Shown here: positions 1 to 64,000 of the stretch, in pieces | How positions within the stretch are numbered: position 1 is the first letter of the stretch | How the letters are laid out: every line of letters starts with the position of its first letter | From: a virus | Taxonomy: Duplodnaviria; Heunggongvirae; Uroviricota; Caudoviricetes | DNA length: 64,000 nt | Strand: one strand, 5' to 3' | IMG/VR virus record: IMGVR_UViG_2778261667_000017 | Made by a program: the position numbers and the translations under genes | The notes under the pieces: model-generated | What the model was told of the DNA's origin: nothing | What the model saw: only the letters and a program-made list of their open reading frames with translations | Databases searched by the model: none

Positions 1-1128
1 TCACAACGCTACTTTGATCCATCCTTTGCCTCGATCGTCATGATAACGATCGGTTTGCTGTTGTGTTTTATGACCAAGTAGTTTTTGTGTATCTAACCCC
101 TGTTCTTTGTACAGACGTTCAGATAAAGACCTTTGTTCATGGAATGTGGCAGGTGAACCTTCCCCCCAATCAATTCCTGCTAGATCCCTCGCTTTACTGA
201 AATTCATCGTCAATGTATTGGATTTAACCTGCGCGCCACGTTCGGCCTGTGAAGTAGTACGGAAAAAATGTACTAAGTATGGGCTGACTGCGTAGTCACG
301 GCAGCGGGCTACTACATCGCGTAAACTCCAGTTAATCGCGTTGAGACGAAGAGAAAGAGGAATTGCGATTTTGCTCCCGGTCTTTTCCTGAATGATATGG
401 AGATGATCATCCCAAATATCGCTAAATTTCATACGCGAGATATCACCTAACCTCTGACCGGTAACCAGTGCTAACAGCATGGCATTCCCCATATAACGAT
501 GACTGGCATCTGCGATATCAAAGATTTTTTGCCATTCTTCAAGGCTTAACCGTTGTCGGGTAATTTTTCTTCTGGGCTGTTTGGTCGCTAATGCTGGATT
601 ATAGCCAGGAGGGACCTCCCCATAGTGTTGTGCCTCCTTGAATACATCAATTAGAACGGAGCGGACTACTTGCGCCATCCTCGGTTGCCCAGCAGTGATA
701 TACTCGTCAAGCAATTGTGCTATATCCCTTACATCAACGGATGAAATTAACTTCATTCCTGCTCGTTCCCTGAGCAAGGATACTGGTTTGGCTTTCTGTT
801 TATAGGTGTTGAGCTTTATATCGCCACTTTTCAGTCTGTCATCCTGGATTGCTTGATAGCGATCTAACCAGGTTGACGTTGTGATTGCTTTTCCTTTGCT
901 GGTTGCGATCCTGTCACTGATAGCCAGAATCTGCCGGGTTCTTTGCTCAGCCAGGCGTGTATTGGCCTCAGTGGCAATAGCAATGGCTTCAGCTTCGTTT
1001 GCGCCCAAAGAATGAAACTTCCCGGTCACTGGATGCTTATATCGCCAATAGACTTTATTTACTTTTCTGCTATAGAGCGGATACAAGTTCGGGACTGAGA
1101 CATTATTTTTACGTGGTCTGGCTGCCAT
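1..1128 (-). CDS. int: Tyrosine integrase (e14 IntE-like), 375 aa
   Basis: 375-aa ORF; lambdoid integrase N-terminus and C-terminal catalytic region (HxxR...Y); sits at prophage end with xis upstream. Confidence 0.9.
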   Translation of the reverse strand: MAARPRKNNVSVPNLYPLYSRKVNKVYWRYKHPVTGKFHSLGANEAEAIAIATEANTRLAEQRTRQILAISDRIATSKGKAITTSTWLDRYQAIQDDRLKSGDIKLNTYKQKAKPVSLLRERAGMKLISSVDVRDIAQLLDEYITAGQPRMAQVVRSVLIDVFKEAQHYGEVPPGYNPALATKQPRRKITRQRLSLEEWQKIFDIADASHRYMGNAMLLALVTGQRLGDISRMKFSDIWDDHLHIIQEKTGSKIAIPLSLRLNAINWSLRDVVARCRDYAVSPYLVHFFRTTSQAERGAQVKSNTLTMNFSKARDLAGIDWGEGSPATFHEQRSLSERLYKEQGLDTQKLLGHKTQQQTDRYHDDRGKGWIKVAL

Positions 1129-1354
1129 TACTTAAAATCCTTTGTAGAATAATAGAATCACTTTTCTTGATGACAGGAGTAACTAATTCCCCAACTAACT
1201 CTGCGTCCTCACGTACTCGCCAGAGTCGACCTTGTTTCATTGCTGGTGGACAAAATAAATTCTGCTTAGCATAACGACGCAATGTGGACACACTTGGAGG
1301 ATTACTCCTAAATTTTTCCGCAGCCCATTCCTCAAGTGTCAGCATTTGAAGCAT
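1109..1354 (-). CDS. xis: Excisionase, about 81 aa
   Basis: Small ORF overlapping int start; Xis-like motif (TLEEW...RRYAKQ...PPA.K.GR.W); start chosen at internal ATG with GAGG 9 nt upstream. Confidence 0.75.
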   Translation of the reverse strand: MLQMLTLEEWAAEKFRSNPPSVSTLRRYAKQNLFCPPAMKQGRLWRVREDAELVGELVTPVIKKSDSIILQRILSNGSQTT

Positions 1355-1409
1355 TTTTGATAACCTCATTTCTTTTGCTACAAAACTATTTCACTAGTTA
1401 ATTTCGCTG

Positions 1410-1946
1410 TCAGGATTGTTTATGTATCTTATGCAGCTCTTTAAATCGTTCCATAAACATTCCGTAGGCATGACCCGGTGCCAGTGGAATCACTTTGAAC
1501 ATCTCTGTTGCCGGGATACCTTCCAGTACAGGCCAGAAAGAGCCATCATCAAGTCCGAGATCGCGGCGTTCGGTTGCCAGCATGATGAGATCGGCATATT
1601 TCACGGGCGTACTCATAACTGGGGGTAACCCGTATTTCTCACGGATTACGGCGTCTATTTTTTCTTCCATCCGTTTATAGTCAGGAAGAAGGTGTTTCAG
1701 TGGTGCGGGGATGTCCTGGCAATATGCTTCTGTTGCATCATGCATTAACGCTTCAAAAGCAAATTCCTGCGGTACCAGCTGGCTGCAAAGCACCGCATGT
1801 TGGGCGACGCTGTAGAAGTGTGAAAGATGTCCTGCAAAACGACAGATATTTGAAAGGGAAACCGCGATATCGTTAATAACGATGTCATCTTTATTTATCT
1901 TGTCATAATAAAAATGCTTCCCGGAAAAAGTTTTAATAAATGACAT
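1410..1946 (-). CDS. yfdR: HD-domain phosphohydrolase, YfdR-like, 178 aa
   Basis: H...HD motif (ALMHDATEAY); N-terminus MSFIKTFSGKHFYYD as remembered for CPS-53 YfdR. Confidence 0.8.
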   Translation of the reverse strand: MSFIKTFSGKHFYYDKINKDDIVINDIAVSLSNICRFAGHLSHFYSVAQHAVLCSQLVPQEFAFEALMHDATEAYCQDIPAPLKHLLPDYKRMEEKIDAVIREKYGLPPVMSTPVKYADLIMLATERRDLGLDDGSFWPVLEGIPATEMFKVIPLAPGHAYGMFMERFKELHKIHKQS

Positions 1947-2073
1947 TTTGTTCTCCACGTATATGCCCTGCACCGCGCTGAATTCTGGTAAAAAGAATCC
2001 CTTACCATCCGGCGATTATTGAGTAAATTACGTTTCCATAAATGCCCCCGCAGGGGCATTTGCAGTAATGAAA

Positions 2074-2898
2074 TCAGGCGGTGAAAGTACCAATAAAGGT
2101 TTCTACTTTGCTGTCTTTGAATTTCTCAACAAGCAGATCACGAAATTCGTTAGCCATTTCTTCCTGGACTGCTTCCAACTGAATAATGCGCAGAACCAGT
2201 ACAGGACGATCGCCAGTGATAATGCTGAGGCGTAATTTAAACGGACGTTCTTTCAGACCTTCAAACGGAACGCATTTAAATTCAAATGCCACTGGCATAA
2301 TATCTTTGGTCTTCGCTTCGACAGACTCCATCAGGGAGCGTTTTCCGCTGAAGTCATTATCTTCAAAATCAGCGGTCTGGTTTGCTTCAATCGTGATTTT
2401 ACGGACAGCCGCAGCCGCTTTTGTTGCCTGAATAGCGTCACCATTAGCATCAAAGCCTACAAGGTAGTCGGCCCAGTCTTCAATCCATTCTGCCAGTGAC
2501 TTCTGGGAGTTACGCTCGCCATTAACAGACAACAGAGCAGAGAACGGTGCTGTCTTTTTCAGTTTGAGAGTGGCGGTGTTATCTGCATGACCAGGTTCAT
2601 CAATAGTGCCTAGGTTAAGCACACTGACGGCTCGCATATTATCGGCATCGATAAAGCAGCGGGTGCCTTCATCTGCAAGATCTTTAGAATAACGGGTAAA
2701 GTCATCGATGCTGGCAGTGGAAAGCGCACCACGGAAACGGAAGCGATTTAAATTAAATTTTTCCAGATCATGAATGCGGAAATTTTCAGGTAATGCCACT
2801 GCGTCGGCACCAATCTTACTGATAATTTCATTAACACCCTGAGCAGAAATAAGGGCATGGATTTGATTAATTGCGGTTGCGTCTAAGTTCTGAGACAT
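2074..2898 (-). CDS. yfdQ: YfdQ-like protein (DUF2303), 274 aa
   Basis: 274-aa ORF matching remembered YfdQ length and sequence; conserved order yfdP-yfdQ-yfdR. Confidence 0.8.
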
Positions 2899-2963
2899 AA
2901 TAAGTCCTCACTATATAAAGATATTCAGTGATGAGGTAAATAATCAGTTAATTAAGAACGATA

Positions 2964-3326
2964 TTAATAACCTGCTGCGCGGAGTTTTCCGTCAGGTTCA
3001 CCGGCAAGAGTCAGTAATTGTCCCTGGTCTTCCTGCAGAATAGTCAGGCGACCACCGCGATTGACATACATCGGCGTTTCGGTGGTGTCTTCTTCGGAAA
3101 TTTTCCCGCGGTTAGTCGGGCGAACATATGAGAGTTTGTGTTTGATTTTCACACGGTTCTCATCAAATGGTTCGATTTCCAGGTTGAGTGAGACCTTACC
3201 TTTGGTTTTCGTGTTCATCACACCGGAAGCGACTTCACTGAGAACTGCACCGATTTTGGTTTCAAATACGCCGCCGTCCAGCTCCCCGATAAATGCCTGC
3301 ACATCAGTACTGCGTTCGCTAGCCAT
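2964..3326 (-). CDS. yfdP: YfdP-like protein, 120 aa
   Basis: Internal ATG (MASERSTD...) preceded by GAGGAG at 7-nt spacing; longer ORF-track N-terminus lies in the structured GC-rich region. Confidence 0.7.
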   Translation of the reverse strand: MASERSTDVQAFIGELDGGVFETKIGAVLSEVASGVMNTKTKGKVSLNLEIEPFDENRVKIKHKLSYVRPTNRGKISEEDTTETPMYVNRGGRLTILQEDQGQLLTLAGEPDGKLRAAGY

Positions 3327-3339
3327 TTTGCTGCTCCTC

Positions 3340-3790
3340 ATCATATCGACCCTGCAAGGCCGGTTGGTTTCTCCACAAAACAGAGAAGAACACCTGCGGT
3401 GGCAGCCGCCCGGATGGATTGGGTTATGAGCCCGTCGTCCGGTGATGCTCTTCTCTGTTTTGTAAAAAGGACGGTACCAGCCGGAAGCAAGGGTACAAGC
3501 TGGTACCGCCAAGACTACACACAGCATAAAGTTGTGGTGCCGGGCGCCTCCCGGTGCCTAGCGAAGGTTGCACACCAGGCGGGTGGGTATCCACAGAAGG
3601 TCGACTGTCAGCCTCAACCTTTACCCGCGTGCGCTGAGCCGCATTCACCACAACGCTAAGGATTCTCTCTGGTTGAAAATACTTAGCTGTTATGTGCCTG
3701 CTTTTAGCCACATCAGGCGAGGTGGACCTGGTTATTCCCCAACAACAAGGATTCGGTTAATCTGGTTATCCCCAACAACGCAAAAGGAAA
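3340..3790. other. GC-rich structured non-coding region with nested inverted repeats and two direct repeats; candidate ncRNA or early-left promoter region
   Basis: Perfect 15-bp inverted repeat 3375-3389/3449-3463; 10-bp inverted repeat 3472-3481/3499-3508; direct repeats ctggttat(t)ccccaacaac at 3728-3747 and 3762-3780; overlapping ORFs here have non-protein-like composition. Confidence 0.4.
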
Positions 3791-3794
3791 AGAA

Positions 3795-4229
3795 ATGTCC
3801 GGTAATATCTATACGCTGTACAAATCCCACTGTGAAAATGTTGGAAAGTATCGGGGCATTGAAATCAGTGGGGTAGTGTCATCAGTCGAAATAAGCAAAG
3901 TTGAATCAAGGGCAACATTACTTACTCTTCTGGACCTTGTCTTACATGAGCACCGGAAGAAATTCGGCACTCCCTATAATCAGTTGAATGGGAAAAAGGC
4001 TCTGGTTCACCTTATTCTGATGAAGCATCACTGGATGCCAAAACAGATTAATGAGATGAAATTTGATGAACTTCTTCTTTCAATTCAGGATGAACTCACA
4101 CTTGATAAAATAAGCGTAACCGCCCAGAAATTTTTAGATTATCGAGACTGGAGATCACAAATTCATCACTTTGATGATTTTGACGAAAATGAATGGGATC
4201 CTAATTTGTCTGCACAATATCTAAAGTAA
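3795..4229 (+). CDS. Hypothetical protein, 144 aa
   Basis: ORF with AAGGA-type RBS about 8 nt upstream; protein-like composition; no recognisable family. Confidence 0.6.
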   Translation: MSGNIYTLYKSHCENVGKYRGIEISGVVSSVEISKVESRATLLTLLDLVLHEHRKKFGTPYNQLNGKKALVHLILMKHHWMPKQINEMKFDELLLSIQDELTLDKISVTAQKFLDYRDWRSQIHHFDDFDENEWDPNLSAQYLK

Positions 4230-4407
4230 CATCCTGTGATAAAACCGTGATTTCCTGATCCAGTTTTTTTAAGGAGTCTATTGTTTTCTGTCGATAAGAC
4301 AGCACTTCACGAAGCTGGTTTATAGCTGCCAGCTTCTTTGCCATCCACTCGTAAATTTCCTCATTTGTGTATCCGGGCGCGACGATTTTTGGTTCTGTTT
4401 TGTGCAT
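4201..4407 (-). CDS. Hypothetical small protein, 68 aa, predicted helical
   Basis: ATG preceded by GAGGAGG at 6-nt spacing; convergent with the 144-aa gene, 3' ends overlap by 29 nt. Confidence 0.55.
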   Translation of the reverse strand: MHKTEPKIVAPGYTNEEIYEWMAKKLAAINQLREVLSYRQKTIDSLKKLDQEITVLSQDVTLDIVQTN

Positions 4408-4467
4408 TTCACACCTCCTCAAGTTATCAGTTACTTGTTGATGGGGACCAGATTGTTAAAGAGCTAA

Positions 4468-4497
4468 GCGTCCTGTAGGGCGCTTTTTTGTTGCTAA
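4468..4497 (+). terminator. Putative rho-independent terminator
   Basis: Imperfect hairpin (aagcgtcc...gggcgctt) followed by T-run ttttttgtt. Confidence 0.35.
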
Positions 4498-4565
4498 CGA
4501 ATCATCCTGGACTTCATATGCCCCAGGCGGCTACTTCGTGGGCGTCCTGCCTGTTTGTTGTTTTT

Positions 4566-4620
4566 AACACCTTTAAGTTGTAATTTAGTTGTGATTTTGA
4601 ACATTGTCAACAACTTTATG
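4566..4620. promoter_or_regulatory. Operator-like motifs shared with the cI-cro intergenic region (putative OL-type site)
   Basis: aacacctttaagttgtaa (4566-4583) and gtcaacaactttatg (4606-4620) match aacacctaaaagttgtga (6286-6303) and ttacaactttatg (6261-6273). Confidence 0.55.
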
Positions 4621-4673
4621 TGGTTTGAACGTGTAGTCAAGGAGTGCAAGGATTATCAAAAAAAGGAGGTTGT

Positions 4674-5564
4674 ATGGAAGACGCGCTTTACGCTTTTAAT
4701 TACACACAGAACCGGGACAAGTTATTTGCTAACTTGATTAGCATCATTGATGGAATCATTGCAGATGGAGTTGTCCGTGAAGAGGAGGTTCTTTACTTAG
4801 ATACATGGTTACTTGAAGCAAAGCAGATTATCAATAATGGAGTTATAAAAAGTCTATCAGCACGGGTGTCGGATATTCTTGCGGATGGAATAATCACATC
4901 AGAAGAACGTGATGACCTTAAAAATAGCCTTCTCCAAATACAGAGGGAAATTCTTGATATCCCTGAAATTGATTTTTACTCCAAGGATGTAGATGTCCAT
5001 TTACTTAATGGACTATGTAAAGGATTAATTGCTGATCGGAACTTAACTCAAGAAGAAATAAGATATCTTAATTGGTGGCTTGAGCAAAATGGAGCTTTGA
5101 AGAACAACTACCCAGGAAAAAAACTTTATGCACTTGTAAAGGAAATTCTTAAAGATGGGGTTATTACTGAAGATGAGAGTTTAACTCTACATAAGGCATT
5201 AGTAGACTTCACAGGATGTGACTTGGAAAGTGGGGTGGTGGATGGTTTGGCGACCAGGCTGCCTATTGATGTAGGGGCTTCGATAGAGTTAGAGGGTAAA
5301 ACCTATTGTCTTACAGGCACTTTTGTTGCAGGAAAGAGAGCCGTAGTTGAAAATTTGATTAAAAATGCTGGTGGGAACATCAGTAGTGGAATTACTCAAA
5401 AGTTGGATTTTTTAGTAATTGGGACGCTTTCCTCCCGTGATTGGAAATTCTCAAGTCACGGAAGGAAGATCGAAAAAGCTATATCTTATAGGGATGATAA
5501 TGGTGCAAAACTTAAAATTATTTCTGAAGAAATGCTTTTCGATGCATTACCAAGTTCGCGATGA
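4674..5564 (+). CDS. BRCT-domain protein with four N-terminal helical repeats, 296 aa
   Basis: AAGGAGG RBS 4 nt upstream of ATG; C-terminus GKTYCLTGTF...KLDFLVIG...KLKIISEEMLFDAL fits the BRCT pattern of NAD-ligase C-termini; four repeats of about 35 aa with D-G-[IV]-[IV]-x-x-E-E signature. Confidence 0.75.
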   Translation: MEDALYAFNYTQNRDKLFANLISIIDGIIADGVVREEEVLYLDTWLLEAKQIINNGVIKSLSARVSDILADGIITSEERDDLKNSLLQIQREILDIPEIDFYSKDVDVHLLNGLCKGLIADRNLTQEEIRYLNWWLEQNGALKNNYPGKKLYALVKEILKDGVITEDESLTLHKALVDFTGCDLESGVVDGLATRLPIDVGASIELEGKTYCLTGTFVAGKRAVVENLIKNAGGNISSGITQKLDFLVIGTLSSRDWKFSSHGRKIEKAISYRDDNGAKLKIISEEMLFDALPSSR

Positions 5565-6233
5565 CCAGAATACCCTACCTATAACATGAATTCTGGCTCG
5601 TCTATCTTCAAAGGTGAGTATTTCATCTGGGTACTCATCTTTGTTGAAGCTTCTAAGAATCAAGCCACCGTCAGGTAAGTTGATAAGTATTTTAACCCTT
5701 AGCAATACACCATCTCGTACGGCATAAAGATCGCCATCACGAATAGGAATGGTTTGAGAAATATCAACGGCAACAAGATCTCCATTATTGAGAACCGGTA
5801 ATAAACTGTTCCCCCATATTTTTACGATCTTGGCATTAGATGCACATACGCCAGATTTTCTCAAATCTGCTCTTCTTAACGGAAACCAGTCAATAGCTGA
5901 TTCAACTATTTCAGCCAGACATCCGTTACCTGCCGATAACTCGACATCTAAAACAGGAATGTTTACGAAAATATCGGGGTCTAATGCGGTGCTTTCTGCT
6001 TCTTTTACAACAAGATCAGGTATGGATGCGTTGTCTTCAATACCAAGTTGTAACCACTTTTGTGATACACCTAAAACTTTTGCAATTTCTTTAATTTTGC
6101 GCGGTTGTAGAGTTTCGCCATTCTCTATTTTGGCTACAGATTGTTGTGAAAGTCCAATTTTTTCAGCTAGTTGAGCTTGGCTCATGCCAGCTTTCTCTCT
6201 ACCTATCTTTAATCGTTCTGCCAGTGTTTTCAC
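5547..6233 (-). CDS. cI: CI-type repressor (XRE HTH + S24 LexA-like peptidase), 228 aa
   Basis: N-terminal HTH (MSQAQLAEKIGLSQQSVAKIENG), C-terminal S24 autopeptidase motifs; divergent from cro. Confidence 0.9.
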   Translation of the reverse strand: MKTLAERLKIGREKAGMSQAQLAEKIGLSQQSVAKIENGETLQPRKIKEIAKVLGVSQKWLQLGIEDNASIPDLVVKEAESTALDPDIFVNIPVLDVELSAGNGCLAEIVESAIDWFPLRRADLRKSGVCASNAKIVKIWGNSLLPVLNNGDLVAVDISQTIPIRDGDLYAVRDGVLLRVKILINLPDGGLILRSFNKDEYPDEILTFEDRRARIHVIGRVFWSSRTW

Positions 6234-6368
6234 AACATATCCCTCTCTTTTTTGATGAGGTTACAACTTTATGTTTTAGCTTTCCAACACCTAAAAGTTG
6301 TGATAAAAGTTGTTAATGTTGTATTCTTGCAACTCGTAACAACTTAACTACCTAAAAAGGAGAAAGCT
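6234..6368. promoter_or_regulatory. cI-cro intergenic operator/promoter region (OR-like)
   Basis: Divergent genes; repeated ACAACTTT/AAAGTTGT half-sites at 6261-6345. Confidence 0.65.
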
Positions 6369-6617
6369 ATGACACCTGAGCAATTAGCCTTATCGGAGGC
6401 AATCGCTCTGGCTGGTGGTCAATCAGAATTGGCTCGGAAGCTCACAGCCAGCAGCGGTCATTTAGTAAAGCAACAACATGTCTGGAACTGGTTGAACAGA
6501 GAAAAGCGTCCCCCTGCAAAGCTCTCGATATTCATTGAAAAGACCACTGGCATATCAAAAGAAAAATTACGTCCAGATATTTTTCAAAAGATTAAAGATT
6601 CATCAGATGAAAAGTAA
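6369..6617 (+). CDS. cro: Cro-like HTH regulator, 82 aa
   Basis: Small HTH protein divergent from cI; AGGAG RBS. Confidence 0.8.
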   Translation: MTPEQLALSEAIALAGGQSELARKLTASSGHLVKQQHVWNWLNREKRPPAKLSIFIEKTTGISKEKLRPDIFQKIKDSSDEK

Positions 6618-6639
6618 CCACAGTTTTAAGGAGATAGCC

Positions 6640-7197
6640 GTGGGTAAGCATCACTGGAAAGTAGAAAAACAGCCTAAGTGGTACGTGAAAGCTGTCAGAA
6701 AAACTATCGCAGCGTTGCCGGGGGGTTACGCTGAAGCAGCTGACTGGCTGGATGTAACAGAGAACGCATTATTTAATCGCCTTCGTGCCGATGGCGATCA
6801 AATTTTCCCGCTGGGATGGGCAATGATTTTACAACGTGCTGGTGGCACTCACTTCATTGCTGACGCTGTGGCGCAGTCTGCAAATGGCGTCTTTGTGTCT
6901 CTTCCTGACGTCGAGGATGTGGACAACGCCGATATTAACCAGCGTCTGCTGGAAGTCATTGAACAGATCGGCAGTTATTCAAAACAGATTCGTTCAGCAA
7001 TCGAAGACGGTGTAGTGGAACCGCATGAGAAGACAGCAATTAACGACGAGCTGTACCTCTCAATTTCGAAGCTGCAGGAGCATGCAGCACTTGTCTACAA
7101 AATTTTTTGCATTTCAGAAAGTAATGACGCCCGCGAGTGTGCAGCTCCGGGCGTCGTGGCGTCGATTGCTTCTGGTTGTGGAGAAACTAACGCATGA
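6640..7197 (+). CDS. CII/YdaT-like regulator, about 185 aa (GTG start)
   Basis: Position immediately after cro; AAGGAG 6 nt upstream of GTG at 6640; family assignment tentative. Confidence 0.55.
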
Positions 7198-7532
7198 ACA
7201 GTTTAACAACACACTACCGTCGCTCGCAACTGATTGCGCTTCCTGTACCGGGTGGAAAAGCGAAGGTGGAGTATTGCTATGCAGTGAATGTACCAGGTGA
7301 CAGGGAAATTGTAACCCACAGCTTTGCTGAGTGGGCTGTGGGTGATTTCAACCGGCAGAAGGAGACAGTCCTTTGCGACAAGTTAACCGCTGGTTCAAAG
7401 ATCACTACGGAGTGCCCGTCAGAGTCATTCGTTGGGAGCCGGAAACACAACGGGTTATCTACCTCCGTGAAGGCTATGAGCATGAGTGCTTCAGCCCGCT
7501 CGAACAGTTTCGTCGTAAATTCAGGGAAATAG
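7194..7532 (+). CDS. Hypothetical protein; frame uncertain in 3' half
   Basis: ORF-track frame is protein-like only in its first half; an alternative frame 7373-7552 reads more protein-like. Confidence 0.3.
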
Positions 7533-7541
7533 AGGTCGGTC

Positions 7542-8483
7542 ATGAGCACTAAATTAACCGGCTATGTATGGGATGGTTGCGCAGCGTCAGGCATGAAATT
7601 ATCCAGCGTGGCAATTATGGCCCGCCTGGCTGATTTCAGTAATGACGAAGGTGTGTGCTGGCCATCAATTGAAACTATTGCCCGTCAGATTGGCGCGGGG
7701 ATGAGTACCGTCAGGACGGCTATCGCACGGCTGGAAGCAGAAGGCTGGTTAACGCGTAAGGCGCGTCGCCAGGGTAACCGCAATGCGTCGAATGTTTATC
7801 AGCTTAACGTTGCGAAGCTTCAGGCAGCGGCATTTTCTCAACTGTCAGATTCTGACCCGTCAAAATCTGACGCATCAAAATCTGACCCGTCAAAATTTGA
7901 TGCGTCGAAATCTGGCAAAAAAGCGGGTTTTCACCCGTCAGAATCTGGCGGGGATCCGTCAGTAAAATCAAAACATGATCCGTCAGATAAAAAACCTTCT
8001 CGTCCGGACGCTTCGCAACCGGACACGCAGACGGATGAACAGGATTTTTTAACTCGCCATCCTGATGCGGTTGTATTCAGCCCTAAAAAGCGCCAGTGGG
8101 GGACGCAGGATGATTTGACCTGCGCACAGTGGCTTTGGAAAAAAATCATCGCCCTGTACGAGCAGGCCGCCGAATGTGACGGCGAGGTGGTTCGTCCCAA
8201 AGAACCTAACTGGACAGCCTGGGCAAACGAAATTCGCCTGATGTGTGTGCAGGATGGTCGTACTCACAAACAAATCTGCGAGATGTACAGCCGCGTCAGC
8301 CGCGATCCGTTCTGGTGCCGTAACGTGCTCAGCCCGTCGAAGTTGCGGGAAAAATGGGATGAGCTTTCCCTGCGCTTATCGCCGTCCGTCAGCACGCACA
8401 CAGAAAAACGTGAAGACCCGTACTTCAAAGCCAGTTACGACAACGTGGACTACAGCCAGATCCCGGCAGGATTTAGGGGGTGA
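7542..8483 (+). CDS. Replication initiator (winged-helix N-domain, lambda O-like C-terminal domain), 313 aa
   Basis: C-terminal region resembles the lambda O C-terminus also present at 48752-49651; internal iterons. Confidence 0.7.
   Translation: MSTKLTGYVWDGCAASGMKLSSVAIMARLADFSNDEGVCWPSIETIARQIGAGMSTVRTAIARLEAEGWLTRKARRQGNRNASNVYQLNVAKLQAAAFSQLSDSDPSKSDASKSDPSKFDASKSGKKAGFHPSESGGDPSVKSKHDPSDKKPSRPDASQPDTQTDEQDFLTRHPDAVVFSPKKRQWGTQDDLTCAQWLWKKIIALYEQAAECDGEVVRPKEPNWTAWANEIRLMCVQDGRTHKQICEMYSRVSRDPFWCRNVLSPSKLREKWDELSLRLSPSVSTHTEKREDPYFKASYDNVDYSQIPAGFRG
7845..7995. repeat. Iteron array inside the replication gene (putative ori)
   Basis: Seven degenerate copies of ccgtca(a/g)aatctg(a/g) followed by an A-rich stretch; encodes SKSDASKSDPSKFDASKSG linker. 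Confidence 0.55.
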
Positions 8484-8485
8484 TC

Positions 8486-8974
8486 ATGAGTCTGTTAAAT
8501 GACGTTCAGAAATTCATTGAAGCCCATCCGGGGTGCACTTCCGGAGACATTGCGGATGCTTTTGCTGGTTACTCACGGCAGCGCGTTCTGCAGTCAGCAA
8601 GCAAGTTACGTCAGAGTGGGCGTGTGGCTCACCGTTGTGAAGGAGATACACGCAGACATTTCCCGCGCCTGACTGAGAGAGCGCAGGAACCGGAACCACA
8701 ACCAGTTCGAGAAACCAGACCTGTGCGCAATTTCTATGTCGGCACTAACGATCCCCGGGTGATTTTGTGCCTGACCCGCCAGGCTGAAGAACTGGAGTCA
8801 AGGGGCTTATACCGTCGTGCTGCAACCGTGTGGATGGCGGCATTCCGTGAAAGCCACTCCCAGCCAGAACGAAACAATTTTCTGACGCGTCGTGAGCGGT
8901 GCTTACGGAAAAGCAGCAAGCGCGCTGCATCGGGTGAAGAGTGGTATCTGTCAGGGAATTACGTGGGGGCTTAA
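8486..8974 (+). CDS. Hypothetical protein, 162 aa
   Basis: ORF with AGGGGG RBS; position after the replication initiator; no confident family. Confidence 0.5.
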   Translation: MSLLNDVQKFIEAHPGCTSGDIADAFAGYSRQRVLQSASKLRQSGRVAHRCEGDTRRHFPRLTERAQEPEPQPVRETRPVRNFYVGTNDPRVILCLTRQAEELESRGLYRRAATVWMAAFRESHSQPERNNFLTRRERCLRKSSKRAASGEEWYLSGNYVGA

Positions 8975-9627
8975 TGAGTAATAAATATTGCCAGGCGCTG
9001 GTGGAACTGCGGAACAAACCAGCCCATGAACTGAAGGAAGTGGGCGATCAGTGGCGCACGCCGGACAACATTTTCTGGGGAATTAACACCCTGTTTGGCC
9101 CGTTTGTTCTGGATCTGTTTACTGACGGTGATAACGCCAAATGTGCCGCGTATTACACGGCGGAAGATAACGCGCTGGCGCATGACTGGTCAGAACGTCT
9201 TGCGGAGCTTAAAGGTGCTGCCTTTGGTAATCCCCCATACAGCCGCGCCAGTCAGCATGAGGGGCAATACATCACCGGCATGCGTTACATCATGAAACAT
9301 GCCAGTTCCATGCGTGATAAGGGCGGGCGCTATGTTTTCCTGATCAAAGCTGCCACCAGCGAAGTGTGGTGGCCGGAAGATGCGGACCATATTGCTTTTA
9401 TTCGCGGGCGTATTGGTTTTGAACTGCCTGTCTGGTTTATCCCGAAGGATGAGAAGCAGGTGCCGACAGGAGCGTTCTTCGCTGGTGCTATTGCTGTTTT
9501 CGATAAGACCTGGAAGGGAGCGGCAATCAGCTACATCGGGCGCGATGAACTTGAGGCATGTGGTGAGGCCTTTCTGGCGCAGGTTCGCCAGCAGGCAGAA
9601 AAACTGGTCAGGGAGATGGCGGCATGA
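8974..9627 (+). CDS. Phage-type DNA N6-adenine methyltransferase (Dam family), 217 aa
   Basis: Catalytic motif FGNPPYSR (NPPY) and overall family pattern. Confidence 0.8.
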   Translation: MSNKYCQALVELRNKPAHELKEVGDQWRTPDNIFWGINTLFGPFVLDLFTDGDNAKCAAYYTAEDNALAHDWSERLAELKGAAFGNPPYSRASQHEGQYITGMRYIMKHASSMRDKGGRYVFLIKAATSEVWWPEDADHIAFIRGRIGFELPVWFIPKDEKQVPTGAFFAGAIAVFDKTWKGAAISYIGRDELEACGEAFLAQVRQQAEKLVREMAA

Positions 9628-9950
9628 CGACGTTAACTCAATGCCAGCAGCAGGTGCTGGATATGCTGATTTCTTACCAGAAAGAGCGTGGCTTTCCGCC
9701 AACCAATCAGGAGGTGGCAACCATGCTGGGATACCGTTCAGTGAATGCAGCGGTGGAGCATCTTCGCGCACTGGAGAAAAAAGGCGTCATCACGATAAAG
9801 CGTGGCGTGGCCCGGGGTATCACTCTTCATACCGCGGTGAAGGACGACGACAGCGAGGCGGCCGGGATTATCCGCTCACTGCTTGCCGGTGAGGAAAACG
9901 CCAGGCTGCGTGCAGCCCACTGGTTACATGAGAGGGGCCTGAAAGTATGA
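9624..9950 (+). CDS. LexA N-terminal DNA-binding-domain-only protein, 108 aa
   Basis: LTQCQQQVLDMLISYQKERGFPPTNQEVATMLGYRSVNAAVEHLRALEKKGVI matches the LexA winged-helix; no S24 peptidase domain. Confidence 0.65.
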   Translation: MTTLTQCQQQVLDMLISYQKERGFPPTNQEVATMLGYRSVNAAVEHLRALEKKGVITIKRGVARGITLHTAVKDDDSEAAGIIRSLLAGEENARLRAAHWLHERGLKV

Positions 9951-10336
9951 AGCTGATTCTGCCGTTTCCGCCCAGCGTGAACACGTACTGGCGACACCCC
10001 AACAAAGGGGCGTTTGCAGGTAAGAGCCTGATAAGCGCGGCGGGGCGAAAATTCCAGAGCGCGGCGTGCGCAGCAATAGTTGAACAGTTACGTCGTCTGC
10101 CGAAACCAACGTCGGCACCTGCTTCAGTGGAGATCGTGTTGTTTCCTCCGGATAACAGGATCCGCGATCTGGACAACTATAACAAGGCGCTGTTTGACGC
10201 CCTGACCCACGCGGGGGGGTGGGAAGACGACAGTCAGGTGAAAAGAATGCTGGTGGAGTGGGGACCGGTTATCCCGGAAGGGAAGGTCGAGATCACTATC
10301 AGTAAGTATGAGAAACCGGCGGGTGCAGCCGCCTGA
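9947..10336 (+). CDS. RusA-family Holliday junction resolvase, 129 aa
   Basis: RusA-like motifs (PPSVNTYWRH, D..DLDN, FDALT..G.W.DDSQV). Confidence 0.8.
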   Translation: MKLILPFPPSVNTYWRHPNKGAFAGKSLISAAGRKFQSAACAAIVEQLRRLPKPTSAPASVEIVLFPPDNRIRDLDNYNKALFDALTHAGGWEDDSQVKRMLVEWGPVIPEGKVEITISKYEKPAGAAA

Positions 10337-10355
10337 TTAAGAGGAGAAACGAAGT

Positions 10356-11153
10356 ATGAATAATCTGATGGTTATTGATGGTATTGAAGTTCGTCGTGAT
10401 GCTTATGGGCGTTACAGCCTGAACGATCTGCACAGGGCTGCTGGTTCTCTGGATAAGCATAAGCCTGCATTCTGGCTCCGCAATGAGCAAACTGAGCGTT
10501 TAATAAGCGAGTTGCAGATTTGCAACTCGGTCAATATAGAGCCAGTTAACGTTATTCGTGGCGGAAATAACCAGGGGACGTATGTCTGCAAAGAACTGGT
10601 GTATGCCTATGCAATGTGGATCAGCCCGTCATTCCATCTGAAGGTGATCCGTACTTTCGACATGGTAACCAGCGCACCGGAAAAATTATCCGGGCAGGCT
10701 GCTGACAAGATGCAGGCTGGCGTGATCCTGCTGGACTTTATGCGCCGGGAGTTAAACCTGTCTAACTCTTCAGTGCTTGGTGCCTGTCAGAAACTCCAGG
10801 AGGCTGTTGGCTTACCGAATCTGGCACCGCGCTATGCCATTGATGCTCCTGCTGATGCACACGATGGCTCAAGTCGCCCGACACTGTCACTGAGTGCACT
10901 GCTGAAACAGTATGGTATCTGCCTGACGGCTAATCAGGCATATCACCAGATGGCGAAGCTGGGGATCGTCGAGCAGCGCGAACGATACAGCCGTACCGCG
11001 ATTAACAACATCAAAAAATTCTGGTCGCTGACAGCGAAAGGCTGCATGTTCGGCAAGAACATCACCAGTCCTGCAAATCCACGCGAGACGCAGCCGCATT
11101 TCTTCGAATCCCGATTCCCTGAGCTGTTAAAGCTGCTCGATACCGTTCATTGA
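10356..11153 (+). CDS. KilA-N domain protein (antirepressor-like), 265 aa
   Basis: N-terminal KilA-N-like segment (IDGIEVRRDAYGRYSLNDLHRAAG...KPAFWLRNEQT); GAGGAG RBS. Confidence 0.7.
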   Translation: MNNLMVIDGIEVRRDAYGRYSLNDLHRAAGSLDKHKPAFWLRNEQTERLISELQICNSVNIEPVNVIRGGNNQGTYVCKELVYAYAMWISPSFHLKVIRTFDMVTSAPEKLSGQAADKMQAGVILLDFMRRELNLSNSSVLGACQKLQEAVGLPNLAPRYAIDAPADAHDGSSRPTLSLSALLKQYGICLTANQAYHQMAKLGIVEQRERYSRTAINNIKKFWSLTAKGCMFGKNITSPANPRETQPHFFESRFPELLKLLDTVH

Positions 11154-11154
11154 G

Positions 11155-12150
11155 GTGACCGTGAGAGCACTACTGACCCCTGAAATTGCCCCGCGTATGG
11201 GGATCGTATTGTTCAGACCAGGTACAGAGCTGATGCCCCTGTTTATGCAGGGGCGTGTCCTGCTGGAGCCTGAGCCAGAACGTTATTCATCTTTCGCCAG
11301 TGGTGCCGTTCCGGCGGCATCACAACCGCTGGCGGATGATCCTGCCGTTCGGGCCGTGTTCCGCTATGAGGCAGTGATCCGTCGTGCTGGTGGCGTGGAA
11401 TGTCTTGAAAGCTGGTTACTTCGTGAAAAGGGCTGTCAGTGGCCTCATTCCGACTGGCACAGCGAGAACATGACCACAATGCGGCACGCTCCGGGAGCAA
11501 TCCGTCTGTGCTGGCACTGCGATAACCAGCTGCGCGATCAGTTCACGGAACGGCTGGAAACAATGGCAACGGATAACTGTGCCCGCTGGGTGTTGTCTGT
11601 TGTGCGTCGGGATCTCGGTTTTGATGACAGTCACGTTGTGACAATGCCGGAACTGTGCTGGTGGCTGATTCGTAATGATCTGGCGGATGCCTTACCGGAA
11701 AGTGCAGCCCGTAAGGCACTGAGATTACCGAAGCCTGTTGTGCCGTCTGTCACCCGGGAAAGTGACCTTGTGCCTTCGGTTCCTGCCACCAGCATCATCC
11801 TGGATAAGGCGAAAAAGGTGCTGGCGCTGAAAGTGGATCCGGAGTCGCCGGAGTCTTTTATGTTACGCCCCAAACGTCGCCGCTGGGTTAATGAAAAGTA
11901 CACGCGCTGGGTTAAGACACAGCCGTGTGCATGTTGTGGAAGGCCCGCTGATGATCCCCATCACCTGATAGGTTACGGTCAGGGTGGAATGGGAACAAAA
12001 GCGCATGACCTTTTTGTGTTGCCTTTGTGCAGAAAGCATCACGACGAGCTGCATGCGGATACCGTGGCATTTGAAGAGAAGTATGGCTCCCAGCTGGAGC
12101 TGATATTTCGTTTTATCGATCGTGCGCTGGCAATTGGCGTGCTGGCCTGA
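11155..12150 (+). CDS. DUF968-like phage protein with C-terminal Cys/His nuclease-like motif, 331 aa (GTG start, uncertain)
   Basis: C-terminal CACCGRPADDPHHLIGYG...CRKHHDELH motif; position before Q as in ydfU-type genes. Confidence 0.55.
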   Translation: MTVRALLTPEIAPRMGIVLFRPGTELMPLFMQGRVLLEPEPERYSSFASGAVPAASQPLADDPAVRAVFRYEAVIRRAGGVECLESWLLREKGCQWPHSDWHSENMTTMRHAPGAIRLCWHCDNQLRDQFTERLETMATDNCARWVLSVVRRDLGFDDSHVVTMPELCWWLIRNDLADALPESAARKALRLPKPVVPSVTRESDLVPSVPATSIILDKAKKVLALKVDPESPESFMLRPKRRRWVNEKYTRWVKTQPCACCGRPADDPHHLIGYGQGGMGTKAHDLFVLPLCRKHHDELHADTVAFEEKYGSQLELIFRFIDRALAIGVLA

Positions 12151-12167
12151 TTTTGTGGAGAAAGTTG

Positions 12168-12524
12168 ATGCGTGATATGTATGAAGTATTGGACCGCTGG
12201 GGAGCATGGGCTGCAGCAGAAAATAGTGGTGTGGACTGGCAGCCGATAGCGGCTGGTTTCAAGGGACTTTTACCACACGGTAAAAAGTCACGTCTCCAGT
12301 GTGATGATGATGAAGGCATCATGATAGACGGTTGTGTGGCTCGGTTGCGAAAGTATAAACCAGAGGAATATGAGCTGCTCATAGCTCACTTTGTTATTGG
12401 TATCTCATTACGCACTATTGCCAAGAAGAGAAGATGTTCAGATGGCACAATTAGGAAGGAATTGCAGACTGCCATGGGGTTTGTTGACGGCTGTTTAGCA
12501 ATGTTAGCTTATAGTATGGCATAA
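12168..12524 (+). CDS. Q: Late-gene antiterminator Q, 118 aa
   Basis: Paralogous to the second Q at 52486-52863 (shared MRDxxxVLxRWGAWAA, CxxC pairs). Confidence 0.8.
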   Translation: MRDMYEVLDRWGAWAAAENSGVDWQPIAAGFKGLLPHGKKSRLQCDDDEGIMIDGCVARLRKYKPEEYELLIAHFVIGISLRTIAKKRRCSDGTIRKELQTAMGFVDGCLAMLAYSMA

Positions 12525-13718
12525 AAAATAAAATAGATTTACTGCCGATTTTTCAAAAAAGACTGGGAACTGTTTATATCCAACGTAAATAAGGCCTCCA
12601 TAAAACATGGCTGATGCGAGATATTTAACAGTTCTCATCCTTTTTTTAGCTTTATCAATCAAACCTGTAATGCTACTCTTAATACTATCTGCATTATCTT
12701 TGATTTCTTTATTTTCTTCAAACTTTAAATACTTATCGAAAGCGGACTCCACTCGAGAACGTAAGTTGTCGAATGTTTCATTGAATATCTCAATAGAAAT
12801 GTAATTGACTTTTTTTATCATCCAAAGTCCTGCGATAATCAATATTGCTTCGGTTGTTTCATTAGCCTTCACTAAGCCACCAGCTGCTATTAATGCACCG
12901 GGAATAGTCAATGCTTTTGTCTGATTAGATGATATGAATTCGTTAATTTTACTCGTGAACTCAAGATTTTTCTCATCGAGTTCGTTAAGAATTTTATTTA
13001 CAGAAAACCTCTTTGTGTAAATCTCATATAGTTCATCATATTTTTTTCTGACGAGTTCAGTAGAGTTAAGCAAGTCAAAGAAATTGAATGTACCATTTGC
13101 TTTAAATACTTCGTTTATGGCTGAACGTATAACGAGCTTGCGCTCGCTTTTGTGTAAATCATTGATTTTTATTGTGTCGAGAAGCTCCTTTATAATTTCA
13201 TATTTAAGAGACGAGTTCGATAAGCGATTAATCTCGCTATATTGTAAAAAATGCGTGAGTTCGACTGTATAACTTTTGTCTTCATTGGTGAAAAATAAGA
13301 CAGAGCAGTCACTGTTATGATGATCAGCAATTAATGAAAGGATATCTTTCCACATAAAGAAAATATGGATTTTTTCGATGCTTTCATTCTTAGAAGTAGG
13401 GAGTATTAACGGCGTTCCGATGATATAATTTTTCGGAAGAGCGTTTTGGGTGTTTACTCTAGACCAAAAAGACTCAACATTCTCATAAATTATAGCGTCA
13501 TCCCAAGATGAAGCTTGGCGATCTAGCCAAATTTCATTATTTTCGATGCAGTTTGTTGCCTTTTTATAACCTATAGATTGTAACAGTCTAATTATTTCAG
13601 AACTATTTACAATAACAATGCTTTCTTCAAGACTTATGACAGTGTAGTAGCCCTCAACTCTGCTTGAGGCTCCGTTAATAATCTGCGCTAATCTTGATAA
13701 GTCATCAGCAATTGTCAT
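12504..13718 (-). CDS. Hypothetical protein with C-terminal transmembrane helices, 404 aa (candidate effector)
   Basis: AT-rich; soluble N-domain then predicted TM segments ALTIPGALIAAGGLV, AILIIAGLWMI, YLASAMFYGGLIYVGY; 3' end overlaps Q by 21 bp. Confidence 0.75.
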   Translation of the reverse strand: MTIADDLSRLAQIINGASSRVEGYYTVISLEESIVIVNSSEIIRLLQSIGYKKATNCIENNEIWLDRQASSWDDAIIYENVESFWSRVNTQNALPKNYIIGTPLILPTSKNESIEKIHIFFMWKDILSLIADHHNSDCSVLFFTNEDKSYTVELTHFLQYSEINRLSNSSLKYEIIKELLDTIKINDLHKSERKLVIRSAINEVFKANGTFNFFDLLNSTELVRKKYDELYEIYTKRFSVNKILNELDEKNLEFTSKINEFISSNQTKALTIPGALIAAGGLVKANETTEAILIIAGLWMIKKVNYISIEIFNETFDNLRSRVESAFDKYLKFEENKEIKDNADSIKSSITGLIDKAKKRMRTVKYLASAMFYGGLIYVGYKQFPVFFEKSAVNLFYFLCHTIS

Positions 13719-13720
13719 TA

Positions 13721-14896
13721 TTAGCTGTCTCTATATCTTTTGAGTTCATCATAATTTGCCTGACTCAATTTTATCACAATTTCGCATTTGTTGTCAGTGA
13801 GAATTACAGGCTTATTTGACTTTTCGTCTCCAATAGCTCCACGCATTATTTTCAACTTAAAATTATTGTCGTTATCTGCCACTTCAATTGTAAGCGCGCT
13901 TTCAGCTGCTTTAGGAGTTGGTTCAAATTGAGGATCAATCTGGAAACCATTAAGATTAACAAAATCGACAAACGTTCCCTTACATTTGTGTGAATCAGTC
14001 AGGCATGAGTCAATTATTTTTGAAATATCCTCTATCTTAACGGACTTATTTCCGTATTTATCTTTTGATTTTTTTTCCAGTAAGGATTTAACTTCATTGT
14101 CAATAGTATCACGCAGTACACGACCGAGTGAGTTTTTACTAGCAAAAATATCTATAGCACTGAATAATTGCTGAATGCTTCTTTTATTGTCCGAATCATG
14201 TCGGCAACCTAATGAGTCTTTGAAAAAATCGCTTTTAGATTTACCTTGCAAGAAATGTACATATGAGTCACCCTTGTTTTCTGGATAACTGGCTTCGAAT
14301 AAAGTTAAATCGAACATCGCAGCCTGCCGTAAGGCATCGGTATTAATTGGATTTAATCTTGTTGGGGTCAACTTATCCGAATCAAAGTCATAGGCGCTTT
14401 GTTTATCAACCATTACGATTAGAAGTTTTCCCAAATCCTCTGGTTCGGTAGACTTATAGTGGATGAAAACAACGCTCCCCCCCTGAAGTTGGGCAACTCT
14501 CGATTCGTTATTAGCATTATGTTTAAGCTTCTCTATTATAGCTCTAGATAAATCAATGAATTCATTATTTTTATTAATGTATTTTTTTAGGATCGTAGGA
14601 ATGGATGAAGGGTTGTGATCTGAGTCTAGGAAGTTATGAAATTTGTTTTTTCGGCTAAATTTTTTCTCAATTCTGGTTATGAATTCAGATGTGACTTCAT
14701 TTTTTAGATCCCAAACTTCACCTAATCGATAATCAAATGCTCTTGAATCATTTTTTTCAAGATTTGCTGTTACAGCACCAATAGGAAAGTACGATTGTTT
14801 GCCCAGCACTACAACATGAGGCGTGGCGCCGCATTTATCGCAAGCTACAGTTGGGTCGTCAAGAACATTGCCACATTCTAAACAAGTTATATCCAT
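13721..14896 (-). CDS. Zinc-ribbon + NdpA/YejK-like nucleoid-associated-protein-family protein, 391 aa (candidate sensor)
   Basis: N-terminal CLECG-x12-CDKCG zinc ribbon; GGSVVFIHY...MFDLTLFE...YVHFLQGKSKSDFF align to the remembered YejK core; AT-rich. Confidence 0.75.
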   Translation of the reverse strand: MDITCLECGNVLDDPTVACDKCGATPHVVVLGKQSYFPIGAVTANLEKNDSRAFDYRLGEVWDLKNEVTSEFITRIEKKFSRKNKFHNFLDSDHNPSSIPTILKKYINKNNEFIDLSRAIIEKLKHNANNESRVAQLQGGSVVFIHYKSTEPEDLGKLLIVMVDKQSAYDFDSDKLTPTRLNPINTDALRQAAMFDLTLFEASYPENKGDSYVHFLQGKSKSDFFKDSLGCRHDSDNKRSIQQLFSAIDIFASKNSLGRVLRDTIDNEVKSLLEKKSKDKYGNKSVKIEDISKIIDSCLTDSHKCKGTFVDFVNLNGFQIDPQFEPTPKAAESALTIEVADNDNNFKLKIMRGAIGDEKSNKPVILTDNKCEIVIKLSQANYDELKRYRDS

Positions 14897-15013
14897 TATA
14901 TATCCCGAATTATAAGAATGAATTTTTATGTGGCTGAAAATTCTATCAAAACACTAACGCGTACGCAAAAAATATCGTAATCTGTTAAGTGTGCTCACTT
15001 CGCCACACAGCTT

Positions 15014-15046
15014 AAACCCGCCATCGAGCGGGTTTTGTCGTTTCTG
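15014..15046 (+). terminator. Rho-independent terminator in the late leader (tR'-like)
   Basis: Hairpin aaacccgc-catcga-gcgggttt followed by ttgtcgtttct. Confidence 0.5.
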
Positions 15047-15187
15047 GGTCTGGGGATTCCTTGGTCCTAGCCTATCCCGCAGTTATCCATTGACTCGGCT
15101 TCTTTGACGTTTCCGCATCTGATTTGCGGTACATGATGTTTCCTCAATTTGCACCTGCTGTATCAGCGAGGTGAGAGATAACTACAA

Positions 15188-15514
15188 ATGCCTCATAACC
15201 CAAATACCTGGCTGGAGTTGGTCCAGAGCTGGTGGCGTGGAGACACACCGCTGGGCGCAGTGATTATGTCGATCGTTATGGCTGGCTTGCGCATTGCCTA
15301 TTTTGGCGGTGGTGGTGGCTGGAAACGAAAAACGCTCGAGATTTTGCTCTGTGGTGCTCTGACGCTGACTTTTGCATCCGCTCTTGAGTATGTCGGATGG
15401 CCTAAATCTCTTTCTGTTGCCATTGGTGGCGGCGTTGGGCTGATCGGGGTCGATGCTATTCGTGGGGCTGCAATGAGAGTAATCGGTAATAAGTTTGGTG
15501 GCTCTAAGGAGTAA
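15188..15514 (+). CDS. Holin, 108 aa
   Basis: Small membrane protein with TM segments and charged C-terminus, directly upstream of endolysin. Confidence 0.8.
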   Translation: MPHNPNTWLELVQSWWRGDTPLGAVIMSIVMAGLRIAYFGGGGGWKRKTLEILLCGALTLTFASALEYVGWPKSLSVAIGGGVGLIGVDAIRGAAMRVIGNKFGGSKE

Positions 15515-15517
15515 TTT

Positions 15518-15994
15518 ATGCAGGTACTAAATTCCCAGCGTAAAGCTTTCCTCGATATGGTGGCATGGTCAGAAGGAACGGATAACGGGCGACAACCGAC
15601 ACGTAACCACGGTTATGATGTTATTGTCGGTGGAGAACTCTTCACTGATTACTCCGATCACCCTCGCAAGCTTGTCACGCTAAACCCGAAACTCAAATCA
15701 ACAGCTGCAGGCCGTTATCAACTTCTTTCGCGCTGGTGGGATGCTTACCGCAAGCAGTTAGGGCTGACAGACTTCTCTCCTAAAAGCCAGGATGCTGTTG
15801 CATTACAGCAGATTAAAGAGCGTGGCGCTTTACCGATGATTGATCGCGGCGATATTCGTCAGGCTATCGATCGTTGCAGCAATATCTGGGCGTCGTTACC
15901 TGGTGCAGGTTACGGTCAGTATGAACATAAAATCGGTGACCTGATTTTCCGGTTTAAAGAGGCTGGTGGGGTGGTAAATGAAGTTGAGCTATAA
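15518..15994 (+). CDS. R: Endolysin, lambda R-like lytic transglycosylase, 158 aa
   Basis: Near-identity to remembered lambda R (QRKAFLDMVAWSEGTDNGRQ.TRNHGYDVIVGGELFTDYSDHPRK). Confidence 0.9.
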   Translation: MQVLNSQRKAFLDMVAWSEGTDNGRQPTRNHGYDVIVGGELFTDYSDHPRKLVTLNPKLKSTAAGRYQLLSRWWDAYRKQLGLTDFSPKSQDAVALQQIKERGALPMIDRGDIRQAIDRCSNIWASLPGAGYGQYEHKIGDLIFRFKEAGGVVNEVEL

Positions 15995-16304
15995 GCTGGC
16001 TATCTCTGCATTCATCTTTACTGTCATCGGTTCTTTCATCTGGTCTGCCAACCACTACTACAGCAAATATCAGCACGAAAAGAAACGTGCTGATGAGGCT
16101 GTACAAAATGCTGAATCTGCAACAGCCATTACCCGTAACGTCCTGCAATCACTGCAAATCGTCAATACAGTTATAGAGGTTAACCAGCATGCAAAACAGC
16201 AGATCGCACTGGAGTCACAGAGAACCCAGAAAGATATCAAAGTGGCTGTTGCGGATGATGATTGTGCTGCACGCCTTGTGCCTTGTGCCTGCTGCCGCTG
16301 CTGA
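15978..16304 (+). CDS. Rz-like i-spanin, 108 aa
   Basis: N-terminal TM helix then coiled-coil; overlaps endolysin end. Confidence 0.75.
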   Translation: MKLSYKLAISAFIFTVIGSFIWSANHYYSKYQHEKKRADEAVQNAESATAITRNVLQSLQIVNTVIEVNQHAKQQIALESQRTQKDIKVAVADDDCAARLVPCACCRC

Positions 16305-16519
16305 GCGGTTGCGGAAGTACGCGGACAGTTTACGTGAGCACTCCGGCTACAACATTACCGACTAGTCTGACTTCTGAAACACCTGTACCGTTCATACCAA
16401 ATCCTCTGACGTATGGTGCCAGCCTGGAGCTGAATGTGAGTCTGTTGTCTGCACTGGCTAACTGCAATCGGGATAAAGCTGATATTCGTAAAATAGATGC
16501 AGAGAGAACTAACCATTAA
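16262..16519 (+). CDS. Rz1-like o-spanin lipoprotein, start uncertain
   Basis: Lipobox LLSGC, proline-rich; overlaps 3' end of Rz in another frame. Confidence 0.5.
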   Translation: MCCTPCALCLLPLLSGCGSTRTVYVSTPATTLPTSLTSETPVPFIPNPLTYGASLELNVSLLSALANCNRDKADIRKIDAERTNH

Positions 16520-16540
16520 GCAATAAAATTGTCAAATTGA

Positions 16541-17167
16541 TCAGTTGTCAAATGAATATACGTTAAAGGTATATGTCGACATAATTTCACCAAGTACCTC
16601 AATACATATACTTTTTTTATGAAAATTACTGGGAAATGAACTTAGCTCTTCAAGGTATTGCACATAAGTGCTGATATCACTTGCATCACGTTCAAGGAAT
16701 TTCACTTGGCCAAAAGAAGGAGTATTAATCCTGGTTCTTTGCTGGATTATATGGATAAAATGTGTAGTTGGTGAAACTATTACTCTTGAAATATCGGAAA
16801 TGATGTCTTCTTGAACTTGCCGATAAAGTAAATCCTTTGGGTAATGGTGTTTTATCTCGATGGTTGCAACATTGCCATTATGTTCAGACGTTAATATCGA
16901 CTGGTTATAAAGTGATATGTCAACAGCGCCGATACCGAGTTTTGGATGCTCACTTAAAGCAGTTAGTGTGCTGATTTGATTGAGTATAACAACTAACTCA
17001 TCACGTATTTGTGTTTCATGTTTGCGATTGTAGAAGTAGCCATTCAGTTCATTTAACTTTTTATGCATCCTATCGTGACTAATTGCTTCGATCAGTAAAT
17101 CCTGAATCATACTTTTCTCTAGGTAATCCGAACGGTTGTAAGTGACAGTATTGTGCTGGCATGTCAT
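16541..17167 (-). CDS. Hypothetical protein, 208 aa (AT-rich cargo)
   Basis: Antisense to late operon between spanin and HNH; no recognisable domain. Confidence 0.65.
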   Translation of the reverse strand: MTCQHNTVTYNRSDYLEKSMIQDLLIEAISHDRMHKKLNELNGYFYNRKHETQIRDELVVILNQISTLTALSEHPKLGIGAVDISLYNQSILTSEHNGNVATIEIKHHYPKDLLYRQVQEDIISDISRVIVSPTTHFIHIIQQRTRINTPSFGQVKFLERDASDISTYVQYLEELSSFPSNFHKKSICIEVLGEIMSTYTFNVYSFDN

Positions 17168-17210
17168 TAATATGTAAAGGTATTGTGAATACCAGAAAGA
17201 TAACGAAGTA

Positions 17211-17564
17211 TCATCGATAGAAAAACTTTACAGCCCACTCGTAAACAGCTTTGTAAATCGGTTCATGGTAAATACTATCGATACTATTCAGATGTGCGAT
17301 CATCGCCTCCACAGTTGTAGTGGTTGTTTCTAATATTTCGATTATTGCAGGGCGGTCATCATCTTCATCGAAGTATTCGAACAGCAGTACAGGTTTACCA
17401 TGCCATTCAGCATCTGAGACTCTAAGGTTACAACTACCGCTCAACTCAAAGTGAATTTTGTAATTACCTTCTACAGAATGGCCTACGGGGAAAAAGTATA
17501 GGGTGTCATCTTTGTTCAAAAGCCATTCCCATTCATAACTATTCATTTGTGAACTCCTGTTCAT
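17211..17564 (-). CDS. Hypothetical acidic protein, 117 aa (AT-rich cargo)
   Basis: Upstream partner of 16541-17167 on the same strand; acidic stretch FEYFDEDDDRPAIIEILETTTTT. Confidence 0.65.
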   Translation of the reverse strand: MNRSSQMNSYEWEWLLNKDDTLYFFPVGHSVEGNYKIHFELSGSCNLRVSDAEWHGKPVLLFEYFDEDDDRPAIIEILETTTTTVEAMIAHLNSIDSIYHEPIYKAVYEWAVKFFYR

Positions 17565-17696
17565 TGAGTTTCAACAACTATCAACTACATCCAGCGAAGC
17601 ATAAAAGATCGTTTATGGCAAAACCGGAATGGAGTGCGATTCGATTCTGAGAAGGATGCCACGTATCGTACGCGAACCATCCAAGAGGATTATGCA

Positions 17697-18047
17697 ATGC
17701 CCCTACGAACCCCAAAAGCCTGCCGTGTTCGCGGCTGCCGCCATACCACTACTGACCCGTCAGGCTACTGCGAAAGCCACAAAAGCGAAGGCTGGAAGCA
17801 ATACAAGCCAGGCCAGTCCCGACACCAGCGCGGTTATGGTTCGAAATGGGATGTTATCCGTGAACGTGTGCTCAAGCGTGACAAAGGCCTGTGCCAGTTG
17901 TGCCTGCGTGCTGGTGTGGTGCGCGAGGCGAAAACCGTTGACCACATCATCCCTAAAGCGCATGGCGGCACTGATGCCGACTGTAATCTGCAGAGTCTGT
18001 GCTGGCCGTGTCATAAGGCGAAGACGGCCCGTGAACGGTTGAAGTGA
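17697..18047 (+). CDS. HNH endonuclease (terminase-associated), 116 aa
   Basis: Cys pairs and HNH motif (VDHIIPKAHGG...N...CWPCH); AAGAGGA RBS; immediately upstream of terminase. Confidence 0.85.
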   Translation: MPLRTPKACRVRGCRHTTTDPSGYCESHKSEGWKQYKPGQSRHQRGYGSKWDVIRERVLKRDKGLCQLCLRAGVVREAKTVDHIIPKAHGGTDADCNLQSLCWPCHKAKTARERLK

Positions 18048-18172
18048 TAATAATTCTCAACTGCCTGAGGGGAGGGGCGGGTCAAATCCCTGCGGCCTGA
18101 CGTCTTCCGGACTGCCCGCCCCATCGTTTTTTTATACCCGCGAAAAATGAAATTTAACCAGGAGTGCCGCAT

Positions 18173-18667
18173 ATGGCTGGAACGGCGGGGCGTTCCGGGC
18201 GTCGCCCCAAGCCAACGGCGCGCAAGGCGCTGGCCGGAAACCCCGGCAAGCGAGCCCTGAATAAAGATGAACCTGTTTTTACGCCCATCAAAGGTGTTGA
18301 GCCACCGGAGTGGTTCGCTGAAGAAGATCTCCCTCTCGCTACGATCATGTGGCAACTGACAACTAAAGAACTCTGCGGTCAGGGCCTGCTGTGCGTGACT
18401 GACCTCGCGGTGCTTGAGCGGTGGTGCGTGGCCTACGAGTTCTGGCGACGTGCCGTGAAAAATATTGCCAGACAGGGCAACACCATCACCGGTGCAATGG
18501 GCGGTATGGTCAAAAATCCGGAGCTGACCGCCAAAAAAGAACAGGAGTCCGAGATGAGCAGTACGGGGGCAATGCTCGGACTCGACCCCAGCAGCCGCCA
18601 GCGTCTGATTGGCCTGGCGGGGCAGAAGAAAGCCACTAACCCGTTTCTGAAAATCATCGAATCATGA
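18173..18667 (+). CDS. Terminase small subunit (P27 family)
   Basis: N-terminus [14 protein letters not shown] typical of P27-family TerS; AGGAG RBS. Confidence 0.8.
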
Positions 18668-20397
18668 GCCGGAAATCTTACCCCAACGTAAATGCTGCCA
18701 ATCAGTATGCCCGTGATGTCGTGCGCGGAAATATTGTGGCCTGCCAGTTTGTGATTCAGGCCTGCCAGCGCCATCTTGATGACCTGATGGCGGAAAAAAG
18801 TAAGTCGTTTCGTTACCGCTTCGACAAGGACCTGGCTGAACGGGCCGCCAAATTTATTCAGCTGTTGCCACACACCAAGGGGGAGTGGGCATTCAAGAGG
18901 ATGCCCATCACGCTGGAGCCGTGGCAGCTCTTTGTGATCTGCTGTGCGTTTGGCTGGGTCAATAAAGGTACCCGGCTGCGCCGCTTCCGGGAGGTGTATA
19001 CCGAAATCCCCCGTAAGAACGGCAAATCGGCAATCTCTGCCGGTGTCGCCCTGTATTGTTTTGCCTGTGATAACGAGTTTGGCGCGGAAGTGTATTCCGG
19101 TGCCACGACAGAGAAACAGGCGTGGGAAGTCTTTCGCCCGGCGCGACTGATGTGTAAACGCACACCCATGCTGACGGAAGCGTTCGGGATTGAGGTTAAC
19201 GCCTCAAACATGAACCGTCCGGAGGATGGCGCGCGGTTTGAACCGCTGATCGGTAACCCCGGTGATGGTTCATCACCCCACTGTGCGGTGGTGGATGAAT
19301 ATCACGAGCACGCCACCGATGCGCTTTACACCACGATGCTTACCGGGATGGGGGCGCGACGTCAGCCACTGATGTGGGCCATTACTACTGCAGGGTACAA
19401 CATTGAGGGGCCGTGCTACGACAAGCGACGGGAAGTTATCGAGATGCTCAACGGGTCGGTACCCAACGATGAACTGTTCGGGATCATCTATACCGTTGAC
19501 GAAGGCGATGACTGGACCGACCCGCAGGTGCTGGAAAAAGCCAACCCGAATATTGGCGTGTCGGTTTATCGCGAATTTTTGTTAAGTCAGCAGCAGCGTG
19601 CGAAAAATAACGCCCGTCTGGCAAACGTCTTTAAAACAAAACACCTCAATATCTGGGTGTCGGCGCGTTCGGCGTATTTCAACCTGGTGAGCTGGCAGAG
19701 CTGCGAGGATAAATCACTGACCCTTGAGCAGTTCGAGGGGCAGCCGTGCATTCTGGCCTTTGACCTGGCGCGTAAGCTGGATATGAACAGTATGGCGCGA
19801 CTTTATACCCGCGAGATTGACGGTAAAACGCATTACTACAGTGTGGCTCCGCGCTTCTGGGTACCGTATGACACGGTGTACAGCGTCGAGAAAAATGAAG
19901 ATCGCCGGACAGCCGAACGCTTTCAGAAATGGGTGGAAATGGGCGTTCTGACCGTTACCGCTGGTGCGGAGGTGGATTATCGCTACATCCTCGAGGAGGC
20001 CAAAGCGGCGAACAAAATCAGCCCGGTCAGCGAGTCACCCATCGACCCCTTCGGGGCGACCGGGCTCTCACATGACCTTGCTGATGAAGACCTGAACCCC
20101 ATCACTATCATTCAGAACTACACCAACATGTCCGACCCGATGAAAGAGCTGGAAGCGGCAATTGAATCGGGGCGCTTTCATCATGATGGCAATCCCATCA
20201 TGACCTGGTGTATCGGCAACGTGGTCGGCAAAACCATTCCGGGTAACGATGATGTGGTGAAGCCCGTCAAAGAGCAGGCGGAAAACAAAATCGATGGTGC
20301 AGTTGCGCTGATTATGGCGGTTGGCAGAGCCATGCTGTACGAGAAAGAAGACACGTTGTCTGACCACATTGAGTCCTATGGGATCCGCTCGCTTTAA
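18664..20397 (+). CDS. Terminase large subunit, 577 aa
   Basis: ATPase and nuclease region patterns; size; position. Confidence 0.9.
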
Positions 20398-20408
20398 CTG
20401 AGGTAATT

Positions 20409-20591
20409 ATGATCATGCTGATTCTCGCGCCTCTGGTGGGCGTGCTGGGGGCGCTTTTGCTGGCGTATGGTGCCTGGCTGATTTATCCCCCGGCGGGGTT
20501 TGTTGTTGCCGGGGCGTTGTGCCTGTTCTGGTCGTGGCTGGTGGCGCGATATCTTGACCGTACACAGTCGTCTGTCGGCGGAGGTAAATAG
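20409..20591 (+). CDS. Small hydrophobic protein, 60 aa
   Basis: Two predicted TM helices; fills the gap between terminase and portal. Confidence 0.4.
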
Positions 20592-21832
20592 TGTTCTTTT
20601 CGGGATTATTTCAACGAAAAAGTGACGCACCGGTGACCACGCCAGCAGAGCTGGCGGATGCTATCGGGTTGTCCTACGACACCTATACCGGAAAGCAGAT
20701 CAGCAGCCAGCGGGCCATGCGACTGACGGCGGTTTTTTCCTGTGTCAGGGTGCTGGCGGAGTCGGTCGGGATGTTGCCCTGCAACCTGTATCACCTGAAC
20801 GGCAGCCTGAAGCAGAGAGCCACTGGCGAACGTCTGCATAAGCTGATCTCCACGCATCCCAATGGCTATATGACGCCGCAGGAGTTCTGGGAGCTGGTGG
20901 TCACCTGTCTGTGCCTGCGGGGAAACTTTTACGCCTACAAAGTGAAAGCATTTGGCGAAGTGGCTGAACTGCTGCCCGTCGATCCCGGCTGTGTGGTACC
21001 GAAGCTTAACAGTAGCTGGGAGCCGATCTATCAGGTCACATTCCCGGATGGCTCCACGGATGTACTGAGCCAGGAGGATATCTGGCATGTGCGCACGCTG
21101 ACGCTGGACGGACTGGTGGGGCTGAATCCCATCGCCTATGCCCGCGAGGCAATATCGCTGGCAGCTGCGACCGAAGAGCACGGGGCCAGACTGTTCAGCA
21201 ATGGCGCGGTGACGTCGGGTGTGTTGCGTACAGAGCAGACGCTGTCAGATCAGGCTTATGAGCGCCTGAAGAAAGATTTTGAGGAGCGTCACACCGGGCT
21301 TGGCAATGCTCACCGCCCGATGATCCTTGAGATGGGGCTGGACTGGAAGTCGATGGCGCTGAACGCCGAGGACAGCCAGTTCCTGGAAACCCGCAAGTTT
21401 CAGCTTGAAGAAATCTGTCGTCTGTTCCGGGTGCCGTTGCACATGGTGCAGAACACCGATCGCGCCACCTTCAACAATATCGAAGAGCTGGGGCTGGGAT
21501 TTATCAACTATTCACTGGTGCCGTATCTGACCCGCATCGAACAGCGGATCAACACCGGACTGGTACGAAAAAGTAAGCAGGGCGTTTATTACGCCAAATT
21601 TAACGCCGGGGCGTTACTGCGCGGGGATATGAAGTCCCGTTTTGAAGCCTACGCCACCGGGATCAACTGGGGAATTTACTCTCCCAATGACTGCCGCGAC
21701 CTGGAAGATATGAATCCGCGTCCCGGTGGTGATGTCTATCTCACACCGATGAACATGACCACGAAACCCTCCGATGGCAGTAAGGCCGGTAAGCAGAAGG
21801 ATAACGCCAATGCAGACGAAACAACGTCTTGA
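20591..21832 (+). CDS. Portal protein (HK97 family), 413 aa
   Basis: Size and position after TerL; portal-like sequence. Confidence 0.9.
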   Translation: MFFSGLFQRKSDAPVTTPAELADAIGLSYDTYTGKQISSQRAMRLTAVFSCVRVLAESVGMLPCNLYHLNGSLKQRATGERLHKLISTHPNGYMTPQEFWELVVTCLCLRGNFYAYKVKAFGEVAELLPVDPGCVVPKLNSSWEPIYQVTFPDGSTDVLSQEDIWHVRTLTLDGLVGLNPIAYAREAISLAAATEEHGARLFSNGAVTSGVLRTEQTLSDQAYERLKKDFEERHTGLGNAHRPMILEMGLDWKSMALNAEDSQFLETRKFQLEEICRLFRVPLHMVQNTDRATFNNIEELGLGFINYSLVPYLTRIEQRINTGLVRKSKQGVYYAKFNAGALLRGDMKSRFEAYATGINWGIYSPNDCRDLEDMNPRPGGDVYLTPMNMTTKPSDGSKAGKQKDNANADETTS

Positions 21833-22460
21833 TGTACCGCTGAGTCTGAAATCTGTCAGTGACTCCGGTGAGTTTGAAGGGTATGGCTCCGTCTTTGGTG
21901 TAAAGGACAGCCACGATGATGTGGTGATGTCCGGGGCATTTGCTGCTTCCCTGCGGGCGTGGAGTGACAGAAAAGCGTTACCTGCGCTGCTCTGGCAGCA
22001 CCGCATGGATGAACCCATCGGTGTTTACACCGAAATGAAGGAAGACGATGTCGGGCTTTACGTCAGGGGACGGTTGCTTATTGATGATGATCCCCTCGCA
22101 AAACGCGCACATGCACACATGAAGGCCGGTTCGTTAACCGGCCTTTCTATTGGGTACGTCCTGAAAGACTGGGAATACGACCGGAGCAAAGAAGCCTTTC
22201 TGCTGAAAGAAATCGACCTCTGGGAAGTCAGCCTAGTGACGTTCCCGTCTAACGACGAGGCGCGGATCAGCGACGTCAAGAACGCACTGGCCCGCGGGGA
22301 AATCCCCGAACAGAAAAAAATCGAAAGAGTCCTGCGTGATGTCGGACTCTCCCGTACCCAGGCCAAAGCATTCATGGCCGGGGGCTATGGCGCACTGTCC
22401 CTGCGCGACGCTGAGGATGTGGGCTCTGCACTGAATGCACTGAAAAATCTGAACTTCTAA
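21810..22460 (+). CDS. Prohead protease (HK97 family), 216 aa
   Basis: HK97 protease-like motifs (GYGSVFGVKDSHDDVV); between portal and capsid. Confidence 0.85.
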   Translation: MQTKQRLDVPLSLKSVSDSGEFEGYGSVFGVKDSHDDVVMSGAFAASLRAWSDRKALPALLWQHRMDEPIGVYTEMKEDDVGLYVRGRLLIDDDPLAKRAHAHMKAGSLTGLSIGYVLKDWEYDRSKEAFLLKEIDLWEVSLVTFPSNDEARISDVKNALARGEIPEQKKIERVLRDVGLSRTQAKAFMAGGYGALSLRDAEDVGSALNALKNLNF

Positions 22461-22474
22461 TCAGGAGAAATACG

Positions 22475-23680
22475 ATGGCGGTTGATATTAAAGATGTCGA
22501 ACAGGTCGCGCAGGAGCTGCAGCAGAAGTTTGACGACTTCAAAGCAAAGAACGACAAGCGCGTGGATGCGATTGAGCAGGAAAAAGGCAAGCTTGCCGGG
22601 CAGGTGGAAACCCTGAACGGGAAACTCAGCGAGCTGGAAAATCTCAAAAGCGACCTTGAAAAAGAGCTGCTTGAGCTGAAACGTCCGGCAGGTGGAGCGC
22701 AAAATAAACTGGCCACCGAGCATAAAGAGGCGTTTGTGGGCTTCCTGCGTAAAGGCCGTGAAGACGGTCTGCGCGATCTGGAGCGTAAGGCATTGCAGGT
22801 GGGTACCGATGAAGACGGTGGCTACGCCGTGCCGGAAGAACTGGATCGCAACATTCTTAACCTGCTGAAAGATGAAGTTGTGATGCGTCAGGAAGCCACG
22901 GTGATCACCGTTGGCGGTTCCGACTACAAAAAACTGGTGAATCTGGGCGGTACGGCTTCCGGATGGGTGGGGGAAACGGATACGCGATCCCAGACTGCCA
23001 CCTCCAGACTGGAGCTGATTGAACCTCTCATGGGGGAAATCTACGGCAACCCGCAGGCTACCCAGAAAATGCTGGACGATGCCTTCTTCAACGTGGAGGC
23101 CTGGATCAACAGCGAGCTGGCAACCGAATTTGCCGAACAGGAAGAAATTGCCTTTACCTCAGGCGATGGCACCAAGAAGCCGAAAGGGTTCCTGGCGTAT
23201 GAATCCACCGATGAAACCGACAAGGTCCGGGCGTTCGGCAAACTTCAGCATATTGTATCCGGCGAAGCGACCGCGGTGACCGCAGACGCCATTATCAAAC
23301 TGATTTACACGCTGCGTAAGGCACACCGCACTGGCGCGAAGTTCATGATGAACAACAACAGCCTGTTTGCCATCCGTCTGCTTAAAGACAGCGAGGGTAA
23401 CTATCTGTGGCGTCCGGGGCTGGAACTGGGACAGCCGTCCTCTCTGGCGGGTTACGGTATCGCTGAAAACGAACAGATGCCGGATATCGCCGCTGATGCG
23501 AAAGCCATTGCATTTGGTAACTTCAAACGGGGTTACACCATCGTTGACCGTATCGGCACCCGCATTCTGCGTGATCCGTACACCAATAAACCGTTTGTCG
23601 GTTTTTATACCACCAAGCGCACCGGCGGGATGCTGGTCGATTCGCAGGCCATCAAACTGCTGAAGATTGCAGCGGCGTAA
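22475..23680 (+). CDS. Major capsid protein (HK97 fold), 401 aa
   Basis: N-terminal coiled-coil delta domain then HK97-like capsid region. Confidence 0.9.
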   Translation: MAVDIKDVEQVAQELQQKFDDFKAKNDKRVDAIEQEKGKLAGQVETLNGKLSELENLKSDLEKELLELKRPAGGAQNKLATEHKEAFVGFLRKGREDGLRDLERKALQVGTDEDGGYAVPEELDRNILNLLKDEVVMRQEATVITVGGSDYKKLVNLGGTASGWVGETDTRSQTATSRLELIEPLMGEIYGNPQATQKMLDDAFFNVEAWINSELATEFAEQEEIAFTSGDGTKKPKGFLAYESTDETDKVRAFGKLQHIVSGEATAVTADAIIKLIYTLRKAHRTGAKFMMNNNSLFAIRLLKDSEGNYLWRPGLELGQPSSLAGYGIAENEQMPDIAADAKAIAFGNFKRGYTIVDRIGTRILRDPYTNKPFVGFYTTKRTGGMLVDSQAIKLLKIAAA

Positions 23681-23729
23681 TCATTCAGGGGCGCGGAACC
23701 GCGCCCCCTGTCCTGACGGGTGAAGAATC

Positions 23730-23930
23730 ATGATCCTGAAACAAGATCTGAAATGGTCACCGGACGGTATGCGTGTTGAGGTCATTCGGGCCGGTGAGTA
23801 TGACGACGGGGCGCTTCCTGCCCGGGTGCAGGAGATTGCACTTCAGGCCGGGTTAGCTGAGCGCGGAACCAGTGCAAAAAGCAGTAAAGCGGCAAAAGAG
23901 AAAAAAGCCACGACCAGTAAAGAGAGCTGA
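23730..23930 (+). CDS. Hypothetical small protein, 66 aa
   Basis: ORF between capsid and connector genes. Confidence 0.4.
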   Translation: MILKQDLKWSPDGMRVEVIRAGEYDDGALPARVQEIALQAGLAERGTSAKSSKAAKEKKATTSKES

Positions 23931-23932
23931 GT

Positions 23933-24256
23933 ATGCTTCTGACAATGGAAGAGATTAAAGCCCAACTCCGGCTGGATGAGGATTTCGATGCTGATGACCG
24001 CCATCTGCAACTGCTGGCCTGTGCGGCGCAAAAGCGGACGGAAACGTATCTGAACCGGAAGCTCTATGCACCGGATGAATCCATTCCGGACAGCGATCCG
24101 GACGGACTGCACCTGCCGGATGATATTCGTCTGGGGATGCTGATGCTTATCAGCCATTTTTACGAAAACCGCTCGTCGGTTACGGAAGTGGAGAAACTCG
24201 ACATGCCGCAGAGTTTTGGCTGGCTTGTCGGCCCGTACAGGTACTTTCCGCAATGA
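23933..24256 (+). CDS. Head-tail connector protein (gp6-like), 107 aa
   Basis: Position and size; N-terminus MLLTMEEIKAQLRLD. Confidence 0.7.
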   Translation: MLLTMEEIKAQLRLDEDFDADDRHLQLLACAAQKRTETYLNRKLYAPDESIPDSDPDGLHLPDDIRLGMLMLISHFYENRSSVTEVEKLDMPQSFGWLVGPYRYFPQ

Positions 24257-24663
24257 AAATTCGTCAGGCGCAGACCAGCGCAACCTACATTCTGCCGGAC
24301 CCCGGTGAACTGAATAAACGCGTCCTGATCCGCCTGCGGGTGGATATGCCCGCGGATAACTTTGGCGTGGAGCCTCAATACCCGGTTACGTTCCGGACAT
24401 GGGCGAAGGTTATCCAGACCAGTGCCACCACCTGGCAGGAAACCGCGCAGACAGGGGACGCCATCACCCATTACATCACCATTCGTTATCGCCGGGGGAT
24501 CACCGCTGATTATGAGGTGGTCTGCGGTGACAGTGTGTACCGGGTGAAACGTCAGCGCGATCTGAACGGGGCGCGGCGCTTTCTGCTGCTGGAGTGTACG
24601 GAGCTGGGCGAATTTACGCAGAGTCACGGAGGCAGCAATGGCGACTCCCTTTTTTCACGTTGA
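24253..24663 (+). CDS. Head-tail adaptor / head closure protein, 136 aa
   Basis: Position and size in head-completion cluster. Confidence 0.65.
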   Translation: MKIRQAQTSATYILPDPGELNKRVLIRLRVDMPADNFGVEPQYPVTFRTWAKVIQTSATTWQETAQTGDAITHYITIRYRRGITADYEVVCGDSVYRVKRQRDLNGARRFLLLECTELGEFTQSHGGSNGDSLFSR

Positions 24664-25135
24664 TGTTCAGCAGCCCGCGGAGATGCGCTTTAACCGCGCC
24701 CGTGTCCGGCGGGCGTTTGTCACGATTGGGCAGCGTCATATGCGTGATGCCCGTCGGCTGGTGATGCGCCGTGCGCGGTCGGCACCAGGTGAAAACCCCG
24801 GTTATCAGACCGGACGCCTGGCTCGTTCGATTGGTTACATGGTGCCGGGAGCCAGTAAAAAGCGAGCCGGTTTTATGACACGCATTGCCCCTAACCAGCG
24901 CAACGGGAGGGGGAACCGGATGATCTCTGGTGACTTCTATCCGGCGTTTCTGTTTTTTGGTGTCCGGGGAGGAGCAAAACGTCGTCGCAGTCATCATCGT
25001 GGTGCATCCGGTGGCAGCGGCTGGCGACTGGCTCCACGTAATAACTTCATGGTGGAAACGCTTGAAAAGAACCGCAGCTGGACACGCTATTTTCTGGCGC
25101 GGGAATTGCGTAAATCACTGAAGCCGGAGCGATGA
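24638..25135 (+). CDS. HK97 gp10-family head-tail joining protein, 165 aa
   Basis: gp10-family pattern; position. Confidence 0.65.
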   Translation: MATPFFHVDVQQPAEMRFNRARVRRAFVTIGQRHMRDARRLVMRRARSAPGENPGYQTGRLARSIGYMVPGASKKRAGFMTRIAPNQRNGRGNRMISGDFYPAFLFFGVRGGAKRRRSHHRGASGGSGWRLAPRNNFMVETLEKNRSWTRYFLARELRKSLKPER

Positions 25136-25701
25136 CGCAGATGAAACTGACGCCTGTTATTGCTGCGCTGCGTGCCCGCTGCCCGTATTTTGAAAACCGG
25201 GTGGCAGGTGCGGCACAGTTCAAAAATCTGCCGGAGGTCGGAAAGCTGAAACTCCCGGCGGCGTATGTGGTACCGGGTGATGACTCTCCTGGAGAAAACA
25301 AAAGCCAGACCGACTACTGGCAGGAGCTGAAAGAGGGCTTCTCCGTGGTTGTCATACTGAGTAACGGGCGTGATGAGCGCGGTCAGTTTGCCTCGTATGA
25401 TGTGGTGGACGATGTCCGGCAGATGCTCTTTAAGGCCCTGCTGGGCTGGAACCCGGAAGCGTGCGGTAACCCGATTACCTATGACGGCGGCACGCTGCTG
25501 GATCTGAATCGTCATGAGCTGATTTATCAGTTCGATTTTTCGGTCATCAGCGAGCTGACCGAAGACGATACCCGCCAGCAGGATGATCTGAACAGTCTGG
25601 ATGAACTGCAAACGCTGGCGATTGATGTTGATTATCTCGAGCCCGGTAACGGGCCTGACGGCGATATCGAACATCACACCGAAATACCCCTTCCTTCCTG
25701 A
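25132..25701 (+). CDS. Tail completion / tail terminator-like protein, 189 aa
   Basis: Position just upstream of the sheath gene. Confidence 0.5.
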   Translation: MTQMKLTPVIAALRARCPYFENRVAGAAQFKNLPEVGKLKLPAAYVVPGDDSPGENKSQTDYWQELKEGFSVVVILSNGRDERGQFASYDVVDDVRQMLFKALLGWNPEACGNPITYDGGTLLDLNRHELIYQFDFSVISELTEDDTRQQDDLNSLDELQTLAIDVDYLEPGNGPDGDIEHHTEIPLPS

Positions 25702-25709
25702 GGATCATC

Positions 25710-25880
25710 ATGTTTGTCAAACCTGTTAAAGGGCGGTCAGTGCCTGACCCTGCCCGCGGTGACTTTTTGCCCGCCGAAGGGCGAAATGTTGACGAGAACA
25801 ACTACTGGCTGCGCCGTGAAGCAGCGGGTGATATCCGGCGCGTGAATAAAAAGGTGAACACCGATGACGATAAGCTTTAA
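25710..25880 (+). CDS. Small phage protein, 56 aa (below ORF-track cutoff)
   Basis: ATG with GAGGA RBS; translated from sequence; overlaps sheath start. Confidence 0.4.
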   Translation: MFVKPVKGRSVPDPARGDFLPAEGRNVDENNYWLRREAAGDIRRVNKKVNTDDDKL

Positions 25881-27360
25881 CACCATTCCGTCGAATACGC
25901 TGGTTCCGCTGTTTTATGCGGAAATGGATAACCAGGCGGCGAATACTGCACAGGACAGCGGAGCATCGCTGCTGATTGGTCATGCCAATAACGGTGCAGA
26001 GATTGTTGCCAACAGTCTGGTGCTGATGCCGTCGGCAGACTATGCACGCCAGATTTGTGGTGCGGGAAGTCAGCTGGCGCGTATGGTCGAGGCTTATCGC
26101 CAGACCGACCTGTTTGGCGAGCTGTATGTGATTGCCGTTCCGGAAGCCACAGGCGCGGCGGCAACGGTTACGCTGACGGTGACCGGGGAAGCAACCGAAA
26201 GCGGCACGGTGAATGTCTATGTGGGACGTACCCGCGTGCAGGCTCCGGTGACCAACGGCGATAACGTCACGACGATTGCCAGCAGTATCCAGGATGCCAT
26301 CAATGCCGTTCCGACTCTGCCGTTTACAGCTTCATCTTCAGCTGGTGTTGTCACGCTGACCGCGCGTCATAAGGGGCTTTGCGGGAATGAAATTCCTGTC
26401 AGCCTCAATTACTACGGCTTCGGTGGGGGCGAAGTGCTGCCAGCGGGCGTACAGATTGCCGTGGCGACGGGGACCGCCGGAACGGGCGCTCCGGTTCTCA
26501 CCGGCGCGGTGGCTGCAATGGCGGATGAGCCGTTTGATTATATCGGCCTGCCGTTCAACGACACGGCCTCCGTTAACACGCTGGTGACTGAGATGAACGA
26601 TACCAGCGGTCGCTGGAGCTATGCGCGTCAGCTGTATGGTCATGTGTATACGGCAAAGACCGGTACGCTGTCAGAACTGGTGACCGCAGGTGACCAGTTT
26701 AACCAGCAGCACATTACCCTGGCGGGGTACGAAAAAGAGACCCAGACGCCTGCCGACGAACTGGCGGCAAGCCGTACCGCCCGCGCAGCGGTGTTTATTC
26801 GCAACGATCCGGCACGTCCCACGCAGACCGGTGAGCTGGTGGGTATGCTGCCTGCGCCGAAGGGGAAACGGTTCACGATGACCGAACAACAGACCCTGCT
26901 GTCTCATGGCGTGGCAACGGCGTATGTCGAAAGCGGGGTACTGCGCATTCAGCGTGATGTCACCACGTACAGGAAAAACGCTTACGGGGTTGCGGATAAC
27001 AGCTACCTAGACAGTGAGACTCTGCATACCAGCGCGTATGTACTGCGCAAACTGAAATCCGTCATTACCAGTAAGTACGGGCGTCACAAGCTTGCCAGTG
27101 ACGGTACCCGCTTTGGTCCCGGTCAGGCAATTGTCACCCCGGCGGTGATCAAAGGGGAACTGCTGGCAACCTACCGTCAGCTTGAGCGTGCGGGGATCGT
27201 GGAAAACTACGAACTGTTTAAGCAGTACCTGGTTGTGGAGCGTGATGCCAGCGATCCGAACCGCCTGAACACGCTGTTCCCGCCTGACTATGTTAACCAG
27301 TTGCGTGTCTTTGCCGTGGTTAACCAGTTCCGTCTTCAGTATTCAGAGGAGTCTGCATAA
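25864..27360 (+). CDS. Tail sheath protein, 498 aa
   Basis: Size and sequence pattern of contractile-tail sheath; followed by tube gene. Confidence 0.9.
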   Translation: MTISFNTIPSNTLVPLFYAEMDNQAANTAQDSGASLLIGHANNGAEIVANSLVLMPSADYARQICGAGSQLARMVEAYRQTDLFGELYVIAVPEATGAAATVTLTVTGEATESGTVNVYVGRTRVQAPVTNGDNVTTIASSIQDAINAVPTLPFTASSSAGVVTLTARHKGLCGNEIPVSLNYYGFGGGEVLPAGVQIAVATGTAGTGAPVLTGAVAAMADEPFDYIGLPFNDTASVNTLVTEMNDTSGRWSYARQLYGHVYTAKTGTLSELVTAGDQFNQQHITLAGYEKETQTPADELAASRTARAAVFIRNDPARPTQTGELVGMLPAPKGKRFTMTEQQTLLSHGVATAYVESGVLRIQRDVTTYRKNAYGVADNSYLDSETLHTSAYVLRKLKSVITSKYGRHKLASDGTRFGPGQAIVTPAVIKGELLATYRQLERAGIVENYELFKQYLVVERDASDPNRLNTLFPPDYVNQLRVFAVVNQFRLQYSEESA

Positions 27361-27716
27361 TGGCCCGTATCGGGGGAACCTGTTATTTCAAAATTGACGG
27401 TCAGCAGCTATCGCTGGCCGGCGGCATTGAGGTGCCCATGAACAGGACGGTCAATGATGACATCATCGGCCTGGACGGTTCAGTGGACCGCAAGGAAACT
27501 CACCGTGCGCCTTATGTCAAAGGGACCTTCAAGGTGCCGAAGAATTTTCCGGTGAGCAAAATCACCTCGTCTGATGAGATGACCATCACTGCCGAGCTGG
27601 CGAACGGTCAGGTCTATGTACTGTCGTCTGCCTGGCTGCATGGCGAAGCGAACCATAATGCCGAAGAAGGCACGGTTGATCTTGAGTTCCACGGTGAAGA
27701 AGGGGATTACCAGTAA
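27360..27716 (+). CDS. Tail tube protein, 118 aa
   Basis: Follows sheath; size. Confidence 0.85.
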   Translation: MARIGGTCYFKIDGQQLSLAGGIEVPMNRTVNDDIIGLDGSVDRKETHRAPYVKGTFKVPKNFPVSKITSSDEMTITAELANGQVYVLSSAWLHGEANHNAEEGTVDLEFHGEEGDYQ

Positions 27717-27985
27717 TGAAAGAGCTTGAGTTAAAGAAACCGATCACTGCTCATGGCGAGACACTCTCCGTACTGGAGTTTGATGAGCCCACCGGGAAAG
27801 ATGTCCGCGAGCTGGGGTATCCCTACCAGATGAATCAGGATGAGTCCGTCAGACTTCTGGCGCATGTGGTGTCGAAATACATTGTGCGGCTGGCGAAAGT
27901 GCCGCAAAGCTCTGTCGACCAGATGTCTCCGGCAGACATGAATGCAGCGGCGTGGCTTGTGGCTGGTTTTTTCCTCCAGGCCTGA
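27716..27985 (+). CDS. Tail assembly chaperone, 89 aa
   Basis: Precedes tape measure; overlapped by ORF 27952-28134 in another frame (possible programmed frameshift product). Confidence 0.7.
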   Translation: MKELELKKPITAHGETLSVLEFDEPTGKDVRELGYPYQMNQDESVRLLAHVVSKYIVRLAKVPQSSVDQMSPADMNAAAWLVAGFFLQA

Positions 27986-28126
27986 CGGCTGAATACCTCA
28001 CTGATCGCTTCTTTGACTGCGCCAGCTACTGGCACATTAATCCCTTCGAATTGCTGAATATGCCGATCAGTGAAATTCCCTTACTGGTCAGTCAGGCAAA
28101 CAGGATAGAGCAGGAGAAACGCACAC

Positions 28127-29959
28127 ATGGCTGAATTTGAGCTTAAGGCGTTGATCACCGGTGTCGACAGGCTTTCTCCCGCGCTGTCGAAAATGCAAAA
28201 GAAAATCCGGGGATTTAAACGCCAGGCGGAAGAAGCGTCACAGGGTGGGCTGGCGCTTGGTGGCGGACTGGCTGCGGGTCTGACGCTTTCCCTGAAATCT
28301 TATGCCGATCAGGAAAACGCCGCCACCGGGCTGAAAGTTGCCATGATGGATGCGAACGGTGAGGTCGGAAAGAGCTTTCAGGACATCAATAAACTGGCTA
28401 TTGGTCTGGGTAACCAGCTACCCGGTACAACGGCTGATTTCCAGAACATGATGCAGATGCTGGTGCGTCAGGGGATCCCGGCAGAAAACATTCTGGGCGG
28501 TGTGGGTAAAGCGACAGCTTATCTTGCGGTACAACTGAAAAAAACACCGGAAGCGGCTGCCGAGTTTGCCGCAAAGATGCAGGATGCTACCGGAACGGCG
28601 TCAGAAGACATGATGGGGCTGTTCGACACTATCCAGAAGGCGTTTTATCTGGGCGTTGACGATACCAACATGTTGTCCTTCTTCACTAAAACCAGCTCTG
28701 TTCTGAAGATGGTGAACAAGGACGGTCTTCAGGCTGCACAGAGCCTTGCCCCCATCAGCGTCATGATGGATCAGATGGGGATGAACGGGGAATCGGCAGG
28801 TAACGCCCTGCGAAAAGTTATCCAGTCCGGATTAAGCGTTAAGAAAATCAGGGACGTCAATAAAATCATGGCCCGCCAGAAACTCGGGGTACAGCTCGAT
28901 TTTACTGACGGCAAAGGGAGTTTTGGCGGTCTTGATAACATGTTCAGGCAACTGGCAAAGCTGCGAAAACTGACCGACGTTAAGCGAACAGGTGTACTTA
29001 AGGCAATATTTGGTGATGATGCCGAAACCCTTCAGGTGGTCAATGCACTAATCGATAAAGGAAAGGATGGCTACGATCAGATCCAGCAGAAGATGAATAA
29101 ACAGGCCAGCCTGAATAAACGTGTGCAGGCACAGCTTGGTACGCTGTCCAACCTGTGGGAGGCAATGACAGGGACCGCAACTAACGGCCTTGCGGCTATT
29201 GGCGGCGCATTTTCTGGTGACGCTAAAAATATCACGCAATGGCTGGGGGAGTTGGGGGAGAAATTCACGAAGTTTGCGGATGAAAATCCCCGGGTTATTC
29301 GCGGCGTCGTCGGGCTTGCTGCCGGTCTTGCGATTCTGAAACTGGGATTGATGGGCGTTGGCGGTGCCATCAGTATTGTCAGCAGGATCATGTCGATGAC
29401 GCCGATTGGCATGATTGCGACGGCGATAGCCCTGGCTGCGGGATTAATTATCACTAACTGGGATGTTGTCGGACCTTATTTTAAGAAACTCTGGGAAACC
29501 ATTGGTCCTTATTTTGAGGCTGGCTGGGAACTCCTTAAGAAAGTTTTTGCCTGGTCGCCGCTGGGGATGGTGATCAATAACTGGGGGCCGGTTGTTAAGT
29601 GGTTTCAGGATATGTGGGACAAGCTGAAGCCAATTATTGAGTGGTTTACCGACAGTTCCGGTGACACGGACGATGCCATTAACTCTGCGCAGTGGGGCGC
29701 GGGTGCTTATGATGCTTATGGGACGGGAATACCGGCGCGGGGATACACACCTTATCAGGCGGTAGATCCGGCTCAGTCAAACAACGCCTCCGATGCCACA
29801 GGCCCGAATCCCTTCATGATCAACAAAGCTTCTGCGCCAAAAGTTGATGGTGAGATCAAGGTCTCTTTTGTGAATTCGCCTCCGGGTATGCGGGTTACGG
29901 AAACACGTTCCAGTGGCATTGATATTAATCACGATGTTGGGTACACCAGATTTAGGTAA
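28127..29959 (+). CDS. Tail tape measure protein, 610 aa
   Basis: Long helical protein with Gly/Ala-rich segments in canonical position. Confidence 0.9.
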   Translation: MAEFELKALITGVDRLSPALSKMQKKIRGFKRQAEEASQGGLALGGGLAAGLTLSLKSYADQENAATGLKVAMMDANGEVGKSFQDINKLAIGLGNQLPGTTADFQNMMQMLVRQGIPAENILGGVGKATAYLAVQLKKTPEAAAEFAAKMQDATGTASEDMMGLFDTIQKAFYLGVDDTNMLSFFTKTSSVLKMVNKDGLQAAQSLAPISVMMDQMGMNGESAGNALRKVIQSGLSVKKIRDVNKIMARQKLGVQLDFTDGKGSFGGLDNMFRQLAKLRKLTDVKRTGVLKAIFGDDAETLQVVNALIDKGKDGYDQIQQKMNKQASLNKRVQAQLGTLSNLWEAMTGTATNGLAAIGGAFSGDAKNITQWLGELGEKFTKFADENPRVIRGVVGLAAGLAILKLGLMGVGGAISIVSRIMSMTPIGMIATAIALAAGLIITNWDVVGPYFKKLWETIGPYFEAGWELLKKVFAWSPLGMVINNWGPVVKWFQDMWDKLKPIIEWFTDSSGDTDDAINSAQWGAGAYDAYGTGIPARGYTPYQAVDPAQSNNASDATGPNPFMINKASAPKVDGEIKVSFVNSPPGMRVTETRSSGIDINHDVGYTRFR

Positions 29960-29966
29960 AGACGAA

Positions 29967-29988
29967 CAGGGAGGGCCGCCCCTCCCTG
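29967..29988. terminator. Strong GC hairpin between convergent genes
   Basis: cagggaggg-ccgc-ccctccctg; no clear T-run on either side. Confidence 0.4.
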
Positions 29989-29991
29989 AAC

Positions 29992-30438
29992 TTACTGTGC
30001 GAACACGCAATTTCGGCCTGATGGGGAGCCGACAATTCTGGACATTTTTTCGCAAATAATAGTTACCTGTTCTCCTTTTTTAAGAGCAGCAGCTGTTGAT
30101 TTTTCAGAGTCTTGCATCTCCATTCTTGCTGGCATGAATTCATTTTCAGTTCTGAATTTAATAATTATAGAGTCAGTAAAGTCCTTATCAATGGATTGTA
30201 CGATACCTCTAACGGCGATTAATTTACCTTTTAACTGTTCATCGGTAGCGACTTCATTTTCTTCATACTCTTTAAACAGCTGTCGAGCAGTAGTGTTGTA
30301 GATTTCTTTTTGCGGTGCCGCAGCTTCCGTATCGGATGAGTATGAAGAATTAGAGCCTTTATCGTTATTGCCTGCAAAATATCCAATAATCACCAACCCG
30401 ATGAAAATATATAAAATCCATTTTAATAATTTCTTCAT
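29992..30438 (-). CDS. Membrane-anchored hypothetical protein with possible OB-fold domain, 148 aa (reverse-strand moron)
   Basis: N-terminal TM anchor (KKLLKWILYIFIGLVIIGYFAG); AT-rich; antisense within tail operon. Confidence 0.7.
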   Translation of the reverse strand: MKKLLKWILYIFIGLVIIGYFAGNNDKGSNSSYSSDTEAAAPQKEIYNTTARQLFKEYEENEVATDEQLKGKLIAVRGIVQSIDKDFTDSIIIKFRTENEFMPARMEMQDSEKSTAAALKKGEQVTIICEKMSRIVGSPSGRNCVFAQ

Positions 30439-30500
30439 GTTATCACCTTAATGCTAATAATTTATATGGTTACAAATGGTAATGGCTACCACTACAAATT

Positions 30501-31877
30501 ATGGCATTACCAGTAAATATTACTACTGATAATAAATATGGGAGTTATATGACGTGGAAAGACAGACTTCAGGACGCGTCATTTCGCGGTGTGTCGTTTA
30601 AGGTTGAAGAAGAAAGTGCGGGAACCGGCCGTCGTGTGGAAACACACGAATACCCGAACCGCGACAAACCCTATACCGAAGACCTGGGGAAAATCACTTT
30701 CCGCCCGTCCATCACGGCTTATGTGGTGGGAGATGACTGCTTTGACCAGCGCGATCGCCTGATTGACGCGCTGAATAAACCCGGTCCCGGCACGCTTGTC
30801 CATCCGACATACGGTGAACTGAAAGTCTGTGTTGACGGGGAAGTTCGGGTCAGCACATCGAAAAGTGAAGGACGTATTGTCCGCTTTGACCTGAAGTTTG
30901 TCGAAGCAGGAGAGCTCTCTTACCCCACATCAGGTGCGGCGACGGCGCAGACGCTGATGTCATCCTGTTCTGCACTGGATGACTGCATCAGTGACAGCTT
31001 CAGCGGTTTCAGTATCGATGGCGTGGCGGATTTTGTGCAGAACGACGTCGTTGGTAATGTCAGCACAATGCTTGGGTATGTTTCTGATGCGATGAAAGTG
31101 GTGGATTCTGCCGTATCGGATGCGGCCAGGCTGTTGCAGGGGGATATCTCGGTACTTCTGCCGCCACCATCGTCAGGCAAAAATTTCGTTGAGCAGGTGC
31201 AGAAAATGTGGCGTACCGGGAAACGCCTTTATGGTAACGCCAGCGACCTGGTCACCATGATCAAAACGCTTTCCGGTGTCAGCCTCGGCAGCGATCTGCA
31301 ACCGCGCGGCGTCTGGAAAACGGACAGTAAAACCACCGCCACGGCTACGCAGCAGCGTAACGTGGTTGCCAGCACCCTTCGTACGACCGCAATCAGCGAA
31401 GCGGCGTATGCCGTCACCCGATTGCCTGCGCCAACAACTTCCTCGGTGATGCAGAATGCCGCAGTGGGGCAGGCAACAACACCTGCGCAGAGCACTGGCT
31501 GGCCTTCCGTCACGCATCCGGCACTGAACAATGCACCGGCGGTGAAAAACACAGTTGACCTGCCGACGTGGGAAGAACTGACTGACATTCGCGACACACT
31601 GAATACGGCAATTGATAAGGAGTTGTCCCGTACAACCAGTGATGCGCTGTTTCTGGCGCTGCGCCGGGTGAAAGCAGATCTGAATGCGGATATCAACACG
31701 CGCCTTGAACAGTCTGCACGGATCATTCAGCGCACGCCGGATGAGGTTTTACCCGCGTTGGTGCTGGCGGCGACCTGGTTTGATAACGCGGCGCGTGACG
31801 CGGACATTATCCGGCGTAATGCCATTACGCATCCCGGCTTTGTGCCGGTGATCCCTCTGAAGGTGCCAGTGCAATGA
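30501..31877 (+). CDS. DNA circulation protein (Mu gp43-like), 458 aa
   Basis: Mu-like tail order; size. Confidence 0.8.
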   Translation: MALPVNITTDNKYGSYMTWKDRLQDASFRGVSFKVEEESAGTGRRVETHEYPNRDKPYTEDLGKITFRPSITAYVVGDDCFDQRDRLIDALNKPGPGTLVHPTYGELKVCVDGEVRVSTSKSEGRIVRFDLKFVEAGELSYPTSGAATAQTLMSSCSALDDCISDSFSGFSIDGVADFVQNDVVGNVSTMLGYVSDAMKVVDSAVSDAARLLQGDISVLLPPPSSGKNFVEQVQKMWRTGKRLYGNASDLVTMIKTLSGVSLGSDLQPRGVWKTDSKTTATATQQRNVVASTLRTTAISEAAYAVTRLPAPTTSSVMQNAAVGQATTPAQSTGWPSVTHPALNNAPAVKNTVDLPTWEELTDIRDTLNTAIDKELSRTTSDALFLALRRVKADLNADINTRLEQSARIIQRTPDEVLPALVLAATWFDNAARDADIIRRNAITHPGFVPVIPLKVPVQ

Positions 31878-32953
31878 ACGATAACGTCACGCTACGGGTA
31901 AATGGCCGGGAGTGGAATGGCTGGACATCGGTGCGCATCGGTGCCGGTGTTGAACGACTGGCGCGGGATTTCAGTGTGGAGATCACCCGCCAGTGGCCGG
32001 GAGATGAGGGGATCACCACGCTTCAGCCGCGCATTAAAAACGGTTCAAAAGTGGAAGTGCTGATTGGTGATGAGCTGGTGATCACCGGCTGGGTGGAGGC
32101 GACGCCCGTTCGTTACGATGCCCGTTCGGTCAGCACCGGTATTGCCGGACGCAGTCTGACCGCTGATCTGATTGACTGTGCAGCCGAACCGACACAGTTT
32201 AACGGACGATCGCTGGTACAGATTGCGCAGGCGCTTGCTGCGCCCTTCGGCATTGAGGTGGTGAACAACGGTGCGCCGTCGGGTGTTATTCCTGACGTCC
32301 AGCCTGATCACGGTGAAACGGTGATTGAGGTAATCAACAAAATACTCGGTCAGCAGCAGGCACTGGCTTACGACGACCCGCACGGCAGGCTGGTGATTGG
32401 CGGTATTGGCTCAACGCGGGCACATACTGCACTGGTACTTGGGGAAAACATCCTTTCCTGCGATACGGAGAAGAGTATCCGGGAGCGGTTTTCTGTTTAC
32501 CAGGTGGCGGGGCAGCGTGCCGGAAACGACGATGATTTCGGTGAGGCCACCACCACCGCGCTGCGGGCCCGCACAGAGGACGCATTTATTGCCCGTTACC
32601 GTCCGATGTATATCAGGCAGACAGGGCAGGCCACGGGGGCAGGCTGTATTGCGCGTGCTGACTTTGAAGCCCGGCAACGGGCGGCGCGGACGGATGAAAC
32701 CACCTATGTGGTGCAGGGCTGGCGACAGGGTAACGGTACGCTGTGGCAGCCCAACCAGCGGGTGATTGTCTTCGATCCGGTCTGTGGTTTTGACAATACC
32801 GAACTGCTTGTCTCGGAAGTCACGTTTACTCAGGACCAGAATGGCACCCTGACGGAAATCCGTGTCGGCCCGCCTGATGCTTATCTGCCTGAACCCGAAG
32901 ACCCCGGCGCGCGGAAAAAGAAAAAAGCCAGAGTACAGGAGGACCCGTTCTGA
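31874..32953 (+). CDS. Baseplate/tail protein (Mu gp44 / P-like), 359 aa
   Basis: Mu-like tail order; size. Confidence 0.8.
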   Translation: MNDNVTLRVNGREWNGWTSVRIGAGVERLARDFSVEITRQWPGDEGITTLQPRIKNGSKVEVLIGDELVITGWVEATPVRYDARSVSTGIAGRSLTADLIDCAAEPTQFNGRSLVQIAQALAAPFGIEVVNNGAPSGVIPDVQPDHGETVIEVINKILGQQQALAYDDPHGRLVIGGIGSTRAHTALVLGENILSCDTEKSIRERFSVYQVAGQRAGNDDDFGEATTTALRARTEDAFIARYRPMYIRQTGQATGAGCIARADFEARQRAARTDETTYVVQGWRQGNGTLWQPNQRVIVFDPVCGFDNTELLVSEVTFTQDQNGTLTEIRVGPPDAYLPEPEDPGARKKKKARVQEDPF

Positions 32954-33501
32954 TGAGGACGATTGAAGCCATGCAGCGACAACTCCTCGGCCTGATTGGG
33001 CGGGCCGTGGTGAAAAGCATCAGTGCCGCCACGAAATGTCAGACCGTGGATGTGTCCCTGATTGCCGGTGAACCCAAAGCCGGGATTGAACATCTTGAAC
33101 CCTACGGTTTTACCGCAAGGGCAAACAGCGGTGCGGAAGCGGTGGTGTTGTTTCCGGATGGCGACCGTTCTCATGCGGTGGTTGTTACGGTGTCGGACCG
33201 GCGCTACCGCCTGAAAGGGCTGCAGACGGGTGAGGTGGCTGTCTATGACGATCAGGGGCAGTCCGTGACGCTGACCCGGGAGGGGATCGTGGTGGACGGT
33301 GCAGGTAAAACGATCACGTTTCGCAATGCACCTGAAGCACGTTTTGAAATGGACCTGGAAGTGACAGGACAGGTGAAAGACCTGTGCGACTCCGGCGGCA
33401 CCACCATGTCAGCGATGCGGCTTGCCTATAACGGCCATCGTCACAGAGAGAACGGTCAGGGCAGTAACACCGATAAACCTGATAAAGCGATGGAGGCATG
33501 A
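32953..33501 (+). CDS. Baseplate assembly protein V (spike), 182 aa
   Basis: gpV-like pattern; position. Confidence 0.8.
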   Translation: MRTIEAMQRQLLGLIGRAVVKSISAATKCQTVDVSLIAGEPKAGIEHLEPYGFTARANSGAEAVVLFPDGDRSHAVVVTVSDRRYRLKGLQTGEVAVYDDQGQSVTLTREGIVVDGAGKTITFRNAPEARFEMDLEVTGQVKDLCDSGGTTMSAMRLAYNGHRHRENGQGSNTDKPDKAMEA

Positions 33502-33926
33502 TGGAACTGTGGCTGACGGTGAACGGTAAACGCACCTGCGCCAGCGCACCGCTGGATCCGCTGACCCGCGCCGTGGTGATTTCCCTGTTCACCTGGCGGC
33601 GGGCGGAGCCTGATGACAACGCCGACGTCCCGATGGGATGGTGGGGGGATTCCTGGCCTGCGGTACAGAATGACCGTTACGGTTCTCGACTGTGGCTGCT
33701 TCAGCGCAGCAAACTGACCAATCAGCTGGTACAGACGGTAAGGGGATATATCCGCGAATGCCTGCAATGGATGATTGATGATGGCGTGGTGTCCCGTATT
33801 GATCTGGATATCCGTCGCACCGGGATTAATGAGCTGGGTAACAGTATCACCCTCTGGCGTCGTGACGGACCGGTAATGATTTCTTTTGATGATCTGTGGA
33901 GTGCGATAACGCATGGCGGACAGTGA
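33498..33926 (+). CDS. Baseplate protein (Mu gp46 / gpW-like), 142 aa
   Basis: Position and size. Confidence 0.75.
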   Translation: MMELWLTVNGKRTCASAPLDPLTRAVVISLFTWRRAEPDDNADVPMGWWGDSWPAVQNDRYGSRLWLLQRSKLTNQLVQTVRGYIRECLQWMIDDGVVSRIDLDIRRTGINELGNSITLWRRDGPVMISFDDLWSAITHGGQ

Positions 33927-34971
33927 ATTTCAGCGCCCGACGCTGGCAGAAAATATCAGTATGCTCCGTAACGATTTATTCGCCAGGCTGGACGTCAGCG
34001 ACACGCTCCGGCGCATGGATGAAGACGTGCGGGCAAAGGTGTATGCGGCGGCGCTGCATACGGTTTACGGGTACATCGATTATCTGGCAATGAACATGCT
34101 GCCTGACCTGTGCGATGAGTTCTGGCTGGCGCGACATGCTGCGATGAAACGGTGTCCGCGCAAGGGTGCCACAGCTGCCAGCGGGTATATGCGCTGGGAA
34201 GGCGTCAGCGATGGCCTGAAGGTGACCGCCGGGAGTGTTATTCAGCGCGATGACCTGGTTCAGTACACGGCAACTGCCGATGCAACCAGCTCCGGTGGTG
34301 TCCTGCGCCTGCCGATCGCCTGTTCAACTGCAGGCGCGGTCGGTAACGCTGACGACGGTACGGCATTAATCCTGGTCACGCCGGTGAATGGTCTGCCGTC
34401 TTCCGGTGTGGCTGACACCCTGACAGGCGGATTTGATACTGAAGAGCTGGAAACGTGGCGCGCCCGCGTCATTGAGCGGTATTACTGGACGCCGCAGGGC
34501 GGGGCTGACGGGGACTATGTTGTCTGGGCTAAAGAAGTGCCCGGCATTACCCGCGCATGGACATACCGTCACTGGATGGGAACGGGAACTGTCGGTGTGA
34601 TGATTGCCAGCAGTGACCTGATTAATCCCATTCCGGAAGAATCAACGGAAACGGCAGCAAGACAACATATCGGGCCACTGGCCCCGGTGGCAGGCTCTGA
34701 TTTGTATGTATTCAGGCCGGTGGCGCATAAAGTGGATTTTCATATCCGCGTGACGCCGGACACACCAGAAATACGGGCTGCCATTACCGCGGAGTTGCGT
34801 TCGTTCCTGCTGCGTGATGGTTATCCGCAGGGAGAGCTGAAGGTGTCGCGTATCAGTGAAGCGATTTCCGGTGCGAACGGGGAATACAGCCATCAGTTGC
34901 TTGCACCGGCAGACAATATCTCCATTGCGAAAAACGAACTGGCGGTTCTGGGGACGATTTCATGGACGTGA
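33913..34971 (+). CDS. Baseplate J-like protein (Mu gp47), 352 aa
   Basis: Baseplate J pattern; position. Confidence 0.85.
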
Positions 34972-35546
34972 CAAACGATGATTACATCCGTCTGTTGTCA
35001 GCACTGTTGCCGCCCGGTCCGGCGTGGTCAGCCAGCGATCCGGCGATTGCCGGTGCAGCACCGTCATTAACCCGTGTTCATCAGCGTGCGGATGCCCTGA
35101 TGCGGGAGCTGGATCCGCGCACCACCACCGAACTGATAAACCGCTGGGAGCGTCTGTGCGGCCTGCCGGATGAATGTATTCCCGCAGGGACACAGACCCT
35201 TCGCCAGCGTCAGCAACGGCTGGATGCGAAGGTTAACCTGGCGGGCGGCATCAACGAGGATTTTTATCTTGCACAGCTTGCTGCCCTGGGCAGACCAGAT
35301 GCCACCATCACGCGATACGACAAAAGCACCTTCACCTGCTCATCGGCCTGTACTGACGCGGTGAATGCGCCGGAATGGCGGTATTACTGGCAGGTCAACA
35401 TGCCAGCTGCCACCAACACCACCTGGATGACATGTGGTGATCCCTGTGATTCCGCACTGCGTATCTGGGGCGACACCGTTGTCGAGTGTGTGCTTAACAA
35501 ACTCTGCCCTTCGCATACCTACGTAATTTTTAAATATCCGGAGTAA
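34962..35546 (+). CDS. Tail protein (Mu gp48-like, DUF2313), 194 aa
   Basis: Position before tail fibre; size. Confidence 0.75.
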
Positions 35547-35549
35547 TCC

Positions 35550-36212
35550 ATGCATCGTATAGACACGAAAACCGCGCAGAAGGATAAGTTCGGCGCGGGT
35601 AAGAGCGGTTTTACCCGTGGTAACCCCCAGACCGGCACACCTGCCACCGATCTGGATGATGACTACTTTGACATGTTGCAGGAAGAACTCTGCAGCGTGG
35701 TGGAGGCATCCGGTGTCAGCCTGGAGAAGGGGCGGCATGACCAGCTGCTTACCGCGCTTCGTGCGCTGCTGTTAAGCCGCAAGAATCCGTTTGGCGATAT
35801 CAAATCGGATGGCACGGTGAAAACGGCTCTCGAAAACCTTGGTTTGGGAGAAGCGGCAAAACGGGATGTGGGGACAGGGGAAAATCAGATACCGGACATG
35901 GCCTCTTTTGCCAGTGGTGATGGATGGATGAAATTACCCAACGGGAAAATCCTGCAATATGGTCGTGGTGCGGTTACGCCGACATTATCGACGCAAACAA
36001 TGAGAATTACATTCAGCATCCCTTTCCCCAAAAAAGCGGACTGCGCCATGCTTACTCATTCTGGTGATGGCGGTGCGCCTTTAGGCGCTGGGCGAGGGTT
36101 CGTGATGACTGCAGAAGGCCCAACGTTAACCGGCTTTAATTCTGCTTACAGAACGTCATCAACCAGCGACACGGTATCGATGAATTACAGTTGGTGGGCT
36201 GTTGGTGAGTAA
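35550..36212 (+). CDS. stf: Tail fibre protein; constant N-terminus fused to the currently expressed variable C-terminus, 220 aa
   Basis: Conserved Mu S / e14 StfE-type N-terminus ([37 protein letters not shown]); crossover site inside the gene. Confidence 0.8.
35834..35853. repeat. Left inverted repeat of invertible tail-fibre segment (pix/gix-like site)
   Basis: aaaccttggtttgggagaag; matches reverse complement of 37717-37736 at 19/20. Confidence 0.75.
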
Positions 36213-36223
36213 TTTTATTCAGG

Positions 36224-36676
36224 GTGATTTATATGAACGAATATGTTTATAGCGCAAGGCATAATGCTTTTTTCCCTGTGGATATGATTGATAAATATAA
36301 ATCAGAGGGATGGGATTTATCAGACGCTAAGGAAGTAAATCAAAATATTATCAGTGAGTTTATGGCTGAACCGCCACAAGGAAAAATCCGTATTGCCGGA
36401 GATGATGGGCTGCCTGCGTGGGCAGATATTCCTCCACCCACGCATGAAGAGCTTATTGAAATTACTGAATCAGAAAGACAGCTACTAATTAACCAGGCCA
36501 ACGAATACATGAACAGTAAGCAATGGCCCGGTAAAGCCGCTATTGGTCGTCTGAAAGGTGAGGAACTGGCGCAATATAATTTGTGGCTGGATTATCTGGA
36601 TGCACTGGAGCTGGTTGATACCTCCAGTGCGCCAGATATTGAATGGCCTACGCCTCCGGCAGTTCAGGCCAGATAA
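36224..36676 (+). CDS. tfa: Tail fibre assembly protein (current orientation), 150 aa
   Basis: Tfa-like C-terminus; follows tail fibre. Confidence 0.8.
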   Translation: MIYMNEYVYSARHNAFFPVDMIDKYKSEGWDLSDAKEVNQNIISEFMAEPPQGKIRIAGDDGLPAWADIPPPTHEELIEITESERQLLINQANEYMNSKQWPGKAAIGRLKGEELAQYNLWLDYLDALELVDTSSAPDIEWPTPPAVQAR

Positions 36677-37250
36677 CATCCGGCGCGGTGCTGGTATCTG
36701 TTGCCGTCACCGCGTCAATGTAATCCAGCACAGCGTTAAGTCTGGTTGTTTCTGCCTGCGTCAGTTTACGTCCGGCCTGCAATTTCAGTTGAATCAGACT
36801 GATGGAAGCCATTGCTGCATCAATCAGTGACTGGCGCTGTGCTTCTGCCGCTTCTACTGCGGCACCGTGTTGTGCCTCAGTATCTGTCACCCATTTTTCA
36901 CCATCCCATTTATCGTATGGCGTTAACGGGGCGATAGTGGTTGTATTTTCGGGATAGTCGCCTAGTGCTGTGATTCCTTTGGCATCTCCCGTTTCGGTGT
37001 TATAGACGATTTCACCGCGATGGTCTGACACATATTCCCATGATTTTAAATCCACAGAACGGCAAATTGTATAACCAGCCTTAGATGTACCAGGAGCGTC
37101 TAAACAGGAATATGCTGGAATACCGACACCCACTGCAAGATATTCAGTTGATGCAGAAATATATTCCCGCGTCTCACCATCATAGTTATAGACGGTAATA
37201 TTCCCCGCCTTCGTGGTAATAAGCTCGCTATTTAATACGGCGTTATCCAT
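36648..37250 (-). CDS. tfa: Tail fibre assembly protein (alternate orientation), 200 aa
   Basis: Tfa-like C-terminus shared with 36224-36676; convergent overlap typical of invertible segments. Confidence 0.8.
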   Translation of the reverse strand: MDNAVLNSELITTKAGNITVYNYDGETREYISASTEYLAVGVGIPAYSCLDAPGTSKAGYTICRSVDLKSWEYVSDHRGEIVYNTETGDAKGITALGDYPENTTTIAPLTPYDKWDGEKWVTDTEAQHGAAVEAAEAQRQSLIDAAMASISLIQLKLQAGRKLTQAETTRLNAVLDYIDAVTATDTSTAPDVIWPELPEA

Positions 37251-37771
37251 TATGCAGCCCTCACGATATAGTTAAATGCAATATTTCGTGGACGGGTTTC
37301 ACTCCCGCCAGTATTACCGATACTCCCTCGTGAATGAAGTGTCGGTGATGGGATCAGAGTTCCGCCTGCACTGGTAGCATCCAGCCCCTTGCCCTGTGTA
37401 TATGTATTTCGGAAGATTGTTGCCAGCTCCCATTCCTCTTTTGAATCATGCCCATCGTTAGCTACAACAAAATGACGGTGCTTTTCCAGCATTCCGGCCT
37501 GAATACTCAATAAAACACGTCCTGCATCAATACCGCGCCCGTCATCCCAGCCACGAATAAACTCACCGCGTAAATCAGGTAATTTATTTGTTGGATAAGC
37601 CTTTGCCAGTTCCGGGTATTCTTCAGCAGAAAATGCCGCACCGTTGCATTTCAGCCAGCCTGTTGGCGGTGTGACTGAAGACCATGGAACAGGCACACCA
37701 ACAGGTAATGCAGAGCCTTCTCCCAAACCAACGTTTATGAAAATGCAGAAATAACGAGCAAATGGCATCAT
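37250..37771 (-). CDS. Alternate tail-fibre variable C-terminal segment (fused to stf N-terminus after inversion)
   Basis: Tail-fibre C-terminal sequence; crossover site within its first codons. Confidence 0.7.
   Translation of the reverse strand: MMPFARYFCIFINVGLGEGSALPVGVPVPWSSVTPPTGWLKCNGAAFSAEEYPELAKAYPTNKLPDLRGEFIRGWDDGRGIDAGRVLLSIQAGMLEKHRHFVVANDGHDSKEEWELATIFRNTYTQGKGLDATSAGGTLIPSPTLHSRGSIGNTGGSETRPRNIAFNYIVRAA
37717..37736. repeat. Right inverted repeat of invertible segment (pix/gix-like site)
   Basis: cttctcccaaaccaacgttt; resembles remembered gix consensus; adjacent to pin. Confidence 0.75.
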
Positions 37772-37797
37772 TCCTGCTTTTGTCAGGGGGATCTACC

Positions 37798-38352
37798 ATG
37801 CTTATTGGCTATGTACGCGTATCAACAAATGACCAGAACACAGATCTACAACGTAATGCGCTGAACTGTGCAGGATGCGAGCTGATTTTTGAAGACAAGA
37901 TAAGCGGTACAAAGTCCGAAAGGCCGGGACTGAAAAAACTGCTCAGGACATTATCGGCAGGTGACACGCTGGTGGTCTGGAAACTGGACCGGCTGGGGCG
38001 CAGTATGCGGCATCTTGTCGTGCTGGTGGAGGAGTTGCGCGAACGAGGCATCAACTTTCGTAGTCTGACGGATTCAATTGATACCAGTACCCCAATGGGG
38101 CGCTTTTTCTTTCATGTGATGGGTGCCCTGGCTGAAATGGAGCGTGAACTGATTGTTGAAAGAACAAAAGCTGGACTGGAAGCTGCTCGCGCACAGGGAC
38201 GAATTGGTGGACGTCGTCCCAAACTTACACCAGAACAATGGGAACAGGCCGGACGATTAATTGCATCAGGAGTTCCTCGCCAGAAGGTGGCGATTATCTA
38301 TGATGTTGGTGTGTCAACTTTGTATAAGAGGTTTCCTGCAGGGGATAAATAA
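37798..38352 (+). CDS. pin: Serine DNA invertase Pin (e14 type), 184 aa
   Basis: Near-identical to remembered e14 Pin (MLIGYVRVSTNDQNTDLQRNAL...). Confidence 0.95.
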   Translation: MLIGYVRVSTNDQNTDLQRNALNCAGCELIFEDKISGTKSERPGLKKLLRTLSAGDTLVVWKLDRLGRSMRHLVVLVEELRERGINFRSLTDSIDTSTPMGRFFFHVMGALAEMERELIVERTKAGLEAARAQGRIGGRRPKLTPEQWEQAGRLIASGVPRQKVAIIYDVGVSTLYKRFPAGDK

Positions 38353-38458
38353 AGTTAAAGACACTTTGTGTACAAAAGAAAGTAAAACAACAGCAACTTG
38401 TTGCAATTTTATCAATAAAAGTAGTATTGTCGTGAAAAATTGATTAAAGATTAATATT

Positions 38459-39292
38459 ATGCATGTTTTTGATAATAATGGAATTGAACTGAAAGCTGAG
38501 TGTTCGATAGGTGAAGAGGATGGTGTTTATGGTCTAATCCTTGAGTCGTGGGGGCCGGGTGACAGAAACAAAGATTACAATATCGCTCTTGATTATATCA
38601 TTGAACGGTTGGTTGATTCTGGTGTATCCCAAGTCGTAGTATATCTGGCGTCATCATCAGTCAGAAAACATATGCATTCTTTGGATGAAAGAAAAATCCA
38701 TCCTGGTGAATATTTTACTTTGATTGGTAATAGCCCCCGCGAGATACGCTTGAAGATGTGTGGTTATCAGGCTTATTTTAGTCGTACGGGGAGAAAGGAA
38801 ATTCCTTCCGGCAATAGAACGAAACGAATATTGATAAATGTTCCAGGTATTTATAGTGACAGTTTTTGGGCGTCTATAATACGTGGAGAACTATCAGAGC
38901 TTTCACAGCCTACAGATGATGAATCGCTTCTGAATATGAGGGTTAGTAAATTAATTAAGAAAACGTTGGGTCAACCCGAGGGCTCCAGGAAACCAGTTGA
39001 GGTAGAAAGACTACAAAAAGTTTATGTCCGAGACCCGATGGTAAAAGCTTGGATTTTACAGCAAAGTAAAGGTATATGTGAAAACTGTGGTAAAAATGCT
39101 CCGTTTTATTTAAATGATGGAAACCCATATTTGGAAGTGCATCATGTAATTCCCCTGTCTTCAGGTGGTGCTGATACAACAGATAACTGTGTTGCCCTTT
39201 GTCCGAATTGTCATAGAGAATTGCACTATAGTAAAAATGCAAAAGAACTAATCGAGATGCTTTACGTTAATATAAACCGATTACAGAAATAA
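38459..39292 (+). CDS. mcrA: McrA type IV (modified-cytosine) restriction endonuclease, HNH, 277 aa
   Basis: Near-identical to remembered e14 McrA; C-terminal HNH (CENCGKNAP...HHVIPLSSGG...CPNCH). Confidence 0.95.
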   Translation: MHVFDNNGIELKAECSIGEEDGVYGLILESWGPGDRNKDYNIALDYIIERLVDSGVSQVVVYLASSSVRKHMHSLDERKIHPGEYFTLIGNSPREIRLKMCGYQAYFSRTGRKEIPSGNRTKRILINVPGIYSDSFWASIIRGELSELSQPTDDESLLNMRVSKLIKKTLGQPEGSRKPVEVERLQKVYVRDPMVKAWILQQSKGICENCGKNAPFYLNDGNPYLEVHHVIPLSSGGADTTDNCVALCPNCHRELHYSKNAKELIEMLYVNINRLQK

Positions 39293-39528
39293 AATTGTTT
39301 ATTAAAGTCACATTTAAGACGTAATACCCTACAGGGTAAAAATTTTCTCTGATCTTAACTTCTGCAAATGTTAACTGCTATTTTTATGCTAAAAATGGTT
39401 ATCAAAACTCAAAAACACATGTTTATAATCAATGAGTTATAGAAATGCTAAGGGCTAATGAGTTATATGCAAATTAGTAAAATTATGTTGCTATCTCAAA
39501 TAGTTACGATTTAGTCATCTAACTAATG

Positions 39529-39690
39529 CTGCGCCATATGGGTTGGACTGAAGCGGCTGACCTGATTGTTAAAGGTATGGAAGGCGCAATCAATGCCAAG
39601 ACCGTAACCTATGACTTCGAACGTCTGATGGAAGGCGCTAAACTGCTGAAATGTTCAGAGTTTGGTGACGCGATCATCAAGAATATGTAA
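39529..39690 (+). pseudogene. icd: icd 3'-terminal fragment (last 53 codons of isocitrate dehydrogenase) at prophage junction
   Basis: Translates to [53 protein letters not shown]; no icd 5' part upstream. Confidence 0.85.
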
Positions 39691-39713
39691 TCACTACATG
39701 TGTTAAATATTGA

Positions 39714-39745
39714 AACGGGCGTATAACACGCCCGTTGTTTTATGA
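39714..39745 (+). terminator. icd rho-independent terminator
   Basis: Hairpin aaacgggcg-tataaca-cgcccgtt followed by gttttatg. Confidence 0.65.
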
Positions 39746-39756
39746 TGATTTAAAAT

Positions 39757-39793
39757 CTTCCCCAAAACTTTCCCCAAAACCCTTCCCCAAAAC
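39757..39793. repeat. Three tandem copies of (c)ttccccaaaac between icd terminator and prophage-2 int
   Basis: cttccccaaaac / tttccccaaaac / ccttccccaaaac; possible arm-type or accessory-factor sites. Confidence 0.6.
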
Positions 39794-39803
39794 TGGCTAT
39801 TTT

Positions 39804-40946
39804 CTATGCTGTTTTGATATCTACGATAATCCAGTCTTTACCACGATCATCATTGTATCGGTCGGTCATTTTTCTGGATTTATGACCTAACAACTTTTGC
39901 GTATCCAGACCCTGTTCCCGATATAACCGTTCTGACAGAGATCGCTGCTCATGAAATGTGGGCGCAGTTCCTTGCTCCCATTTTATGCCACATTTTTCCC
40001 TGGCCTTTTTAAAAGCCGTTGTAAGAGTATTTGCAGACACCTGGTCTCCTCTGTTTGCTTGAGAGGTAGTGTGACGGTAATGGACCAGATATTTACTAAC
40101 AACAGCATCCCTGCACTGAGATATAACTTCACGAAGGGTAATATTCAGAGCATCGCATTTCAGGTTAAGCGGAATAGCAAGTTTTGAACCGGTTTTTTCC
40201 TGAGTAATGTGCAACATGTCGTCCCAGATATCAGAGAATTTCAAATTGCAGATATCGCCTAAACGTTGTCCAGTGACAAGAGCAAGTAGCATCCCGCATT
40301 TTAAATAGGGCTGCCGTCTGCTTACGCTGTCAAATATTGCCTGCCATTCGGGCAGTGATAATCTTTGGCGGTTTACTCGATTTCGCGGTTGTTTTGTTGC
40401 CTGCGCTGGGTTAAATCCTGGCGGAACATGTCCGGCGTGTTGTGCTTCTTTGAAGACGTCGATCAACACCATTCTCACGACTTGCGCCATCCTGTTATGA
40501 CCTTCAGCCTTTACAGCATCAATTATTTCGGCAATATCAAGTGCGGTAATATCCTTGAGGTGTTGCATTCCACAATGCTCACGGAAAAGACGAATGGGTT
40601 TGCCTTTTTGCCGATAGGAGTTGGGTCTTAGTTCATTATGTTGCAGCCTGTCCTCCTGGATAGAAATATATTTATCAAGCCATTCTGTCACCGTAATGTC
40701 TGAGCGCCTGCCTTTCATTCTTTCCAGACGCTCATTGACGCTTAATATTTGTCGGGTACGTTGTTCAGCAATAATGGTATTTGCTTCAGTAGCAACTTGT
40801 TTTGCTTCATTCTCATCAGTTCCTAAGCTATGAAAACGACCGGATAGTGGATGTTTGTATTGCCAATATACCTTTCCGGTTCGCTTATCTAATTTGCAAT
40901 ATAAATTGGGTATAGAGATTTTGTGAGATCGGGGGCTAGCAGCCAT
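39804..40946 (-). CDS. int: Tyrosine integrase of prophage 2, 380 aa
   Basis: Paralogous to integrase at 1-1128; adjacent to icd fragment and xis. Confidence 0.9.
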   Translation of the reverse strand: MAASPRSHKISIPNLYCKLDKRTGKVYWQYKHPLSGRFHSLGTDENEAKQVATEANTIIAEQRTRQILSVNERLERMKGRRSDITVTEWLDKYISIQEDRLQHNELRPNSYRQKGKPIRLFREHCGMQHLKDITALDIAEIIDAVKAEGHNRMAQVVRMVLIDVFKEAQHAGHVPPGFNPAQATKQPRNRVNRQRLSLPEWQAIFDSVSRRQPYLKCGMLLALVTGQRLGDICNLKFSDIWDDMLHITQEKTGSKLAIPLNLKCDALNITLREVISQCRDAVVSKYLVHYRHTTSQANRGDQVSANTLTTAFKKAREKCGIKWEQGTAPTFHEQRSLSERLYREQGLDTQKLLGHKSRKMTDRYNDDRGKDWIIVDIKTA

Positions 40947-41172
40947 CAGCGATTATCCGTTGGAGTTTTGGGTTTGCGTTTATTGGGAGTTGCGGTTCTG
41001 CAAGCGTTCCTACAAAACGGGAATTTCGGTCAATCATCCAGTAGCGACCAACTTTTATAGCGGGTGGGGCCATCATTTTCCCTTGCGCGTATTTTTTCAG
41101 AACTCGCTCACTTGGTGCTAAGTCCCCAAATTCTTCTTTAGCCCAGTCCTGTAAAGTGATTAGTCGAGACAT
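40936..41172 (-). CDS. xis: Excisionase, 78 aa
   Basis: Overlaps int start; Xis-like motif (LITLQDWAKEEF...LKKYAQ...PPAIKVGRYWM). Confidence 0.75.
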   Translation of the reverse strand: MSRLITLQDWAKEEFGDLAPSERVLKKYAQGKMMAPPAIKVGRYWMIDRNSRFVGTLAEPQLPINANPKLQRIIADGC

Positions 41173-41311
41173 TTGTCCTCCTCTTAGCTGCTGAGGGAGT
41201 TTGTGACCGATATATCTGACATGATATTAAGCTCATGGCAGGTACATCTCTTGACTGGTCATAGAGATAAATTTAATGCTGAGAAATGCAGTATTGAATT
41301 TATCAATTTTT

Positions 41312-41551
41312 CTATTTCCTGCGTATGGCACGTAACTTCTTAATGTGTTCTGCTGTATCGATCTCTTCGGCTATCCGCTCTGATTCCACTTTACTCACAG
41401 GTTCAAAGTCATGATTAAAGCGGAACATGCTGGCGATACATGTTCTGCCTTTTCGGATGTAGTGAACTTTGTTGTGGGTAGAACGCAGGATTTTGCAGGG
41501 AGTGCCGTGGTGGTCGACGTACCAGGTGTTAGGAAAAATGATTCTGAACAT
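41312..41551 (-). CDS. Hypothetical protein, 79 aa
   Basis: ORF in the lambda b/ea accessory region. Confidence 0.5.
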   Translation of the reverse strand: MFRIIFPNTWYVDHHGTPCKILRSTHNKVHYIRKGRTCIASMFRFNHDFEPVSKVESERIAEEIDTAEHIKKLRAIRRK

Positions 41552-41598
41552 TTTTACACCTCAGTTGGACGATGTTGAAATTTGCTGCTTTGAGGCCA

Positions 41599-41817
41599 TT
41601 ACAATCCCCATTGTTTGTTCTTAAGTTCGATCTCCTCCTGGCAACTTGCACAAGTCCGACAACCCTGAACGGCCAGGCGTCTTCGCTCATCTATCGGATC
41701 GCCACACTCACAACAATGAGTGGCAGATATAGCCTGGTGGTTCAGGCGGCGCATTTTTATTGCTGTGTTGCGCTGTAATTCTTCAATTTCTGATGCTGAA
41801 TCAATGATGTCTGCCAT
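41599..41817 (-). CDS. TraR/DksA-family C4 zinc-finger protein (lambda orf73-like), 72 aa
   Basis: C4 zinc finger CCECGDPIDERRR...CRTCASCQ. Confidence 0.75.
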   Translation of the reverse strand: MADIIDSASEIEELQRNTAIKMRRLNHQAISATHCCECGDPIDERRRLAVQGCRTCASCQEEIELKNKQWGL

Positions 41818-41915
41818 CTTTCATTAATCCCTGAATTGTTGGTTAATACGCTTGAGGGTAAATGCGAATAATAAAAAAGGAGCCTGTAGCTCCCTGATGA
41901 TTTTGCTTTTCATGT

Positions 41916-42197
41916 TCACCGTTCCTTAAAGACGCCGTTCAACATGCCGATCGCCAGGCTTAAATGAGTCGGTGTGAATCCCATCAGCGTTACCGTTTCG
42001 CGGTGCTTCTTTAGTACGCTACGGCAAATGTCATCGACGTTTTTATCCGGAAACTGCTGTCTGGCTTTTTTGATTTCAGAATTAGCCTGACGGGCAATGC
42101 TGCGAAGGGCGTTTTCTTGCTGAGGTGTCACTGAACAAGCCCCATGTCGGCAAGCATAAGCACACAGAATATGAAGCCCGCTGCCAGAAAAATGCAT
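41916..42197 (-). CDS. Hypothetical protein (lambda early-left accessory ORF), start uncertain
   Basis: ORF in lambda orf61 position. Confidence 0.4.
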   Translation of the reverse strand: MHFSGSGLHILCAYACRHGACSVTPQQENALRSIARQANSEIKKARQQFPDKNVDDICRSVLKKHRETVTLMGFTPTHLSLAIGMLNGVFKER

Positions 42198-42207
42198 TCA
42201 GTGGTTG

Positions 42208-42399
42208 TCATACCTGGTCTCTCTCATCTGCTTCTGCTTTCGCCACCATCATTTCCAGCTTTTGTGAAAGGGATGTGGCTAACGTATGAAATTCTTCGTC
42301 TGTTTCTGCTGGTATTGGCACAAACCTGACTCCAATTTGAGCAAGGCTATGTGCCATCTCAATACTCGTTCTTAACTCAACAGGAGATGCTTTGTGCAT
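42208..42399 (-). CDS. Hypothetical protein (lambda orf63-like), 63 aa
   Basis: Size and position match lambda orf63. Confidence 0.5.
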   Translation of the reverse strand: MHKASPVELRTSIEMAHSLAQIGVRFVPIPAETDEEFHTLATSLSQKLEMMVAKAEADERDQV

Positions 42400-42554
42400 A
42401 CCGCCTCCCGTTTATTATTTATCTTCTCAGCCAGCCGCTGTGCTTTCAGTGGATTTCTGATAACAGAAAGGCCGGGAAATACCCAGCCTCGCTTTGTAAC
42501 GGAGTAGACGAAAGTGATCGCGCCTACCCGGATATTATCGTGAGGATGCGTCAT
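42372..42554 (-). CDS. Hypothetical protein (lambda orf60a-like), 60 aa
   Basis: Immediately downstream of exo as in lambda. Confidence 0.5.
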
Positions 42555-43231
42555 CGCCATTGCTCCCCAAATACAAAACTAATTTCAGCCAGTGCCTCGT
42601 CCATTTTTTCGATGAACTCCGGCACCATCTCGTCAAAACTCGCCATGTACTTTTCATTCCGCTCAATCACGACATAATGCAGGCCTTCACGCTTCATGCG
42701 CGGGTCATAGTTGGCAAAGTACCAGGCATCTTTTCGCGTCACCCACATGCTGTACTGCACCTGGGCCATGTAAGCCGATTTTATTGCCTCGAAACCACCG
42801 AGCCGGAATTTCATGAAATCCCGGGAGGTAAACGGGCATTTCAGTTCAAGGCCGTTCCCGTCACTGCATAAACCATCGGGAGAGCAGGCGGTGCGCATAC
42901 TTTCGTCGCGATAGATGATCGGGGATTCAGTAATATTCACGCCGGAAGTGAATTCAAACAGGGTTCTGGCGTCGTTCTCGTACTGTTTTCCCCAGGCCAG
43001 CGCCTTAGCATTAACTTCCGGAGCCACACCGGTGCAAACCTCAGCCAGCAGGGTGTGGAAGTAGGACATTTTCATGTCAGGCCACTTCTTTCCTGAGCGG
43101 GGTTTTGCTATCACGTTGTGAACTTCTGAAGCGGTGATGACGCCGAGCCGTAATTTGTGCCATGCATCATCCCCCTGTTCGACAGCTCTCACGTCGATCC
43201 CGGTACGCTGCAGGATAATGTCCGGTGTCAT
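42551..43231 (-). CDS. exo: Lambda exonuclease (Red alpha), 226 aa
   Basis: Near-identity to remembered lambda Exo. Confidence 0.95.
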
Positions 43232-44013
43232 GCTGCCACCTTCTGCTCAGTGGCTTTCTGTTTCAGGAATCCAAGAGCTTTCACTGCTTCGGCCTGTGTC
43301 AGTTCTGACGATGCGCGAATGTCGCGGCGAAATATCTGGGAACAGAGCGGCAATAAGTCGTCATCCCATGTTTTGTCCAGGGCAATCAGCAGAGTGTTAA
43401 TCTCCTGCATGGTTTCATCGTTAACCGGAGTGATGTCGCGTTCCGGCTGACGTTCTGCAGTGTATGCGGTATTTTCGACAATGCGCTCGGCTTCATCCTT
43501 GTCATAGATACCCGCAAATCCGAAGGCCAGACGGGCACACTGAATCATGGCTTTATGCCGTAACATCCGTTTGGGATGCGACTGCCACGGCCCCGTAATT
43601 TCTCTGCCTTCGCGGGTTTTGAATGGTTCGCGACGGCATTCATCCATCCACTCGGTAACGCAGATCGGATGATTACGGTCCTTGCGGTAAATCCGGCATG
43701 TACAGGATTCATTGTCCTGCTCAAAGTCCATGCCATCAAACTGCTGGTTTTCATTGATGATGCGGGACCAGCCATCAACGCCCACCACCGGAACGATGCC
43801 ATTCTGCTTATCAGGAAAGGCGTAAATTTCTTTCGTCCACGGATTAAGGCCGTACTGGTTGGCAACGATCAGTAATGCGATGAACTGCGCATCGCTGGCA
43901 TCACCTTTAAATGCCGTCTGGCGAAGAGTGGTGATCAGTTCCTGTGGGTCGACAGAATCCATGCCGACACGTTCAGCCAGCTTCCCTGCCAGCGTTGCGA
44001 GTGCTGTACTCAT
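43228..44013 (-). CDS. bet: Bet single-strand annealing protein (Red beta), 261 aa
   Basis: Near-identity to remembered lambda Bet. Confidence 0.95.
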
Positions 44014-44018
44014 TCGTT

Positions 44019-44315
44019 TTATACCTCTGAATCAATATCAACCTGGTGGTGAGCAATGGTTTCAACCATGTACCGGATGTGTTCTGCCATGCGCTCCTGA
44101 AACTCAACATCGTCATCAAACGCACGGGTAATGGCTTTTTTGCTGGCCCCGTGGCGTTGCAAATGATCGATGCATAGCGATTCAAACAGGTGCTGGGGCA
44201 GGCCTTTTTCCATGTCGTCTGCCAGTTCTGCCTCTTTCTCTTCATGGGCGATCTGCTGGTAGTGACGCGCCCAGCTCTGAGCCTCAAGACGATCCTGAAT
44301 GTAATAAGCGTTCAT
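44019..44315 (-). CDS. gam: Gam (short form GamS), RecBCD inhibitor, 98 aa
   Basis: Near-identity to lambda GamS; CAGGAG RBS; upstream long-form ATG at 44434-44436 is out of frame. Confidence 0.9.
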
Positions 44316-44390
44316 GGCTGAACTCCTGAAAATGGCTGTGAAAATATCGCCCGCGAAATGCCAGGCTGATTAGGAAAACAGGAAAGGGGG

Positions 44391-44534
44391 TTAGTGAATG
44401 CTTTTGCTTGATCTCAGTTTCAGTATTAATATCCATTTTTTATAAGCGTCGACGGCCTCACGAAACATCTTTTCATCGCCAATAAAAGTGGCGATAGTGA
44501 ATTTAGTCTGGATAGCCATAAGTGTTTGATCCAT
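44391..44534 (-). CDS. kil: Kil, 47 aa
   Basis: [47 protein letters not shown] matches remembered lambda Kil. Confidence 0.8.
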
Positions 44535-44667
44535 TTTTTGGGACTCCTGGCTGATTAAGTATGTCGATAAGGCGTTTCCATCCGTCACGTAATTTACGGG
44601 TAATTCGTTCAAGTAAAGATTCGGAAGGGCAGCCAGCAACAGGCCACCCTGCAATGGCATATTGCAT
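44503..44667 (-). CDS. cIII: CIII (FtsH inhibitor), 54 aa
   Basis: Translated from sequence: MQYAIAGWPVAGCPSESLLERITRKLRDGW...; GGAG RBS; overlaps kil by 32 nt as in lambda. Confidence 0.8.
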   Translation of the reverse strand: MQYAIAGWPVAGCPSESLLERITRKLRDGWKRLIDILNQPGVPKNGSNTYGYPD

Positions 44668-44739
44668 GGTGTGCTCCTTATTTATACATAACGAAAAACG
44701 CCTCGAGTGAAGCGTTATTGGTATGCGGTAACGCCGCGT

Positions 44740-45108
44740 TCAGGCGGCTTTGATAGTCATATCATCTGAATCAAATATTCCTGATGTATCGATATCGGTA
44801 ATTCTTATTCCTTCGCTACCATCCATTGGAGGCCATCCTTCCTGACCATTTCCATCATTCCAGTCGAACTCACACACAACACCATATGCATTTAAGTCTT
44901 TCGAAATTGCTATAAGCAGAGCATGTTGCGCCAGCATGATTAATACAGCATTTAATAAAGAACCGTGTTTATTTAGTCGGTATTCAGAGTCTGACCAGAA
45001 ATTATTAATCTGGTGAAGTTTTTCCTCTGTCATTACGTCATGGTCGATTTCAATTTCTATTGATGCTTTCCAGTCGTAATCAATGATGTATTTTTTGATG
45101 TTTGACAT
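44740..45108 (-). CDS. Hypothetical protein, 122 aa, in the ea10/ssb accessory slot
   Basis: AT-rich ORF between cIII and ral; no recognisable domain. Confidence 0.6.
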   Translation of the reverse strand: MSNIKKYIIDYDWKASIEIEIDHDVMTEEKLHQINNFWSDSEYRLNKHGSLLNAVLIMLAQHALLIAISKDLNAYGVVCEFDWNDGNGQEGWPPMDGSEGIRITDIDTSGIFDSDDMTIKAA

Positions 45109-45307
45109 CTGTTCATATCCTCACAGATAAAAAATCGCCCTCACATTAGAGGGCAAAGAAGATTTCCAATAATCAGAACAAGTCGGCTCCTGTTTAGTTA
45201 CGAGCGACATTGCTCCGTGTATTCACTCGTTGGAATGAATACACAGTGCTGTGTTTATTCTGTTGTTTATGCCAAAAATAAAGGCCGACTATGCGGCCTG
45301 AAATTAC

Positions 45308-45752
45308 TTAACCAATGATGCTGCATATTCGATAAGGTAAAGCTTTGGGGCCAGCCAAATTTTTAACCAAGTCATATTGGTTACTACACCAATAATAAAA
45401 ATCCCCCACAGAGTCAAAACTCCAACCAATGGCTGATAAGAAGGTTAATATCTCCTTTGCTATCCCAAACCATTGTCGGCCTGTATTTGGGATTTCCCCT
45501 CTCCCATGAGTATCCTTCATCACCGATTTTACCTGTCTCAACTCTTTGGCACTGCTTCTTCATAAACCAGAAAACCAGTGGGATTGTTAGAATGGCTATT
45601 AATGTTTTAATCAGACTGTCAACCATATTCCATAGCAGCAACTGATGAACAACATCAGGAATCTGCGCTTGGCTGAATGAAACAGCCGCGTCTATTCCAT
45701 TGCTGGCTTTTTGCAGTAGTTCTACGAGAATCTTGTTTGCTTGTTCTTCCAT
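45308..45752 (-). pseudogene. Possible frameshifted membrane-protein gene (two overlapping ORFs in different frames)
   Basis: ORF 45414-45752 has an N-terminal soluble region plus TM helix; ORF 45308-45541 overlaps it by 128 nt in another frame. Confidence 0.3.
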
Positions 45753-45811
45753 ATATCCCCTTGATTGTAATAAGCATGAAATTATTTACGGCCAAAAAAT
45801 AAAGGCCACCA

Positions 45812-46012
45812 TCAGGCAGCCTTGTTATTCTGTTTACCAAGTTCTCTGGCAATCATTGCCGTCGTTCGTATTGCCCATTTATCGACATATTTCCCATCTT
45901 CCATTACAGGAAACATTTCTTCAGGCTTAACCATGCATTCCGATTGCAGCTTGCATCCATTGCATCGTTTGAATTGTCCACACCATTGATTTGTATCAAT
46001 AGTCGTAGTCAT
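45812..46012 (-). CDS. ral: Ral (restriction alleviation), 66 aa
   Basis: Sequence matches remembered lambda Ral; position left of N. Confidence 0.75.
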   Translation of the reverse strand: MTTTIDTNQWCGQFKRCNGCKLQSECMVKPEEMFPVMEDGKYVDKWAIRTTAMIARELGKQNNKAA

Positions 46013-46225
46013 ACGGATAGTCCTGGTATTGTTCCATCACATCCTGAGGATGCTCTTCGAACTCTTCAAATTCTTCTTCCATATATCACCTTAAATAGTG
46101 GATTGCGGTAGTAAAGATTGTGCCTGTCTTTTAACCACATCAGGCTCGGTGGTTCTCATGTACCACTACAGCGAGAAATCGGATAAACTCTATTCACCCC
46201 TACAGAGAGCAAAAGAGAAACGCCG

Positions 46226-46807
46226 ATGAACAACTCATGGTGGCAGGAACTAATGCATTTTTTCCTGCAAGGAATGACACTTAAACAGTTGATTCATATG
46301 CTAATCATCCTGATCATATTGATTATTGTTATGCCGGTAAGCGTAAAAGAATGGATAAACCTGCATAATCCAGAAATCCTTCCTCATTACTGGATGTATT
46401 ACATCCTGTTGTTTTGCGTTAGCTATGTGCTTAACGGCGTTGTTAATTCCGCTTATCACGCTGTGACTGAAAGAATTGAGGTATCCGCTGCTCAGAAGCG
46501 CAAATCTAAAGAAGAAAAATATGTGCAAGATTTGTTTGATTCATTAACTCTTGGAGAAAGAGCGTATTTGGCATTTGCTGTAGCCGCTAATAACCAGCTA
46601 CAAACGGAAAAGGGAGCTCATGAATCAATTTCATTGCTCAAAAAAGGACTCCTCGCTCGAAGGCCTCCTGCTGTTGGATATCCTGATACCGACCGTTTCG
46701 TTATCCCTGAAAGCTATAGACATGAGTGCTACATTAGGTTTGCCGGGAAGGCAGACAGCCTTATGGATGAACTTATCGCTCAGGATAAGCATGGCAAAAA
46801 CAAGTAA
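46226..46807 (+). CDS. sieB: Superinfection exclusion protein SieB, 193 aa
   Basis: Hydrophobic N-terminal half with TM helices; size and position match lambda/P22 sieB. Confidence 0.75.
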   Translation: MNNSWWQELMHFFLQGMTLKQLIHMLIILIILIIVMPVSVKEWINLHNPEILPHYWMYYILLFCVSYVLNGVVNSAYHAVTERIEVSAAQKRKSKEEKYVQDLFDSLTLGERAYLAFAVAANNQLQTEKGAHESISLLKKGLLARRPPAVGYPDTDRFVIPESYRHECYIRFAGKADSLMDELIAQDKHGKNK

Positions 46808-46823
46808 TTAGCAAATGAATTTA

Positions 46824-47096
46824 TCATCTCGCCGTCAGTTGTTTTGATTTCCGGTAGCCTGCCGCGTAAATGGCTACGTTTGGCAGGCAAATACTTCCAC
46901 TGCATTCATCTGCCTTCTTGCAGCGAAGGCTTCCGAGTGATGCTGCTTTGTCTGCTCTGACGCAACCAGAGAGCTTTAGCGCAATTTTTCGCGCCAGTCG
47001 CTGTTCTTGCATTGCCTGCTCACGTTGAGCCTGTCTGCGTGCTCTGCGGCGATTTCTGGCGTTATCGTCAGCCAGATATGTAATGACTACTGCCAT
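46824..47096 (-). CDS. N: N-type antiterminator (P22 gp24-like), 90 aa
   Basis: Arginine-rich RNA-binding motif NARNRRRARRQAQ; C-terminus LPNVAIYAAGYRKSKQLTAR; first gene left of the immunity region. Confidence 0.75.
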   Translation of the reverse strand: MAVVITYLADDNARNRRRARRQAQREQAMQEQRLARKIALKLSGCVRADKAASLGSLRCKKADECSGSICLPNVAIYAAGYRKSKQLTAR

Positions 47097-47395
47097 GTTG
47101 ACCTCCGATGATTGACTTTGGCGGTGACGCGCCGGGTGCTTATCTTCCGGTTGCCGTCGTGCAGCTGCACTTCACGTCACCCCACCCCAAAGCCAACTAC
47201 TCTTTGGTTCCCGCATTTCGGCGGGACAATCCCATCAATGTTAAAGAGCCTGCCAATCTGTTCCGTTTGGCTACCAGCGTCCTGCTGATGACTTAAATTT
47301 AAGATTTCTTTAATTGCTGGTCAAGGGTGTTTTTGAAGAAAACTTAAATTTTATTGCGAAGTTTAAGTTTTGCTTTGATTTTTAAAGGAAAGAAA

Positions 47396-47420
47396 AAAAG
47401 GGGCGAATGCCCCTTATGGA
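47396..47420 (-). terminator. Rho-independent terminator directly after the repressor stop
   Basis: On minus strand: ggggc-attc-gcccc followed by tttttttt. Confidence 0.55.
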
Positions 47421-48064
47421 AGGTTTGCTATTTTTGCATCGACAACTACACCGATGATTTTGCAGTTCCCGTTGATCTCAATCATCGGATATTGTGGGTT
47501 AAGTGGTTTTAGAAACCTTCTGCCAGCATCAATAACTAACTTCTTGAAAGTTGCCTCGTTTTCTCCTTCGAGCTTTGCCACTACCAGCTTCCCATTACGA
47601 GGTTCTACTTCAGGATCGACTAGTATTATCATCCCTTCCGGGATGCTAAGACCGGCTGGAGCCGTCATCGAATCACCCTTTACGTCCAGCCAAAACGAAT
47701 CTTCTGAACAATCTACGGTTGTATCGTACCAGTTATCTATTGCACGCTTATGATATGGCTCTACAGCTTCCATCCAACATCCTGCGCTTACCCAACTAAT
47801 TAGAGGATACGAACCTCTTGGATCATGCCTGCTGTGATAGGCAATGTTTGAAAGACTATCTTCTCCTTTCAACAAGTAATCAGGGGAGCACTGTAAAGCC
47901 TTGGCTAAAGCCAATAGGTTTTCGCCATTGGGCTCAGTTTCAGAACGCTCCCATTGGGAAATAGCAACATTAGACACGCCAACCATCTTGCCAAGGGCAG
48001 CCTGCCTAATCTTAAGTTCTTTTCTGCGAGCGCGAATACGCTCACCCATCAGTTGTGTATTCAT
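47414..48064 (-). CDS. c2: P22 C2-type repressor (HTH + S24 peptidase), 216 aa
   Basis: Near-identity to remembered P22 C2 N-terminus (MNTQLMGERIRARRKELKIRQAALGKMVGVSNVAISQWERSETEPNGENLLAL). Confidence 0.95.
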   Translation of the reverse strand: MNTQLMGERIRARRKELKIRQAALGKMVGVSNVAISQWERSETEPNGENLLALAKALQCSPDYLLKGEDSLSNIAYHSRHDPRGSYPLISWVSAGCWMEAVEPYHKRAIDNWYDTTVDCSEDSFWLDVKGDSMTAPAGLSIPEGMIILVDPEVEPRNGKLVVAKLEGENEATFKKLVIDAGRRFLKPLNPQYPMIEINGNCKIIGVVVDAKIANLP

Positions 48065-48144
48065 AGTTAAGACATCTTAAATAAACTTGACTTAAGATTC
48101 CTTTGATAGATAATTTAAGTATTCTTTAATTTCGGAGCGAGTCT
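48065..48144. promoter_or_regulatory. OR operator/promoter region (PRM/PR) of prophage 2
   Basis: Divergent c2-cro intergenic region; operators inferred from position. Confidence 0.6.
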
Positions 48145-48330
48145 ATGTACAAGAAAGATGTTATCGACCACTTCGGAACCCAGCGTGCGGTAGCTAAAGC
48201 GTTAGGCATTAGCGATGCAGCAGTCTCTCAGTGGAAGGAAGTCATCCCAGAGAAAGACGCCTATCGACTGGAAGTCGTTACAGCTGGCGCCCTGAAGTAT
48301 CAAGAAAGTGCTTATCGCAAAGCGGCATAA
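48145..48330 (+). CDS. cro: Cro (P22-type), 61 aa
   Basis: Small HTH protein divergent from c2; GGAG RBS. Confidence 0.9.
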   Translation: MYKKDVIDHFGTQRAVAKALGISDAAVSQWKEVIPEKDAYRLEVVTAGALKYQESAYRKAA

Positions 48331-48438
48331 GCAAATTGCTCTTTAACAGTCATGGTCCTTATTCCCGCCGAAATGCGGGAATACAACGCGCATCAGTTGG
48401 TGCGTATAACTTCTTATTTGTTAAGGAAATACTTACAT

Positions 48439-48717
48439 ATGCAACTTACAAGTACTCGCAAGAAAGCGAATGCAATCACAAGCAACATCCTGAATCGAAT
48501 TGCTGTACGTGGTCAGCGAAAGGTTGCTGATGCATTAGGGATTAATGAATCGCAAATTTCGCGATGGAAAGACAGCTTTATCCCAAAGATGGCCATGCTT
48601 CTGGCTGTGCTGGAGTGGGGTGTTGAAGACGAGGAATTAGCAAAGCTAGCAAAGAAAGTAGCCATGGTGCTGACAAAAGAAAAGCCTCAAGACTGCTGCA
48701 ACAGTTTTGAGGCCTGA
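48439..48717 (+). CDS. c1: C1 (CII-like activator), 92 aa
   Basis: MQLTSTRKKANAITSNILNRIAVRGQRKVADALGINESQISRWK matches P22 C1; AAGGA RBS. Confidence 0.85.
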   Translation: MQLTSTRKKANAITSNILNRIAVRGQRKVADALGINESQISRWKDSFIPKMAMLLAVLEWGVEDEELAKLAKKVAMVLTKEKPQDCCNSFEA

Positions 48718-48751
48718 TGTAGAAAGACTGGATCAATCCACAGGAGTCATT

Positions 48752-49651
48752 ATGACAAATACAGCAAAAATACTCAACTTCGGCAGAGGTAACTTTGCCG
48801 GACAGGAGCGTAATGTGGCAGATCTCGATGATGGTTACGCCAGACTATCAAATATGCTGCTTGAGGCTTATTCAGGCGCAGATCTGACCAAGCGACAGTT
48901 TAAAGTGCTGCTTGCCATTCTGCGTAAAACCTATGGGTGGAATAAACCAATGGACAGAATCACCGATTCTCAACTTAGCGAGATTACAAAGTTACCTGTC
49001 AAACGGTGCAATGAAGCCAAGTTAGAACTCGTCAGAATGAATATTATCAAGCAGCAAGGCGGCATGTTTGGACCAAATAAAAACATCTCAGAATGGTGTA
49101 TCCCTCAAAACGAGGGAAAATCCCCTAAAACGAGGGATAAAACATCCCTCAAATTGGGGGATTGCTATCCCTCAAAACAGGGGGACACAAAAGACACTAT
49201 TACAAAAGAAAAAAGAAAAGATTATTCGTCCGAGAATTCTGGCGAATCCTCTGACCAGCCAGAAAACGATCTTTCTGTGGTTAAACCGGATGCTGCAATT
49301 CAGAGCGGCAGCAAGTGGGGGACAGCAGAAGACCTGACCGCCGCAGAGTGGATGTTTGACATGGTGAAGACTATCGCACCATCAGCCAGAAAACCGAATT
49401 TTGCTGGGTGGGCTAACGATATCCGCCTGATGCGTGAACGTGACGGACGTAACCATCGCGACATGTGTGTACTGTTCCGCTGGGCATGCCAGGACAACTT
49501 CTGGTCCGGTAACGTGCTTAGCCCGGCCAAACTCCGCGACAAGTGGACCCAGCTCGAAATCAACCGTAACAAGCAACAGGCAGTCGTGACAGCCAGCAAA
49601 CCAAAACTCGACCTGACAAACACAGACTGGATTTACGGGGTGGATCTATGA
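48752..49651 (+). CDS. O: Replication initiator O (lambda), 299 aa
   Basis: Near-identity to remembered lambda O; contains ori iterons. Confidence 0.95.
   Translation: MTNTAKILNFGRGNFAGQERNVADLDDGYARLSNMLLEAYSGADLTKRQFKVLLAILRKTYGWNKPMDRITDSQLSEITKLPVKRCNEAKLELVRMNIIKQQGGMFGPNKNISEWCIPQNEGKSPKTRDKTSLKLGDCYPSKQGDTKDTITKEKRKDYSSENSGESSDQPENDLSVVKPDAAIQSGSKWGTAEDLTAAEWMFDMVKTIAPSARKPNFAGWANDIRLMRERDGRNHRDMCVLFRWACQDNFWSGNVLSPAKLRDKWTQLEINRNKQQAVVTASKPKLDLTNTDWIYGVDL
49100..49230. repeat. Lambda origin of replication: four iterons plus AT-rich region inside O
   Basis: Repeats of tccctcaaaacgaggga-type 18-19-mers followed by an A-rich tract. Confidence 0.8.
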
Positions 49652-50349
49652 AAAACATCGCCGCACAGATGGTTAACTTTGACCGTGAGCAGATGCGTCG
49701 GATCGCCAACAACATGCCGGAACAGTACGACGAAAAGCCGCAGGTACAGCAGGTAGCGCAGATCATCAACGGTGTGTTCAGCCAGTTACTGGCAACTTTC
49801 CCGGCGAGTCTGGCTAACCGTGACCAGAACGAACTGAACGAAATCCGCCGCCAGTGGGTTCTGGCTTTCCGGGAAAACGGGATCACCACAATGGAACAGG
49901 TTAACGCAGGAATGCGCGTAGCCCGTCGGCAGAATCGACCATTTCTGCCATCACCCGGGCAGTTTGTTGCATGGTGCCGGGAAGAAGCATCCGTTATCGC
50001 CGGACTGCCAAACGTCAGCGAGCTGGTTGATATGGTTTACGAGTATTGCCGGAAGCGAGGCCTGTATCCGGATGCGGAGTCTTATCCGTGGAAATCAAAC
50101 GCGCACTACTGGCTGGTTACCAACCTGTATCAGAACATGCGGGCCAATGCGCTTACTGATGCGGAATTACGCCGTAAGGCCGCAGATGAGCTTGTCCATA
50201 TGACTGCGAGAATTAACCGTGGTGAGGCGATCCCTGAACCAGTAAAACAACTTCCTGTCATGGGCGGTAGACCTCTAAATCGTGCACAGGCTCTGGCGAA
50301 GATCGCAGAAATCAAAGCTAAGTTCGGACTGAAAGGAGCAAGTGTATGA
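49648..50349 (+). CDS. P: Replication protein P (DnaB loader), 233 aa
   Basis: Near-identity to remembered lambda P. Confidence 0.95.
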   Translation: MKNIAAQMVNFDREQMRRIANNMPEQYDEKPQVQQVAQIINGVFSQLLATFPASLANRDQNELNEIRRQWVLAFRENGITTMEQVNAGMRVARRQNRPFLPSPGQFVAWCREEASVIAGLPNVSELVDMVYEYCRKRGLYPDAESYPWKSNAHYWLVTNLYQNMRANALTDAELRRKAADELVHMTARINRGEAIPEPVKQLPVMGGRPLNRAQALAKIAEIKAKFGLKGASV

Positions 50350-50636
50350 CGGGCAAAGAGGCAATTATTCATTACCTGGGGACGCATAATAGCTTCTGTG
50401 CGCCGGACGTTGCCGCGCTAACAGGCGCAACAGTAACCAGCATAAATCAGGCCGCGGCTAAAATGGCACGGGCAGGTCTTCTGGTTATCGAAGGTAAGGT
50501 CTGGCGAACGGTGTATTACCGGTTTGCTACCAGGGAAGAACGGGAAGGAAAGATGAGCACGAACCTGGTTTTTAAGGAGTGTCGCCAGAGTGCCGCGATG
50601 AAACGGGTATTGGCGGTATATGGAGTTAAAAGATGA
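50346..50636 (+). CDS. ren: Ren, 96 aa
   Basis: Size, position and sequence match lambda Ren. Confidence 0.9.
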   Translation: MTGKEAIIHYLGTHNSFCAPDVAALTGATVTSINQAAAKMARAGLLVIEGKVWRTVYYRFATREEREGKMSTNLVFKECRQSAAMKRVLAVYGVKR

Positions 50637-50659
50637 CCATCTACATTACTGAGCTAATA

Positions 50660-50695
50660 ACAGGCCTGCTGGTAATCGCAGGCCTTTTTATTTGG
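50660..50695 (+). terminator. tR2-like rho-independent terminator
   Basis: Hairpin aggcctgc-tggtaatc-gcaggcct followed by ttttatttg, between ren and ninB. Confidence 0.7.
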
Positions 50696-50709
50696 GGGAG
50701 AGGGAAGTC

Positions 50710-51150
50710 ATGAAAAAACTAACCTTTGAAATTCGATCTCCAGCACATCAGCAAAACGCTATTCACGCAGTACAGCAAATCCTTCCAGACCCAACCAAAC
50801 CAATCGTAGTAACCATTCAGGAACGCAACCGCAGCTTAGACCAAAACAGGAAGCTATGGGCCTGCTTAGGTGACGTCTCTCGTCAGGTTGAATGGCATGG
50901 TCGCTGGCTGGATGCAGAAAGCTGGAAGTGTGTGTTTACCGCAGCATTAAAGCAGCAGGATGTTGTTCCTAACCTTGCCGGGAATGGCTTTGTGGTAATA
51001 GGCCAGTCAACCAGCAGGATGCGTGTAGGCGAATTTGCGGAGCTATTAGAGCTTATACAGGCATTCGGTACAGAGCGTGGCGTTAAGTGGTCAGACGAAG
51101 CGCGACTGGCTCTCGAATGGAAAGCGCGATGGGGAGACAGGGCGGCATGA
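50710..51150 (+). CDS. ninB: NinB (recombination mediator), 146 aa
   Basis: Near-identity to remembered lambda NinB. Confidence 0.9.
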
Positions 51151-51323
51151 GACGACAGCGACGAAGTATCACCGACATCATCTGCGAAAACTGCAAATAC
51201 CTTCCAACGAAGCGCTCCAGAAATAAACGCAAGCCAATCCCAAAAGAATCTGACGTAAAAACCTTCAATTACACAGCTCACCTGTGGGATATCCGGTGGC
51301 TAAGATATTGTGCGAGGAAATGA
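51147..51323 (+). CDS. ninE: NinE-like small protein, 58 aa
   Basis: [52 protein letters not shown] as remembered for nin-region small ORF; follows ninB directly, so ninC appears absent. Confidence 0.7.
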
Positions 51324-51325
51324 CA

Positions 51326-51667
51326 ATGGATTATTCACAGTTAAGTGATTTTGAAATTAACAGAATGGTAGGAGACATAATTTTTAAAGGCCTTTGGGCA
51401 AGTAAACCGGAAACATCAGGGAATAACACCAACAAATGGTATTACGGAAATGCTGATACAACTTTTGAGCCATTAAATCATTTGCCTGACTACTGCAATG
51501 ATCCGAGCGCTTCATGGCCGATTATTGAGAAATACAGGATTTCTATCTTAGACCAGTTAACTGAATGGTGTGTGGATGCAAAAGGCGTAAGCCCAATATT
51601 TGATACCAGACCTCTCCGCGCCGCCATGATTGTCTTTCTCCTGATGCAGGAGGCCAATAATGCTTAG
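51326..51667 (+). CDS. Hypothetical nin-region protein, 113 aa
   Basis: ORF with GAGGA RBS; family uncertain. Confidence 0.55.
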
Positions 51668-51881
51668 CCCATCTCAATCCCTTCAATCCCTTCAATCCCT
51701 TCAATCCCTTCAATACCTGAAAGGAAGCATAGAGCGGGCTTCAATGTGCACAGAGTGGATTCTATCTAGGTTTAGCGCATACAGAAGATTGCCGGTAAAG
51801 GGCATGCCAAGCAAGTCGATGCTGCATATGCAAAAGAATGCGCGCTGGAAGGTATGGCGAGAACACAGGTTATCTGGCTGA
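51660..51881 (+). CDS. Hypothetical small protein containing an in-frame 9-bp tandem repeat
   Basis: Five tandem copies of ttcaatccc-type unit (51674-51718) encoding (SLQ)n. Confidence 0.45.
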
Positions 51882-51900
51882 AAGAGGGGGTTATTAAGGC

Positions 51901-52263
51901 GTGAATACCTACAGCATCACATTACCCTGGCCTCCGAGCAATAATCGCTATTACCGCCATAATCGCGGGCGCACGCACGTCAGCGCAGAGGGGCAGGCAT
52001 ACCGCGATAACGTCGCCCGAATCATTAAAAACGCAATGCTGGATATCGGCCTGGCTATGCCTGTGAAAATCCGCATTGAGTGCCACATGCCGGATCGCCG
52101 TCGCCGTGACCTGGATAATCTGCAAAAAGCCGCTTTTGACGCACTCACTAAAGCAGGTTTCTGGCTGGATGATGCTCAGGTCGTTGATTACCGCGTTGTG
52201 AAGATGCCTGTTACCAAAGGTGGGAGGCTGGAACTGACCATCACCGAAATGGGGAATGAATGA
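51901..52263 (+). CDS. rusA: RusA Holliday junction resolvase, 120 aa
   Basis: Matches remembered DLP12 RusA. Confidence 0.95.
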
Positions 52264-52400
52264 TGTTTGAGTTTAATATGGCAGAACTTCTTCGCCACCG
52301 CTGGGGGCGTCTGCGCTTATATCGTTTCCCCGGTTCTGTTTTGACCGATTACCGAATACTGAAGAATTACGCCAAAACACTGACAGGAGCAGGAGTATGA
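52260..52400 (+). CDS. ylcG: YlcG-like small protein, 46 aa
   Basis: Translated from sequence ([46 protein letters not shown]); overlaps rusA stop. Confidence 0.65.
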
Positions 52401-52485
52401 AGTCAGAGATAACAATCAACTAATACTGTTTTGTTGATTTTTGCTTGTAATTGGCGTTCTGGTCTGAGTTTTGTGGAGTAAGTTG

Positions 52486-52863
52486 ATGCGTGATATTCAG
52501 ATGGTTCTTGAGCGTTGGGGAGCGTGGGCGGCTAATAATCATGAAGATGTGACCTGGTCGTCCATTGCCGCCGGTTTTAAGGGATTAATTCCTTCAAAAG
52601 TAAAATCTCGCCCACAATGTTGTGACGATGACGCGATGATCATTTGCGGGTGCATGGCCCGTCTGAAAAAGAACAACAGCGATTTGCATGATTTATTGGT
52701 GGACTATTATGTCGGCGGCATGACTTTTATGGCGCTTGCACGTAAGCATGGGCGATCTGATTGTTGGGTTGGCAGGATGCTCCAGAAAGCTGAGGGCGTA
52801 GTGGAGGGTATGCTGATGGTGTTGGATCTCCGATTGGAGATGGATGCTGATTGTTCGAAATAA
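52486..52863 (+). CDS. Q: Late antiterminator Q (QuuD-like), 127 aa
   Basis: Matches remembered DLP12 QuuD; precedes late promoter/terminator. Confidence 0.9.
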
Positions 52864-52959
52864 TTAAAGGAAAAGTTGCTGTCTGATTGTCATTAGTCTA
52901 ACATTTTAAATGTTGGAATCGCAACGTAGTTATTATCATATAACAGCTTGTTTCCTGAT

Positions 52960-52990
52960 TTAGCCAGCCTCCCCAAAGGCTGGTTTTTTT
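52960..52990 (+). terminator. tR'-like terminator downstream of Q
   Basis: Hairpin ccagcc-tccccaaa-ggctgg followed by ttttttt. Confidence 0.55.
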
Positions 52991-53018
52991 CTAATAAGTA
53001 TTATTTCGAGTAGGGATT

Positions 53019-53543
53019 TTATTGTTTAACCCATAATAATTCATTGACATTGAATCCCAACTTTTGAGCGGTTCGCACATAGTCTGCTTTTACTTTATCT
53101 GGAATAGTTGGGGTCCTTGCCAGAATCCATAGGTATTCTCTGTTCGGACCACTGACAAGAGCATACTTATACTCATCATCCAGTTTGATTACATTATAGC
53201 CACCATAGAAGGGGCCAAAAAACGAAACCTTCAACGCTGCAGTTTTAGTATCTCCAGTAAAGTATGCTTTACCTTCGCTCTCGCTCCATTTATTTTTCGT
53301 TGGATCGTATCCACGGTTAAGTACACGAATCCCTCCGTCGTTCCGTTTTCCATAAGTAGCGCTGACCTGTTCCAGACCACGTTCGAACCGGTTCTCGAGG
53401 CGAGCTATTTCATACCACTTTCCGAGGTAGCGGTTGGCGTCAAAATTTGTAATCGGCTGCACACCTTTAGGTGGTGTCGGGGCCTTACATGCTATAAGAG
53501 TGAAAGAGAGTGCAATGCCAGTCAACACAGGCCATAACATCAT
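53019..53543 (-). CDS. Blc-like bacterial lipocalin lipoprotein, 174 aa (moron)
   Basis: Lipoprotein signal with lipobox (LIAC) and lipocalin motifs (NRYLGKWYEIARL). Confidence 0.85.
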   Translation of the reverse strand: MMLWPVLTGIALSFTLIACKAPTPPKGVQPITNFDANRYLGKWYEIARLENRFERGLEQVSATYGKRNDGGIRVLNRGYDPTKNKWSESEGKAYFTGDTKTAALKVSFFGPFYGGYNVIKLDDEYKYALVSGPNREYLWILARTPTIPDKVKADYVRTAQKLGFNVNELLWVKQ

Positions 53544-53735
53544 AATAAATCCTGTACTTTTGATAGTTGAGAGTAAGTATGAAAGATAGATGATTACGAC
53601 CGATCACTTAAAGAACTTTCATACTATATTAGGAATAGTCCATAACAGAAAAATTGTCAGTGATGACGCCATAAAGGCAATTTAGTCCGTGCACTACACA
53701 GTTTATGTGTTAATGAATTAGTCAAGGGGGAGGAT

Positions 53736-54695
53736 ATGATAAAAAAACCTGTGATTGGAATCAGCGGTTGTTTGGCCGGTTCTGCTGTTCGTTTTGATGG
53801 TGGTCACAAAAGAGCTGACTTTTTAATGGACAAATTAGTGGAATGGGTAACATTCAGACCAGTATGTCCGGAAATGGCTATAGGGCTGCCAGTTCCGCGT
53901 CCTGCTCTACGTCTTGTGCGCTCGACGCAAGGAAATATACGGATGTGTTTCAGCCACGACCAGAATGAGGATGTGACAGAGAGAATGACAGAGTTTAGTC
54001 GTTCTTATATGGACAAATTAAAGGATGTATCGGGGTTTGTGGTTTGTGCTAAATCTCCCAGCTGTGGCATGGAGCGCGTGCGTGTCTATGATGAAAATGG
54101 TAATCGAGGTCGTAAAGATGGAGTGGGACTATTTACGAGCACTTTGATGGAAAAGTTTTCCTGGCTACCGGTTGAAGAGGATGGGCGATTACATGATCCA
54201 GTGCTTCGTGAGAATTTTGTTGAAAGAGTTTTTGCTTTGCATGAGCTCAATCACCTTTACAAGGAGAAATTATCAAGAAGAGAGTTATTAGCTTTTCATA
54301 GTCGTTATAAGCTTCAGTTGTTGGCGCATAGTCAGGCAGGCTATAAAGATATGGGACCATTTGTGGCTGCAATACACGAGTGGGCGGACCTTGAATCATA
54401 CTTTGAGGTGTATCGTGATAAGCTGATGGCGATTCTCAGAAAACCTGCATCACGTAAAAATCACACGAATGTGCTGATGCATATACAGGGGTATTTTAGT
54501 AACTACTTAAGTACACGCCAGCGTAAAGAGTTGAGCGAGGTTATACTTAACTATCGTTCTGGCACATTACCTCTTCTTGCGCCGTTGACTCTGCTGAAGC
54601 ATTATCTGGGTGAGTATCCTAATGATTACTTGCTTACACAGAATTACTTCGATCCCTATCCGGACGAACTGGCTCTAAGACTGATGGTAAATTAA
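53736..54695 (+). CDS. DUF523 (TudS-like thiouracil desulfurase) / DUF1722 fusion protein, 319 aa (moron)
   Basis: N-terminal Cys motifs (GISGCLAG, CPEMAIGLPVPRP, CAKSPSCG) typical of DUF523; YbgA-like C-terminal half. Confidence 0.7.
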   Translation: MIKKPVIGISGCLAGSAVRFDGGHKRADFLMDKLVEWVTFRPVCPEMAIGLPVPRPALRLVRSTQGNIRMCFSHDQNEDVTERMTEFSRSYMDKLKDVSGFVVCAKSPSCGMERVRVYDENGNRGRKDGVGLFTSTLMEKFSWLPVEEDGRLHDPVLRENFVERVFALHELNHLYKEKLSRRELLAFHSRYKLQLLAHSQAGYKDMGPFVAAIHEWADLESYFEVYRDKLMAILRKPASRKNHTNVLMHIQGYFSNYLSTRQRKELSEVILNYRSGTLPLLAPLTLLKHYLGEYPNDYLLTQNYFDPYPDELALRLMVN

Positions 54696-55036
54696 TTGTA
54701 TGCGATATCATCCAAAAGGATGAGTTCCTGCATGCAGGATATTTACAATCGTAAAAACCACACTATGATACCCAGAGTGTCAGTTTGTATAAAAACTCTG
54801 TTTACGCTGAAGAAACAATTGAGATGCAACTTAAAGTTGGTAAACATGCCAGTCAAAATATATAATATTATGATTCCACGCAGCTATATATAATATAACA
54901 GATTGGTTTAATAATTTGTCTTTGTGAGTTAAATACATAATTTTATACTTGTGATGCAATGAAATTTTCCTTATTGTTGAACTGGCGAATATTGATTTTC
55001 CACCTATACTTACCTGTGTAACCCCAATGATATCAG

Positions 55037-55777
55037 GTGGATAATATGCCATACATATGTTCTATCATTTTGGTGTTGAACTCGTTTGATGTCCGAATTG
55101 GTAAAGAAGATATTTTGTTTAAAAAAGGAAGTGCTGTTCTCATTGATTACAATTTAAAAGATTTTTTTTCATCAAATATAGATCATGTAATGATCGTAGA
55201 TGTTGAAGAGAAAACAGTTAATGATTTCTTTAAAAGCAACACACTCTCACCTTTTTCTGTAAGAAGGTTTTATCCGGCATACTTGATGGTGGAATGTGAA
55301 GATTTTTCATTGTTAAAGAACTTGATTGCATGCTTGAATTGTGATGGCAGAACTGTGGATTTTGTTAGAAATCAAATATCACTTGCATGTCTTGCTATCT
55401 TATCTTCAGAGAAAATAGTGCAAAGTTTTTTATTTGGATGTCTTAATAGTTTAGGAAGTAAAGTTAAGGCTATTATTCACACGGATATATCTGCAGCATG
55501 GAGACTTTGTGATATATCTTCAAGACTGTATCTGAGTGAAAGTCTGTTAAAAAGAAAATTAAAGCACGAAGGCTTATCATTTAGTAAGTTAATTCTTGAA
55601 GAGCGAATGGTGATGGCGGAAAGGTTATTAAGCTACAATTTATATTCTGTTGGAAAAGTTGCTGAGATATGCGGTTATGAAAACACGTCATATTTTGTAA
55701 GTGTTTTCAGAAGGTATTTTGGTGTTCCTCCCCATCAATATTCATCAAGATTTTTTTTAGAAAAAGACATGATGTAA
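55037..55777 (+). CDS. AraC-family transcriptional regulator, 246 aa (moron)
   Basis: C-terminal AraC-type HTH (VGKVAEICGYENTSYFVSVFRRYFGVPPHQY); AT-rich. Confidence 0.8.
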   Translation: MDNMPYICSIILVLNSFDVRIGKEDILFKKGSAVLIDYNLKDFFSSNIDHVMIVDVEEKTVNDFFKSNTLSPFSVRRFYPAYLMVECEDFSLLKNLIACLNCDGRTVDFVRNQISLACLAILSSEKIVQSFLFGCLNSLGSKVKAIIHTDISAAWRLCDISSRLYLSESLLKRKLKHEGLSFSKLILEERMVMAERLLSYNLYSVGKVAEICGYENTSYFVSVFRRYFGVPPHQYSSRFFLEKDMM

Positions 55778-55964
55778 CGTGATGCGTTTTAATGATTTTG
55801 TAATTTTCGTATTTGATAATTGTATGATGCTTTCAGCTACGCCAGAATAATCGCGGCGTTTTTCTTTTTGAATAGATGTTCAAGCCTTACGCTAATGTAA
55901 CTTCTATACCTTTCCTCTTCGTTCCGAACCGTGTACACCATCCGTTATTTGCGGAGGTGAGGCT

Positions 55965-56180
55965 ATGAAATCCATGGATAAGTTAACAACGGGCATTGCC
56001 TACGGCACCTCCGCAGGCAGTGCTGGCTACTGGTTTTTACAGCTGCTCGATAAAGTCACGCCCTCACAGTGGGCAGCAATAGGTGTGCTGGGTAGCTTGG
56101 TATTTGGCCTGCTGACGTACCTGACAAACCTTTATTTCAAGATTAAAGAAGATAAGCGCAAGGCTGCGAGAGGTGAATAA
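55965..56180 (+). CDS. Holin (EssD/lambda S-like class), 71 aa
   Basis: Small two-TM protein with charged C-terminus directly upstream of lysozyme. Confidence 0.8.
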
Positions 56181-56677
56181 TGCCTCCATCATTACGAAAA
56201 GCCGTTGCTGCTGCTATTGGTGGCGGAGCAATTGCTATAGCATCAGTGTTAATCACTGGCCCAAGTGGTAACGATGGTCTGGAAGGTGTCAGCTACATAC
56301 CATACAAAGATATTGTTGGTGTATGGACTGTATGTCACGGGCATACAGGAAAAGACATCATGCTCGGTAAAACGTATACCAAAGCAGAATGCAAAGCCCT
56401 CCTGAATAAAGACCTTGCCACGGTCGCCAGACAAATTAACCCGTACATAAAAGTTGATATACCGGAAACAACGCGCGGCGCTCTTTACTTGTTCGTTTAC
56501 AACGTGGGCGCTGGCAATTTCAGAACATCGACGCTTCTTCGCAAAATAAACCAGGGCGATATCAAAGGCGCATGTGATCAGCTACGTCGCTGGACATATG
56601 CTGGCGGTAAGCAATGGAAAGGTCTCATGACTCGTCGTGAGATTGAGCGTGAAATCTGTTTGTGGGGTCAGCAATGA
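56180..56677 (+). CDS. Endolysin (T4-lysozyme-type muramidase), 165 aa
   Basis: Lysozyme family pattern; position in lysis cassette. Confidence 0.85.
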
Positions 56678-57135
56678 ACAGAGTAACCGCGATTATCTCC
56701 GCTCTGGTTATCTGCATCATCGTTTGCCTGTCATGGGCTGTTAATCATTACCGTGATAACGCCATTACCTACAAAGCCCAGCGCGACAAAAATGCCAGAG
56801 AACTGAAGCTGGCGAACGCGGCAATTACTGACATGCAGATGCGTCAGCGTGATGTTGCTGCGCTCGATGCAAAATACACGAAGGAGTTAGCTGATGCGAA
56901 AGCTGAAAATGATGCTCTGCGTGATGATGTTGCCGCTGGTCGTCGTCGGTTGCACATCAAAGCAGTCTGTCAGTCAGTGCGTGAAGCCACCACCGCCTCC
57001 GGCGTGGATAATGCAGCCTCCCCCCGACTGGCAGACACCGCTGAACGGGATTATTTCACCCTCAGAGAGAGGCTGATCACTATGCAAAAACAACTGGAAG
57101 GAACCCAGAAGTATATTAATGAGCAGTGCAGATAG
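56662..57135 (+). CDS. Rz: Rz i-spanin, 157 aa
   Basis: N-terminal TM then coiled-coil; contains embedded Rz1. Confidence 0.85.
56894..57076 (+). CDS. Rz1: Rz1 o-spanin lipoprotein (embedded in Rz), 60 aa
   Basis: Lipobox VVGC and proline-rich [15 protein letters not shown], matches lambda Rz1. Confidence 0.8.
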
Positions 57136-57166
57136 AGCTGCCCATATCGATGGGCAACTCATGCAA

Positions 57167-57460
57167 TTATTGTGAGCAATACACACGCGCTTCCAGCGGA
57201 GTATAAATGCCTAAAGTAATAAAACCGAGAAATCCATTTACGAATGTTTGCTGGGTTTCTGTTTTAACAACATTTTCTGCGCCGCCACAAATTTTGGCTG
57301 CATCAACAGTTTTCTCCTGTCCAATTCCCGAAACGAAGAAATGATGGGTGATGGTTTCCTTTGGTGTTACTGCTGTCGGTTTGTTTCCAACAGTAAACGT
57401 CTGTTGAGCACATCCTGTAATAAGCATTGCCAGAGCGGCAGAAAACAACATTTTTTTCAT
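57167..57460 (-). CDS. bor: Bor lipoprotein (serum resistance), 97 aa
   Basis: Matches remembered lambda Bor; lipobox ITGC. Confidence 0.9.
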   Translation of the reverse strand: MKKMLFSAALAMLITGCAQQTFTVGNKPTAVTPKETITHHFFVSGIGQEKTVDAAKICGGAENVVKTETQQTFVNGFLGFITLGIYTPLEARVYCSQ

Positions 57461-57627
57461 CTTATTATCCTGCATTGTTAAAAACGGCAGAATCCTATGT
57501 GACAACAATTAAACGATAGTTAAATGGATTGATGAAAATTAAAACTATATAGGTGGATGCTCAGCCTATTGGAGGAGGGGGGGCACTCAGAATCCTGTGG
57601 AATGAAATAAACCGCTCTATCTGTCCA

Positions 57628-57852
57628 TTACCCTTTTAGCTGCGCTGTATCGTCGCCGTATTCCCGCATTAACCATGACCGTAGCCCGACGGGGAATTCC
57701 TTCTGCGTGAGTGTGCGGGAATAATCAAAAACGATGCTCACCGGGTTTTTACCGCGTTTATGGTTCGCGGGGGTGTCCCTCATGCTCGCCAGTCCTGTGC
57801 GGGGGTGGAAGAAACAGGACGTGTATTCAGGTCTGTGTGACTGTGGTCGCAA
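57628..57852 (-). CDS. Hypothetical protein (lambda p78 position), 74 aa
   Basis: ORF between bor and cos as in lambda. Confidence 0.35.
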   Translation of the reverse strand: MRPQSHRPEYTSCFFHPRTGLASMRDTPANHKRGKNPVSIVFDYSRTLTQKEFPVGLRSWLMREYGDDTAQLKG

Positions 57853-57879
57853 GACTTTTGTCGTTCAGCTATGAAATCC

Positions 57880-58120
57880 CATTACGAAGTAGACCAGAAC
57901 GGCCAACGGGTCCTTTCCGGCGATCCGACAGGTTACGGGGCGGCGACCTCGCGGGTTTTCGCTATTTATGAAAATTTTCCGGTTTAAGGCGTTTCCGTTC
58001 TTCTTCGTCGTAACTTAATGTTTTTATTTAAAATACCCCCTGAAAAGAAAGGAAACGACAGGTGCTGAAAGCGAGCTTTTTGGCCTCTGTCGTTTCCTTT
58101 CTCTGTTTTTGTCCGTGGAA
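57880..58120. other. cos: cos site (cosQ-cosN-cosB); 12-nt cohesive end GGGCGGCGACCT at 57938-57949
   Basis: Matches remembered lambda termini (...CGACAGGTTACG | GGGCGGCGACCTCGCGGGTTTTCGC). Confidence 0.85.
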
Positions 58121-58126
58121 TGAGCA

Positions 58127-58646
58127 ATGGAAGTCAACAAAAAGCAGCTGGCTGACATTTTCGGTGCGAGTATCCGTACCATTCAGAACTGGCAGGAACA
58201 GGGAATGCCCGTTCTGCGAGGCGGTGGCAAGGGTAATGAGGTGCTTTATGACTCTGCCGCCGTCATAAAATGGTATGCCGAAAGGGATGCTGAAATTGAG
58301 AACGAAAAGCTGCGCCGGGAGGTTGAAGAACTGCGGCAGGCCAGCGAGGCAGATCTCCAGCCAGGGACTATTGAGTACGAACGCCATCGACTTACGCGTG
58401 CGCAGGCCGACGCACAGGAACTGAAGAATGCCAGAGACTCCGCTGAAGTGGTGGAAACCGCATTCTGTACTTTCGTGTTGTCGCGGATCGCAGGTGAAAT
58501 TGCCAGTATTCTCGACGGGATCCCCCTGTCGGTGCAGCGGCGTTTTCCGGAACTGGAAAACCGACATGTTGATTTCCTGAAACGGGATATCATCAAAGCC
58601 ATGAACAAAGCAGCCGCGCTGGATGAACTGATACCGGGGTTGCTGA

Positions 58647-58672
<26 letters not shown>
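58127..58672 (+). CDS. Nu1: Terminase small subunit Nu1, 181 aa
   Basis: Near-identity to remembered lambda Nu1. Confidence 0.95.
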
Positions 58673-62353
<3,681 letters not shown>

Positions 62354-62373
<20 letters not shown>

Positions 62374-63685
62374 TCTCCCGCATATTGCCAGCATGGCCTT
62401 TAATGAGCCGCTGATGCTTGAACCCGCCTATGCGCGGGTTTTCTTTTGTGCGCTTGCAGGCCAGCTTGGGATCAGCCGCCTGACGGATGCGGTGTCCGGC
62501 GACAGCCTGACTGCCCAGGAGGCACTCGCGACGCTGGCATTATCCGGTGATGATGACGGACCACGACAGGCCCGCAGTTATCAGGTCATGAACGGCATCG
62601 CCGTGCTGCCGGTGTCCGGCACGCTGGTCAGCCGGACGCGGGCGCTGCAGCCGTACTCGGGGATGACCGGTTACAACGGCATTATCGCCCGTCTGCAACA
62701 GGCTGCCAGCGACCCGATGGTGGACGGCATTCTGCTCGATATGGACACGCCAGGCGGAATGGTGGCGGGGGCATTTGACTGCGCTGACATCATCGCCCGT
62801 GTGCGTGACATAAAACCGGTATGGGCGCTGGCCAACGACATGAACTGTAGTGCAGGTCAGCTGCTTGCCAGTGCCGCCTCCCGGCGTCTGGTCACGCAGA
62901 CCGCCCGGACAGGCTCCATCGGCGTCATGATGGCTCACAGTAATTACGGTGCTGCCCTGGAGAAACAGGGTGTGGAAATCACGCTGATTTACAGCGGCAG
63001 CCATAAGGTGGATGGCAATCCCTACAGCCATCTTCCGGATGACGTCCGGGAGACACTGCAGTCCCGGATGGACGCAACCCGCCAGATGTTTGCGCAGAAG
63101 GTGTCGGCATATACCGGCCTGTCTGTGCAGGCTGTGCTGGATACCGAGGCTGCAGTGTACAGCGGTCAGGAGGCCATTGATGCCGGACTGGCTGATGAAC
63201 TTGTTAACAGCACCGATGCGATCACCGTCATGCGTGATGCACTGGATGCGCGTAAATCCCGTCTCTCAGGAGGGCGAATGACCAAAGAGACTCAATCAAC
63301 AACTGTTTCAGCCACTGCTTCGCAGGCTGACGTTACTGACGTGGTGCCAGCGACGGAGGGCGAAAACGCCAGCGCGGCGCAGCCGGACGTGAACGCGCAG
63401 ATCACCGCAGCGGTTGCGGCAGAAAACAGCCGCATTATGGGGATCCTCAACTGTGAGGAGGCTCACGGACGCGAAGAACAGGCGCGCGTTCTGGCAGAAA
63501 CCCCCGGAATGACCGTGGAAACGGCCCGCCGCATTCTGGCTGCAGCACCACAGAGTGCACAGGCGCGCAGTGACACTGCGCTGGATCGTCTGATGCAGGG
63601 TGCACCGGCACCGCTGGCTGCAGGTAACCTGGCATCTGATACCAATAAAGAATTACTTAATACACCTGAAGCTTTACCGGTATAA
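62354..63685 (+). CDS. C: Head protease/scaffold C (Nu3 nested in its 3' part), 443 aa
   Basis: GTG start after GAGGAGGAG RBS; TAELRNLPHIASMAFNEPLMLEPAYAR matches lambda gpC. Confidence 0.9.
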
Positions 63686-63695
63686 GAGGCAGTTA

Positions 63696-64000
63696 TGGCG
63701 ACAAAAGAAGAGTTTAACCATTACCAGCCGCTGGGTAACAGTGATCCGGCTCATACAGCAATTGCGCCTGGCGGATTGAGTGCGAAAACGCCTGCAATGA
63801 CCCCGCTGATGCTGGATGGCACTACCCGTAAGCTGGTTGTGTGGGATGGCACCACCGACGGTGCAGCCGTTGGCATTCTGGCGGTTGCTGCTGACCAGAC
63901 CAGCACCACACTGACGTTCTACAAGTCCGGCTCGTTCCGTTATGAGGATGTGCTCTGGCCGGAGGCTGCCAGCGACGAGACGAAAAAACGGACCGCGTTT
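63696..64000 (+). CDS. D: Head decoration protein D (3' end beyond window)
   Basis: [22 protein letters not shown]... matches lambda gpD; truncated by window edge. Confidence 0.85.

What the first reader, a model, noticed from the sequence alone, without database searches (positions are those of the whole stretch)
29992..30438. Reverse-strand membrane-anchored gene embedded between tape measure and DNA circulation genes
A 148-aa minus-strand gene with an N-terminal transmembrane anchor and a small soluble domain (possibly OB-fold-like) is inserted antisense within the otherwise co-directional tail operon. It is AT-rich and is bounded on the tape-measure side by a strong GC hairpin (29967-29988). 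Genes like this in tail-module gaps are often lysogenic-conversion or superinfection-exclusion factors.
Basis: partly seen in the sequence, partly recalled or inferred. Interest (0 to 1): 0.5.

Follow-up and report, generated by a model that had tools for sequence, protein, structure and literature searches.

The report
Prophage moron encoding Sie2009-like exclusion protein
A small, self-contained accessory gene wedged backwards into the tail genes of an E. coli prophage encodes a membrane-tethered OB-fold protein related to Sie2009, a lactococcal phage protein known to stop rival phages injecting DNA; it is a fairly ordinary "moron", and its own function has not been tested.

Summary
A 148-aa minus-strand ORF (29992-30438, 37% GC against 52-56% in its neighbours) lies between the tape measure gene and the DNA-circulation gene of an SfV-like, Mu-type-tail E. 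coli prophage. A GC hairpin at 29967-29988 sits 3 nt past its stop codon.

It is a classic moron. A roughly 580-bp cassette replaces the 46-nt intergenic spacer of phages SfV, SfI and SfII. It carries a conserved extended -10 promoter, a Shine-Dalgarno site and a hairpin. It is present in 79 of 5,426 complete E. coli genomes, while about 1,100 carry the tail region. Other cargo can occupy the same slot.

The key new result is homology to Sie2009 of Lactococcus phage Tuc2009, the prototype blocker of DNA injection. Both proteins best-match PHROG 8545 and both pass the PF12869 cut-off; hhalign gives 97.9% probability. In 39 of 58 other viral loci the homologue lies within 3 kb downstream of the prophage repressor on the same strand, and immediately downstream in 13, the arrangement Sie2009 has.

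The most likely function is therefore prophage-expressed exclusion at the inner membrane. That function and its target are inferred, not shown. I rate it a new member of a known kind, of moderate interest.

The parts
29960..30540 (-). Inserted moron cassette (about 580 bp, GC 0.372). It replaces the 46-nt TMP-to-DNA-circulation spacer, which in SfV-type phages carries a plus-strand terminator.
   Evidence: Alignment with SfV; SfV, SfI and SfII lack it; GC.
29992..30438 (-). CDS, 148 aa: a Sie2009-family (PF12869 / PHROG 8545) membrane-anchored OB-fold protein. RefSeq names the near-identical (99.4% at the DNA level) copy in strain 82.0311 WP_000734912.1 'OB-fold protein'.
   Evidence: dN/dS < 0.1.
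30370..30435 (-). Codons 2-23 (KKLLKWILYIFIGLVIIGYFAG): N-terminal signal-anchor transmembrane helix. There is no lipobox and no good signal peptidase I site.
   Evidence: Hydropathy; AlphaFold2 helix 2-22; positive-inside charge bias across homologues.
30307..30369 (-). Codons 24-44: Ser/Asn-rich disordered linker.
   Evidence: pLDDT below 50 for residues 25-39; length and sequence vary among homologues.
29995..30306 (-). Codons 45-148: OB-fold domain, pI 5.2, with invariant Cys129 and Cys144 and the conserved motifs YxxNEVAxD, VQSIDKDF and NEFMPA.
29967..29988 (-). GC-rich hairpin 3 nt past the stop codon and 7 nt past the TMP stop. It is a terminator-like 3' end for the moron transcript.
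   Evidence: the stem is conserved in allele B and in the L035-type allele.
30442..30448 (-). Shine-Dalgarno AGGTGAT, 3 nt upstream of the ATG; invariant in all four aligned upstream regions (three distinct allele types).
30498..30525 (-). Predicted sigma-70 promoter with an extended -10: TAGTAA, 16-nt spacer, TGc CATAAT. It ends 59 nt upstream of the ATG. The TGnxATAA core is conserved across diverged alleles in an otherwise variable spacer.
   Evidence: Prediction only; the consensus scan did not pick it up because the -35 element is weak.
28127..29959 (+). Left flank: tape measure protein, 610 aa. Hydrophobic segments lie at about residues 390-449. The C-terminal ~110 aa form a mosaic block that travels with the moron allele.
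30550..31877 (+). Right flank: DNA circulation protein (Mu gp43/N-like), 442 aa from the conserved start codon.

Best explanation
This is a moron: an autonomous promoter-gene-hairpin unit inserted antisense between the tape measure gene and the DNA-circulation gene of an SfV-like temperate myovirus. It is probably transcribed from the repressed prophage, independently of the late tail operon.

Its product is a Gram-negative member of the Sie2009 family (Pfam PF12869 OB fold, PHROG 8545). An uncleaved N-terminal signal-anchor would hold it in the inner membrane with the N terminus inside and the C terminus outside. A flexible linker of about 21 residues would keep a compact, acidic OB-fold domain within a few nanometres of the periplasmic face of that membrane. 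Two invariant cysteines may stabilise the domain through a disulfide.

By analogy with Sie2009, which blocks DNA injection, the OB domain would interfere with the step at which an incoming phage's genome-delivery conduit engages or crosses the cytoplasmic membrane. Phages would still adsorb, but their DNA would not reach the cytoplasm, and this would protect the lysogen and its prophage.

The target is unknown. Two observations favour a conserved or heterologous target over a strictly self-type tape measure protein: the binding-surface motifs are conserved across phages of very different hosts, and SfV-like prophages are not depleted in genomes that carry the gene.

Shown here: the gene, its presence/absence polymorphism, purifying selection, the fold, family membership, the conserved regulatory motifs, and repressor linkage of homologues.

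Inferred: expression during lysogeny, topology, the exclusion function and the step affected.
For: Moron anatomy:
- The cassette is absent from the otherwise 97-98% identical phages SfV, SfI and SfII.
- It is present in 79 of 5,426 complete E. coli genomes. In every full-coverage hit listed it lies next to the DNA-circularisation gene. About 1,100 genomes hold the tail region.
- GC is 0.37 against 0.52-0.56 in the flanks.
- The extended -10 element, the Shine-Dalgarno site and the post-stop hairpin are conserved in alleles that are only about 72% identical.
- Alternative cargo occupies the same slot.

A real, selected gene: dN/dS is 0.04-0.10.

Fold and architecture:
- PF12869, E 1.7e-19.
- AlphaFold2 pLDDT 86.8.

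Periplasmic orientation:
- The N-terminal flank averages +2.5 charge and the C-terminal flank 0.0. The N flank is the more positive in 105 of 121 homologues.
- Four homologues have a lipobox in place of the transmembrane helix.
- Six have a cytoplasmic-type Cys4 zinc ribbon before the transmembrane helix.
- 128 of 132 have exactly two Cys in the OB domain.
- A Bordetella phage homologue has a signal-peptide-like N terminus.
- The domain pI is 5.2.

Link to a characterised exclusion protein:
- Tuc2009 Sie2009 scores 1.7e-79 on PHROG 8545, and the window protein scores 2.2e-49 on the same PHROG.
- Sie2009 passes the PF12869 cut-off.
- hhalign of the family profile against Sie2009 gives 97.9% probability, E 3.3e-13, over 133 columns, with the same transmembrane helix, Ser/Thr linker and OB layout.

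Lysogeny linkage in relatives, among 58 other IMG/VR loci:
- 11 lie 20-37 nt downstream of a 186-type CI repressor on the same strand.
- 2 lie immediately downstream of an S24 (LexA-like) repressor; in one of them the called ORF overlaps the repressor's stop codon.
- 26 lie in P2-like phages downstream of the C-type repressor on the same strand; in Burkholderia phage Carl1 an annotated terminator follows.
- Sie2009 itself lies directly downstream of the Tuc2009 repressor.

Precedent for membrane-bound exclusion proteins acting on the injection conduit or tape measure protein: T4 Imm (bioRxiv 10.64898/2026.03.06.709160), and P22 SieA, HK97 gp15 and TP-J34 Ltp (PMC10883804, PMC3952083).
Against: - No experiment on this protein or on any Gram-negative family member was found in six literature searches.
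- Homology to Sie2009 is remote: 27% identity in the profile alignment, and pairwise BLASTP finds only 47 residues. The two hosts have different cell envelopes, so function may not transfer.
- PF12869 is very large (3,691 clusters at 50% identity with E <= 1e-3). Many members are chromosomal and of unknown role, for example the Pantoea copy in a non-prophage island.
- This copy is not in the lysogeny module.
- Its promoter is only predicted, and the consensus scan did not call it.
- PADLOC has no model that matches it.
- The gene has decayed repeatedly: a 143-bp deletion removes the promoter and the first 14 codons in the E. coli 042 lineage, and IS1 insertions disrupt it elsewhere.
- 5 of the 25 best-matching carrier genomes also hold a second SfV-like tail locus. 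Two genomes hold two copies of the cassette. There is therefore no sign of self-type exclusion.
Confidence: 0.55

Rival explanations
1. Self-type exclusion aimed at the tape measure protein. The OB domain would bind the C-terminal, post-transmembrane domain of SfV-type tape measure proteins as they insert into the inner membrane, much as T4 Imm binds its TMP. Each moron allele would be matched to the TMP C-terminus encoded next to it.
For: - Allele B (about 71% identical) is found in 7 genomes, always with a TMP that is 98-100% identical over residues 1-500 but only 50-70% identical over the last ~110 residues. Together they form a single recombination block.
- A more distant phage lineage (TMP 70-72%, sheath 73-74%, OB protein 72% identical) keeps the gene in the same slot.
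- Another phage (L056) has a homologue antisense next to its TMP gene.
- TMP is the target of T4 Imm and TP-J34 Ltp, and it determines escape from HK97 gp15 (bioRxiv 10.64898/2026.03.06.709160; PMC10883804).
Against: - Physical linkage alone explains the co-transfer, and no independent recombinants exist to test co-variation.
- The allele-A-type TMP C-terminus occurs hundreds of times with an empty slot or with other cargo.
- Differences between alleles A and B are scattered and conservative, with no hypervariable patch, and omega is below 0.1.
- Most family members lie next to repressors, not TMP genes.
- Carrier genomes are not depleted of second SfV-like prophages.
- Sie2009 itself acts mainly on heterologous phages (PMC7693887).
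Confidence: 0.15
2. A lysogenic-conversion or envelope-protection factor unrelated to phage entry. A periplasmic, membrane-tethered binding domain could neutralise a periplasm-acting toxin (colicin, tailocin or T6SS effector), or alter envelope stress or host-interaction properties, in the way lambda Bor or membrane-anchored colicin immunity proteins do.
For: - A small periplasm-facing tethered domain with a conserved Cys pair is also the typical layout of immunity proteins (own knowledge).
- The Pantoea homologue lies in a chromosomal island beside a WapI-type immunity gene and is not in a recognisable prophage.
- The wider PF12869 family is large and mostly uncharacterised.
Against: - The only characterised member of the same PHROG is an exclusion protein.
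- Association with prophage repressor operons is strong (39 of 58 loci).
- No toxin partner gene is in the cassette.
Confidence: 0.2
3. An AbiP/PdpSau-like abortive-infection sensor. The protein would be membrane-anchored with a cytoplasmic OB fold that binds phage nucleic acid and triggers membrane depolarisation.
For: Membrane-anchored OB-fold prophage proteins of this kind exist: S. aureus PdpSau and lactococcal AbiP (PMC10127798). The best PDB matches after 3F1Z are nucleic-acid-binding OB folds.
Against: - Charge bias, lipobox and signal-peptide variants, and zinc ribbon-before-helix variants all place the OB domain outside the cytoplasm.
- The domain is acidic (pI 5.2), whereas the PdpSau and AbiP domains are positively charged.
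- The conserved Cys pair fits an oxidising compartment.
- PADLOC models, which include Abi systems, give no hit.
Confidence: 0.03
4. A hitch-hiking or decaying passenger with no current function in this prophage.
For: It is absent from viable relatives such as SfV and has been lost repeatedly through deletion or IS1 insertion.
Against: Strong purifying selection. The ORF is intact, with conserved promoter, Shine-Dalgarno and hairpin motifs across alleles. The slot is retained in a tail module that has diverged by about 28%.
Confidence: 0.05

Closest known systems
Sie2009 (orf2) of Lactococcus phage Tuc2009 and its identical copy SieLC3: the prototype lactococcal superinfection exclusion protein
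   Same: - Same PHROG (8545) and same Pfam family (PF12869); profile-profile probability 97.9%.
- Same layout: basic N terminus, single transmembrane helix, Ser/Thr-rich linker, then an OB domain of about 100 aa starting with the Y..N..A.D..(Y)KGK motif.
- Both are prophage-encoded accessory genes.
- Most proteobacterial relatives share Sie2009's position directly downstream of the repressor.
   Different: - About 27% identity, and only in profile alignment.
- Gram-positive host; Sie2009 has no Cys pair.
- The window copy is antisense in the tail module next to the TMP gene, not in the lysogeny module.
- Sie2009's block of DNA injection is experimental (PMC7693887, PMC4155818). Nothing has been tested for the E. 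coli protein.
PDB 3F1Z, 'putative nucleic acid-binding lipoprotein' of Klebsiella pneumoniae (PF12869)
   Different: 17-20% identity. It is named a lipoprotein, not a helix-anchored protein. It is a structural-genomics entry with no assigned function, and the 'nucleic acid-binding' label is a fold-based guess.
HK97 gp15 moron (superinfection exclusion)
   Same: A moron in the tail gene cluster next to the tape measure gene. It encodes a small, predicted inner-membrane protein made by the prophage that blocks DNA entry, and escape depends on the tail tube and TMP genes (as summarised in PMC10883804; location from own knowledge).
   Different: No sequence or fold relationship was detected, and no shared family appeared in the Pfam or PHROG scans. 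To my knowledge gp15 has no OB domain. The original paper was not available to read.
T4 Imm, P22 SieA and TP-J34 Ltp (membrane-bound proteins that block genome injection)
   Same: They work in the way proposed here. They are membrane-tethered or membrane-embedded proteins that act at the cytoplasmic membrane on the phage DNA-delivery conduit: Imm binds the TMP post-transmembrane domain, SieA acts on ejection proteins, and Ltp acts on TMP (bioRxiv 10.64898/2026.03.06.709160; PMC10883804; PMC3952083). One metagenomic viral protein named 'Host cell surface-exposed lipoprotein', which to my knowledge is the Pfam name of the Ltp family, was a Foldseek hit to the model (BFVD rank 4). Whether it combines an Ltp-type domain with an OB domain was not examined.
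   Different: Unrelated folds: Imm and SieA are polytopic helical proteins, and Ltp is a lipoprotein with helix-turn-helix-like repeats. There is no sequence homology to the window protein.
AbiP and PdpSau (membrane-anchored OB-fold abortive-infection proteins)
   Same: N-terminal membrane helix plus an OB-like domain; PdpSau is a prophage accessory gene; both have an anti-phage role (PMC10127798).
   Different: Their OB domain is cytoplasmic, positively charged and binds nucleic acid, and they abort infection after DNA entry. Here the domain is acidic and predicted to be periplasmic.

Membership tests
Pfam PF12869 (tRNA_anti-like OB fold) | HMM score above the curated gathering cut-off | tested here: met
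   70.2 bits against 23.5, E 1.7e-19, residues 2-130.
Pfam PF12869 (tRNA_anti-like OB fold) | OB-fold beta-barrel resembling the family's solved structure | tested here: met
Sie2009-type superinfection exclusion proteins (PHROG 8545) | Sequence or profile homology to Sie2009 | tested here: met
   PHROG 8545 scores 2.2e-49 for the window protein and 1.7e-79 for Sie2009. hhalign gives 97.9% probability and E 3.3e-13. Pairwise BLASTP is only marginal.
Sie2009-type superinfection exclusion proteins (PHROG 8545) | Small protein with a hydrophobic N terminus, membrane-associated | tested here: met
   Met by prediction only: 148 aa, Kyte-Doolittle maximum 2.16, AlphaFold2 helix 2-22. Physical membrane association cannot be tested here.
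Sie2009-type superinfection exclusion proteins (PHROG 8545) | Encoded in the lysogeny module next to the repressor | tested here: not met
   The window copy lies between the TMP and DNA-circulation genes. However, 39 of 58 related viral loci do lie downstream of a repressor on the same strand.
Sie2009-type superinfection exclusion proteins (PHROG 8545) | Expressed from the prophage; blocks DNA injection without blocking adsorption | not testable with these tools
   Needs RNA-seq or 5'-RACE on lysogens, plus efficiency-of-plating, adsorption and DNA-entry assays.
Moron (autonomous accessory unit in a phage genome) | Present or absent between otherwise collinear, closely related genomes | tested here: met
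   SfV, SfI and SfII lack it at 97-98% flank identity. In a 60-record spread sample, 28 slots were empty, 4 held this gene, 14 held the SKA5-type gene and 2 held other cargo.
Moron (autonomous accessory unit in a phage genome) | Own promoter and terminator | tested here: inconclusive
   The extended -10 element, the Shine-Dalgarno site and the post-stop hairpin are conserved across alleles. The -35 element and the T-tract are weak, and no transcript data exist.
Moron (autonomous accessory unit in a phage genome) | Base composition deviating from the neighbouring genes | tested here: met
   GC 0.37 (GC3 0.34) against 0.52-0.56 (GC3 0.57-0.60).
Bacterial lipoprotein (RefSeq label 'OB-fold putative lipoprotein' on some copies) | Lipobox with an invariant Cys at the signal peptide cleavage site | tested here: not met
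   There is no Cys before residue 129. Only 4 of 134 homologues have a genuine lipobox.
AbiP/PdpSau-type membrane-anchored abortive-infection proteins | Cytoplasmic, positively charged, nucleic-acid-binding C-terminal domain | tested here: not met
   The domain has pI 5.2 and net charge -2. Charge bias and the lipobox, signal-peptide and zinc-ribbon variants indicate a periplasmic domain.
Known anti-phage defence systems (PADLOC-DB v2) | Match to any defence-system protein model | tested here: not met
   0 families at E <= 1.

The most novel reading that the evidence does not exclude
PF12869/PHROG 8545 proteins may form one ancient class of superinfection exclusion proteins, spread across bacteria and still unresolved mechanistically. 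In this reading, an OB domain tethered to the outer face of the cytoplasmic membrane binds a conserved element of the phage genome-delivery conduit, for example the post-transmembrane C-terminal domain of tape measure proteins, or a conserved host membrane co-factor.

The E. coli SfV-type copy lies beside the TMP gene and recombines as one block with the TMP C-terminus. It would then be a specificity-matched pair, and a tractable Gram-negative model for working out how Sie2009-type proteins work.
Probability: 0.15. Interest if true: 0.6.

Novelty: new member of a known kind. Interest (0 to 1): 0.4.

Why it matters
How Sie2009-type proteins stop DNA injection is, as far as I know and could find, still unknown, and they have been studied only in lactococci.

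This work shows three things. The family is an OB fold (PF12869). It is widespread as repressor-linked cargo of P2-like and 186-like prophages of Proteobacteria. An E. coli member lies in an easily manipulated SfV/e14-type prophage. Together these give a genetically tractable system for finding the target, using escape mutants, the BASEL phage panel and periplasmic interaction assays.

It also adds a candidate exclusion gene to the list used when predicting phage susceptibility of E. coli lysogens, about 1.5% of complete genomes. In itself the gene is a typical moron, and no surprise to phage biologists.

Tried and rejected
Searches with no useful result:
- PADLOC gave no hit.
- NCBIfam gave nothing meaningful.
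- The PDB sequence search gave only noise.
- Literature searches for tRNA_anti-like, PF12869, the WP accession, PHROG 8545 and 'OB-fold lipoprotein' found no functional study. PF12869 appears only as a remote match of C. difficile TcdC.
- The HK97 gp15 paper and the Mahony 2008 Sie paper are not held.

TMP co-variation: I tested whether moron alleles co-vary with the TMP. Allele B does travel with a distinct TMP C-terminal ~110 aa. With only two allele blocks and no independent recombinants, this cannot be separated from plain linkage. The apparent 'recombinant' in strain EBJ001 is an IS1 truncation.

Exclusion footprint: I looked for depletion of second SfV-like prophages in carrier genomes and found none. 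I could not locate the second cassette copy in strain 82.0311, because the search tool lists only one place per record.

Readings rejected:
- Spurious antisense ORF: ruled out by dN/dS, the Pfam match and conservation.
- Lipoprotein: there is no lipobox.
- Canonical intrinsic terminator: the T-tract is weak.
- Cytoplasmic nucleic-acid binder of the AbiP/PdpSau kind: ruled out by topology and charge.
- Late or structural tail function: the gene is antisense, absent from viable SfV, and repressor-linked in relatives.

Not run: a fused OB-TMP complex prediction. The AlphaFold model coordinates are not exposed, so the Cys129-Cys144 distance could not be measured.
Full report
**Observation.** The ORF at 29992-30438 on the minus strand is real. 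It has an ATG start, 148 codons and a TAA stop. The Shine-Dalgarno sequence AGGTGAT lies 3 nt upstream of the start codon.
- The gene lies between the 610-aa tape measure protein (TMP) gene (28127-29959) and the DNA-circulation gene, in a co-directional Mu-type tail operon: sheath, tube, chaperone, TMP, gp43/N-like, gp44/P-like, gp45, gp46, gp47.
- It is AT-rich. GC is 0.371 and GC3 0.34, against 0.518 and 0.560 for the flanking genes.
- The hairpin at 29967-29988 (9 bp, -20.4 kcal/mol, z = -3.0) begins 3 nt after the stop codon.
- One correction: the conserved start of the DNA-circulation gene is 30550 (GGAG-N6-ATG). It is not the upstream in-frame ATG at 30501, which lies within the inserted DNA.

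**It is a moron in a cargo hot spot.** The window is an SfV/e14-like E. coli prophage.
- Phages SfV, SfI and SfII match the flanks at 97-98% identity but lack about 526 bp.
- Their TMP-to-N spacer is 46 nt and carries a plus-strand terminator-like hairpin.
- Alignment places the replaced segment at about 29960-30540.
- About 1,100 of 5,426 complete E. coli genomes carry the tail region. Only 79 carry the cassette, all on the chromosome. In every full-coverage hit listed it lies beside the DNA-circularisation gene.
- In an evenly spaced sample of 60 records:

| Slot state | Records |
|---|---|
| Empty | 28 |
| Plus-strand 170-aa secreted-type protein, as in phage SKA5 | 14 |
| This gene | 4 |
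| bPH_1 domain protein | 1 |
| 225-aa hypothetical protein | 1 |
| This gene cut short by an IS1 truncation (EBJ001) | 1 |
| Matched only the DNA-circulation gene side, so the slot state was not seen | 11 |

- Upstream regions of three alleles that are only about 72% identical at the protein level share an invariant TGC-xATAA-xTT block. This reads as an extended -10 element: TGcCATAAT here at 30498-30506, TGcTATAAA in the others. They also share the Shine-Dalgarno site.
- All three alleles have a GGGAGGG/CCCTCCC hairpin with different loops just past the stop codon.
- The -35 element and the T-tract are weak, so the promoter and terminator are predictions.

**It is a selected gene that sometimes decays.** dN/dS between alleles is 0.04-0.10, with dS saturated.
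- A lineage that includes E. coli 042 has a 143-bp deletion that removes the promoter, the start codon and the first 14 codons.
- IS1 has hit the gene or truncated the prophage in other strains.

**The protein.**
- Pfam PF12869 (tRNA_anti-like OB fold) matches at 70.2 bits against a cut-off of 23.5.
- With a 32-sequence alignment, AlphaFold2 gives pLDDT 86.8: helix 2-22, a disordered linker at about 25-39, and a barrel with helices over residues 45-148.
- Several observations place the OB domain in the periplasm:
  - The N-terminal flank of the helix averages +2.5 charge against 0.0 for the C-terminal flank. The N flank is the more positive in 105 of 121 homologues.
  - Four homologues replace the helix with a lipobox.
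  - Six put a Cys4 zinc ribbon before the helix.
  - 128 of 132 have exactly two Cys in the OB domain; here these are the invariant C129 and C144.
  - A Bordetella phage homologue has a signal-peptide-like N terminus.
- The domain is acidic, with pI 5.2. That argues against nucleic-acid binding.
- This protein has no lipobox, so the RefSeq label 'putative lipoprotein' on some copies does not apply to it.

**Link to a characterised protein.**
- The top PHROG match is 8545, 'superinfection exclusion Sie-like', at 2.2e-49.
- I traced that label to orf2 of Lactococcus phage Tuc2009, which is Sie2009. The record carries the same wording.
- Sie2009 scores 1.7e-79 on PHROG 8545 and is itself a PF12869 member at 43.3 bits.
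- It aligns to the profile of the window protein's family with 97.9% probability, E 3.3e-13, over 133 columns.
- It has the same order of parts: basic N terminus, transmembrane helix, Ser/Thr linker, OB domain.
- Pairwise BLASTP is only marginal, so the relationship is remote.
[quoted passage not shown] It prevents DNA injection by heterologous lactococcal phages, and its range is broader than first thought (PMC7693887; PMC4155818).

**Context of relatives.** An IMG/VR scan returned 80 loci. Of these, 22 are the E. coli allele A or its deletion variant, in the same slot. The other 58 sort as follows:

| Context of the homologue | Loci |
|---|---|
| TMP-to-N slot: allele B, and a lineage with TMP 70-72%, sheath 73-74% and OB 72% identity | 4 |
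| 20-37 nt downstream of a 186-type CI repressor, same strand, with a divergent CII gene beyond | 11 |
| Immediately downstream of an S24 (LexA-like) repressor; in one the called ORF overlaps the repressor's stop codon | 2 |
| P2-like phages, downstream of the C-type repressor on the same strand (often after a Carl1_38-like gene) and convergent with tail gene D | 26 |
| Antisense between the tail chaperone gene and the TMP gene | 1 |
| Repressor more than 3 kb away or differently arranged | 3 |
| At a contig end, or uninformative | 11 |

- In Burkholderia phage Carl1 an annotated terminator follows the gene.
- Sie2009 likewise lies directly downstream of its repressor.
- Elsewhere, a Serratia homologue lies at a prophage end beyond the tail fibre genes. 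A Pantoea homologue lies in a chromosomal island.
- The wider family is large: 3,691 clusters at 50% identity with E <= 1e-3, and 981 at E <= 1e-10.

**Mechanism.**
- The best-supported reading is a prophage-expressed, inner-membrane-tethered periplasmic OB domain that blocks the genome entry of superinfecting phages, as Sie2009 does.
- Membrane-bound exclusion proteins that act on the DNA-delivery conduit are well documented. T4 Imm binds the domain that follows the transmembrane segment of its TMP (bioRxiv 10.64898/2026.03.06.709160). P22 SieA acts on ejection proteins. HK97 gp15 and TP-J34 Ltp are escaped through TMP changes (PMC10883804; PMC3952083).
- I tested a TMP-matching idea. Allele B, found in 7 genomes, always comes with a TMP that is identical up to about residue 500 but 50-70% identical over the last ~110 residues. 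That stretch lies beyond the hydrophobic segments at about 390-449.
- This is suggestive, but linkage explains it equally well.
- Several points count against the TMP-matching idea:
  - The A-type TMP C-terminus occurs mostly with an empty slot or other cargo.
  - Differences between the alleles are conservative.
  - 5 of the 25 best-matching carrier genomes hold a second SfV-like tail locus, and two genomes hold two cassettes.
- I therefore favour a conserved or heterologous target and leave its identity open.
- An AbiP/PdpSau-type cytoplasmic sensor (PMC10127798) is disfavoured by topology and charge.
- A role unrelated to phages, in envelope protection or toxin immunity, cannot be excluded.

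**Verdict.** The gene is a new, Gram-negative, tail-module-located member of a known kind: a Sie2009-family exclusion moron. No experiment on it was found, and its function remains inferred. Interest is moderate, at 0.4.

Noticed in passing
window 30501-30552: The mechanical ORF for the DNA-circulation gene starts at 30501, inside the inserted cassette. Homology with SfV and the RefSeq annotation both begin at the ATG at 30550, which is preceded by GGAG. The SfV-type plus-strand terminator between the TMP and N genes is absent here, and the consensus scan found no plus-strand terminator-like site in 29700-30800.
   Followed up: partly
window 29960-30540 slot; L002:1542-2054, L094:916-1293, L095:891-1568: The TMP-to-N junction of SfV-like prophages is a cargo hot spot. 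Besides the two OB-fold alleles it can hold a plus-strand 170-aa protein with a signal-peptide-like N terminus (phage SKA5; no Pfam or PADLOC hit), a 125-aa bPH_1 bacterial PH-domain protein (strain EC554), or a 225-aa hypothetical protein (strain BY63).
   Followed up: partly
window 29630-29959 (TMP residues ~500-610); L006:5700-5997: The C-terminal ~110 residues of the tape measure protein form a mosaic block. They are 50-70% identical between the allele-A and allele-B prophages, whose TMPs are otherwise 98-100% identical. SfIV-type phages have yet another TMP 3' end.
   Followed up: partly
L030-L034 (IMG/VR); E. coli 042 NC_017626.1 907752-908199; CX08/CX12; EBJ001 (L093): There are decayed copies of the gene. 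A 143-bp deletion removes the promoter and the first 14 codons, and RefSeq still calls the remaining 94-aa ORF 'OB-fold protein'. IS1 has inserted into allele B in some strains, and an IS1-mediated truncation has removed the prophage up to the gene in another.
   Followed up: partly
window 37762-39292: A Pin-like serine invertase (37762-38352) is followed by a 277-aa HNH protein. That protein matches the PADLOC type IV methyl-directed restriction enzyme model end to end (E 1.5e-201) and is McrA-like, as in the e14 element. It is a second defence-type cargo gene, at the right end of the same prophage.
   Followed up: partly
window 1-1128 and 39804-40946 onward to 64000: There are two lambda-type integrase genes, both on the minus strand. 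The first marks the left end of the SfV-like prophage. The second appears to begin another prophage arranged in tandem, which includes a long plus-strand ORF at 58647-60572, guessed from its size to be a large-terminase gene (not scanned).
   Followed up: no
window 12504-14896 (-): An antisense gene pair (404 aa with no Pfam hit, plus 391 aa of the NA37 nucleoid-associated family) lies within the early and regulatory region of the prophage. The closely related prophage of strain 82.0311 has two different minus-strand hypothetical genes between its Q-family antiterminator gene and its holin gene; whether that is the same position was not established. Neither window protein has a PADLOC hit.
   Followed up: no
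L005:3833-4624 (+), Bordetella phage vB_BaM-IFTN4 (OM293953.1): The GenBank record annotates a minus-strand ORF (3850-4326) over this stretch. The OB-fold homologue is a 263-aa plus-strand ORF with a signal-peptide-like N terminus, co-directional with the repressor gene upstream. The record is probably mis-annotated.
   Followed up: partly
L004:3061-3807 (Carl1_38) and L059-L079: In P2-like Burkholderia-type phages a conserved protein of about 250 aa with a C-terminal transmembrane segment and no Pfam family lies between the repressor gene and the OB-fold gene. It may be a two-gene partner, and the E. coli cassette lacks it.
   Followed up: no
NZ_CP122454.1 (E. coli 82.0311): The cassette query found 81 places in 79 genomes. 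At least strain 82.0311 holds two copies, which implies two co-resident prophages that both carry the gene. The second copy could not be located with the tools at hand.
   Followed up: no

Follow-up and report, generated by a model that had tools for sequence, protein, structure and literature searches.

The window analysed here, a 64,000-nucleotide (64-kb) stretch of DNA, contains at 35834-37736 a region that, judged by sequence comparison, is the Pin-controlled invertible P segment of an Escherichia coli prophage of the e14 family. A Pin/P-segment inversion switch is the best explanation for this locus and we regard it as very probably the right one. The switch is real but ordinary: the e14 P segment with its PinE invertase is a named and experimentally studied system, and what is described below was therefore already known and is not new. 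Both Plasterk and van de Putte 1985 (EMBO J 4:237) and Mehta et al. 2004 (BMC Microbiol 4:4) reportedly deal with the e14 P segment and PinE. The corresponding genes of close relatives carry the labels pinE, tfaE and ymfQ in RefSeq and, going by the references cited in one later paper, literature on the Pin/P-segment switch goes back to 1985 (PMC4272514). The cassette alleles in the window are not those of E. coli K-12 but represent an allelic variant within the family, found in around 131 complete genomes. Coordinates of the features discussed are collected in Table 1.

Table 1 Features of the invertible locus and its surroundings, in window coordinates
Feature	Position	Strand	Remarks
ymfQ, Mu gp48-like baseplate gene	34962-35546		immediately precedes fibre gene
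Constant 5' part of tail-fibre gene	35550-35840	+	residues 1-97, outside invertible segment
Left (fibre-side) crossover site	35827-35852		26 bp, CTCTCGAAAACC-TT-GGTTTGGGAGAA; core TT at 35839-35840
Invertible segment	35841-37729		1,889 bp between cores; e14 P segment counterpart
Expressed variable fibre tip	35853-36212	+	residues 102-220; Pfam Gp53-like_C, E = 3e-12
Assembly (chaperone) gene of expressed tip, TfaP position	36233-36676	+	Pfam Caudo_TAP, E = 2e-31
Assembly gene of silent tip, TfaE type	36648-37250	-	Pfam Caudo_TAP, E = 4e-32
Silent alternative fibre tip (StfE type)	37250-37717	-	Pfam Collar domain, E = 1e-14
Right (pin-side) crossover site	37718-37743		26 bp, TTCTCCCAAACC-AA-CGTTTATGAAAA; core at 37730-37731
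pin (pinE), small serine DNA invertase	37798-38352	+	184 aa; Pfam Resolvase and HTH_7
Probable recombinational (Fis-dependent) enhancer	37816-37887		within 5' end of pin; position from homology
mcrA	38459-39292		downstream of pin
icd fragment	39526-39690		icd attachment site

Crossover sites bounding the segment

The segment is bounded by a left arm, AAACCTTGGTTTGGGAGAAG (35834-35853), and a right arm, CTTCTCCCAAACCAACGTTT (37717-37736), which are inverted with respect to one another, complementary at 19 of 20 positions and separated by 1,863 nt. These are precisely the 20-bp inverted repeats of the preliminary description. The functional units, however, are imperfectly palindromic 26-bp sites that extend 7 nt further outward than the 20-nt arms. 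Their cores, TT on the left and AA on the right, are one dinucleotide read from opposite strands, and the sole mismatch between the arms lies on the flank side, adjacent to the core. The sites had been described as gix/pix-like, and this is borne out: both have the register of Mu gix as well as that of the crossover point curated for P1 cix, and both 20-nt arms are identical to those of the e14 prophage of K-12, where each occurs once in the locus. The 26-bp sites of Mu share the AAACC-NN-GGTTT register, and when the window sites were searched for in 6.2 kb of Mu the best matches were exactly gixL and gixR. The core is TT in the window and TC in Mu; in the C segment of P1, which is inverted by Cin, it is TT as in the window, and the inner half-site of P1 reads TTCTCttAAACC against TTCTCccAAACC in the window. 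The arms of Mu are 34 bp long and exact, compared to 20 nt and 19/20 here.

At 20 nt the arms are short, which is the one feature that would favour a chance inverted repeat flanking convergent genes and having no recombination function, a reading that we consider next to impossible. In 30 random 64-kb sequences generated from a first-order Markov model (dinucleotide-matched), arm pairs of such quality lying 500-5,000 nt apart occurred at a mean of 0.03 per 64 kb, and an 18-nt site pattern allowing up to three mismatches matched only the two crossover sites in the window, against 0.06 matches expected. This chance test, the gix and cix register of the sites and the inversion that separates the sibling isolates CX07 and CX15, with breakpoints exactly at the arms (see below), already refute it.

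The chance test also brought up a second inverted repeat of 19/20 quality in the window (47208-47226 and 48363-48381). Each of its arms is itself a GC-rich hairpin, so that a repressor-like gene is here bracketed by two terminator-like stem-loops, and the repeat was rejected as a crossover pair.

The Pin invertase and its probable enhancer

The pin gene begins 55 nt past the right crossover site, immediately outside the segment as the preliminary description had it, and its product belongs, as also proposed there, to the Gin/Cin/Hin/Pin group of invertases. Three lines of evidence point to this: the protein combines an N-terminal catalytic Resolvase domain (Pfam, E = 1.5e-51), with the nucleophilic Ser9, and a C-terminal helix-turn-helix (HTH_7), its residues 1-181 align with the Gin crystal structure 3uj3 (E = 5.5e-95) and it is 79.6% identical to Mu Gin. 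Of the first 140 residues, 126 are identical to those of P1 Cin, and only four of 184 residues differ from K-12 PinE. The ORF is full length and the protein is 100% identical to Pin of strain GF131. Enhancer-dependent invertases are marked by basic residues in helix B (47, 48 and 51 in Hin) and by a Q-x-x-R-L patch in helix 1 (PMC3798978). Pin possesses Ser9, R42, K46, K47, R50 and Q150-A-G-R153-L154, matching this invertase-specific set, and the Gin equivalents are visible in the structure alignment. Scanning with NCBIfam gave no family at cut-off for Pin and no matches for the fibre and chaperone proteins. No second serine invertase that might act in trans was found in the 64-kb window, pin being the only such gene there.

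Enhancers of the invertase family act in cis, are about 60-70 bp in length, contain two Fis sites and lie within the invertase gene. Nucleotides 19-90 of pin align without gaps, at 79% identity, with the enhancer annotated at nucleotides 19-90 of cin in the P1 record, and this homology probably places the enhancer of the window at the corresponding position. The putative pin enhancer is 85 bp from the pin-side core, the same distance as the homologous stretch in Mu; in P1, cin is found at the opposite end of the segment, so that the enhancer is ~475 bp from cixL. Across six invertases, synonymous-codon identity shows a modest rise in this part of the gene (0.57-0.69 for nucleotides 1-54 and 0.56 for nucleotides 73-108, against ~0.40 elsewhere). 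A simple regular expression for Fis sites, applied to pin, K-12 pinE and gin, gave one conserved match at nucleotides 71-85 along with several non-specific ones; it was not discriminating and did not resolve two sites in pin.

The mechanism that we propose for the window is borrowed from the H segment of Salmonella, whose invertase Hin belongs to the same subclass as Pin and acts on 26-bp sites with the help of an enhancer that lies within the invertase gene and is bound by Fis (PMC3798978). Both this H segment and the G segment of Mu can be inverted by PinE (PMC12529663). Pin dimers would bind both 26-bp sites and Fis would bind the enhancer in the 5' end of pin, with the two sites being brought together on supercoiled DNA. 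Pin, acting via Ser9, would then cut the identical TT/AA cores with a 2-bp stagger, one pair of subunits would rotate by 180 degrees and religation would leave the 1.89 kb between the sites inverted. A requirement for Fis and for negatively supercoiled DNA is assumed, and the family is the source from which we infer dependence on Fis and enhancer, strand-exchange chemistry and a change of host range. The outcome differs from that in Salmonella in that Hin inverts a promoter whereas the switch in the window exchanges alternative coding ends.

Fibre tips and natural orientations of the segment

Upstream of the fibre gene are genes matching Baseplate_J and Mu_Gp48 (Pfam), which are Mu-like, and the constant head of the fibre itself weakly matches the N-terminal part of fibre S of Mu (E = 0.005). 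The left core falls in the Leu97 codon, and the inner half-site, common to both cassettes, encodes residues G98-L-G-E101, in agreement with the earlier placing of the left site at the LGLGE codons. The segment contains, as had been claimed, two fibre tips in opposite orientation, each with its own Caudo_TAP gene. The two assembly genes are convergent, their 3' ends overlapping by 29 bp, and the assembly protein at the TfaP position is 100% identical to the product of a gene annotated in strain GF131. Both C-termini, whose comparison with known domains had been suggested, match tail-fibre C-terminal or receptor-binding-type domains: the expressed tip resembles the C-terminal end of a short tail fibre (PDB 9zd7) and the silent tip the receptor-binding region of T4 gp37 and the short tail fibre (PDB 2xgf and 9cuy; E ~1e-16). 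Gene position and domain homology suggest that the protein serves as the receptor-binding fibre of the virion.

In the present orientation, nothing but an 18-codon leader, with its ATG at 37771, is attached to the silent tip. When the segment is inverted computationally, this tip fuses in frame to the head and becomes fibre residues 102-256, so that the expected swap of C-termini yields an alternative fibre of 256 aa in place of the current 220 aa, with 101 residues in common; in both states the head is thus continued in frame. A pin-proximal ORF beginning with the leader is likewise retained in both states (173 aa now, 137 aa after the flip). For annotation, the 173-aa ORF at 37250-37771 is neither an independent gene nor a pseudogene but an alternative 3' end, at present silent, for the fibre gene at 35550. 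Since the segment excludes the fibre promoter, the start codon and codons 1-97, each orientation would provide the same head with a different receptor-binding tip, and each would also place that tip's own assembly chaperone directly downstream. With two fibres available, a population of lysogens would release virions with two adsorption specificities.

Both orientations occur naturally at exactly these arms. Among 5,426 complete E. coli genomes, the exact pair of alleles found in the window has the window orientation in 61 and the flipped one in 70 and, for the family more widely, an StfE-type tip adjoins pin in 947 genomes and is fused to the head in 513. The chromosomes of CX07 and CX15 are of equal length, and the 9 kb around the locus are identical bar one inversion, an exact reverse-complement block of 1,810 bp with breakpoints at the arms of the window, in which the mismatch between the arms remains with the flank. 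The observation that had been named as one that would undermine the switch, namely a single orientation throughout, is thus contradicted for the family and for the allele pair alike, in complete genomes and in sibling isolates. In K-12, sequencing and PCR have revealed mixed orientations within clonal cultures (PMC4272514); the wild type is ~30% inverted by qPCR and overproduction of PinE drives inversion (PMC12529663). A practical consequence for genome assembly is that both orientations are legitimate states, and differences between assemblies at this locus should be taken neither for errors nor for strain markers.

These results also bear on whether the locus might be a fossil, in which the sites and pin persist but the switch has fallen idle in this strain and the different orientations among genomes date from old events. 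We have one sequence of the strain, and a sigma-70 scan of 35300-38500 (seven promoter-like matches against 4.3 expected) revealed no convincing promoter upstream of pin and none for the leader ORF at 37771, whilst a terminator scan of the same interval gave nothing meaningful. Nevertheless, idleness is very unlikely: the GF131-identical Pin ORF is full length with every catalytic and invertase-specific residue in place, neither site differs from its counterpart in K-12, where activity has been shown by experiment, the inversion is what distinguishes sibling isolates whose loci are otherwise identical and the two orientations of the allele pair are present at a ratio near 1:1.

The carrier prophage and related switches

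The prophage in the window is ~39.7 kb long and, judged from its genes, structurally complete: none of its head, tail and baseplate genes is truncated, and together they specify a complete head and a contractile tail. Comparison of the window ORFs with the annotation of K-12 MG1655 gave the locus order ymfQ-stfP-tfaP-tfaE-stfE-pinE-mcrA at the icd attachment site, and the e14 prophage of MG1655 has the same gene order (ymfQ-stfP-tfaP-tfaE-stfE-pinE-mcrA-icd'). The constant head (stfP up to the left site) and pin are ~97% identical in the two, tfaE aligns with the TfaE-type gene of the window over its full length and most of the StfE tip is conserved. The MG1655 reference also has the same orientation as the window, with the StfE-type tip silent beside pin. 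The differences lie in the cassettes: K-12 StfP is a different allele from the expressed tip of the window, with strong divergence starting right after the left arm, the N-terminal half of K-12 tfaP differs from the window chaperone at the P position, the middle of the K-12 StfE tip differs from that of the window and the segment between the cores is 1,825 bp in K-12 against 1,889 bp here. In addition, K-12 e14 is a truncated remnant of 15 kb, whereas the window prophage is full length. Unlike in K-12, therefore, the switch sits in a prophage with full-length structural genes, which could suit it to the study of tip recognition. Escherichia phage vB_EcoM-689R6 (ON470584.1), with an invertase 96.7% identical to Pin, was considered as possible proof that phages of this kind are viable but was rejected, because it is a 'partial genome' that includes the host genes icd, rluE and mnmA and lacks the invertible segment.

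The completeness of the prophage is relevant to a further reading, in which the locus is a domesticated anti-phage switch and the product that matters, instead of the virion fibre, is a leader–tip chimera that arises at the pin-proximal junction and is expressed by the host. The 18-residue leader, joined to whichever tip faces pin, would block adsorption by other phages in the manner of StfE2. This protein is created in K-12 when the P segment is inverted by PinQ, PinR or PinE, and blocks adsorption of T2 (PMC12529663). Inversion in the window could, on the same reading, also be driven in trans by the invertases of other prophages, and the retention of an equivalent of the leader ORF in both states (173 aa and 137 aa) is in keeping with it. 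However, the sigma-70 scan found no promoter for the leader ORF and the published StfE2 claim concerns a single laboratory strain; moreover, since the window prophage is structurally complete, the ancestral role in the virion is available to it as it is not to truncated e14 of K-12. We consider the anti-phage reading unlikely, although it is compatible with a Pin/P-segment host-range switch as the best explanation.

Any StfE2 analogue in the window would be built from a tip whose allele differs from K-12 StfP, so that T2 blocking is not transferable. For the same reason, the flipped state would make a 137-aa chimera consisting of the 18-residue leader and the Gp53-like tip. That this chimera is a switchable adsorption blocker acting against a different set of phages from that of K-12 StfE2 (T2) is less likely still; if it were true, P segments of the e14 family would act as a library of invertible anti-phage decoys at the level of the population, in addition to switching phage host range.

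As a Pin/P-segment host-range switch, the locus has the same layout as the Mu G segment with its invertase Gin: a constant head is followed by a site, a tip with its chaperone, the opposed chaperone and tip, a second site and, just outside, the invertase. The Mu segment is ~3 kb and its fibre S ~500 aa, whereas the window fibre is short at 220 or 256 aa; the Mu tips are unrelated to those of the window, similarity being weak and limited to the constant head. The P1 segment is 4.2 kb, with a fibre much longer than that of the window.

The invertible tail-fibre locus and its crossover sites

We identify the locus as the e14 P segment, the Pin-invertible tail-fibre DNA segment of the E. coli e14 prophage family. 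K-12 MG1655 has the same gene order, ymfQ-stfP-tfaP-tfaE-stfE(pseudogene)-pinE-mcrA-icdC, in which StfP and TfaP are the fibre tip and assembly chaperone in the expressed position and StfE and TfaE the silent, pin-side pair, and in the closest genomes RefSeq annotation names genes pinE, tfaE and ymfQ. Pairwise alignment with K-12 shows that both arms of the inverted repeat are identical and that the constant fibre head, pin and the shared 3′ end of the assembly genes are about 97% identical. The sequences part directly after the left arm, however: at the expressed tip and in the N-terminal half of the chaperone that goes with it, the window carries an allele different from K-12 StfP and TfaP, and the StfE-type tip is unlike K-12 in its middle portion. 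The K-12 locus was reportedly first described by Plasterk and van de Putte in 1985, and an analysis of e14 is said to have been made by Mehta and colleagues in 2004. The observation made in the preliminary description is confirmed and its interpretation supported, in a system already known and annotated. The locus departs from the textbook example in K-12 on two points only: its cassette alleles, which about 130 further complete genomes also carry, and its prophage, which is structurally complete.

Features of the window
Feature	Coordinates	Strand	Remarks
e14-family prophage	1-39690		intE to icd fragment
intE	10-1128	-	
Two-gene insert	12504-14896	-	
148-aa protein gene	29992-30438	-	
Baseplate_J gene	33913-34971		upstream of switch
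Mu gp48-like gene	34962-35546		upstream of switch
220-aa fibre gene	35550-36212	+	C-terminal part matches Pfam Gp53-like_C
Fibre-side 26-bp site	35827-35852		CTCTCGAAAACC-TT-GGTTTGGGAGAA
Left arm	35834-35853		AAACCTTGGTTTGGGAGAAG
Caudo_TAP assembly gene	36233-36676	+	
Second Caudo_TAP gene	36648-37250	-	29-bp overlap with first (36648-36676)
ORF with phage Collar domain	37250-37771	-	first 18 codons outside or within right arm
Right arm	37717-37736		CTTCTCCCAAACCAACGTTT
Pin-side 26-bp site	37718-37743		TTCTCCCAAACC-AA-CGTTTATGAAAA
Pin	37798-38352	+	184 aa; Resolvase + HTH_7
Counterpart of Cin enhancer	37816-37887		within pin
McrA	38459-39292	+	
icd fragment	39526-39690	+	
Second prophage	39804-64000		
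Second prophage integrase	39804-40946	-	
Inverted pair, first arm	47208-47226		19 nt
S24/LexA-like repressor	47414-48064	-	216 aa
Inverted pair, second arm	48363-48381		19 nt

The inverted repeat first noticed around the segment is real: its arms are complementary at 19 of 20 positions with a spacing of 1,863 nt, whereas inverted pairs of equal quality 500-5,000 nt apart averaged 0.03 in 30 first-order Markov (dinucleotide-matched) 64-kb sequences. When the window was scanned with an 18-nt arm-derived pattern, allowing up to three mismatches, both arms and nothing else matched (0.06 expected). As there are just two copies, the arrangement is therefore two-state, and a multi-site shufflon is ruled out. 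The arms are the inner portions of 26-bp sites, with the single arm mismatch on the flank side, adjoining the core. In a scan of 6.2 kb of Mu the best matches of either site are gixL and gixR, the crossover sites of Mu Gin; with the curated crossover of the P1 record as anchor, cix (the P1 Cin sites), gix and the window's sites share one register and the half-site consensus TTCTCnnAAACC.

The left core dinucleotide sits in the fibre gene's codon for Leu97, and the inner half-site, common to both cassettes, encodes residues G98-L-G-E101. The proposal that inversion swaps the fibre C-terminus at this site is borne out in silico, inversion between the cores giving, in frame, an uninterrupted 256-aa fibre that ends in the Collar-domain tip and has its first 101 residues in common with the present one. 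This silent tip is similar to T4 gp37 and short tail fibres in their collar and receptor-binding region (E about 1e-16 against PDB 2xgf and 9cuy). For the expressed tip the similarity is to the C-terminal end of another short tail fibre (9zd7, E = 3e-4), and for the constant head it is weak, to Mu fibre S in its N-terminal part (E = 0.005). The overlapping 3′ ends of the convergent assembly genes, a stretch nearly identical to K-12, leave no space for an intervening terminator inside the segment.

Pin and a candidate enhancer

The pin gene lies just outside the segment, as previously noted, and encodes a Gin/Cin-type invertase. Pin residues 1-181 align with the Mu Gin crystal-structure sequence 3uj3 (E = 5.5e-95); identity is 79.6% with Gin of the Mu genome and 126/140 with P1 Cin over the first 140 residues. 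Pin carries Ser9, the basic helix-B residues K46, K47 and R50 and a Q150-x-x-R153-L154 patch; these helix-B positions and the patch are peculiar to Fis/enhancer-dependent invertases (PMC3798978).

The P1 record places the Cin enhancer at nt 19-90 of cin. Its counterpart in pin is gapless and 79% identical, and in Mu the enhancer counterpart lies 85 bp from the invertase-side core, equal to the window's pin-side spacing. In a comparison of six invertases, identical amino acids were encoded by identical codons at a frequency of 0.57-0.69 over nt 1-54 and 0.56 over nt 73-108, against about 0.40 elsewhere, a pattern that is consistent with, but no proof of, two protein-binding ends of a candidate enhancer. 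Searching with a simple regular expression for Fis sites was no help in placing it.

Orientation of the segment in relatives

Whilst the window is a single sequence, both orientations, for which the preliminary description had suggested looking, are found in its relatives. The StfE-type tip next to pin, the window's state, occurs as a full-length junction in 947 of 5,426 complete E. coli genomes, and the constant head fused to the StfE-type tip in 513. For the exact allele pair over the whole 3.1-kb region, 61 genomes have the window's orientation and 70 the computed flipped form. Isolates from the same study also differ, NWU_1 having one orientation and NWU_3 and NWU_4 the opposite. The sibling isolates CX07 and CX15 have chromosomes of identical length, each with an e14-like prophage at dusA, and their 9-kb loci are identical but for a 1,810-bp block that is an exact reverse complement. 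This block ends at the same arms as in the window and the arm mismatch remains with the flank, as would be expected if exchange takes place at the core.

Clonal K-12 cultures hold both orientations, according to paired-end mapping and PCR (Goldberg et al.; PMC4272514). A 2025 paper reports about 30% inversion in wild-type K-12 by qPCR, flipping of the K-12 segment by each of PinE, PinQ and PinR, and inversions in 33% of 562 deposited genomes (PMC12529663).

The record ON470584.1 (Escherichia phage vB_EcoM-689R6), a 'partial genome' that includes the host genes icd, rluE and mnmA, lacks the invertible segment: its nucleotides 1-2400 begin with pin and mcrA, followed directly, on the opposite strand, by the constant fibre head. 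Its assembly looks broken or collapsed at the locus, which can arise when a sample holds both orientations.

The carrier prophage and its neighbours

In the e14-family prophage the integrase, excisionase, terminase, portal, protease, capsid, sheath, tube, tape measure and every baseplate gene each match annotated relatives in one unbroken stretch, at 92-100% identity. Judged by gene content, the prophage looks complete, unlike K-12 e14, so that the classical reading, in which the switch lets released virions hedge their bets on host range, can apply here. A less probable alternative, by analogy with K-12, for which the 2025 paper put the idea forward (PMC12529663), is that a host-expressed chimera at the pin-side junction may block other phages; the 18-codon leader ORF is retained in both orientations, although the tip concerned is an allele other than that of K-12 and no promoter was found. 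McrA, the type IV methyl-directed restriction enzyme adjoining pin, is full length and 100% identical to the protein of strain GF131, and its match to the PADLOC mREase_IV model runs the whole length (E = 1.5e-201).

Two inserts were seen in this prophage. The first lies between the lysis genes and the gene for antiterminator Q. One of its products, of 391 aa, combines a zinc-ribbon-like motif at the N-terminus with a 37-kD nucleoid-associated protein domain (NA37, E = 1e-23); the other, of 404 aa, has no match in Pfam or PADLOC. Since strain NIST0056 has a gene annotated Kiwa KwaB-like here, variable genes of accessory or defence function may have a hotspot at this position. The second, on the opposite strand between the tape-measure and DNA-circularisation genes, encodes a protein of 148 aa that has a hydrophobic segment at its N-terminus and carries a tRNA_anti-like (OB-fold) domain; GF131, a close relative, has only about 60 bp here.

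Directly after the icd fragment comes a second, lambda-like prophage, and the two thus occupy the icd attachment site in tandem. This second prophage has exo/bet/gam, an S24 repressor, O/P-like replication genes, Q, iss and genes for terminase and portal. Strain 3347558 has it alone, beside intact icd. A perfect 19-nt inverted pair brackets its repressor gene; taken singly, either arm forms a GC-rich hairpin (TCCCGC...GCGGGA), and we therefore reject the pair as recombination sites. The arms look like terminator-type stem-loops around the immunity gene.

Follow-up and report, generated by a model that had tools for sequence, protein, structure and literature searches.

Phages of the phage 21 type and the element e14 both integrate in icd (PMC12803456; PMC6379469). 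It has also been reported that the three att sites of a tandem prophage pair normally resemble each other (PMC10111431). In Escherichia coli K-12, e14 is a 15-kb remnant; its attR lies in the order pinE-mcrA-icdC-iraM, and its attL consists of icd with an e14-supplied 3' end. The GenBank record of phage 21 (OL657228.1) annotates, upstream of int, an 'ICDH-like' pseudogene, a terminator and an attP feature of three subsites (P1P2P3) with the consensus YYTTCCCCAAAA. Tandem arrays at one attB, such as the K-12(21) lysogens with 21 beside e14 and the tandem islands resolved by TIGER-type mapping, have an internal att site that shares its core with the outer sites, and the locus described below would have the same property. 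Wang et al. in 1997 reportedly studied K-12(21) lysogens in which 21 adjoins e14, and by this account the repeats as well as the tandem arrangement of e14 and 21 have been described before.

The locus lies in a stretch of DNA of 64,000 nucleotides, which was analyzed as a whole and is hereafter called the window. We propose that positions 39293-39803 of the window are the hybrid att site of two tandem icd prophages, in which attR of an e14-like prophage 1 is joined to attL of a 21-like prophage 2, and we put the probability of this reading at about 90%. The junction is the classical case of an attB shared by phage 21 and e14, which is already known, and its repeats are already annotated in GenBank. 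Unlike the K-12(21) lysogens, however, the array comes from a natural isolate and contains a full-size e14-like phage.

Layout of the junction

The list of open reading frames and the sequence between 38800 and 41200 gave the order mcrA, AT-rich spacer, icd 3' end, terminator, repeats, int and xis, with int and xis on the minus strand (Table 1). The spacer between mcrA and the icd fragment is 233 bp long, AT-rich and non-coding, and the terminator has a stem of 9 bp with six GC pairs (39714-39736), followed by GTTTTAT. The site as a whole is a hybrid, in which an e14-type P arm is followed by a common core (39526-39542) and then by a 21-type P' arm. In gene order, in the P-arm sequence up to the core and in the presence of TTATCAAAA at -128, it resembles the K-12 e14 attR (pinE-mcrA-icdC). 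The two differ after the core, where K-12 has the chromosomal icd 3' end and then iraM, whereas the window has the 21-type P' arm and a second prophage.

All elements named in an initial annotation of this DNA were located, with offsets of 1-3 bases at most. That annotation had placed the 3' end of icd and its terminator, with no icd 5' part, between mcrA and the integrase of prophage 2. Both are present there (39526-39690 and 39714-39736), and the rest of the window was free of icd DNA in a blastn search with a word size of 7. When 39293-39810 was used as the query in this search, neither further icd-like DNA nor a second core was found in the 64-kb window, and the only other hits were chance matches of ≤23 nt.

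Table 1. Features at and around the junction (window coordinates).
Feature	Position	Strand	Basis or remark
Prophage 1 integrase, e14 IntE type, 375 aa	1..1128	-	Arm-DNA-bind_1 (E=4e-37) + Phage_integrase
pin-type DNA invertase, penultimate prophage 1 gene	37762..38352	+	Resolvase + HTH_7; K-12 order pinE-mcrA-icdC
mcrA, HNH 5-methylcytosine endonuclease, last prophage 1 gene	38459..39292	+	HNH domain; McrA annotation under matches in K-12 and others
P arm of e14-type attP, prophage 1 right end	39293..39525	+	Colinear with K-12 e14 attR up to core
TTATCAAAA, candidate e14-type arm site in P arm	39399..39407	+	128 bp upstream of core
IHF-consensus match AATCAATGAGTTA (39427-39439) and two direct AATGAGTTATA copies (39431-39441, 39457-39467)	39427..39467	+	e14 P arm
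Shared core/crossover region	39526..39542	.	Alignment of attL, attR, attP and hybrid sites
icd copy on phage DNA, final 53 codons + stop	39526..39690	+	Iso_dh C-terminus
Intrinsic terminator, phage-borne copy of icd terminator	39714..39743	+	Stem-loop 39714-39736 + T-rich tail
Three tandem TTCCCCAAAAC dodecamers, proposed P'1-P'3 arm-type sites of 21-type integrase	39758..39793	+	Repeat search
Prophage 2 integrase, phage 21 Int type, 380 aa	39804..40946	-	Arm-DNA-bind_1 + catalytic domain
Prophage 2 excisionase, 78 aa	40936..41172	-	Pfam Exc; excisionase annotation in phage 21 and relatives

Core and bounds of the crossover

The att-site alignment took in the K-12 e14 attR (pinE-mcrA-icdC-iraM), the K-12 attL (icd with the e14-supplied 3' end), the attP of phage 21 and the three att sites of E. 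coli strain 82.0311, which is described below. To the left of 39526, the window is unrelated both to icd and to the P arm of phage 21, and from 39526/39527 rightward all compared sites are alignable. The block ATGCTGCGCCA (39526-39536) is identical in the e14-derived and the icd-derived partners of K-12, and the two K-12 sites differ at 39537. The attP of phage 21, in turn, agrees with the window at every base from 39527 to 39542. Given the K-12 identity block and the range of identity with phage 21, the crossover is bounded to 39526-39542. The partner switch occurs at this core in all four combinations of arms, and a palindrome, CCATATGG (39534-39541), lies inside the bounded region.

We also considered a crossover further to the right than the core, as suggested by three SNPs at 39543, 39555 and 39558, where the window reads T/G/T and phage 21 reads C/C/A. 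This was rejected, since phage 4A7 also reads T/G/T at these positions; the SNPs therefore represent allelic variation among 21-type phages.

Origin of the icd fragment and the terminator

The 54-aa ORF at 39526-39690 matches the C-terminal end of the Pfam Iso_dh profile (positions 301-348 of 348, E=1.5e-6), and it also matches the icdC pseudogene of K-12. This raises the alternative that the fragment is the displaced chromosomal 3' end of icd (icdC, as in K-12) and that prophage 2 was inserted just past the icd terminator, at 39743/39744. Such an insertion would fit the extent of similarity to the K-12 e14 attR, which is 97.8% identical to the window across the terminator as far as 39743 and diverges beyond it; the match covers query positions 1-544, corresponding to window 39200-39743, and homology to the K-12 chromosome stops at 39743. 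However, the whole block from 39527 to 39803 is also contiguous with int in the genomes of the free phages 21, 4A7, ev017 and ev207, with 98-99% identity continuing through int and xis. In total, 27 phage records match from 39524/39532 to 41200 at 98-99% identity, including those of phage 21 (OL657228.1, M61865.1) and of the free lambdoid phages 4A7, 3W, ev017 and ev207. This contiguity in free phages indicates that the icd fragment, the terminator and the repeats are DNA of prophage 2 and not a chromosomal relic, and that homology to K-12 reaches only as far as 39743 because the phage, too, carries a copy of the host terminator.

Nucleotide differences argue in the same direction against a displaced icdC. 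Across the 217 nt that run from the core to the end of the terminator, the window differs by only 2 nt from the attP of phage 4A7, as against 8 nt from K-12 icdC; the attP of phage 21 differs by 13 nt, and e14-type icd ends differ by 26-29 nt. The encoded icd C-terminus, which the initial annotation had proposed to compare with chromosomal icd with respect to its E and K variants, carries the phage-type K residue: the window reads ...GDAIIKNM, as do phages 21, 4A7 and ev017, whereas K-12 icdC reads ...GEAIIENM. The e14-type Icd of K-12 reads ...LMDGAK...IIENM. In addition, strain 82.0311 has a further icd' at the far end of its 21-like prophage, which is what integration at the icd core would produce. 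On the SNP counts and the colinearity with phages, a displaced chromosomal icdC was rejected, and we regard it as very improbable.

As judged from these sequence comparisons, the entire segment 39527-39803 is the P' arm of prophage 2, which refines the initial annotation. The few SNPs also place the module of the window closer to 4A7 than to phage 21 itself. On integration, the 21-type P' arm would replace the 3' end of icd, with 53 codons, the stop codon and the terminator all supplied by the phage, so that icd would be left intact whenever a 21-type phage integrates. In the tandem state, the icd copy at 39526-39690 is silent, and it would serve as the functional icd 3' end after excision of prophage 1.

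Two prophages and their integrases

Prophage 1 extends from position 1 of the window to about 39525. Its gene content comprises an S24 repressor, terminase, portal, capsid protein, tail sheath and tube, baseplate, tail fibres, pin and mcrA. The right end consists of pin, mcrA and a P arm that ends at the icd core, as in e14, and the integrase is of the IntE type, being 96% identical to IntE of K-12 and 96% identical to intE of strain 82.0311. Because the window starts at the stop codon of this gene, attL of prophage 1 and the 5' part of icd would lie upstream of the window. In contrast to the 15-kb remnant in K-12, prophage 1 occupies about 39.5 kb of the window and has a complete structural gene set of the myovirus type.

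Prophage 2 begins at 39527 and continues beyond the end of the window (64000), and it encodes Int, Xis, exo/bet, a gam-like protein, SieB, CI, O, P, lysozyme, a lambda-type terminase (gpA) and portal. Its Int agrees with phage 21 Int at 376 of 380 residues (99%) and contains Arm-DNA-bind_1 (E=5e-27). As in phage 21, the core is separated from int by the last 53 codons of icd, a terminator and YYTTCCCCAAAA repeats, and over about 1.68 kb the module is 98.2% identical to OL657228.1 and 98.3% identical to M61865.1. The order is the same as that of attP-int-xis in phage 21 (OL657228.1, M61865.1, AF017626.1) and in 4A7, 3W, ev017 and ev207, with identities of 98.2-99.3%. The integrases of prophages 1 and 2 are 60% identical to one another, and both have the lambda-type combination of Arm-DNA-bind_1 and Phage_integrase domains in Pfam.

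It could be argued that the window contains one composite or rearranged prophage, in which the icd fragment is an inert internal relic and the elements are no longer separable. Only one of the three att sites expected for a tandem pair is inside the window, and the best E. coli genome matches cover no more than 65% of 27001-52000; either element could be decayed. Against this stand two domain-intact integrases, two excisionase regions, two S24 repressors, two terminases and two portals. Moreover, the two halves are colinear with separate elements, namely e14-like prophages or vB_EcoM-689R6 on the one side and phage 21 or 4A7 on the other, and the arms on either side of the core are both intact and have the motifs at the canonical offsets. 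A single composite prophage was rejected on the duplicated modules, and we consider it very unlikely; the two full sets of lysogeny and packaging genes thus indicate two prophages.

The initial annotation had described two lambdoid prophages stacked at icd. With regard to the stacking, the integrase types, the duplicated modules and the switch of arms at the core all agree with it, and the tandem arrangement stands. The term 'lambdoid' does not hold for the virion of prophage 1, since the contractile-tail genes indicate a virion that is e14-like rather than lambda-like.

Several other features of the two prophages were observed. A 20-bp inverted repeat (35834-35853 and 37717-37736, 95% complementary) brackets 1.9 kb upstream of pin; the bracketed segment contains oppositely oriented ORFs for a tail fibre and tail-fibre assembly, and it resembles a host-range segment of the kind inverted by Pin. 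Prophage 1 also has, between its early and its late region, a two-gene cassette on the opposite strand (12504-14896, minus strand), which codes for a protein of 391 aa that has an NA37 nucleoid-associated domain and for a 404-aa protein for which neither Pfam nor PADLOC gave a match. This may be a moron or a defence cassette. A protein of 306 aa encoded beside the S24 repressor of prophage 1 (4644-5564, plus strand) has a BRCT domain at its C-terminus and a weak match to the PADLOC candidate PDC-S48 (E=2.7e-7). The PADLOC scan of unusual neighbouring genes gave nothing convincing. Upstream of its lysis genes, prophage 2 has apparent cargo, consisting of a Blc-like lipocalin (53019-53543, minus strand), a 2-thiouracil desulfurase/DUF1722 protein (53736-54695) and an AraC-family regulator (55037-55777).

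Proposed arm-type repeats

Exact copies of TTCCCCAAAAC were found at 39758-39768, 39770-39780 and 39783-39793, with spacings of 12 and 13 bp, and no further exact copy is present in the 64-kb window. The initial annotation had already noted three tandem repeats adjoining the integrase of prophage 2, at 39757-39793, and the three exact copies at 39758-39793 bear this out. Tandem Repeats Finder gave the dodecamers scores of 58-60.

The offsets of the motifs were counted from the core TGCTGCGCCA. In the phage 21 type, the motif TTCCCCAAAA is found at -129 in the P arm and at +231, +243 and +256 in the P' arm. In the e14 type (K-12, 82.0311 and vB_EcoM-689R6), another motif, TTATCAAAA, is found at -128 in the P arm and at +233, +244 and +257 in the P' arm. 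The window combines the e14 P-arm motif with the three 21-type P' copies, and TTATCAAAA occurs at the matching offset in the window, in the 82.0311 hybrid, in the K-12 attR and in locus L014. The P'-arm dodecamers are unvarying in phages 21, 4A7, ev017, ev207 and 2E9, and all five have a fourth exact copy at -129. In the window, unlike in the attP of phage 21, the phage's own P arm with this fourth dodecamer is replaced by the P arm of e14, because prophage 2 is integrated beside another prophage.

In both types, a repeated arm motif is thus present in the P and P' arms, with one and three copies, respectively, and its sequence differs with the integrase type. The initial annotation had suggested that the repeats may be arm-type binding sites, and this suggestion fits the covariation of the motif with the integrase type, position for position, and the fourth copy in the P arm of phage 21. 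Since both integrases have the lambda arm-binding domain, arm sites are to be expected. From their position, copy number and covariation across two integrase types, we propose that the dodecamers are arm-type sites. The occurrence of one attP architecture with two motifs is what would be expected if the motif sets the specificity of the integrase over a common core.

The arrangement resembles the attP of lambda in the arm-binding N-domain of the integrase, in the three tandem direct repeats in the P' arm beside int and in the presence of a P-arm copy. However, the motif sequences are unrelated to the arm consensus of lambda, C/AAGTCACTAT. The P' sites also lie about 230-265 bp from the core, compared with about 55-85 bp in lambda, because the icd 3' end and the terminator sit in between. 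In the P arm, where lambda has the sites P1 and P2, the 21 type has a single clear motif copy and one inverted copy with two mismatches. From the P-arm copy of phage 21 to the third P' copy, the span is about 395-397 bp. The minimal attP of 21 was reportedly delimited at 366-418 bp by Wang et al. in 1997, a range said to extend to the outermost of the repeated dodecamers, for which the 1992 thesis of S. J. Schneider reportedly proposed a role as arm sites. The measured span fits this size.

We also considered whether the dodecamers bind another factor (Xis, Fis or a regulator of int), or whether they act in the 3'-end processing of the int mRNA. The repeats are directly 3' of the minus-strand int gene and might conceivably play a part in its transcript. 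However, three tandem P' copies beside int together with one P-arm copy form the lambda pattern of P'1-P'3 plus P-arm sites. The motif, moreover, switches with the integrase type at fixed positions and keeps to its arm in both kinds of hybrid (see below), and both integrases have the arm-binding domain. The Xis sites of lambda are in the P arm and not in the P' arm. Taken together, a role other than that of arm-type sites seems unlikely.

Between the arm site and the core of the e14 P arm, the match to the IHF consensus, AATCAATGAGTTA, overlaps the first of the two AATGAGTTATA copies, which are spaced 26 bp apart. Going by sequence, these may be candidate IHF and XisE sites; in the window, matches to the IHF consensus number 5 against 3.15 expected, which is not above chance.

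Distribution and related arrays

Of 5426 complete E. coli genomes, 1657 contain the int of the 21 type together with its P' arm, 337 contain the e14 P arm as in the window, and four, which are two pairs of near-identical strains, contain the joined mcrA-icd'-int21 junction; these counts are not to be read as avoidance, since the 337 seem to consist mostly of laboratory derivatives of K-12. The exact hybrid pattern was not found in the GTDB species representatives or in JGI metagenome contigs. One IMG/VR contig of 7.3 kb has the same hybrid, with 98.7% identity over 4.2 kb.

Strain 82.0311, the closest relative with a tandem pair, shows how such an array is built as a whole. Its order is phoP-purB-...-rluE-icd-[cargo, intE, xisE ... 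pinE, mcrA']-icd'-[int, xis ... J, sitABCD]-icd'-ycgX-bluR, and it therefore carries three icd 3' ends, as a tandem array requires. Thus, the internal att site is seen in the window, and the full set of three sites is seen in this relative. Two further observations were made in 82.0311. In the first (L001, 18862-20091), mcrA is cut to a 144-bp remnant and a gene for a GIY-YIG (LEM-3-like) nuclease lies beside pinE, which indicates that e14-like prophages vary in the cargo slot that they have at their right end. In the second, the flank after the last icd' and terminator (L008, approximately 26700-26760) contains degenerate e14-like dodecamers, GTTATAAAAT followed by GTATCAAAA at +244. They give a hint that, in the 82.0311 lineage, the native 3' flank of icd may be what is left of an earlier P' arm of the e14 type.

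The reciprocal hybrid was found in three IMG/VR contigs (L015, 2688-2947, minus strand; L016, 13519-13778, plus strand; L017, 4507-4766, minus strand). It consists of the P arm of the 21 type with TTCCCCAAAA at -129, the same core, and the P' arm of the e14 type with three copies of TTATCAAAA. Both tandem orders therefore exist in nature. In both kinds of hybrid, the arms exchange at the core and each motif stays with its arm.

Proposed recombination at the junction

With regard to the mechanism, each integrase would act as a lambda-type heterobivalent recombinase. The catalytic and core-binding domains would work at the common icd core, and the N-terminal domain would bind the integrase's own arm sites, IntE at TTATCAAAA and Int21 at TTCCCCAAAA. 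Under the lambda paradigm, the sites recombined in excision would be attL, where the P' arm is found, and attR, where the P arm is found. Prophage 1 would then excise by means of the P arm at the hybrid site and the P' arm at the attL beyond the window, presumably its own, and prophage 2 would use the P' arm at the hybrid site and the P arm at the attR beyond the window, again presumably its own. Since the hybrid retains the P arm of e14 and the P' arm of 21, each prophage would keep both cognate arms, and each should therefore be able to leave the array on its own, by means of its own Int and Xis. If prophage 1 excised, a normal attL(21) would remain, in which the 5' part of icd is fused to the 21-type 3' end, so that the encoded Icd has the E and K variants. 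If prophage 2 excised, what remained would be a normal attR(e14) with the structure P(e14)-core-icd' known from K-12. In K-12(21) lysogens, e14 is reported by Wang et al. in 1997 to excise itself much better than it excises the adjacent 21 prophage.

The sequence identities, the breakpoints, the layout of the repeats and its covariation with the integrase type were observed directly; protein binding, the order of integration and competence for excision at this junction are what we infer here. As to its formation, the junction could equally stem from homologous recombination within the 217-bp icd-like repeat as from Int-mediated integration. We also considered mixed synapses of IntE and Int21, because both tandem orders occur, the integrases are 60% identical and the core is common. 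Such synapses might excise both prophages as one unit of about 85-90 kb, a size estimated from strain 82.0311, or might swap arms to give phages with a chimeric attP. We hold this to be very unlikely; if true, however, mixed synapses would be a route for the evolution of arm specificity at a fixed attB.

Implications

The junction raises no new question, but it is of use in annotation. A pseudogene labelled 'isocitrate dehydrogenase, partial' at this place is phage DNA that marks an att site and not a decayed host gene, and 39526/39527 is the exact boundary at which to split two elements that prophage callers would otherwise merge. In the design of orthogonal integration systems, the locus may also serve to some extent as a template. 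It illustrates a known principle, namely that related integrases can share one attB core and be orthogonal through different arm motifs at the same positions.

Follow-up and report, generated by a model that had tools for sequence, protein, structure and literature searches.

The slot between the late antiterminator gene Q, with its late promoter PR', and the lysis genes of a lambda-like E. coli prophage most probably carries a composite moron island of two origins, a lipocalin–RudS module joined by a separate AraC-type regulator gene, which would contribute to stress tolerance of the lysogen. The window analyzed is a stretch of 64,000 nucleotides of viral DNA (IMG/VR record IMGVR_UViG_2778261667_000017), in which three cargo genes lie between Q and an S21-type holin gene. 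The features of this region, by position and strand, are as follows.

52486-52863, plus: Q, late antiterminator, left border of the slot (Pfam Phage_antitermQ, PF06530, 2.5e-51)
52864-52961, plus: expected location of the Q-dependent late promoter (PR'/qut)
52962-52992, plus: tR'-type intrinsic terminator (9-bp GC-rich hairpin, then seven U)
53019-53543, minus: Blc-type bacterial lipocalin, predicted outer-membrane lipoprotein, 174 aa (Pfam and NCBIfam models)
53544-53735, no strand: divergent lipocalin/RudS intergenic region, defined by alignments, with no regulator gene left
53736-54695, plus: RudS, 319 aa, TudS-type [4Fe-4S] desulfidase domain and DUF1722 tRNA-binding domain (Pfam)
54742-54769, plus: candidate sigma-70 promoter of the AraC gene (TTTACA, 16-nt spacer, TATGAT; 10 of 12 consensus positions)
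55000-55040, plus: AraC leader, in which an anti-Shine-Dalgarno arm, CCACCU (55000-55005), can pair with the Shine-Dalgarno sequence AGGUGG (55035-55040)
55046-55777, plus: AraC/XylS-family regulator of the PatE/Psr/YdeO-like prophage group, 243 aa, GC about 0.32 (HTH_18, 1e-14; HTH_AraC, 2e-11)
55839-55870, plus: weak hairpin followed by UUUUUCUUUUU, possible terminator of the AraC unit (U-run read from the sequence)
55965-56180, plus: S21-type holin, right border of the slot (Pfam Phage_holin_2_1, 2e-35)
56180-56677: phage lysozyme, after the holin (Pfam Phage_lysozyme, 4e-44)
After the lysozyme: Rz
57167-57508, minus: bor (K-12 borD homology and reading of the open reading frame)

Borders and composition of the slot

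A first-pass annotation of this DNA had placed three genes in the Q-to-holin slot, and the open reading frames (53019-53543, minus; 53736-54695, plus; 55037-55777, plus), RefSeq, and comparison with the DLP12 prophage of K-12 all agree with it. Q, for which the open reading frame list offers an alternative TTG start at 52471, is labelled in RefSeq as a 378-nt "antiterminator Q family protein" and is 95% identical to K-12 quuD as far as 52845, where homology to DLP12 ends. Homology restarts at 55954 with K-12 essD-rrrD-rzpD-borD and extends to 57514, covering borD; the gap therefore marks a replaceable cargo slot of about 52846-55953. Within the lysis genes, the N terminus of the lysozyme looks, by eye, like a SAR signal.

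A phage moron in the sense of Hendrix is an extra, dispensable gene of atypical composition with its own promoter and terminator. The GC content is 0.30–0.33 in the AraC gene and 0.42–0.46 in the lipocalin and RudS genes, so that the cargo spans 0.30–0.46 against about 0.5 in the flanking phage backbone, and the genes sit between conserved phage genes. As for signals of their own, the AraC gene is flanked by a conserved promoter-like site on its 5' side and a weak terminator on its 3' side, none was convincing for RudS, and the counts of promoter-like and terminator-like sites in the region were not above shuffle expectation.

A probable RudS-type tRNA 4-thiouridine eraser

The fusion of DUF523 and DUF1722 proposed in the first-pass annotation was confirmed by profile search. 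The N-terminal half of the 319-aa protein matches Pfam 2-thiour_desulf/DUF523 (PF04463) at residues 7–149 (3e-40, whole profile, 1–141), and the C-terminal half of the same polypeptide matches DUF1722 (PF08349) at residues 192–309 (2e-40). The NCBIfam YbgA model reaches residues 160–315 only and scores under its cut-off, as would be anticipated of a fusion. The motif at the N terminus aligns to TudS (6Z92). Over its full length the protein is 93% identical to RudS_vir, gp66 of Escherichia phage 1H12 (H3V29_gp66), both having 319 aa with 21 substitutions between them. Cys12, Cys44, and Cys110 correspond to the cluster cysteines listed for RudS_vir and, with Glu46, Arg55, Ser107, Ser109, and Lys106, stand in register with C17, C49, C114, E51, R60, S111, S113, and K110 of RudS_KT, in which mutation of E51, R60, S111, S113, or the three cysteines abolished activity (PMC11417400). 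By this alignment all catalytic residues are retained, and the prophage protein is assigned on homology as a RudS, a tRNA 4-thiouridine (s4U) eraser with activity known from its homologues.

Overexpression of RudS_vir in E. coli lowers tRNA s4U (Jamontas et al., NAR 2024, PMC11417400), as did all RudS variants tested in that work, although RudS_vir was the weaker eraser among the orthologues assayed despite being well expressed. In the same study, RudS overexpression reduced the UVA growth delay of E. coli; all RudS results in print were obtained by overexpression from a plasmid, and none in a lysogen. The enzyme would hold a [4Fe-4S] cluster by three cysteines and convert tRNA 4-thiouridine to uridine, steps demonstrated for homologues, RudS_vir with its 93% identity among them, and attributed by homology to the prophage copy. 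It had been suggested in the first-pass annotation that the DUF523 protein acts on thiolated nucleosides of host or phage nucleic acids; the host part is sustained, as tRNA s4U, by RudS_vir, whereas nothing points to phage nucleic acid.

A lipocalin linked to RudS in enterobacterial chromosomes

The minus-strand gene, anticipated to encode a Blc-type lipocalin lipoprotein, matches Pfam Lipocalin_2 (PF08212, 7e-44) and, over its full length, the NCBIfam Blc model NF007786 (314 bits; cut-off 267). A LIAC lipobox with Cys19 was recognized by eye from the translation, the signal being read as MMLWPVLTGIALSFTLIAC followed by KAPT, with Lys as residue +2. Its identity is 64% over 155 residues with E. 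coli Blc of structure 3MBT and 97% with gp65 of phage 1H12. A near-identical lipocalin, WP_000780581.1, was detected by proteomics in a lysogen and rose 2–3-fold on meropenem (PMC13459554). Furthermore, Mathieu et al. (2020, PMC6969025), working on lambda phages of the infant gut, count blc among the morons of more than 50% of their phages, and several of these were among the cluster matches in cultured phages.

In the chromosomal loci of 42 of 62 species (Enterobacter, Leclercia, Citrobacter, and relatives), a lipocalin gene lies upstream of and divergent from RudS, and the encoded proteins are about 80% (lipocalin) and 70–77% (RudS) identical to those of the prophage. In most of these paired loci, a 1456-bp gap holds genes for a MerR/MlrA-like and a transthyretin-like protein, both of which are missing from the phage locus; in two Citrobacter species, the lipocalin and RudS genes are directly adjacent, as in the phage. 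Published chromosomal cases likewise have E. cloacae RudS beside a MerR regulator and Salmonella ORF319 beside a MerR-family regulator. The lipocalin-side half of the 53544-53735 intergenic region aligns to the lipocalin–merR intergenic region of Enterobacter and Leclercia, and the whole region is 90.6% identical to that of phage 1H12. DNA identity between phage and chromosomal loci is only 66–75% and confined to coding regions, which argues that the direct donor is not among the sampled species; the GC content of the phage copies is below that of the chromosomal copies. Shared order and alignment thus identify the lipocalin and RudS genes as one old module, inherited together from an enterobacterial chromosomal locus that is normally, it would seem, under a MerR/MlrA-like regulator. 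As the MerR-type regulator has been lost, native light/stress control would be gone.

A separately acquired AraC-type regulator

The third gene had been described as an AT-rich AraC-type regulator, which its HTH_18 and HTH_AraC matches and its low GC content bear out. RefSeq starts it at ATG 55046, and the open reading frame list at GTG 55037, a codon contained in the Shine-Dalgarno sequence AGGTGG at 55035-55040; from the sequence, the true start is almost certainly ATG 55046 rather than GTG 55037. The protein matches the YdeO model (NCBIfam NF007407) over its full length at 127 bits, under the cut-off of 348, so identity with YdeO was ruled out and the two are related only. With Sakai ECs_0287 it shares 54% identity over 235 aa (N-domain 38%, C-domain 72%) and near-identical recognition-helix segments, and with PsrA (ECs_1087, a 237-aa open reading frame) 39% identity over 235 aa. 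From its OI-8/Sp1 location, ECs_0287 would be PatE. An AF2 model of the protein (pLDDT 83.5) matches Rns, CsvR, and ToxT across both domains and superposes on the DNA-binding domain of GadX at 1.5 Å. PsrA (ecs1087) occupies the same slot in Sakai Sp4, after Q and before tRNA genes.

In published work, PatE, PsrA, and PsrB are prophage AraC-like regulators that activate the gadE/hdeAB acid-resistance genes and repress LEE. By analogy with them, the proposal of the first-pass annotation that this regulator reprograms host genes in lysogens is plausible; most likely it would activate gadE and hdeAB, a target assignment by homology to proteins 39–54% identical, with a sensing domain at only 38%. 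The gene was found in none of the chromosomal lipocalin/RudS loci and its GC content differs from that of the other two genes, from which we infer a separate low-GC acquisition, independent of the lipocalin–RudS module.

Transcription signals

Within the region downstream of Q, to which DLP12 downstream of quuD shows no homology, a candidate PR' could be read from the sequence as TTGCTG (52876-52881), a 17-nt spacer, and TAACAT (52899-52904), followed by a -10-like TAAAT. A consensus promoter scan instead picked TGGAGA-18-AATAAT at 52835-52864 (9 of 12 matches). The tR' hairpin folds at -14.9 kcal/mol (z = -3.5), with 1 of 200 shuffles equally good; the hairpin is 3' also to the lipocalin gene, which runs convergently, but the minus strand has no U-run. 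Q-modified polymerase would read through tR', after which the plus strand holds no terminator until the weak one beyond the AraC gene. That hairpin folds at -7 to -8 kcal/mol with z = +0.6 and is therefore no better than shuffles. The promoter scan gave no convincing lysogenic promoter for RudS, the sole site in the lipocalin/RudS intergenic region being a weak promoter-like one at 53567-53594. The block at 54742-54769, 5' of the AraC gene, is kept in the 1H12 allele, though the whole spacer is only 67% identical.

The minimum-energy folds of both AraC alleles use the anti-Shine-Dalgarno/Shine-Dalgarno pairing, with z of only about -1. Across 79 sequences compared, the Shine-Dalgarno arm is invariant, the loop is divergent, and the anti-Shine-Dalgarno arm is altered in one locus (L127), where U replaces C and a G-U pair could still form. 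Translational control through this pairing is possible, and we offer it as a lead only.

Prevalence and selection

At a threshold of at least 80% coverage, each gene was found in 992–1064 of 5426 complete E. coli genomes (about 19–20%), the upper figure, 1064 of 5426, being that for full-length RudS on the prophage island; about 620 of the complete genomes carry the RudS allele of this prophage at 99% nucleotide identity or more. The cluster was also found in cultured phages, and all five genes from Q to holin are kept in 74 of 80 IMG/VR loci. The dN/dS values (lipocalin 0.07, RudS 0.11, AraC 0.26) indicate purifying selection on all three genes. Copies broken by insertion sequences occur as well, including RudS of BL21(DE3) (IS3), AraC of locus L135 (IS1), and others interrupted by IS2, IS5, or IS1. 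BL21(DE3) carries a remnant of the cluster.

Expression and function of the island

RudS and the AraC gene are co-oriented with the late operon, with no strong terminator from tR' to the holin gene, and would therefore also be transcribed under Q antitermination after induction. The lipocalin gene is antisense to late transcription and oppositely oriented, like lambda bor, and is therefore expected to be expressed in the lysogen. Loss of s4U would remove a near-UV photosensitizer that otherwise leads to tRNA crosslinking, blocked charging, and growth delay. Together the three genes could give the lysogen tolerance traits toward near-UV, envelope, and acid stress, and the island may also aid the phage once induced.

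RudS might instead be mainly an auxiliary gene of the lytic cycle, induced late to strip s4U from host tRNA and so sustain late-protein synthesis and burst size under near-UV, a reading that we consider somewhat unlikely. It would fit the position of RudS as the first plus-strand gene after tR', in late-operon orientation with neither an intervening terminator nor a convincing promoter of its own, the absence of the chromosomal MerR-type regulator, and the lessening of the UVA growth delay by overexpression (PMC11417400). On the other hand, tRNA that is already crosslinked is beyond repair by RudS, s4U turnover may be too slow for a latent period of 40–60 min, the constant lipocalin partner is oriented for, and seen in, lysogenic expression, and little light reaches gut E. 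coli. Guanosine tetraphosphate (ppGpp) disfavors lambda lytic growth. The sharper form of the proposal, in which late-operon RudS strips s4U8 after sunlight or UV induction, so that near-UV cannot crosslink tRNA, deplete charged tRNA, and raise ppGpp, is unlikely; if true, a phage would for the first time be seen to edit the tRNA epitranscriptome of its host in order to safeguard its burst, and near-UV physiology would differ from strain to strain in the roughly 20% of E. coli lysogenic for such phages. The substrate might also be free thiouracil or thio-UMP rather than tRNA, with the protein serving chiefly in TudS-like salvage or detoxification. The TudS catalytic domain is intact, and RudS_vir has some activity on free 4-thiouracil, giving the shortest lag among RudS variants in a uracil auxotroph (PMC11417400). 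Growth of RudS variants, RudS_vir included, on thiouracil was nevertheless unlike that with stand-alone TudS, and the authors reject thiouracils as primary substrates; every RudS variant also lowered tRNA s4U, and the fused DUF1722 tRNA-binding domain is kept by purifying selection, all of which leaves salvage very doubtful.

That the AraC protein has taken over the lipocalin–RudS pair from the lost MerR/MlrA-like regulator, making one regulatory unit, would agree with the retention of the three genes together in 74 of 80 viral loci, with the finding that the one checked locus having the holin but no AraC gene arose by an IS1 replacement, and with the absence of the MerR gene exactly at the site needing a regulator. 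Neighbors in a 3-kb slot are tightly linked anyway, however, no binding site was recognizable, the differing GC content speaks for separate origins, and the relatives PatE and PsrA act on host genes from other prophages that have neither RudS nor lipocalin, so we regard such a takeover as distinctly unlikely. The Q–lysis slot and other prophage moron sites often hold defense genes, and this, along with the precedent of tRNA modifications as anticodon-nuclease determinants (e.g. t6A for PrrC, PMC13602947), is what would favor a role in defense or counter-defense, such as tRNA de-modification that evades or triggers tRNA-targeting immunity. None of the three cargo proteins matched a PADLOC defense-protein model (E ≤ 0.01), and the chromosomal relatives lie in a housekeeping stress locus, not a defense island; such a role is highly improbable. 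To our knowledge, there is no defense system keyed to s4U8. Copies broken by insertion sequences might suggest inert passenger DNA or decaying pseudogenes, but this is scarcely tenable and is refuted by the intact frames, dN/dS of 0.07–0.26, and full-length copies in more than 1000 genomes; moreover, the lipocalin protein has been detected and a RudS orthologue is active.

All three genes are of already described kinds and do not make a new kind of system, so that the observation, though right, is for the most part ordinary. The first-pass annotation did not include that these genes had been published before, that lipocalin and RudS form one inherited module, or that the AraC gene joined them independently. 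What is mildly new is that reviews say that "E. coli lacks RudS", as PMC11417400 also states without discussing prophage context, neighbors, or E. coli prevalence, when about one strain in five has it on this prophage. With RudS in 1064 of 5426 genomes, near-UV growth delay, s4U, and ppGpp responses may therefore vary with prophage content. By analogy, a PatE/PsrA-like regulator that is widespread among E. coli strains, both commensal and clinical, could also affect acid resistance. The value lies chiefly in annotation and in the correction of a generalization.

Comparison with known systems

The closest known counterpart is phage 1H12, in which RudS_vir has the same fusion and catalytic residues and the genes stand in the same order, Q, lipocalin, RudS, AraC, holin. 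The prophage lipocalin shares the Lipocalin_2 fold and lipobox with E. coli Blc (PDB 1QWD, 2ACO, 3MBT) but is a paralogue rather than the ampC-adjacent chromosomal blc, being linked to RudS instead of ampC. The AraC protein has the size and two-domain architecture of PatE (Z0321, OI-8/Sp1) and PsrA/PsrB of EHEC; it forms a distinct lineage with two alleles of 83% mutual identity and is found in lambdoid phages of commensal and ExPEC type, whereas PatE and PsrA belong to effector-carrying EHEC prophages. Other cargo between Q and the lysis genes includes stx in Stx phages, nmpC in DLP12, and tRNA genes in EHEC prophages. The island uses the same insertion slot, with the same borders relative to DLP12, and its co-oriented genes would likewise rely on late transcription; it differs in the genes carried and in having one of the three oriented against late transcription.

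The cargo island between Q and the lysis genes

The three cargo genes of prophage 2, a lambda-like Escherichia coli prophage, lie between a Q antiterminator gene (PF06530) on the left and an S21-type holin gene on the right, the Q-to-holin placement given by the first-pass annotation. All three ORFs were present in the ORF list where that annotation had put them, the sole change being the start of the regulator, and Pfam supported its lipocalin, DUF523/DUF1722 and AraC domain calls in the HMM check that it had proposed.

Features of the island
53019-53543, minus strand: lipocalin, 174 aa (ORF list; Pfam Lipocalin_2, 7e-44)
53736-54695, plus strand: RudS, 319 aa (Pfam 2-thiouracil desulfurase/DUF523, residues 7-149, 3e-40; DUF1722, residues 192-309, 2e-40)
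55037-55777, plus strand: AraC-type regulator as first listed (Pfam HTH_18 and HTH_AraC)

To the right, the holin is followed by a phage lysozyme, the N terminus of which resembles a SAR signal by eye, and then by Rz and bor, the latter assigned from homology to K-12 borD and from reading of the ORF. GC content is 0.30-0.33 across the AraC gene, as against 0.42-0.46 for the lipocalin and RudS genes and about 0.5 for the phage backbone, in line with the earlier description of this gene as AT-rich.

Homology to the K-12 prophage DLP12 stops at 52845, within the final codons of Q, and restarts at 55954, 11 nt ahead of the holin; the exchangeable slot was therefore placed at approximately 52846-55953. 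The corresponding slot in DLP12 is occupied by nmpC. The region between Q and the lysis genes is a classic cargo site, which also houses stx, nmpC, and tRNA genes; no tRNA genes were found anywhere in the window. Upstream (1-39000) lies another prophage-like block, in which long ORFs occupy the plus strand between about 18 and 38 kb. The second prophage starts near 39804-40946 (minus strand), where an ORF was taken as the integrase from its position only.

RudS and its tested near-twin

A megablast search of the region against phage records returned 12 lambda-like coliphages with identical gene order, including Escherichia phage 1H12. The 1H12 protein RudS_vir (H3V29_gp66; Cys12, Cys44, Cys110) was the viral representative in a study of the tRNA 4-thiouridine (s4U) desulfidase family (Jamontas et al. 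2024, PMC11417400), and the window protein is 93% identical to it across all 319 residues. Its sequence is also identical to that of the strain 181.1 protein, RefSeq WP_000592546.1. Activity of RudS_KT was abolished by mutation of E51, R60, S111, S113, and the three cysteines (PMC11417400); the window protein retains, in register, E46, R55, S107, S109, C12, C44, and C110. By these sequence criteria the 319-aa protein is identified as RudS.

Every RudS variant, RudS_vir included, lowered s4U in E. coli tRNA, although RudS_vir did so less than the Pseudomonas enzyme despite being well expressed (PMC11417400). On 4-thiouracil, lag was shorter with RudS_vir than with any other variant, and overexpression of RudS reduced the UVA growth delay (PMC11417400). 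The earlier suggestion that the DUF523 protein acts on thiolated nucleosides was thus right and already published, the substrate, judged from RudS_vir, being host tRNA s4U8. The most interesting reading is that RudS may serve the induced phage by sustaining translation under near-UV light.

The lipocalin and RudS as an inherited module

The lipocalin scores above the cut-off of the curated NCBIfam Blc model, carries the lipobox LIAC with Cys19, and is 64% identical to E. coli Blc. A blc moron was listed for more than half of the infant-gut lambda phages studied by Mathieu et al. (2020). In a 2026 proteomics study, WP_000780581.1, which is 1 residue apart from the window lipocalin, was detected and rose 2-3 fold on meropenem; its detection indicates that the lipocalin gene is expressed in a lysogen.

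RudS relatives were scanned in one genome per species, which gave 62 chromosomal loci in Enterobacteriaceae and Pectobacteriaceae (66-77% protein identity). In 42 of the 62, RudS is preceded by a divergently oriented lipocalin gene whose product shares about 80% identity with the phage protein. Most of these 42 (Enterobacter, Leclercia, and relatives) have 1456 bp between the lipocalin and RudS genes, a space occupied by a transthyretin/HIUase-like gene and by the gene of a MerR-family regulator that has MlrA-type helical and C-terminal domains. The order in Enterobacter hormaechei (L014, 4018-6960) and similar loci is Blc-like lipocalin (minus strand), MerR/MlrA-like regulator, transthyretin/HIUase-family protein, and RudS. 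Adjacency of RudS to a MerR regulator in E. cloacae and Salmonella has been reported, with light or stress induction proposed (PMC11417400); the transthyretin-like gene that separates regulator and RudS goes unmentioned in the discussion section of that paper. The lipocalin and RudS genes are immediate neighbours in Citrobacter sedlakii (188 bp apart) and Citrobacter sp. JGM124 (229 bp), as they are in the phage (192 bp). The lipocalin-side half of the phage intergenic region aligns to the Enterobacter lipocalin-merR intergenic region. Taken together, these sequence comparisons identify the lipocalin and RudS genes as one inherited module, the phage copy of which lacks its MerR-type regulator.

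Elsewhere, chromosomal and phage DNA are only 66-75% identical, and this similarity is confined to coding sequence, which points to an old capture or an unsampled donor. A search for a chromosomal donor identified none; the best RudS match, from Citrobacter amalonaticus, was 77% identical, with DNA homology again limited to coding sequence. Citrobacter braakii ATCC 51113 carries RudS on two different contigs, each 76% identical to the query and hence two copies, and no lipocalin was found within 6 kb of either.

The AraC-type regulator

The regulator gene is absent from every chromosomal RudS locus and has a much lower GC content than its neighbours, and so it was considered a separate addition. 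RefSeq starts it at ATG 55046, giving 243 aa. The Shine-Dalgarno (SD) sequence AGGTGG lies 5 nt ahead of this ATG and GTG 55037 falls inside it; ATG 55046 is almost certainly the better start.

A search of 5.8 billion proteins returned only 28 AraC clusters, with all source-given names E. coli. These comprise the window type, the 1H12 type (82-85%), and lineages at 64%, 52-56%, and 41%; the 52-56% lineage is 98% identical to Sakai ECs_0287, and the 41% lineage resembles PsrA. PatE (Z0321) maps to OI-8. Sakai prophage Sp1, which corresponds to OI-8, has ECs_0287 as its sole AraC-like gene, and for this reason we infer that ECs_0287 is PatE. The window regulator is 54% identical to ECs_0287 overall (N-terminal domain, 38%; DNA-binding domain, 72%).

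PsrA is ecs1087, in Sakai prophage Sp4 (2026 paper). Its gene lies after Q and before the ileZ-argN-argO tRNA genes, the same slot as that of the window regulator. RefSeq annotates PsrA as 195 aa (18804-19391 in L149, the Sp4 locus); read from an in-frame ATG at 18678, the ORF has 237 aa (18678-19391). This longer ORF is 39% identical to the window regulator, and its N terminus aligns with that of both the window regulator and ECs_0287 from residue 1; the annotated PsrA start is probably too far downstream.

The best NCBIfam match was YdeO, at full length and far below cut-off. In an AlphaFold model (pLDDT 83.5), both domains matched Rns, CsvR, and ToxT; the match to GadX covered its DNA-binding domain, at 1.5 A. 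An Rns/ToxT-like fatty-acid pocket in the N-terminal domain was also considered: the fold search backs the architecture, inter-domain superposition is poor (rmsd about 15 A), and no claim is made for it. From these similarities the window regulator is placed as an independent lineage of the PatE/Psr kind. PatE, PsrA, and PsrB activate gadE/hdeAB and repress LEE, and our best guess, by homology, is that the window regulator would have a similar role.

Transcription signals and the AraC leader

About 100 nt after Q lies a strong hairpin with a U7 tail (52962-52992; -14.9 kcal/mol, z = -3.5), which we infer to be tR', the terminator expected after the late promoter PR'. No further plus-strand terminator was predicted before a weak one at 55839-55870, beyond the AraC gene, so Q-modified polymerase would transcribe RudS and AraC together with the lysis genes. 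The same polymerase would run antisense through the lipocalin gene, whose orientation, like that of lambda bor, thus suits expression in the lysogen. A promoter-like TTTACA-16-TATGAT (54742-54769) is conserved between the window and 1H12 alleles in a spacer that is only 67% identical; for RudS, the promoter scan yielded no credible lysogenic candidate. The region has no more predicted promoters and terminators than expected from shuffles, and the predicted sites are leads rather than findings. PR' was not pinned down, the consensus scan and sequence reading yielding different candidates. A hairpin directly after the RudS stop (54697-54736; -21.8 kcal/mol, z = -4.3) was dropped as a functional element, having no U-run and no conservation in the 1H12 allele. 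With permissive settings, Rfam recognised no convincing RNA family between 52000 and 58200, and its single match, the terminator hairpin, scored 28.6 bits where 50 were required.

The AraC leader contains CCACCU (55000-55005), an anti-SD able to base-pair with the SD AGGUGG (55035-55040). A comparison of 79 sequences showed no change in the SD arm and a single variant locus for the anti-SD arm (L127, U for C, with a G-U pair still possible), while the loop diverges. The leader of ECs_0287 likewise folds over its own SD. Leader fold z-scores are only about -1. Such pairing could mean translational or thermal control of the regulator, as for ToxT and LcrF. At 55010-55020 the window carries the allele CCTGTGTAA, a 1-nt deletion relative to the majority allele CCTGGTGTAA (at least 59 loci), which eliminates a second GGUG, a potential competitor for the anti-SD.

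Selection, prevalence, and variants

Between the window and 1H12 alleles, dN/dS was 0.07 for the lipocalin, 0.11 for RudS, and 0.26 for AraC (0.33 in the N-terminal and 0.14 in the C-terminal domain). Gene presence, scored at 80% coverage or more, was examined in 5426 complete E. coli genomes: RudS was found in 1064, lipocalin in 1042, and AraC in 992, with the whole Q-to-holin stretch in 979. E. coli has been said to lack RudS (PMC11417400; 2026 review PMC13602947). This fails for about a fifth of sequenced strains, a full-length copy being present on the prophage island in 1064/5426.

All five genes were found in 74 of 80 IMG/VR loci. A native island without AraC was sought: in one candidate with the holin present (L135), IS1 had replaced the AraC region; another (L124) is without AraC and holin across 4 kb of downstream sequence; the remaining AraC-less loci stop at contig edges. 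BL21(DE3) (NC_012971.2, 1582528-1595052) has the Q-lipocalin-RudS order in a Qin-type prophage; its lipocalin is intact, an IS3 truncates RudS about 49 codons in, and the genes further downstream have been replaced. Two short contigs (JARKOR010000151.1 and JARKOR010000135.1) binned in 'Candidatus Nanosynbacter sp.' MAG D148_maxbin.008 carry Q, lipocalin, RudS, AraC, and holin at 94-100% protein identity, and are almost certainly mis-binned E. coli phage DNA.

Comparison with known systems

PADLOC gave no defence-model match for the three proteins, and a literature search for the island RefSeq accessions and for DUF1722 in prophages brought up nothing beyond the RudS paper and one proteomics table. 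Every component of the island belongs to a described kind, so that the finding is correct and known in kind. Prophage AraC-like regulators of the PatE/Psr group have been known since 2011-2015; RudS_vir was tested in 2024, the blc moron was noted in 2020, and the Q-to-lysis cargo slot is likewise familiar. The additions made here are modest: recognition of the lipocalin-RudS pair as an inherited module whose phage copy lacks the MerR-type regulator, an independent AraC lineage, and a correction to the claim that RudS is absent from E. coli.
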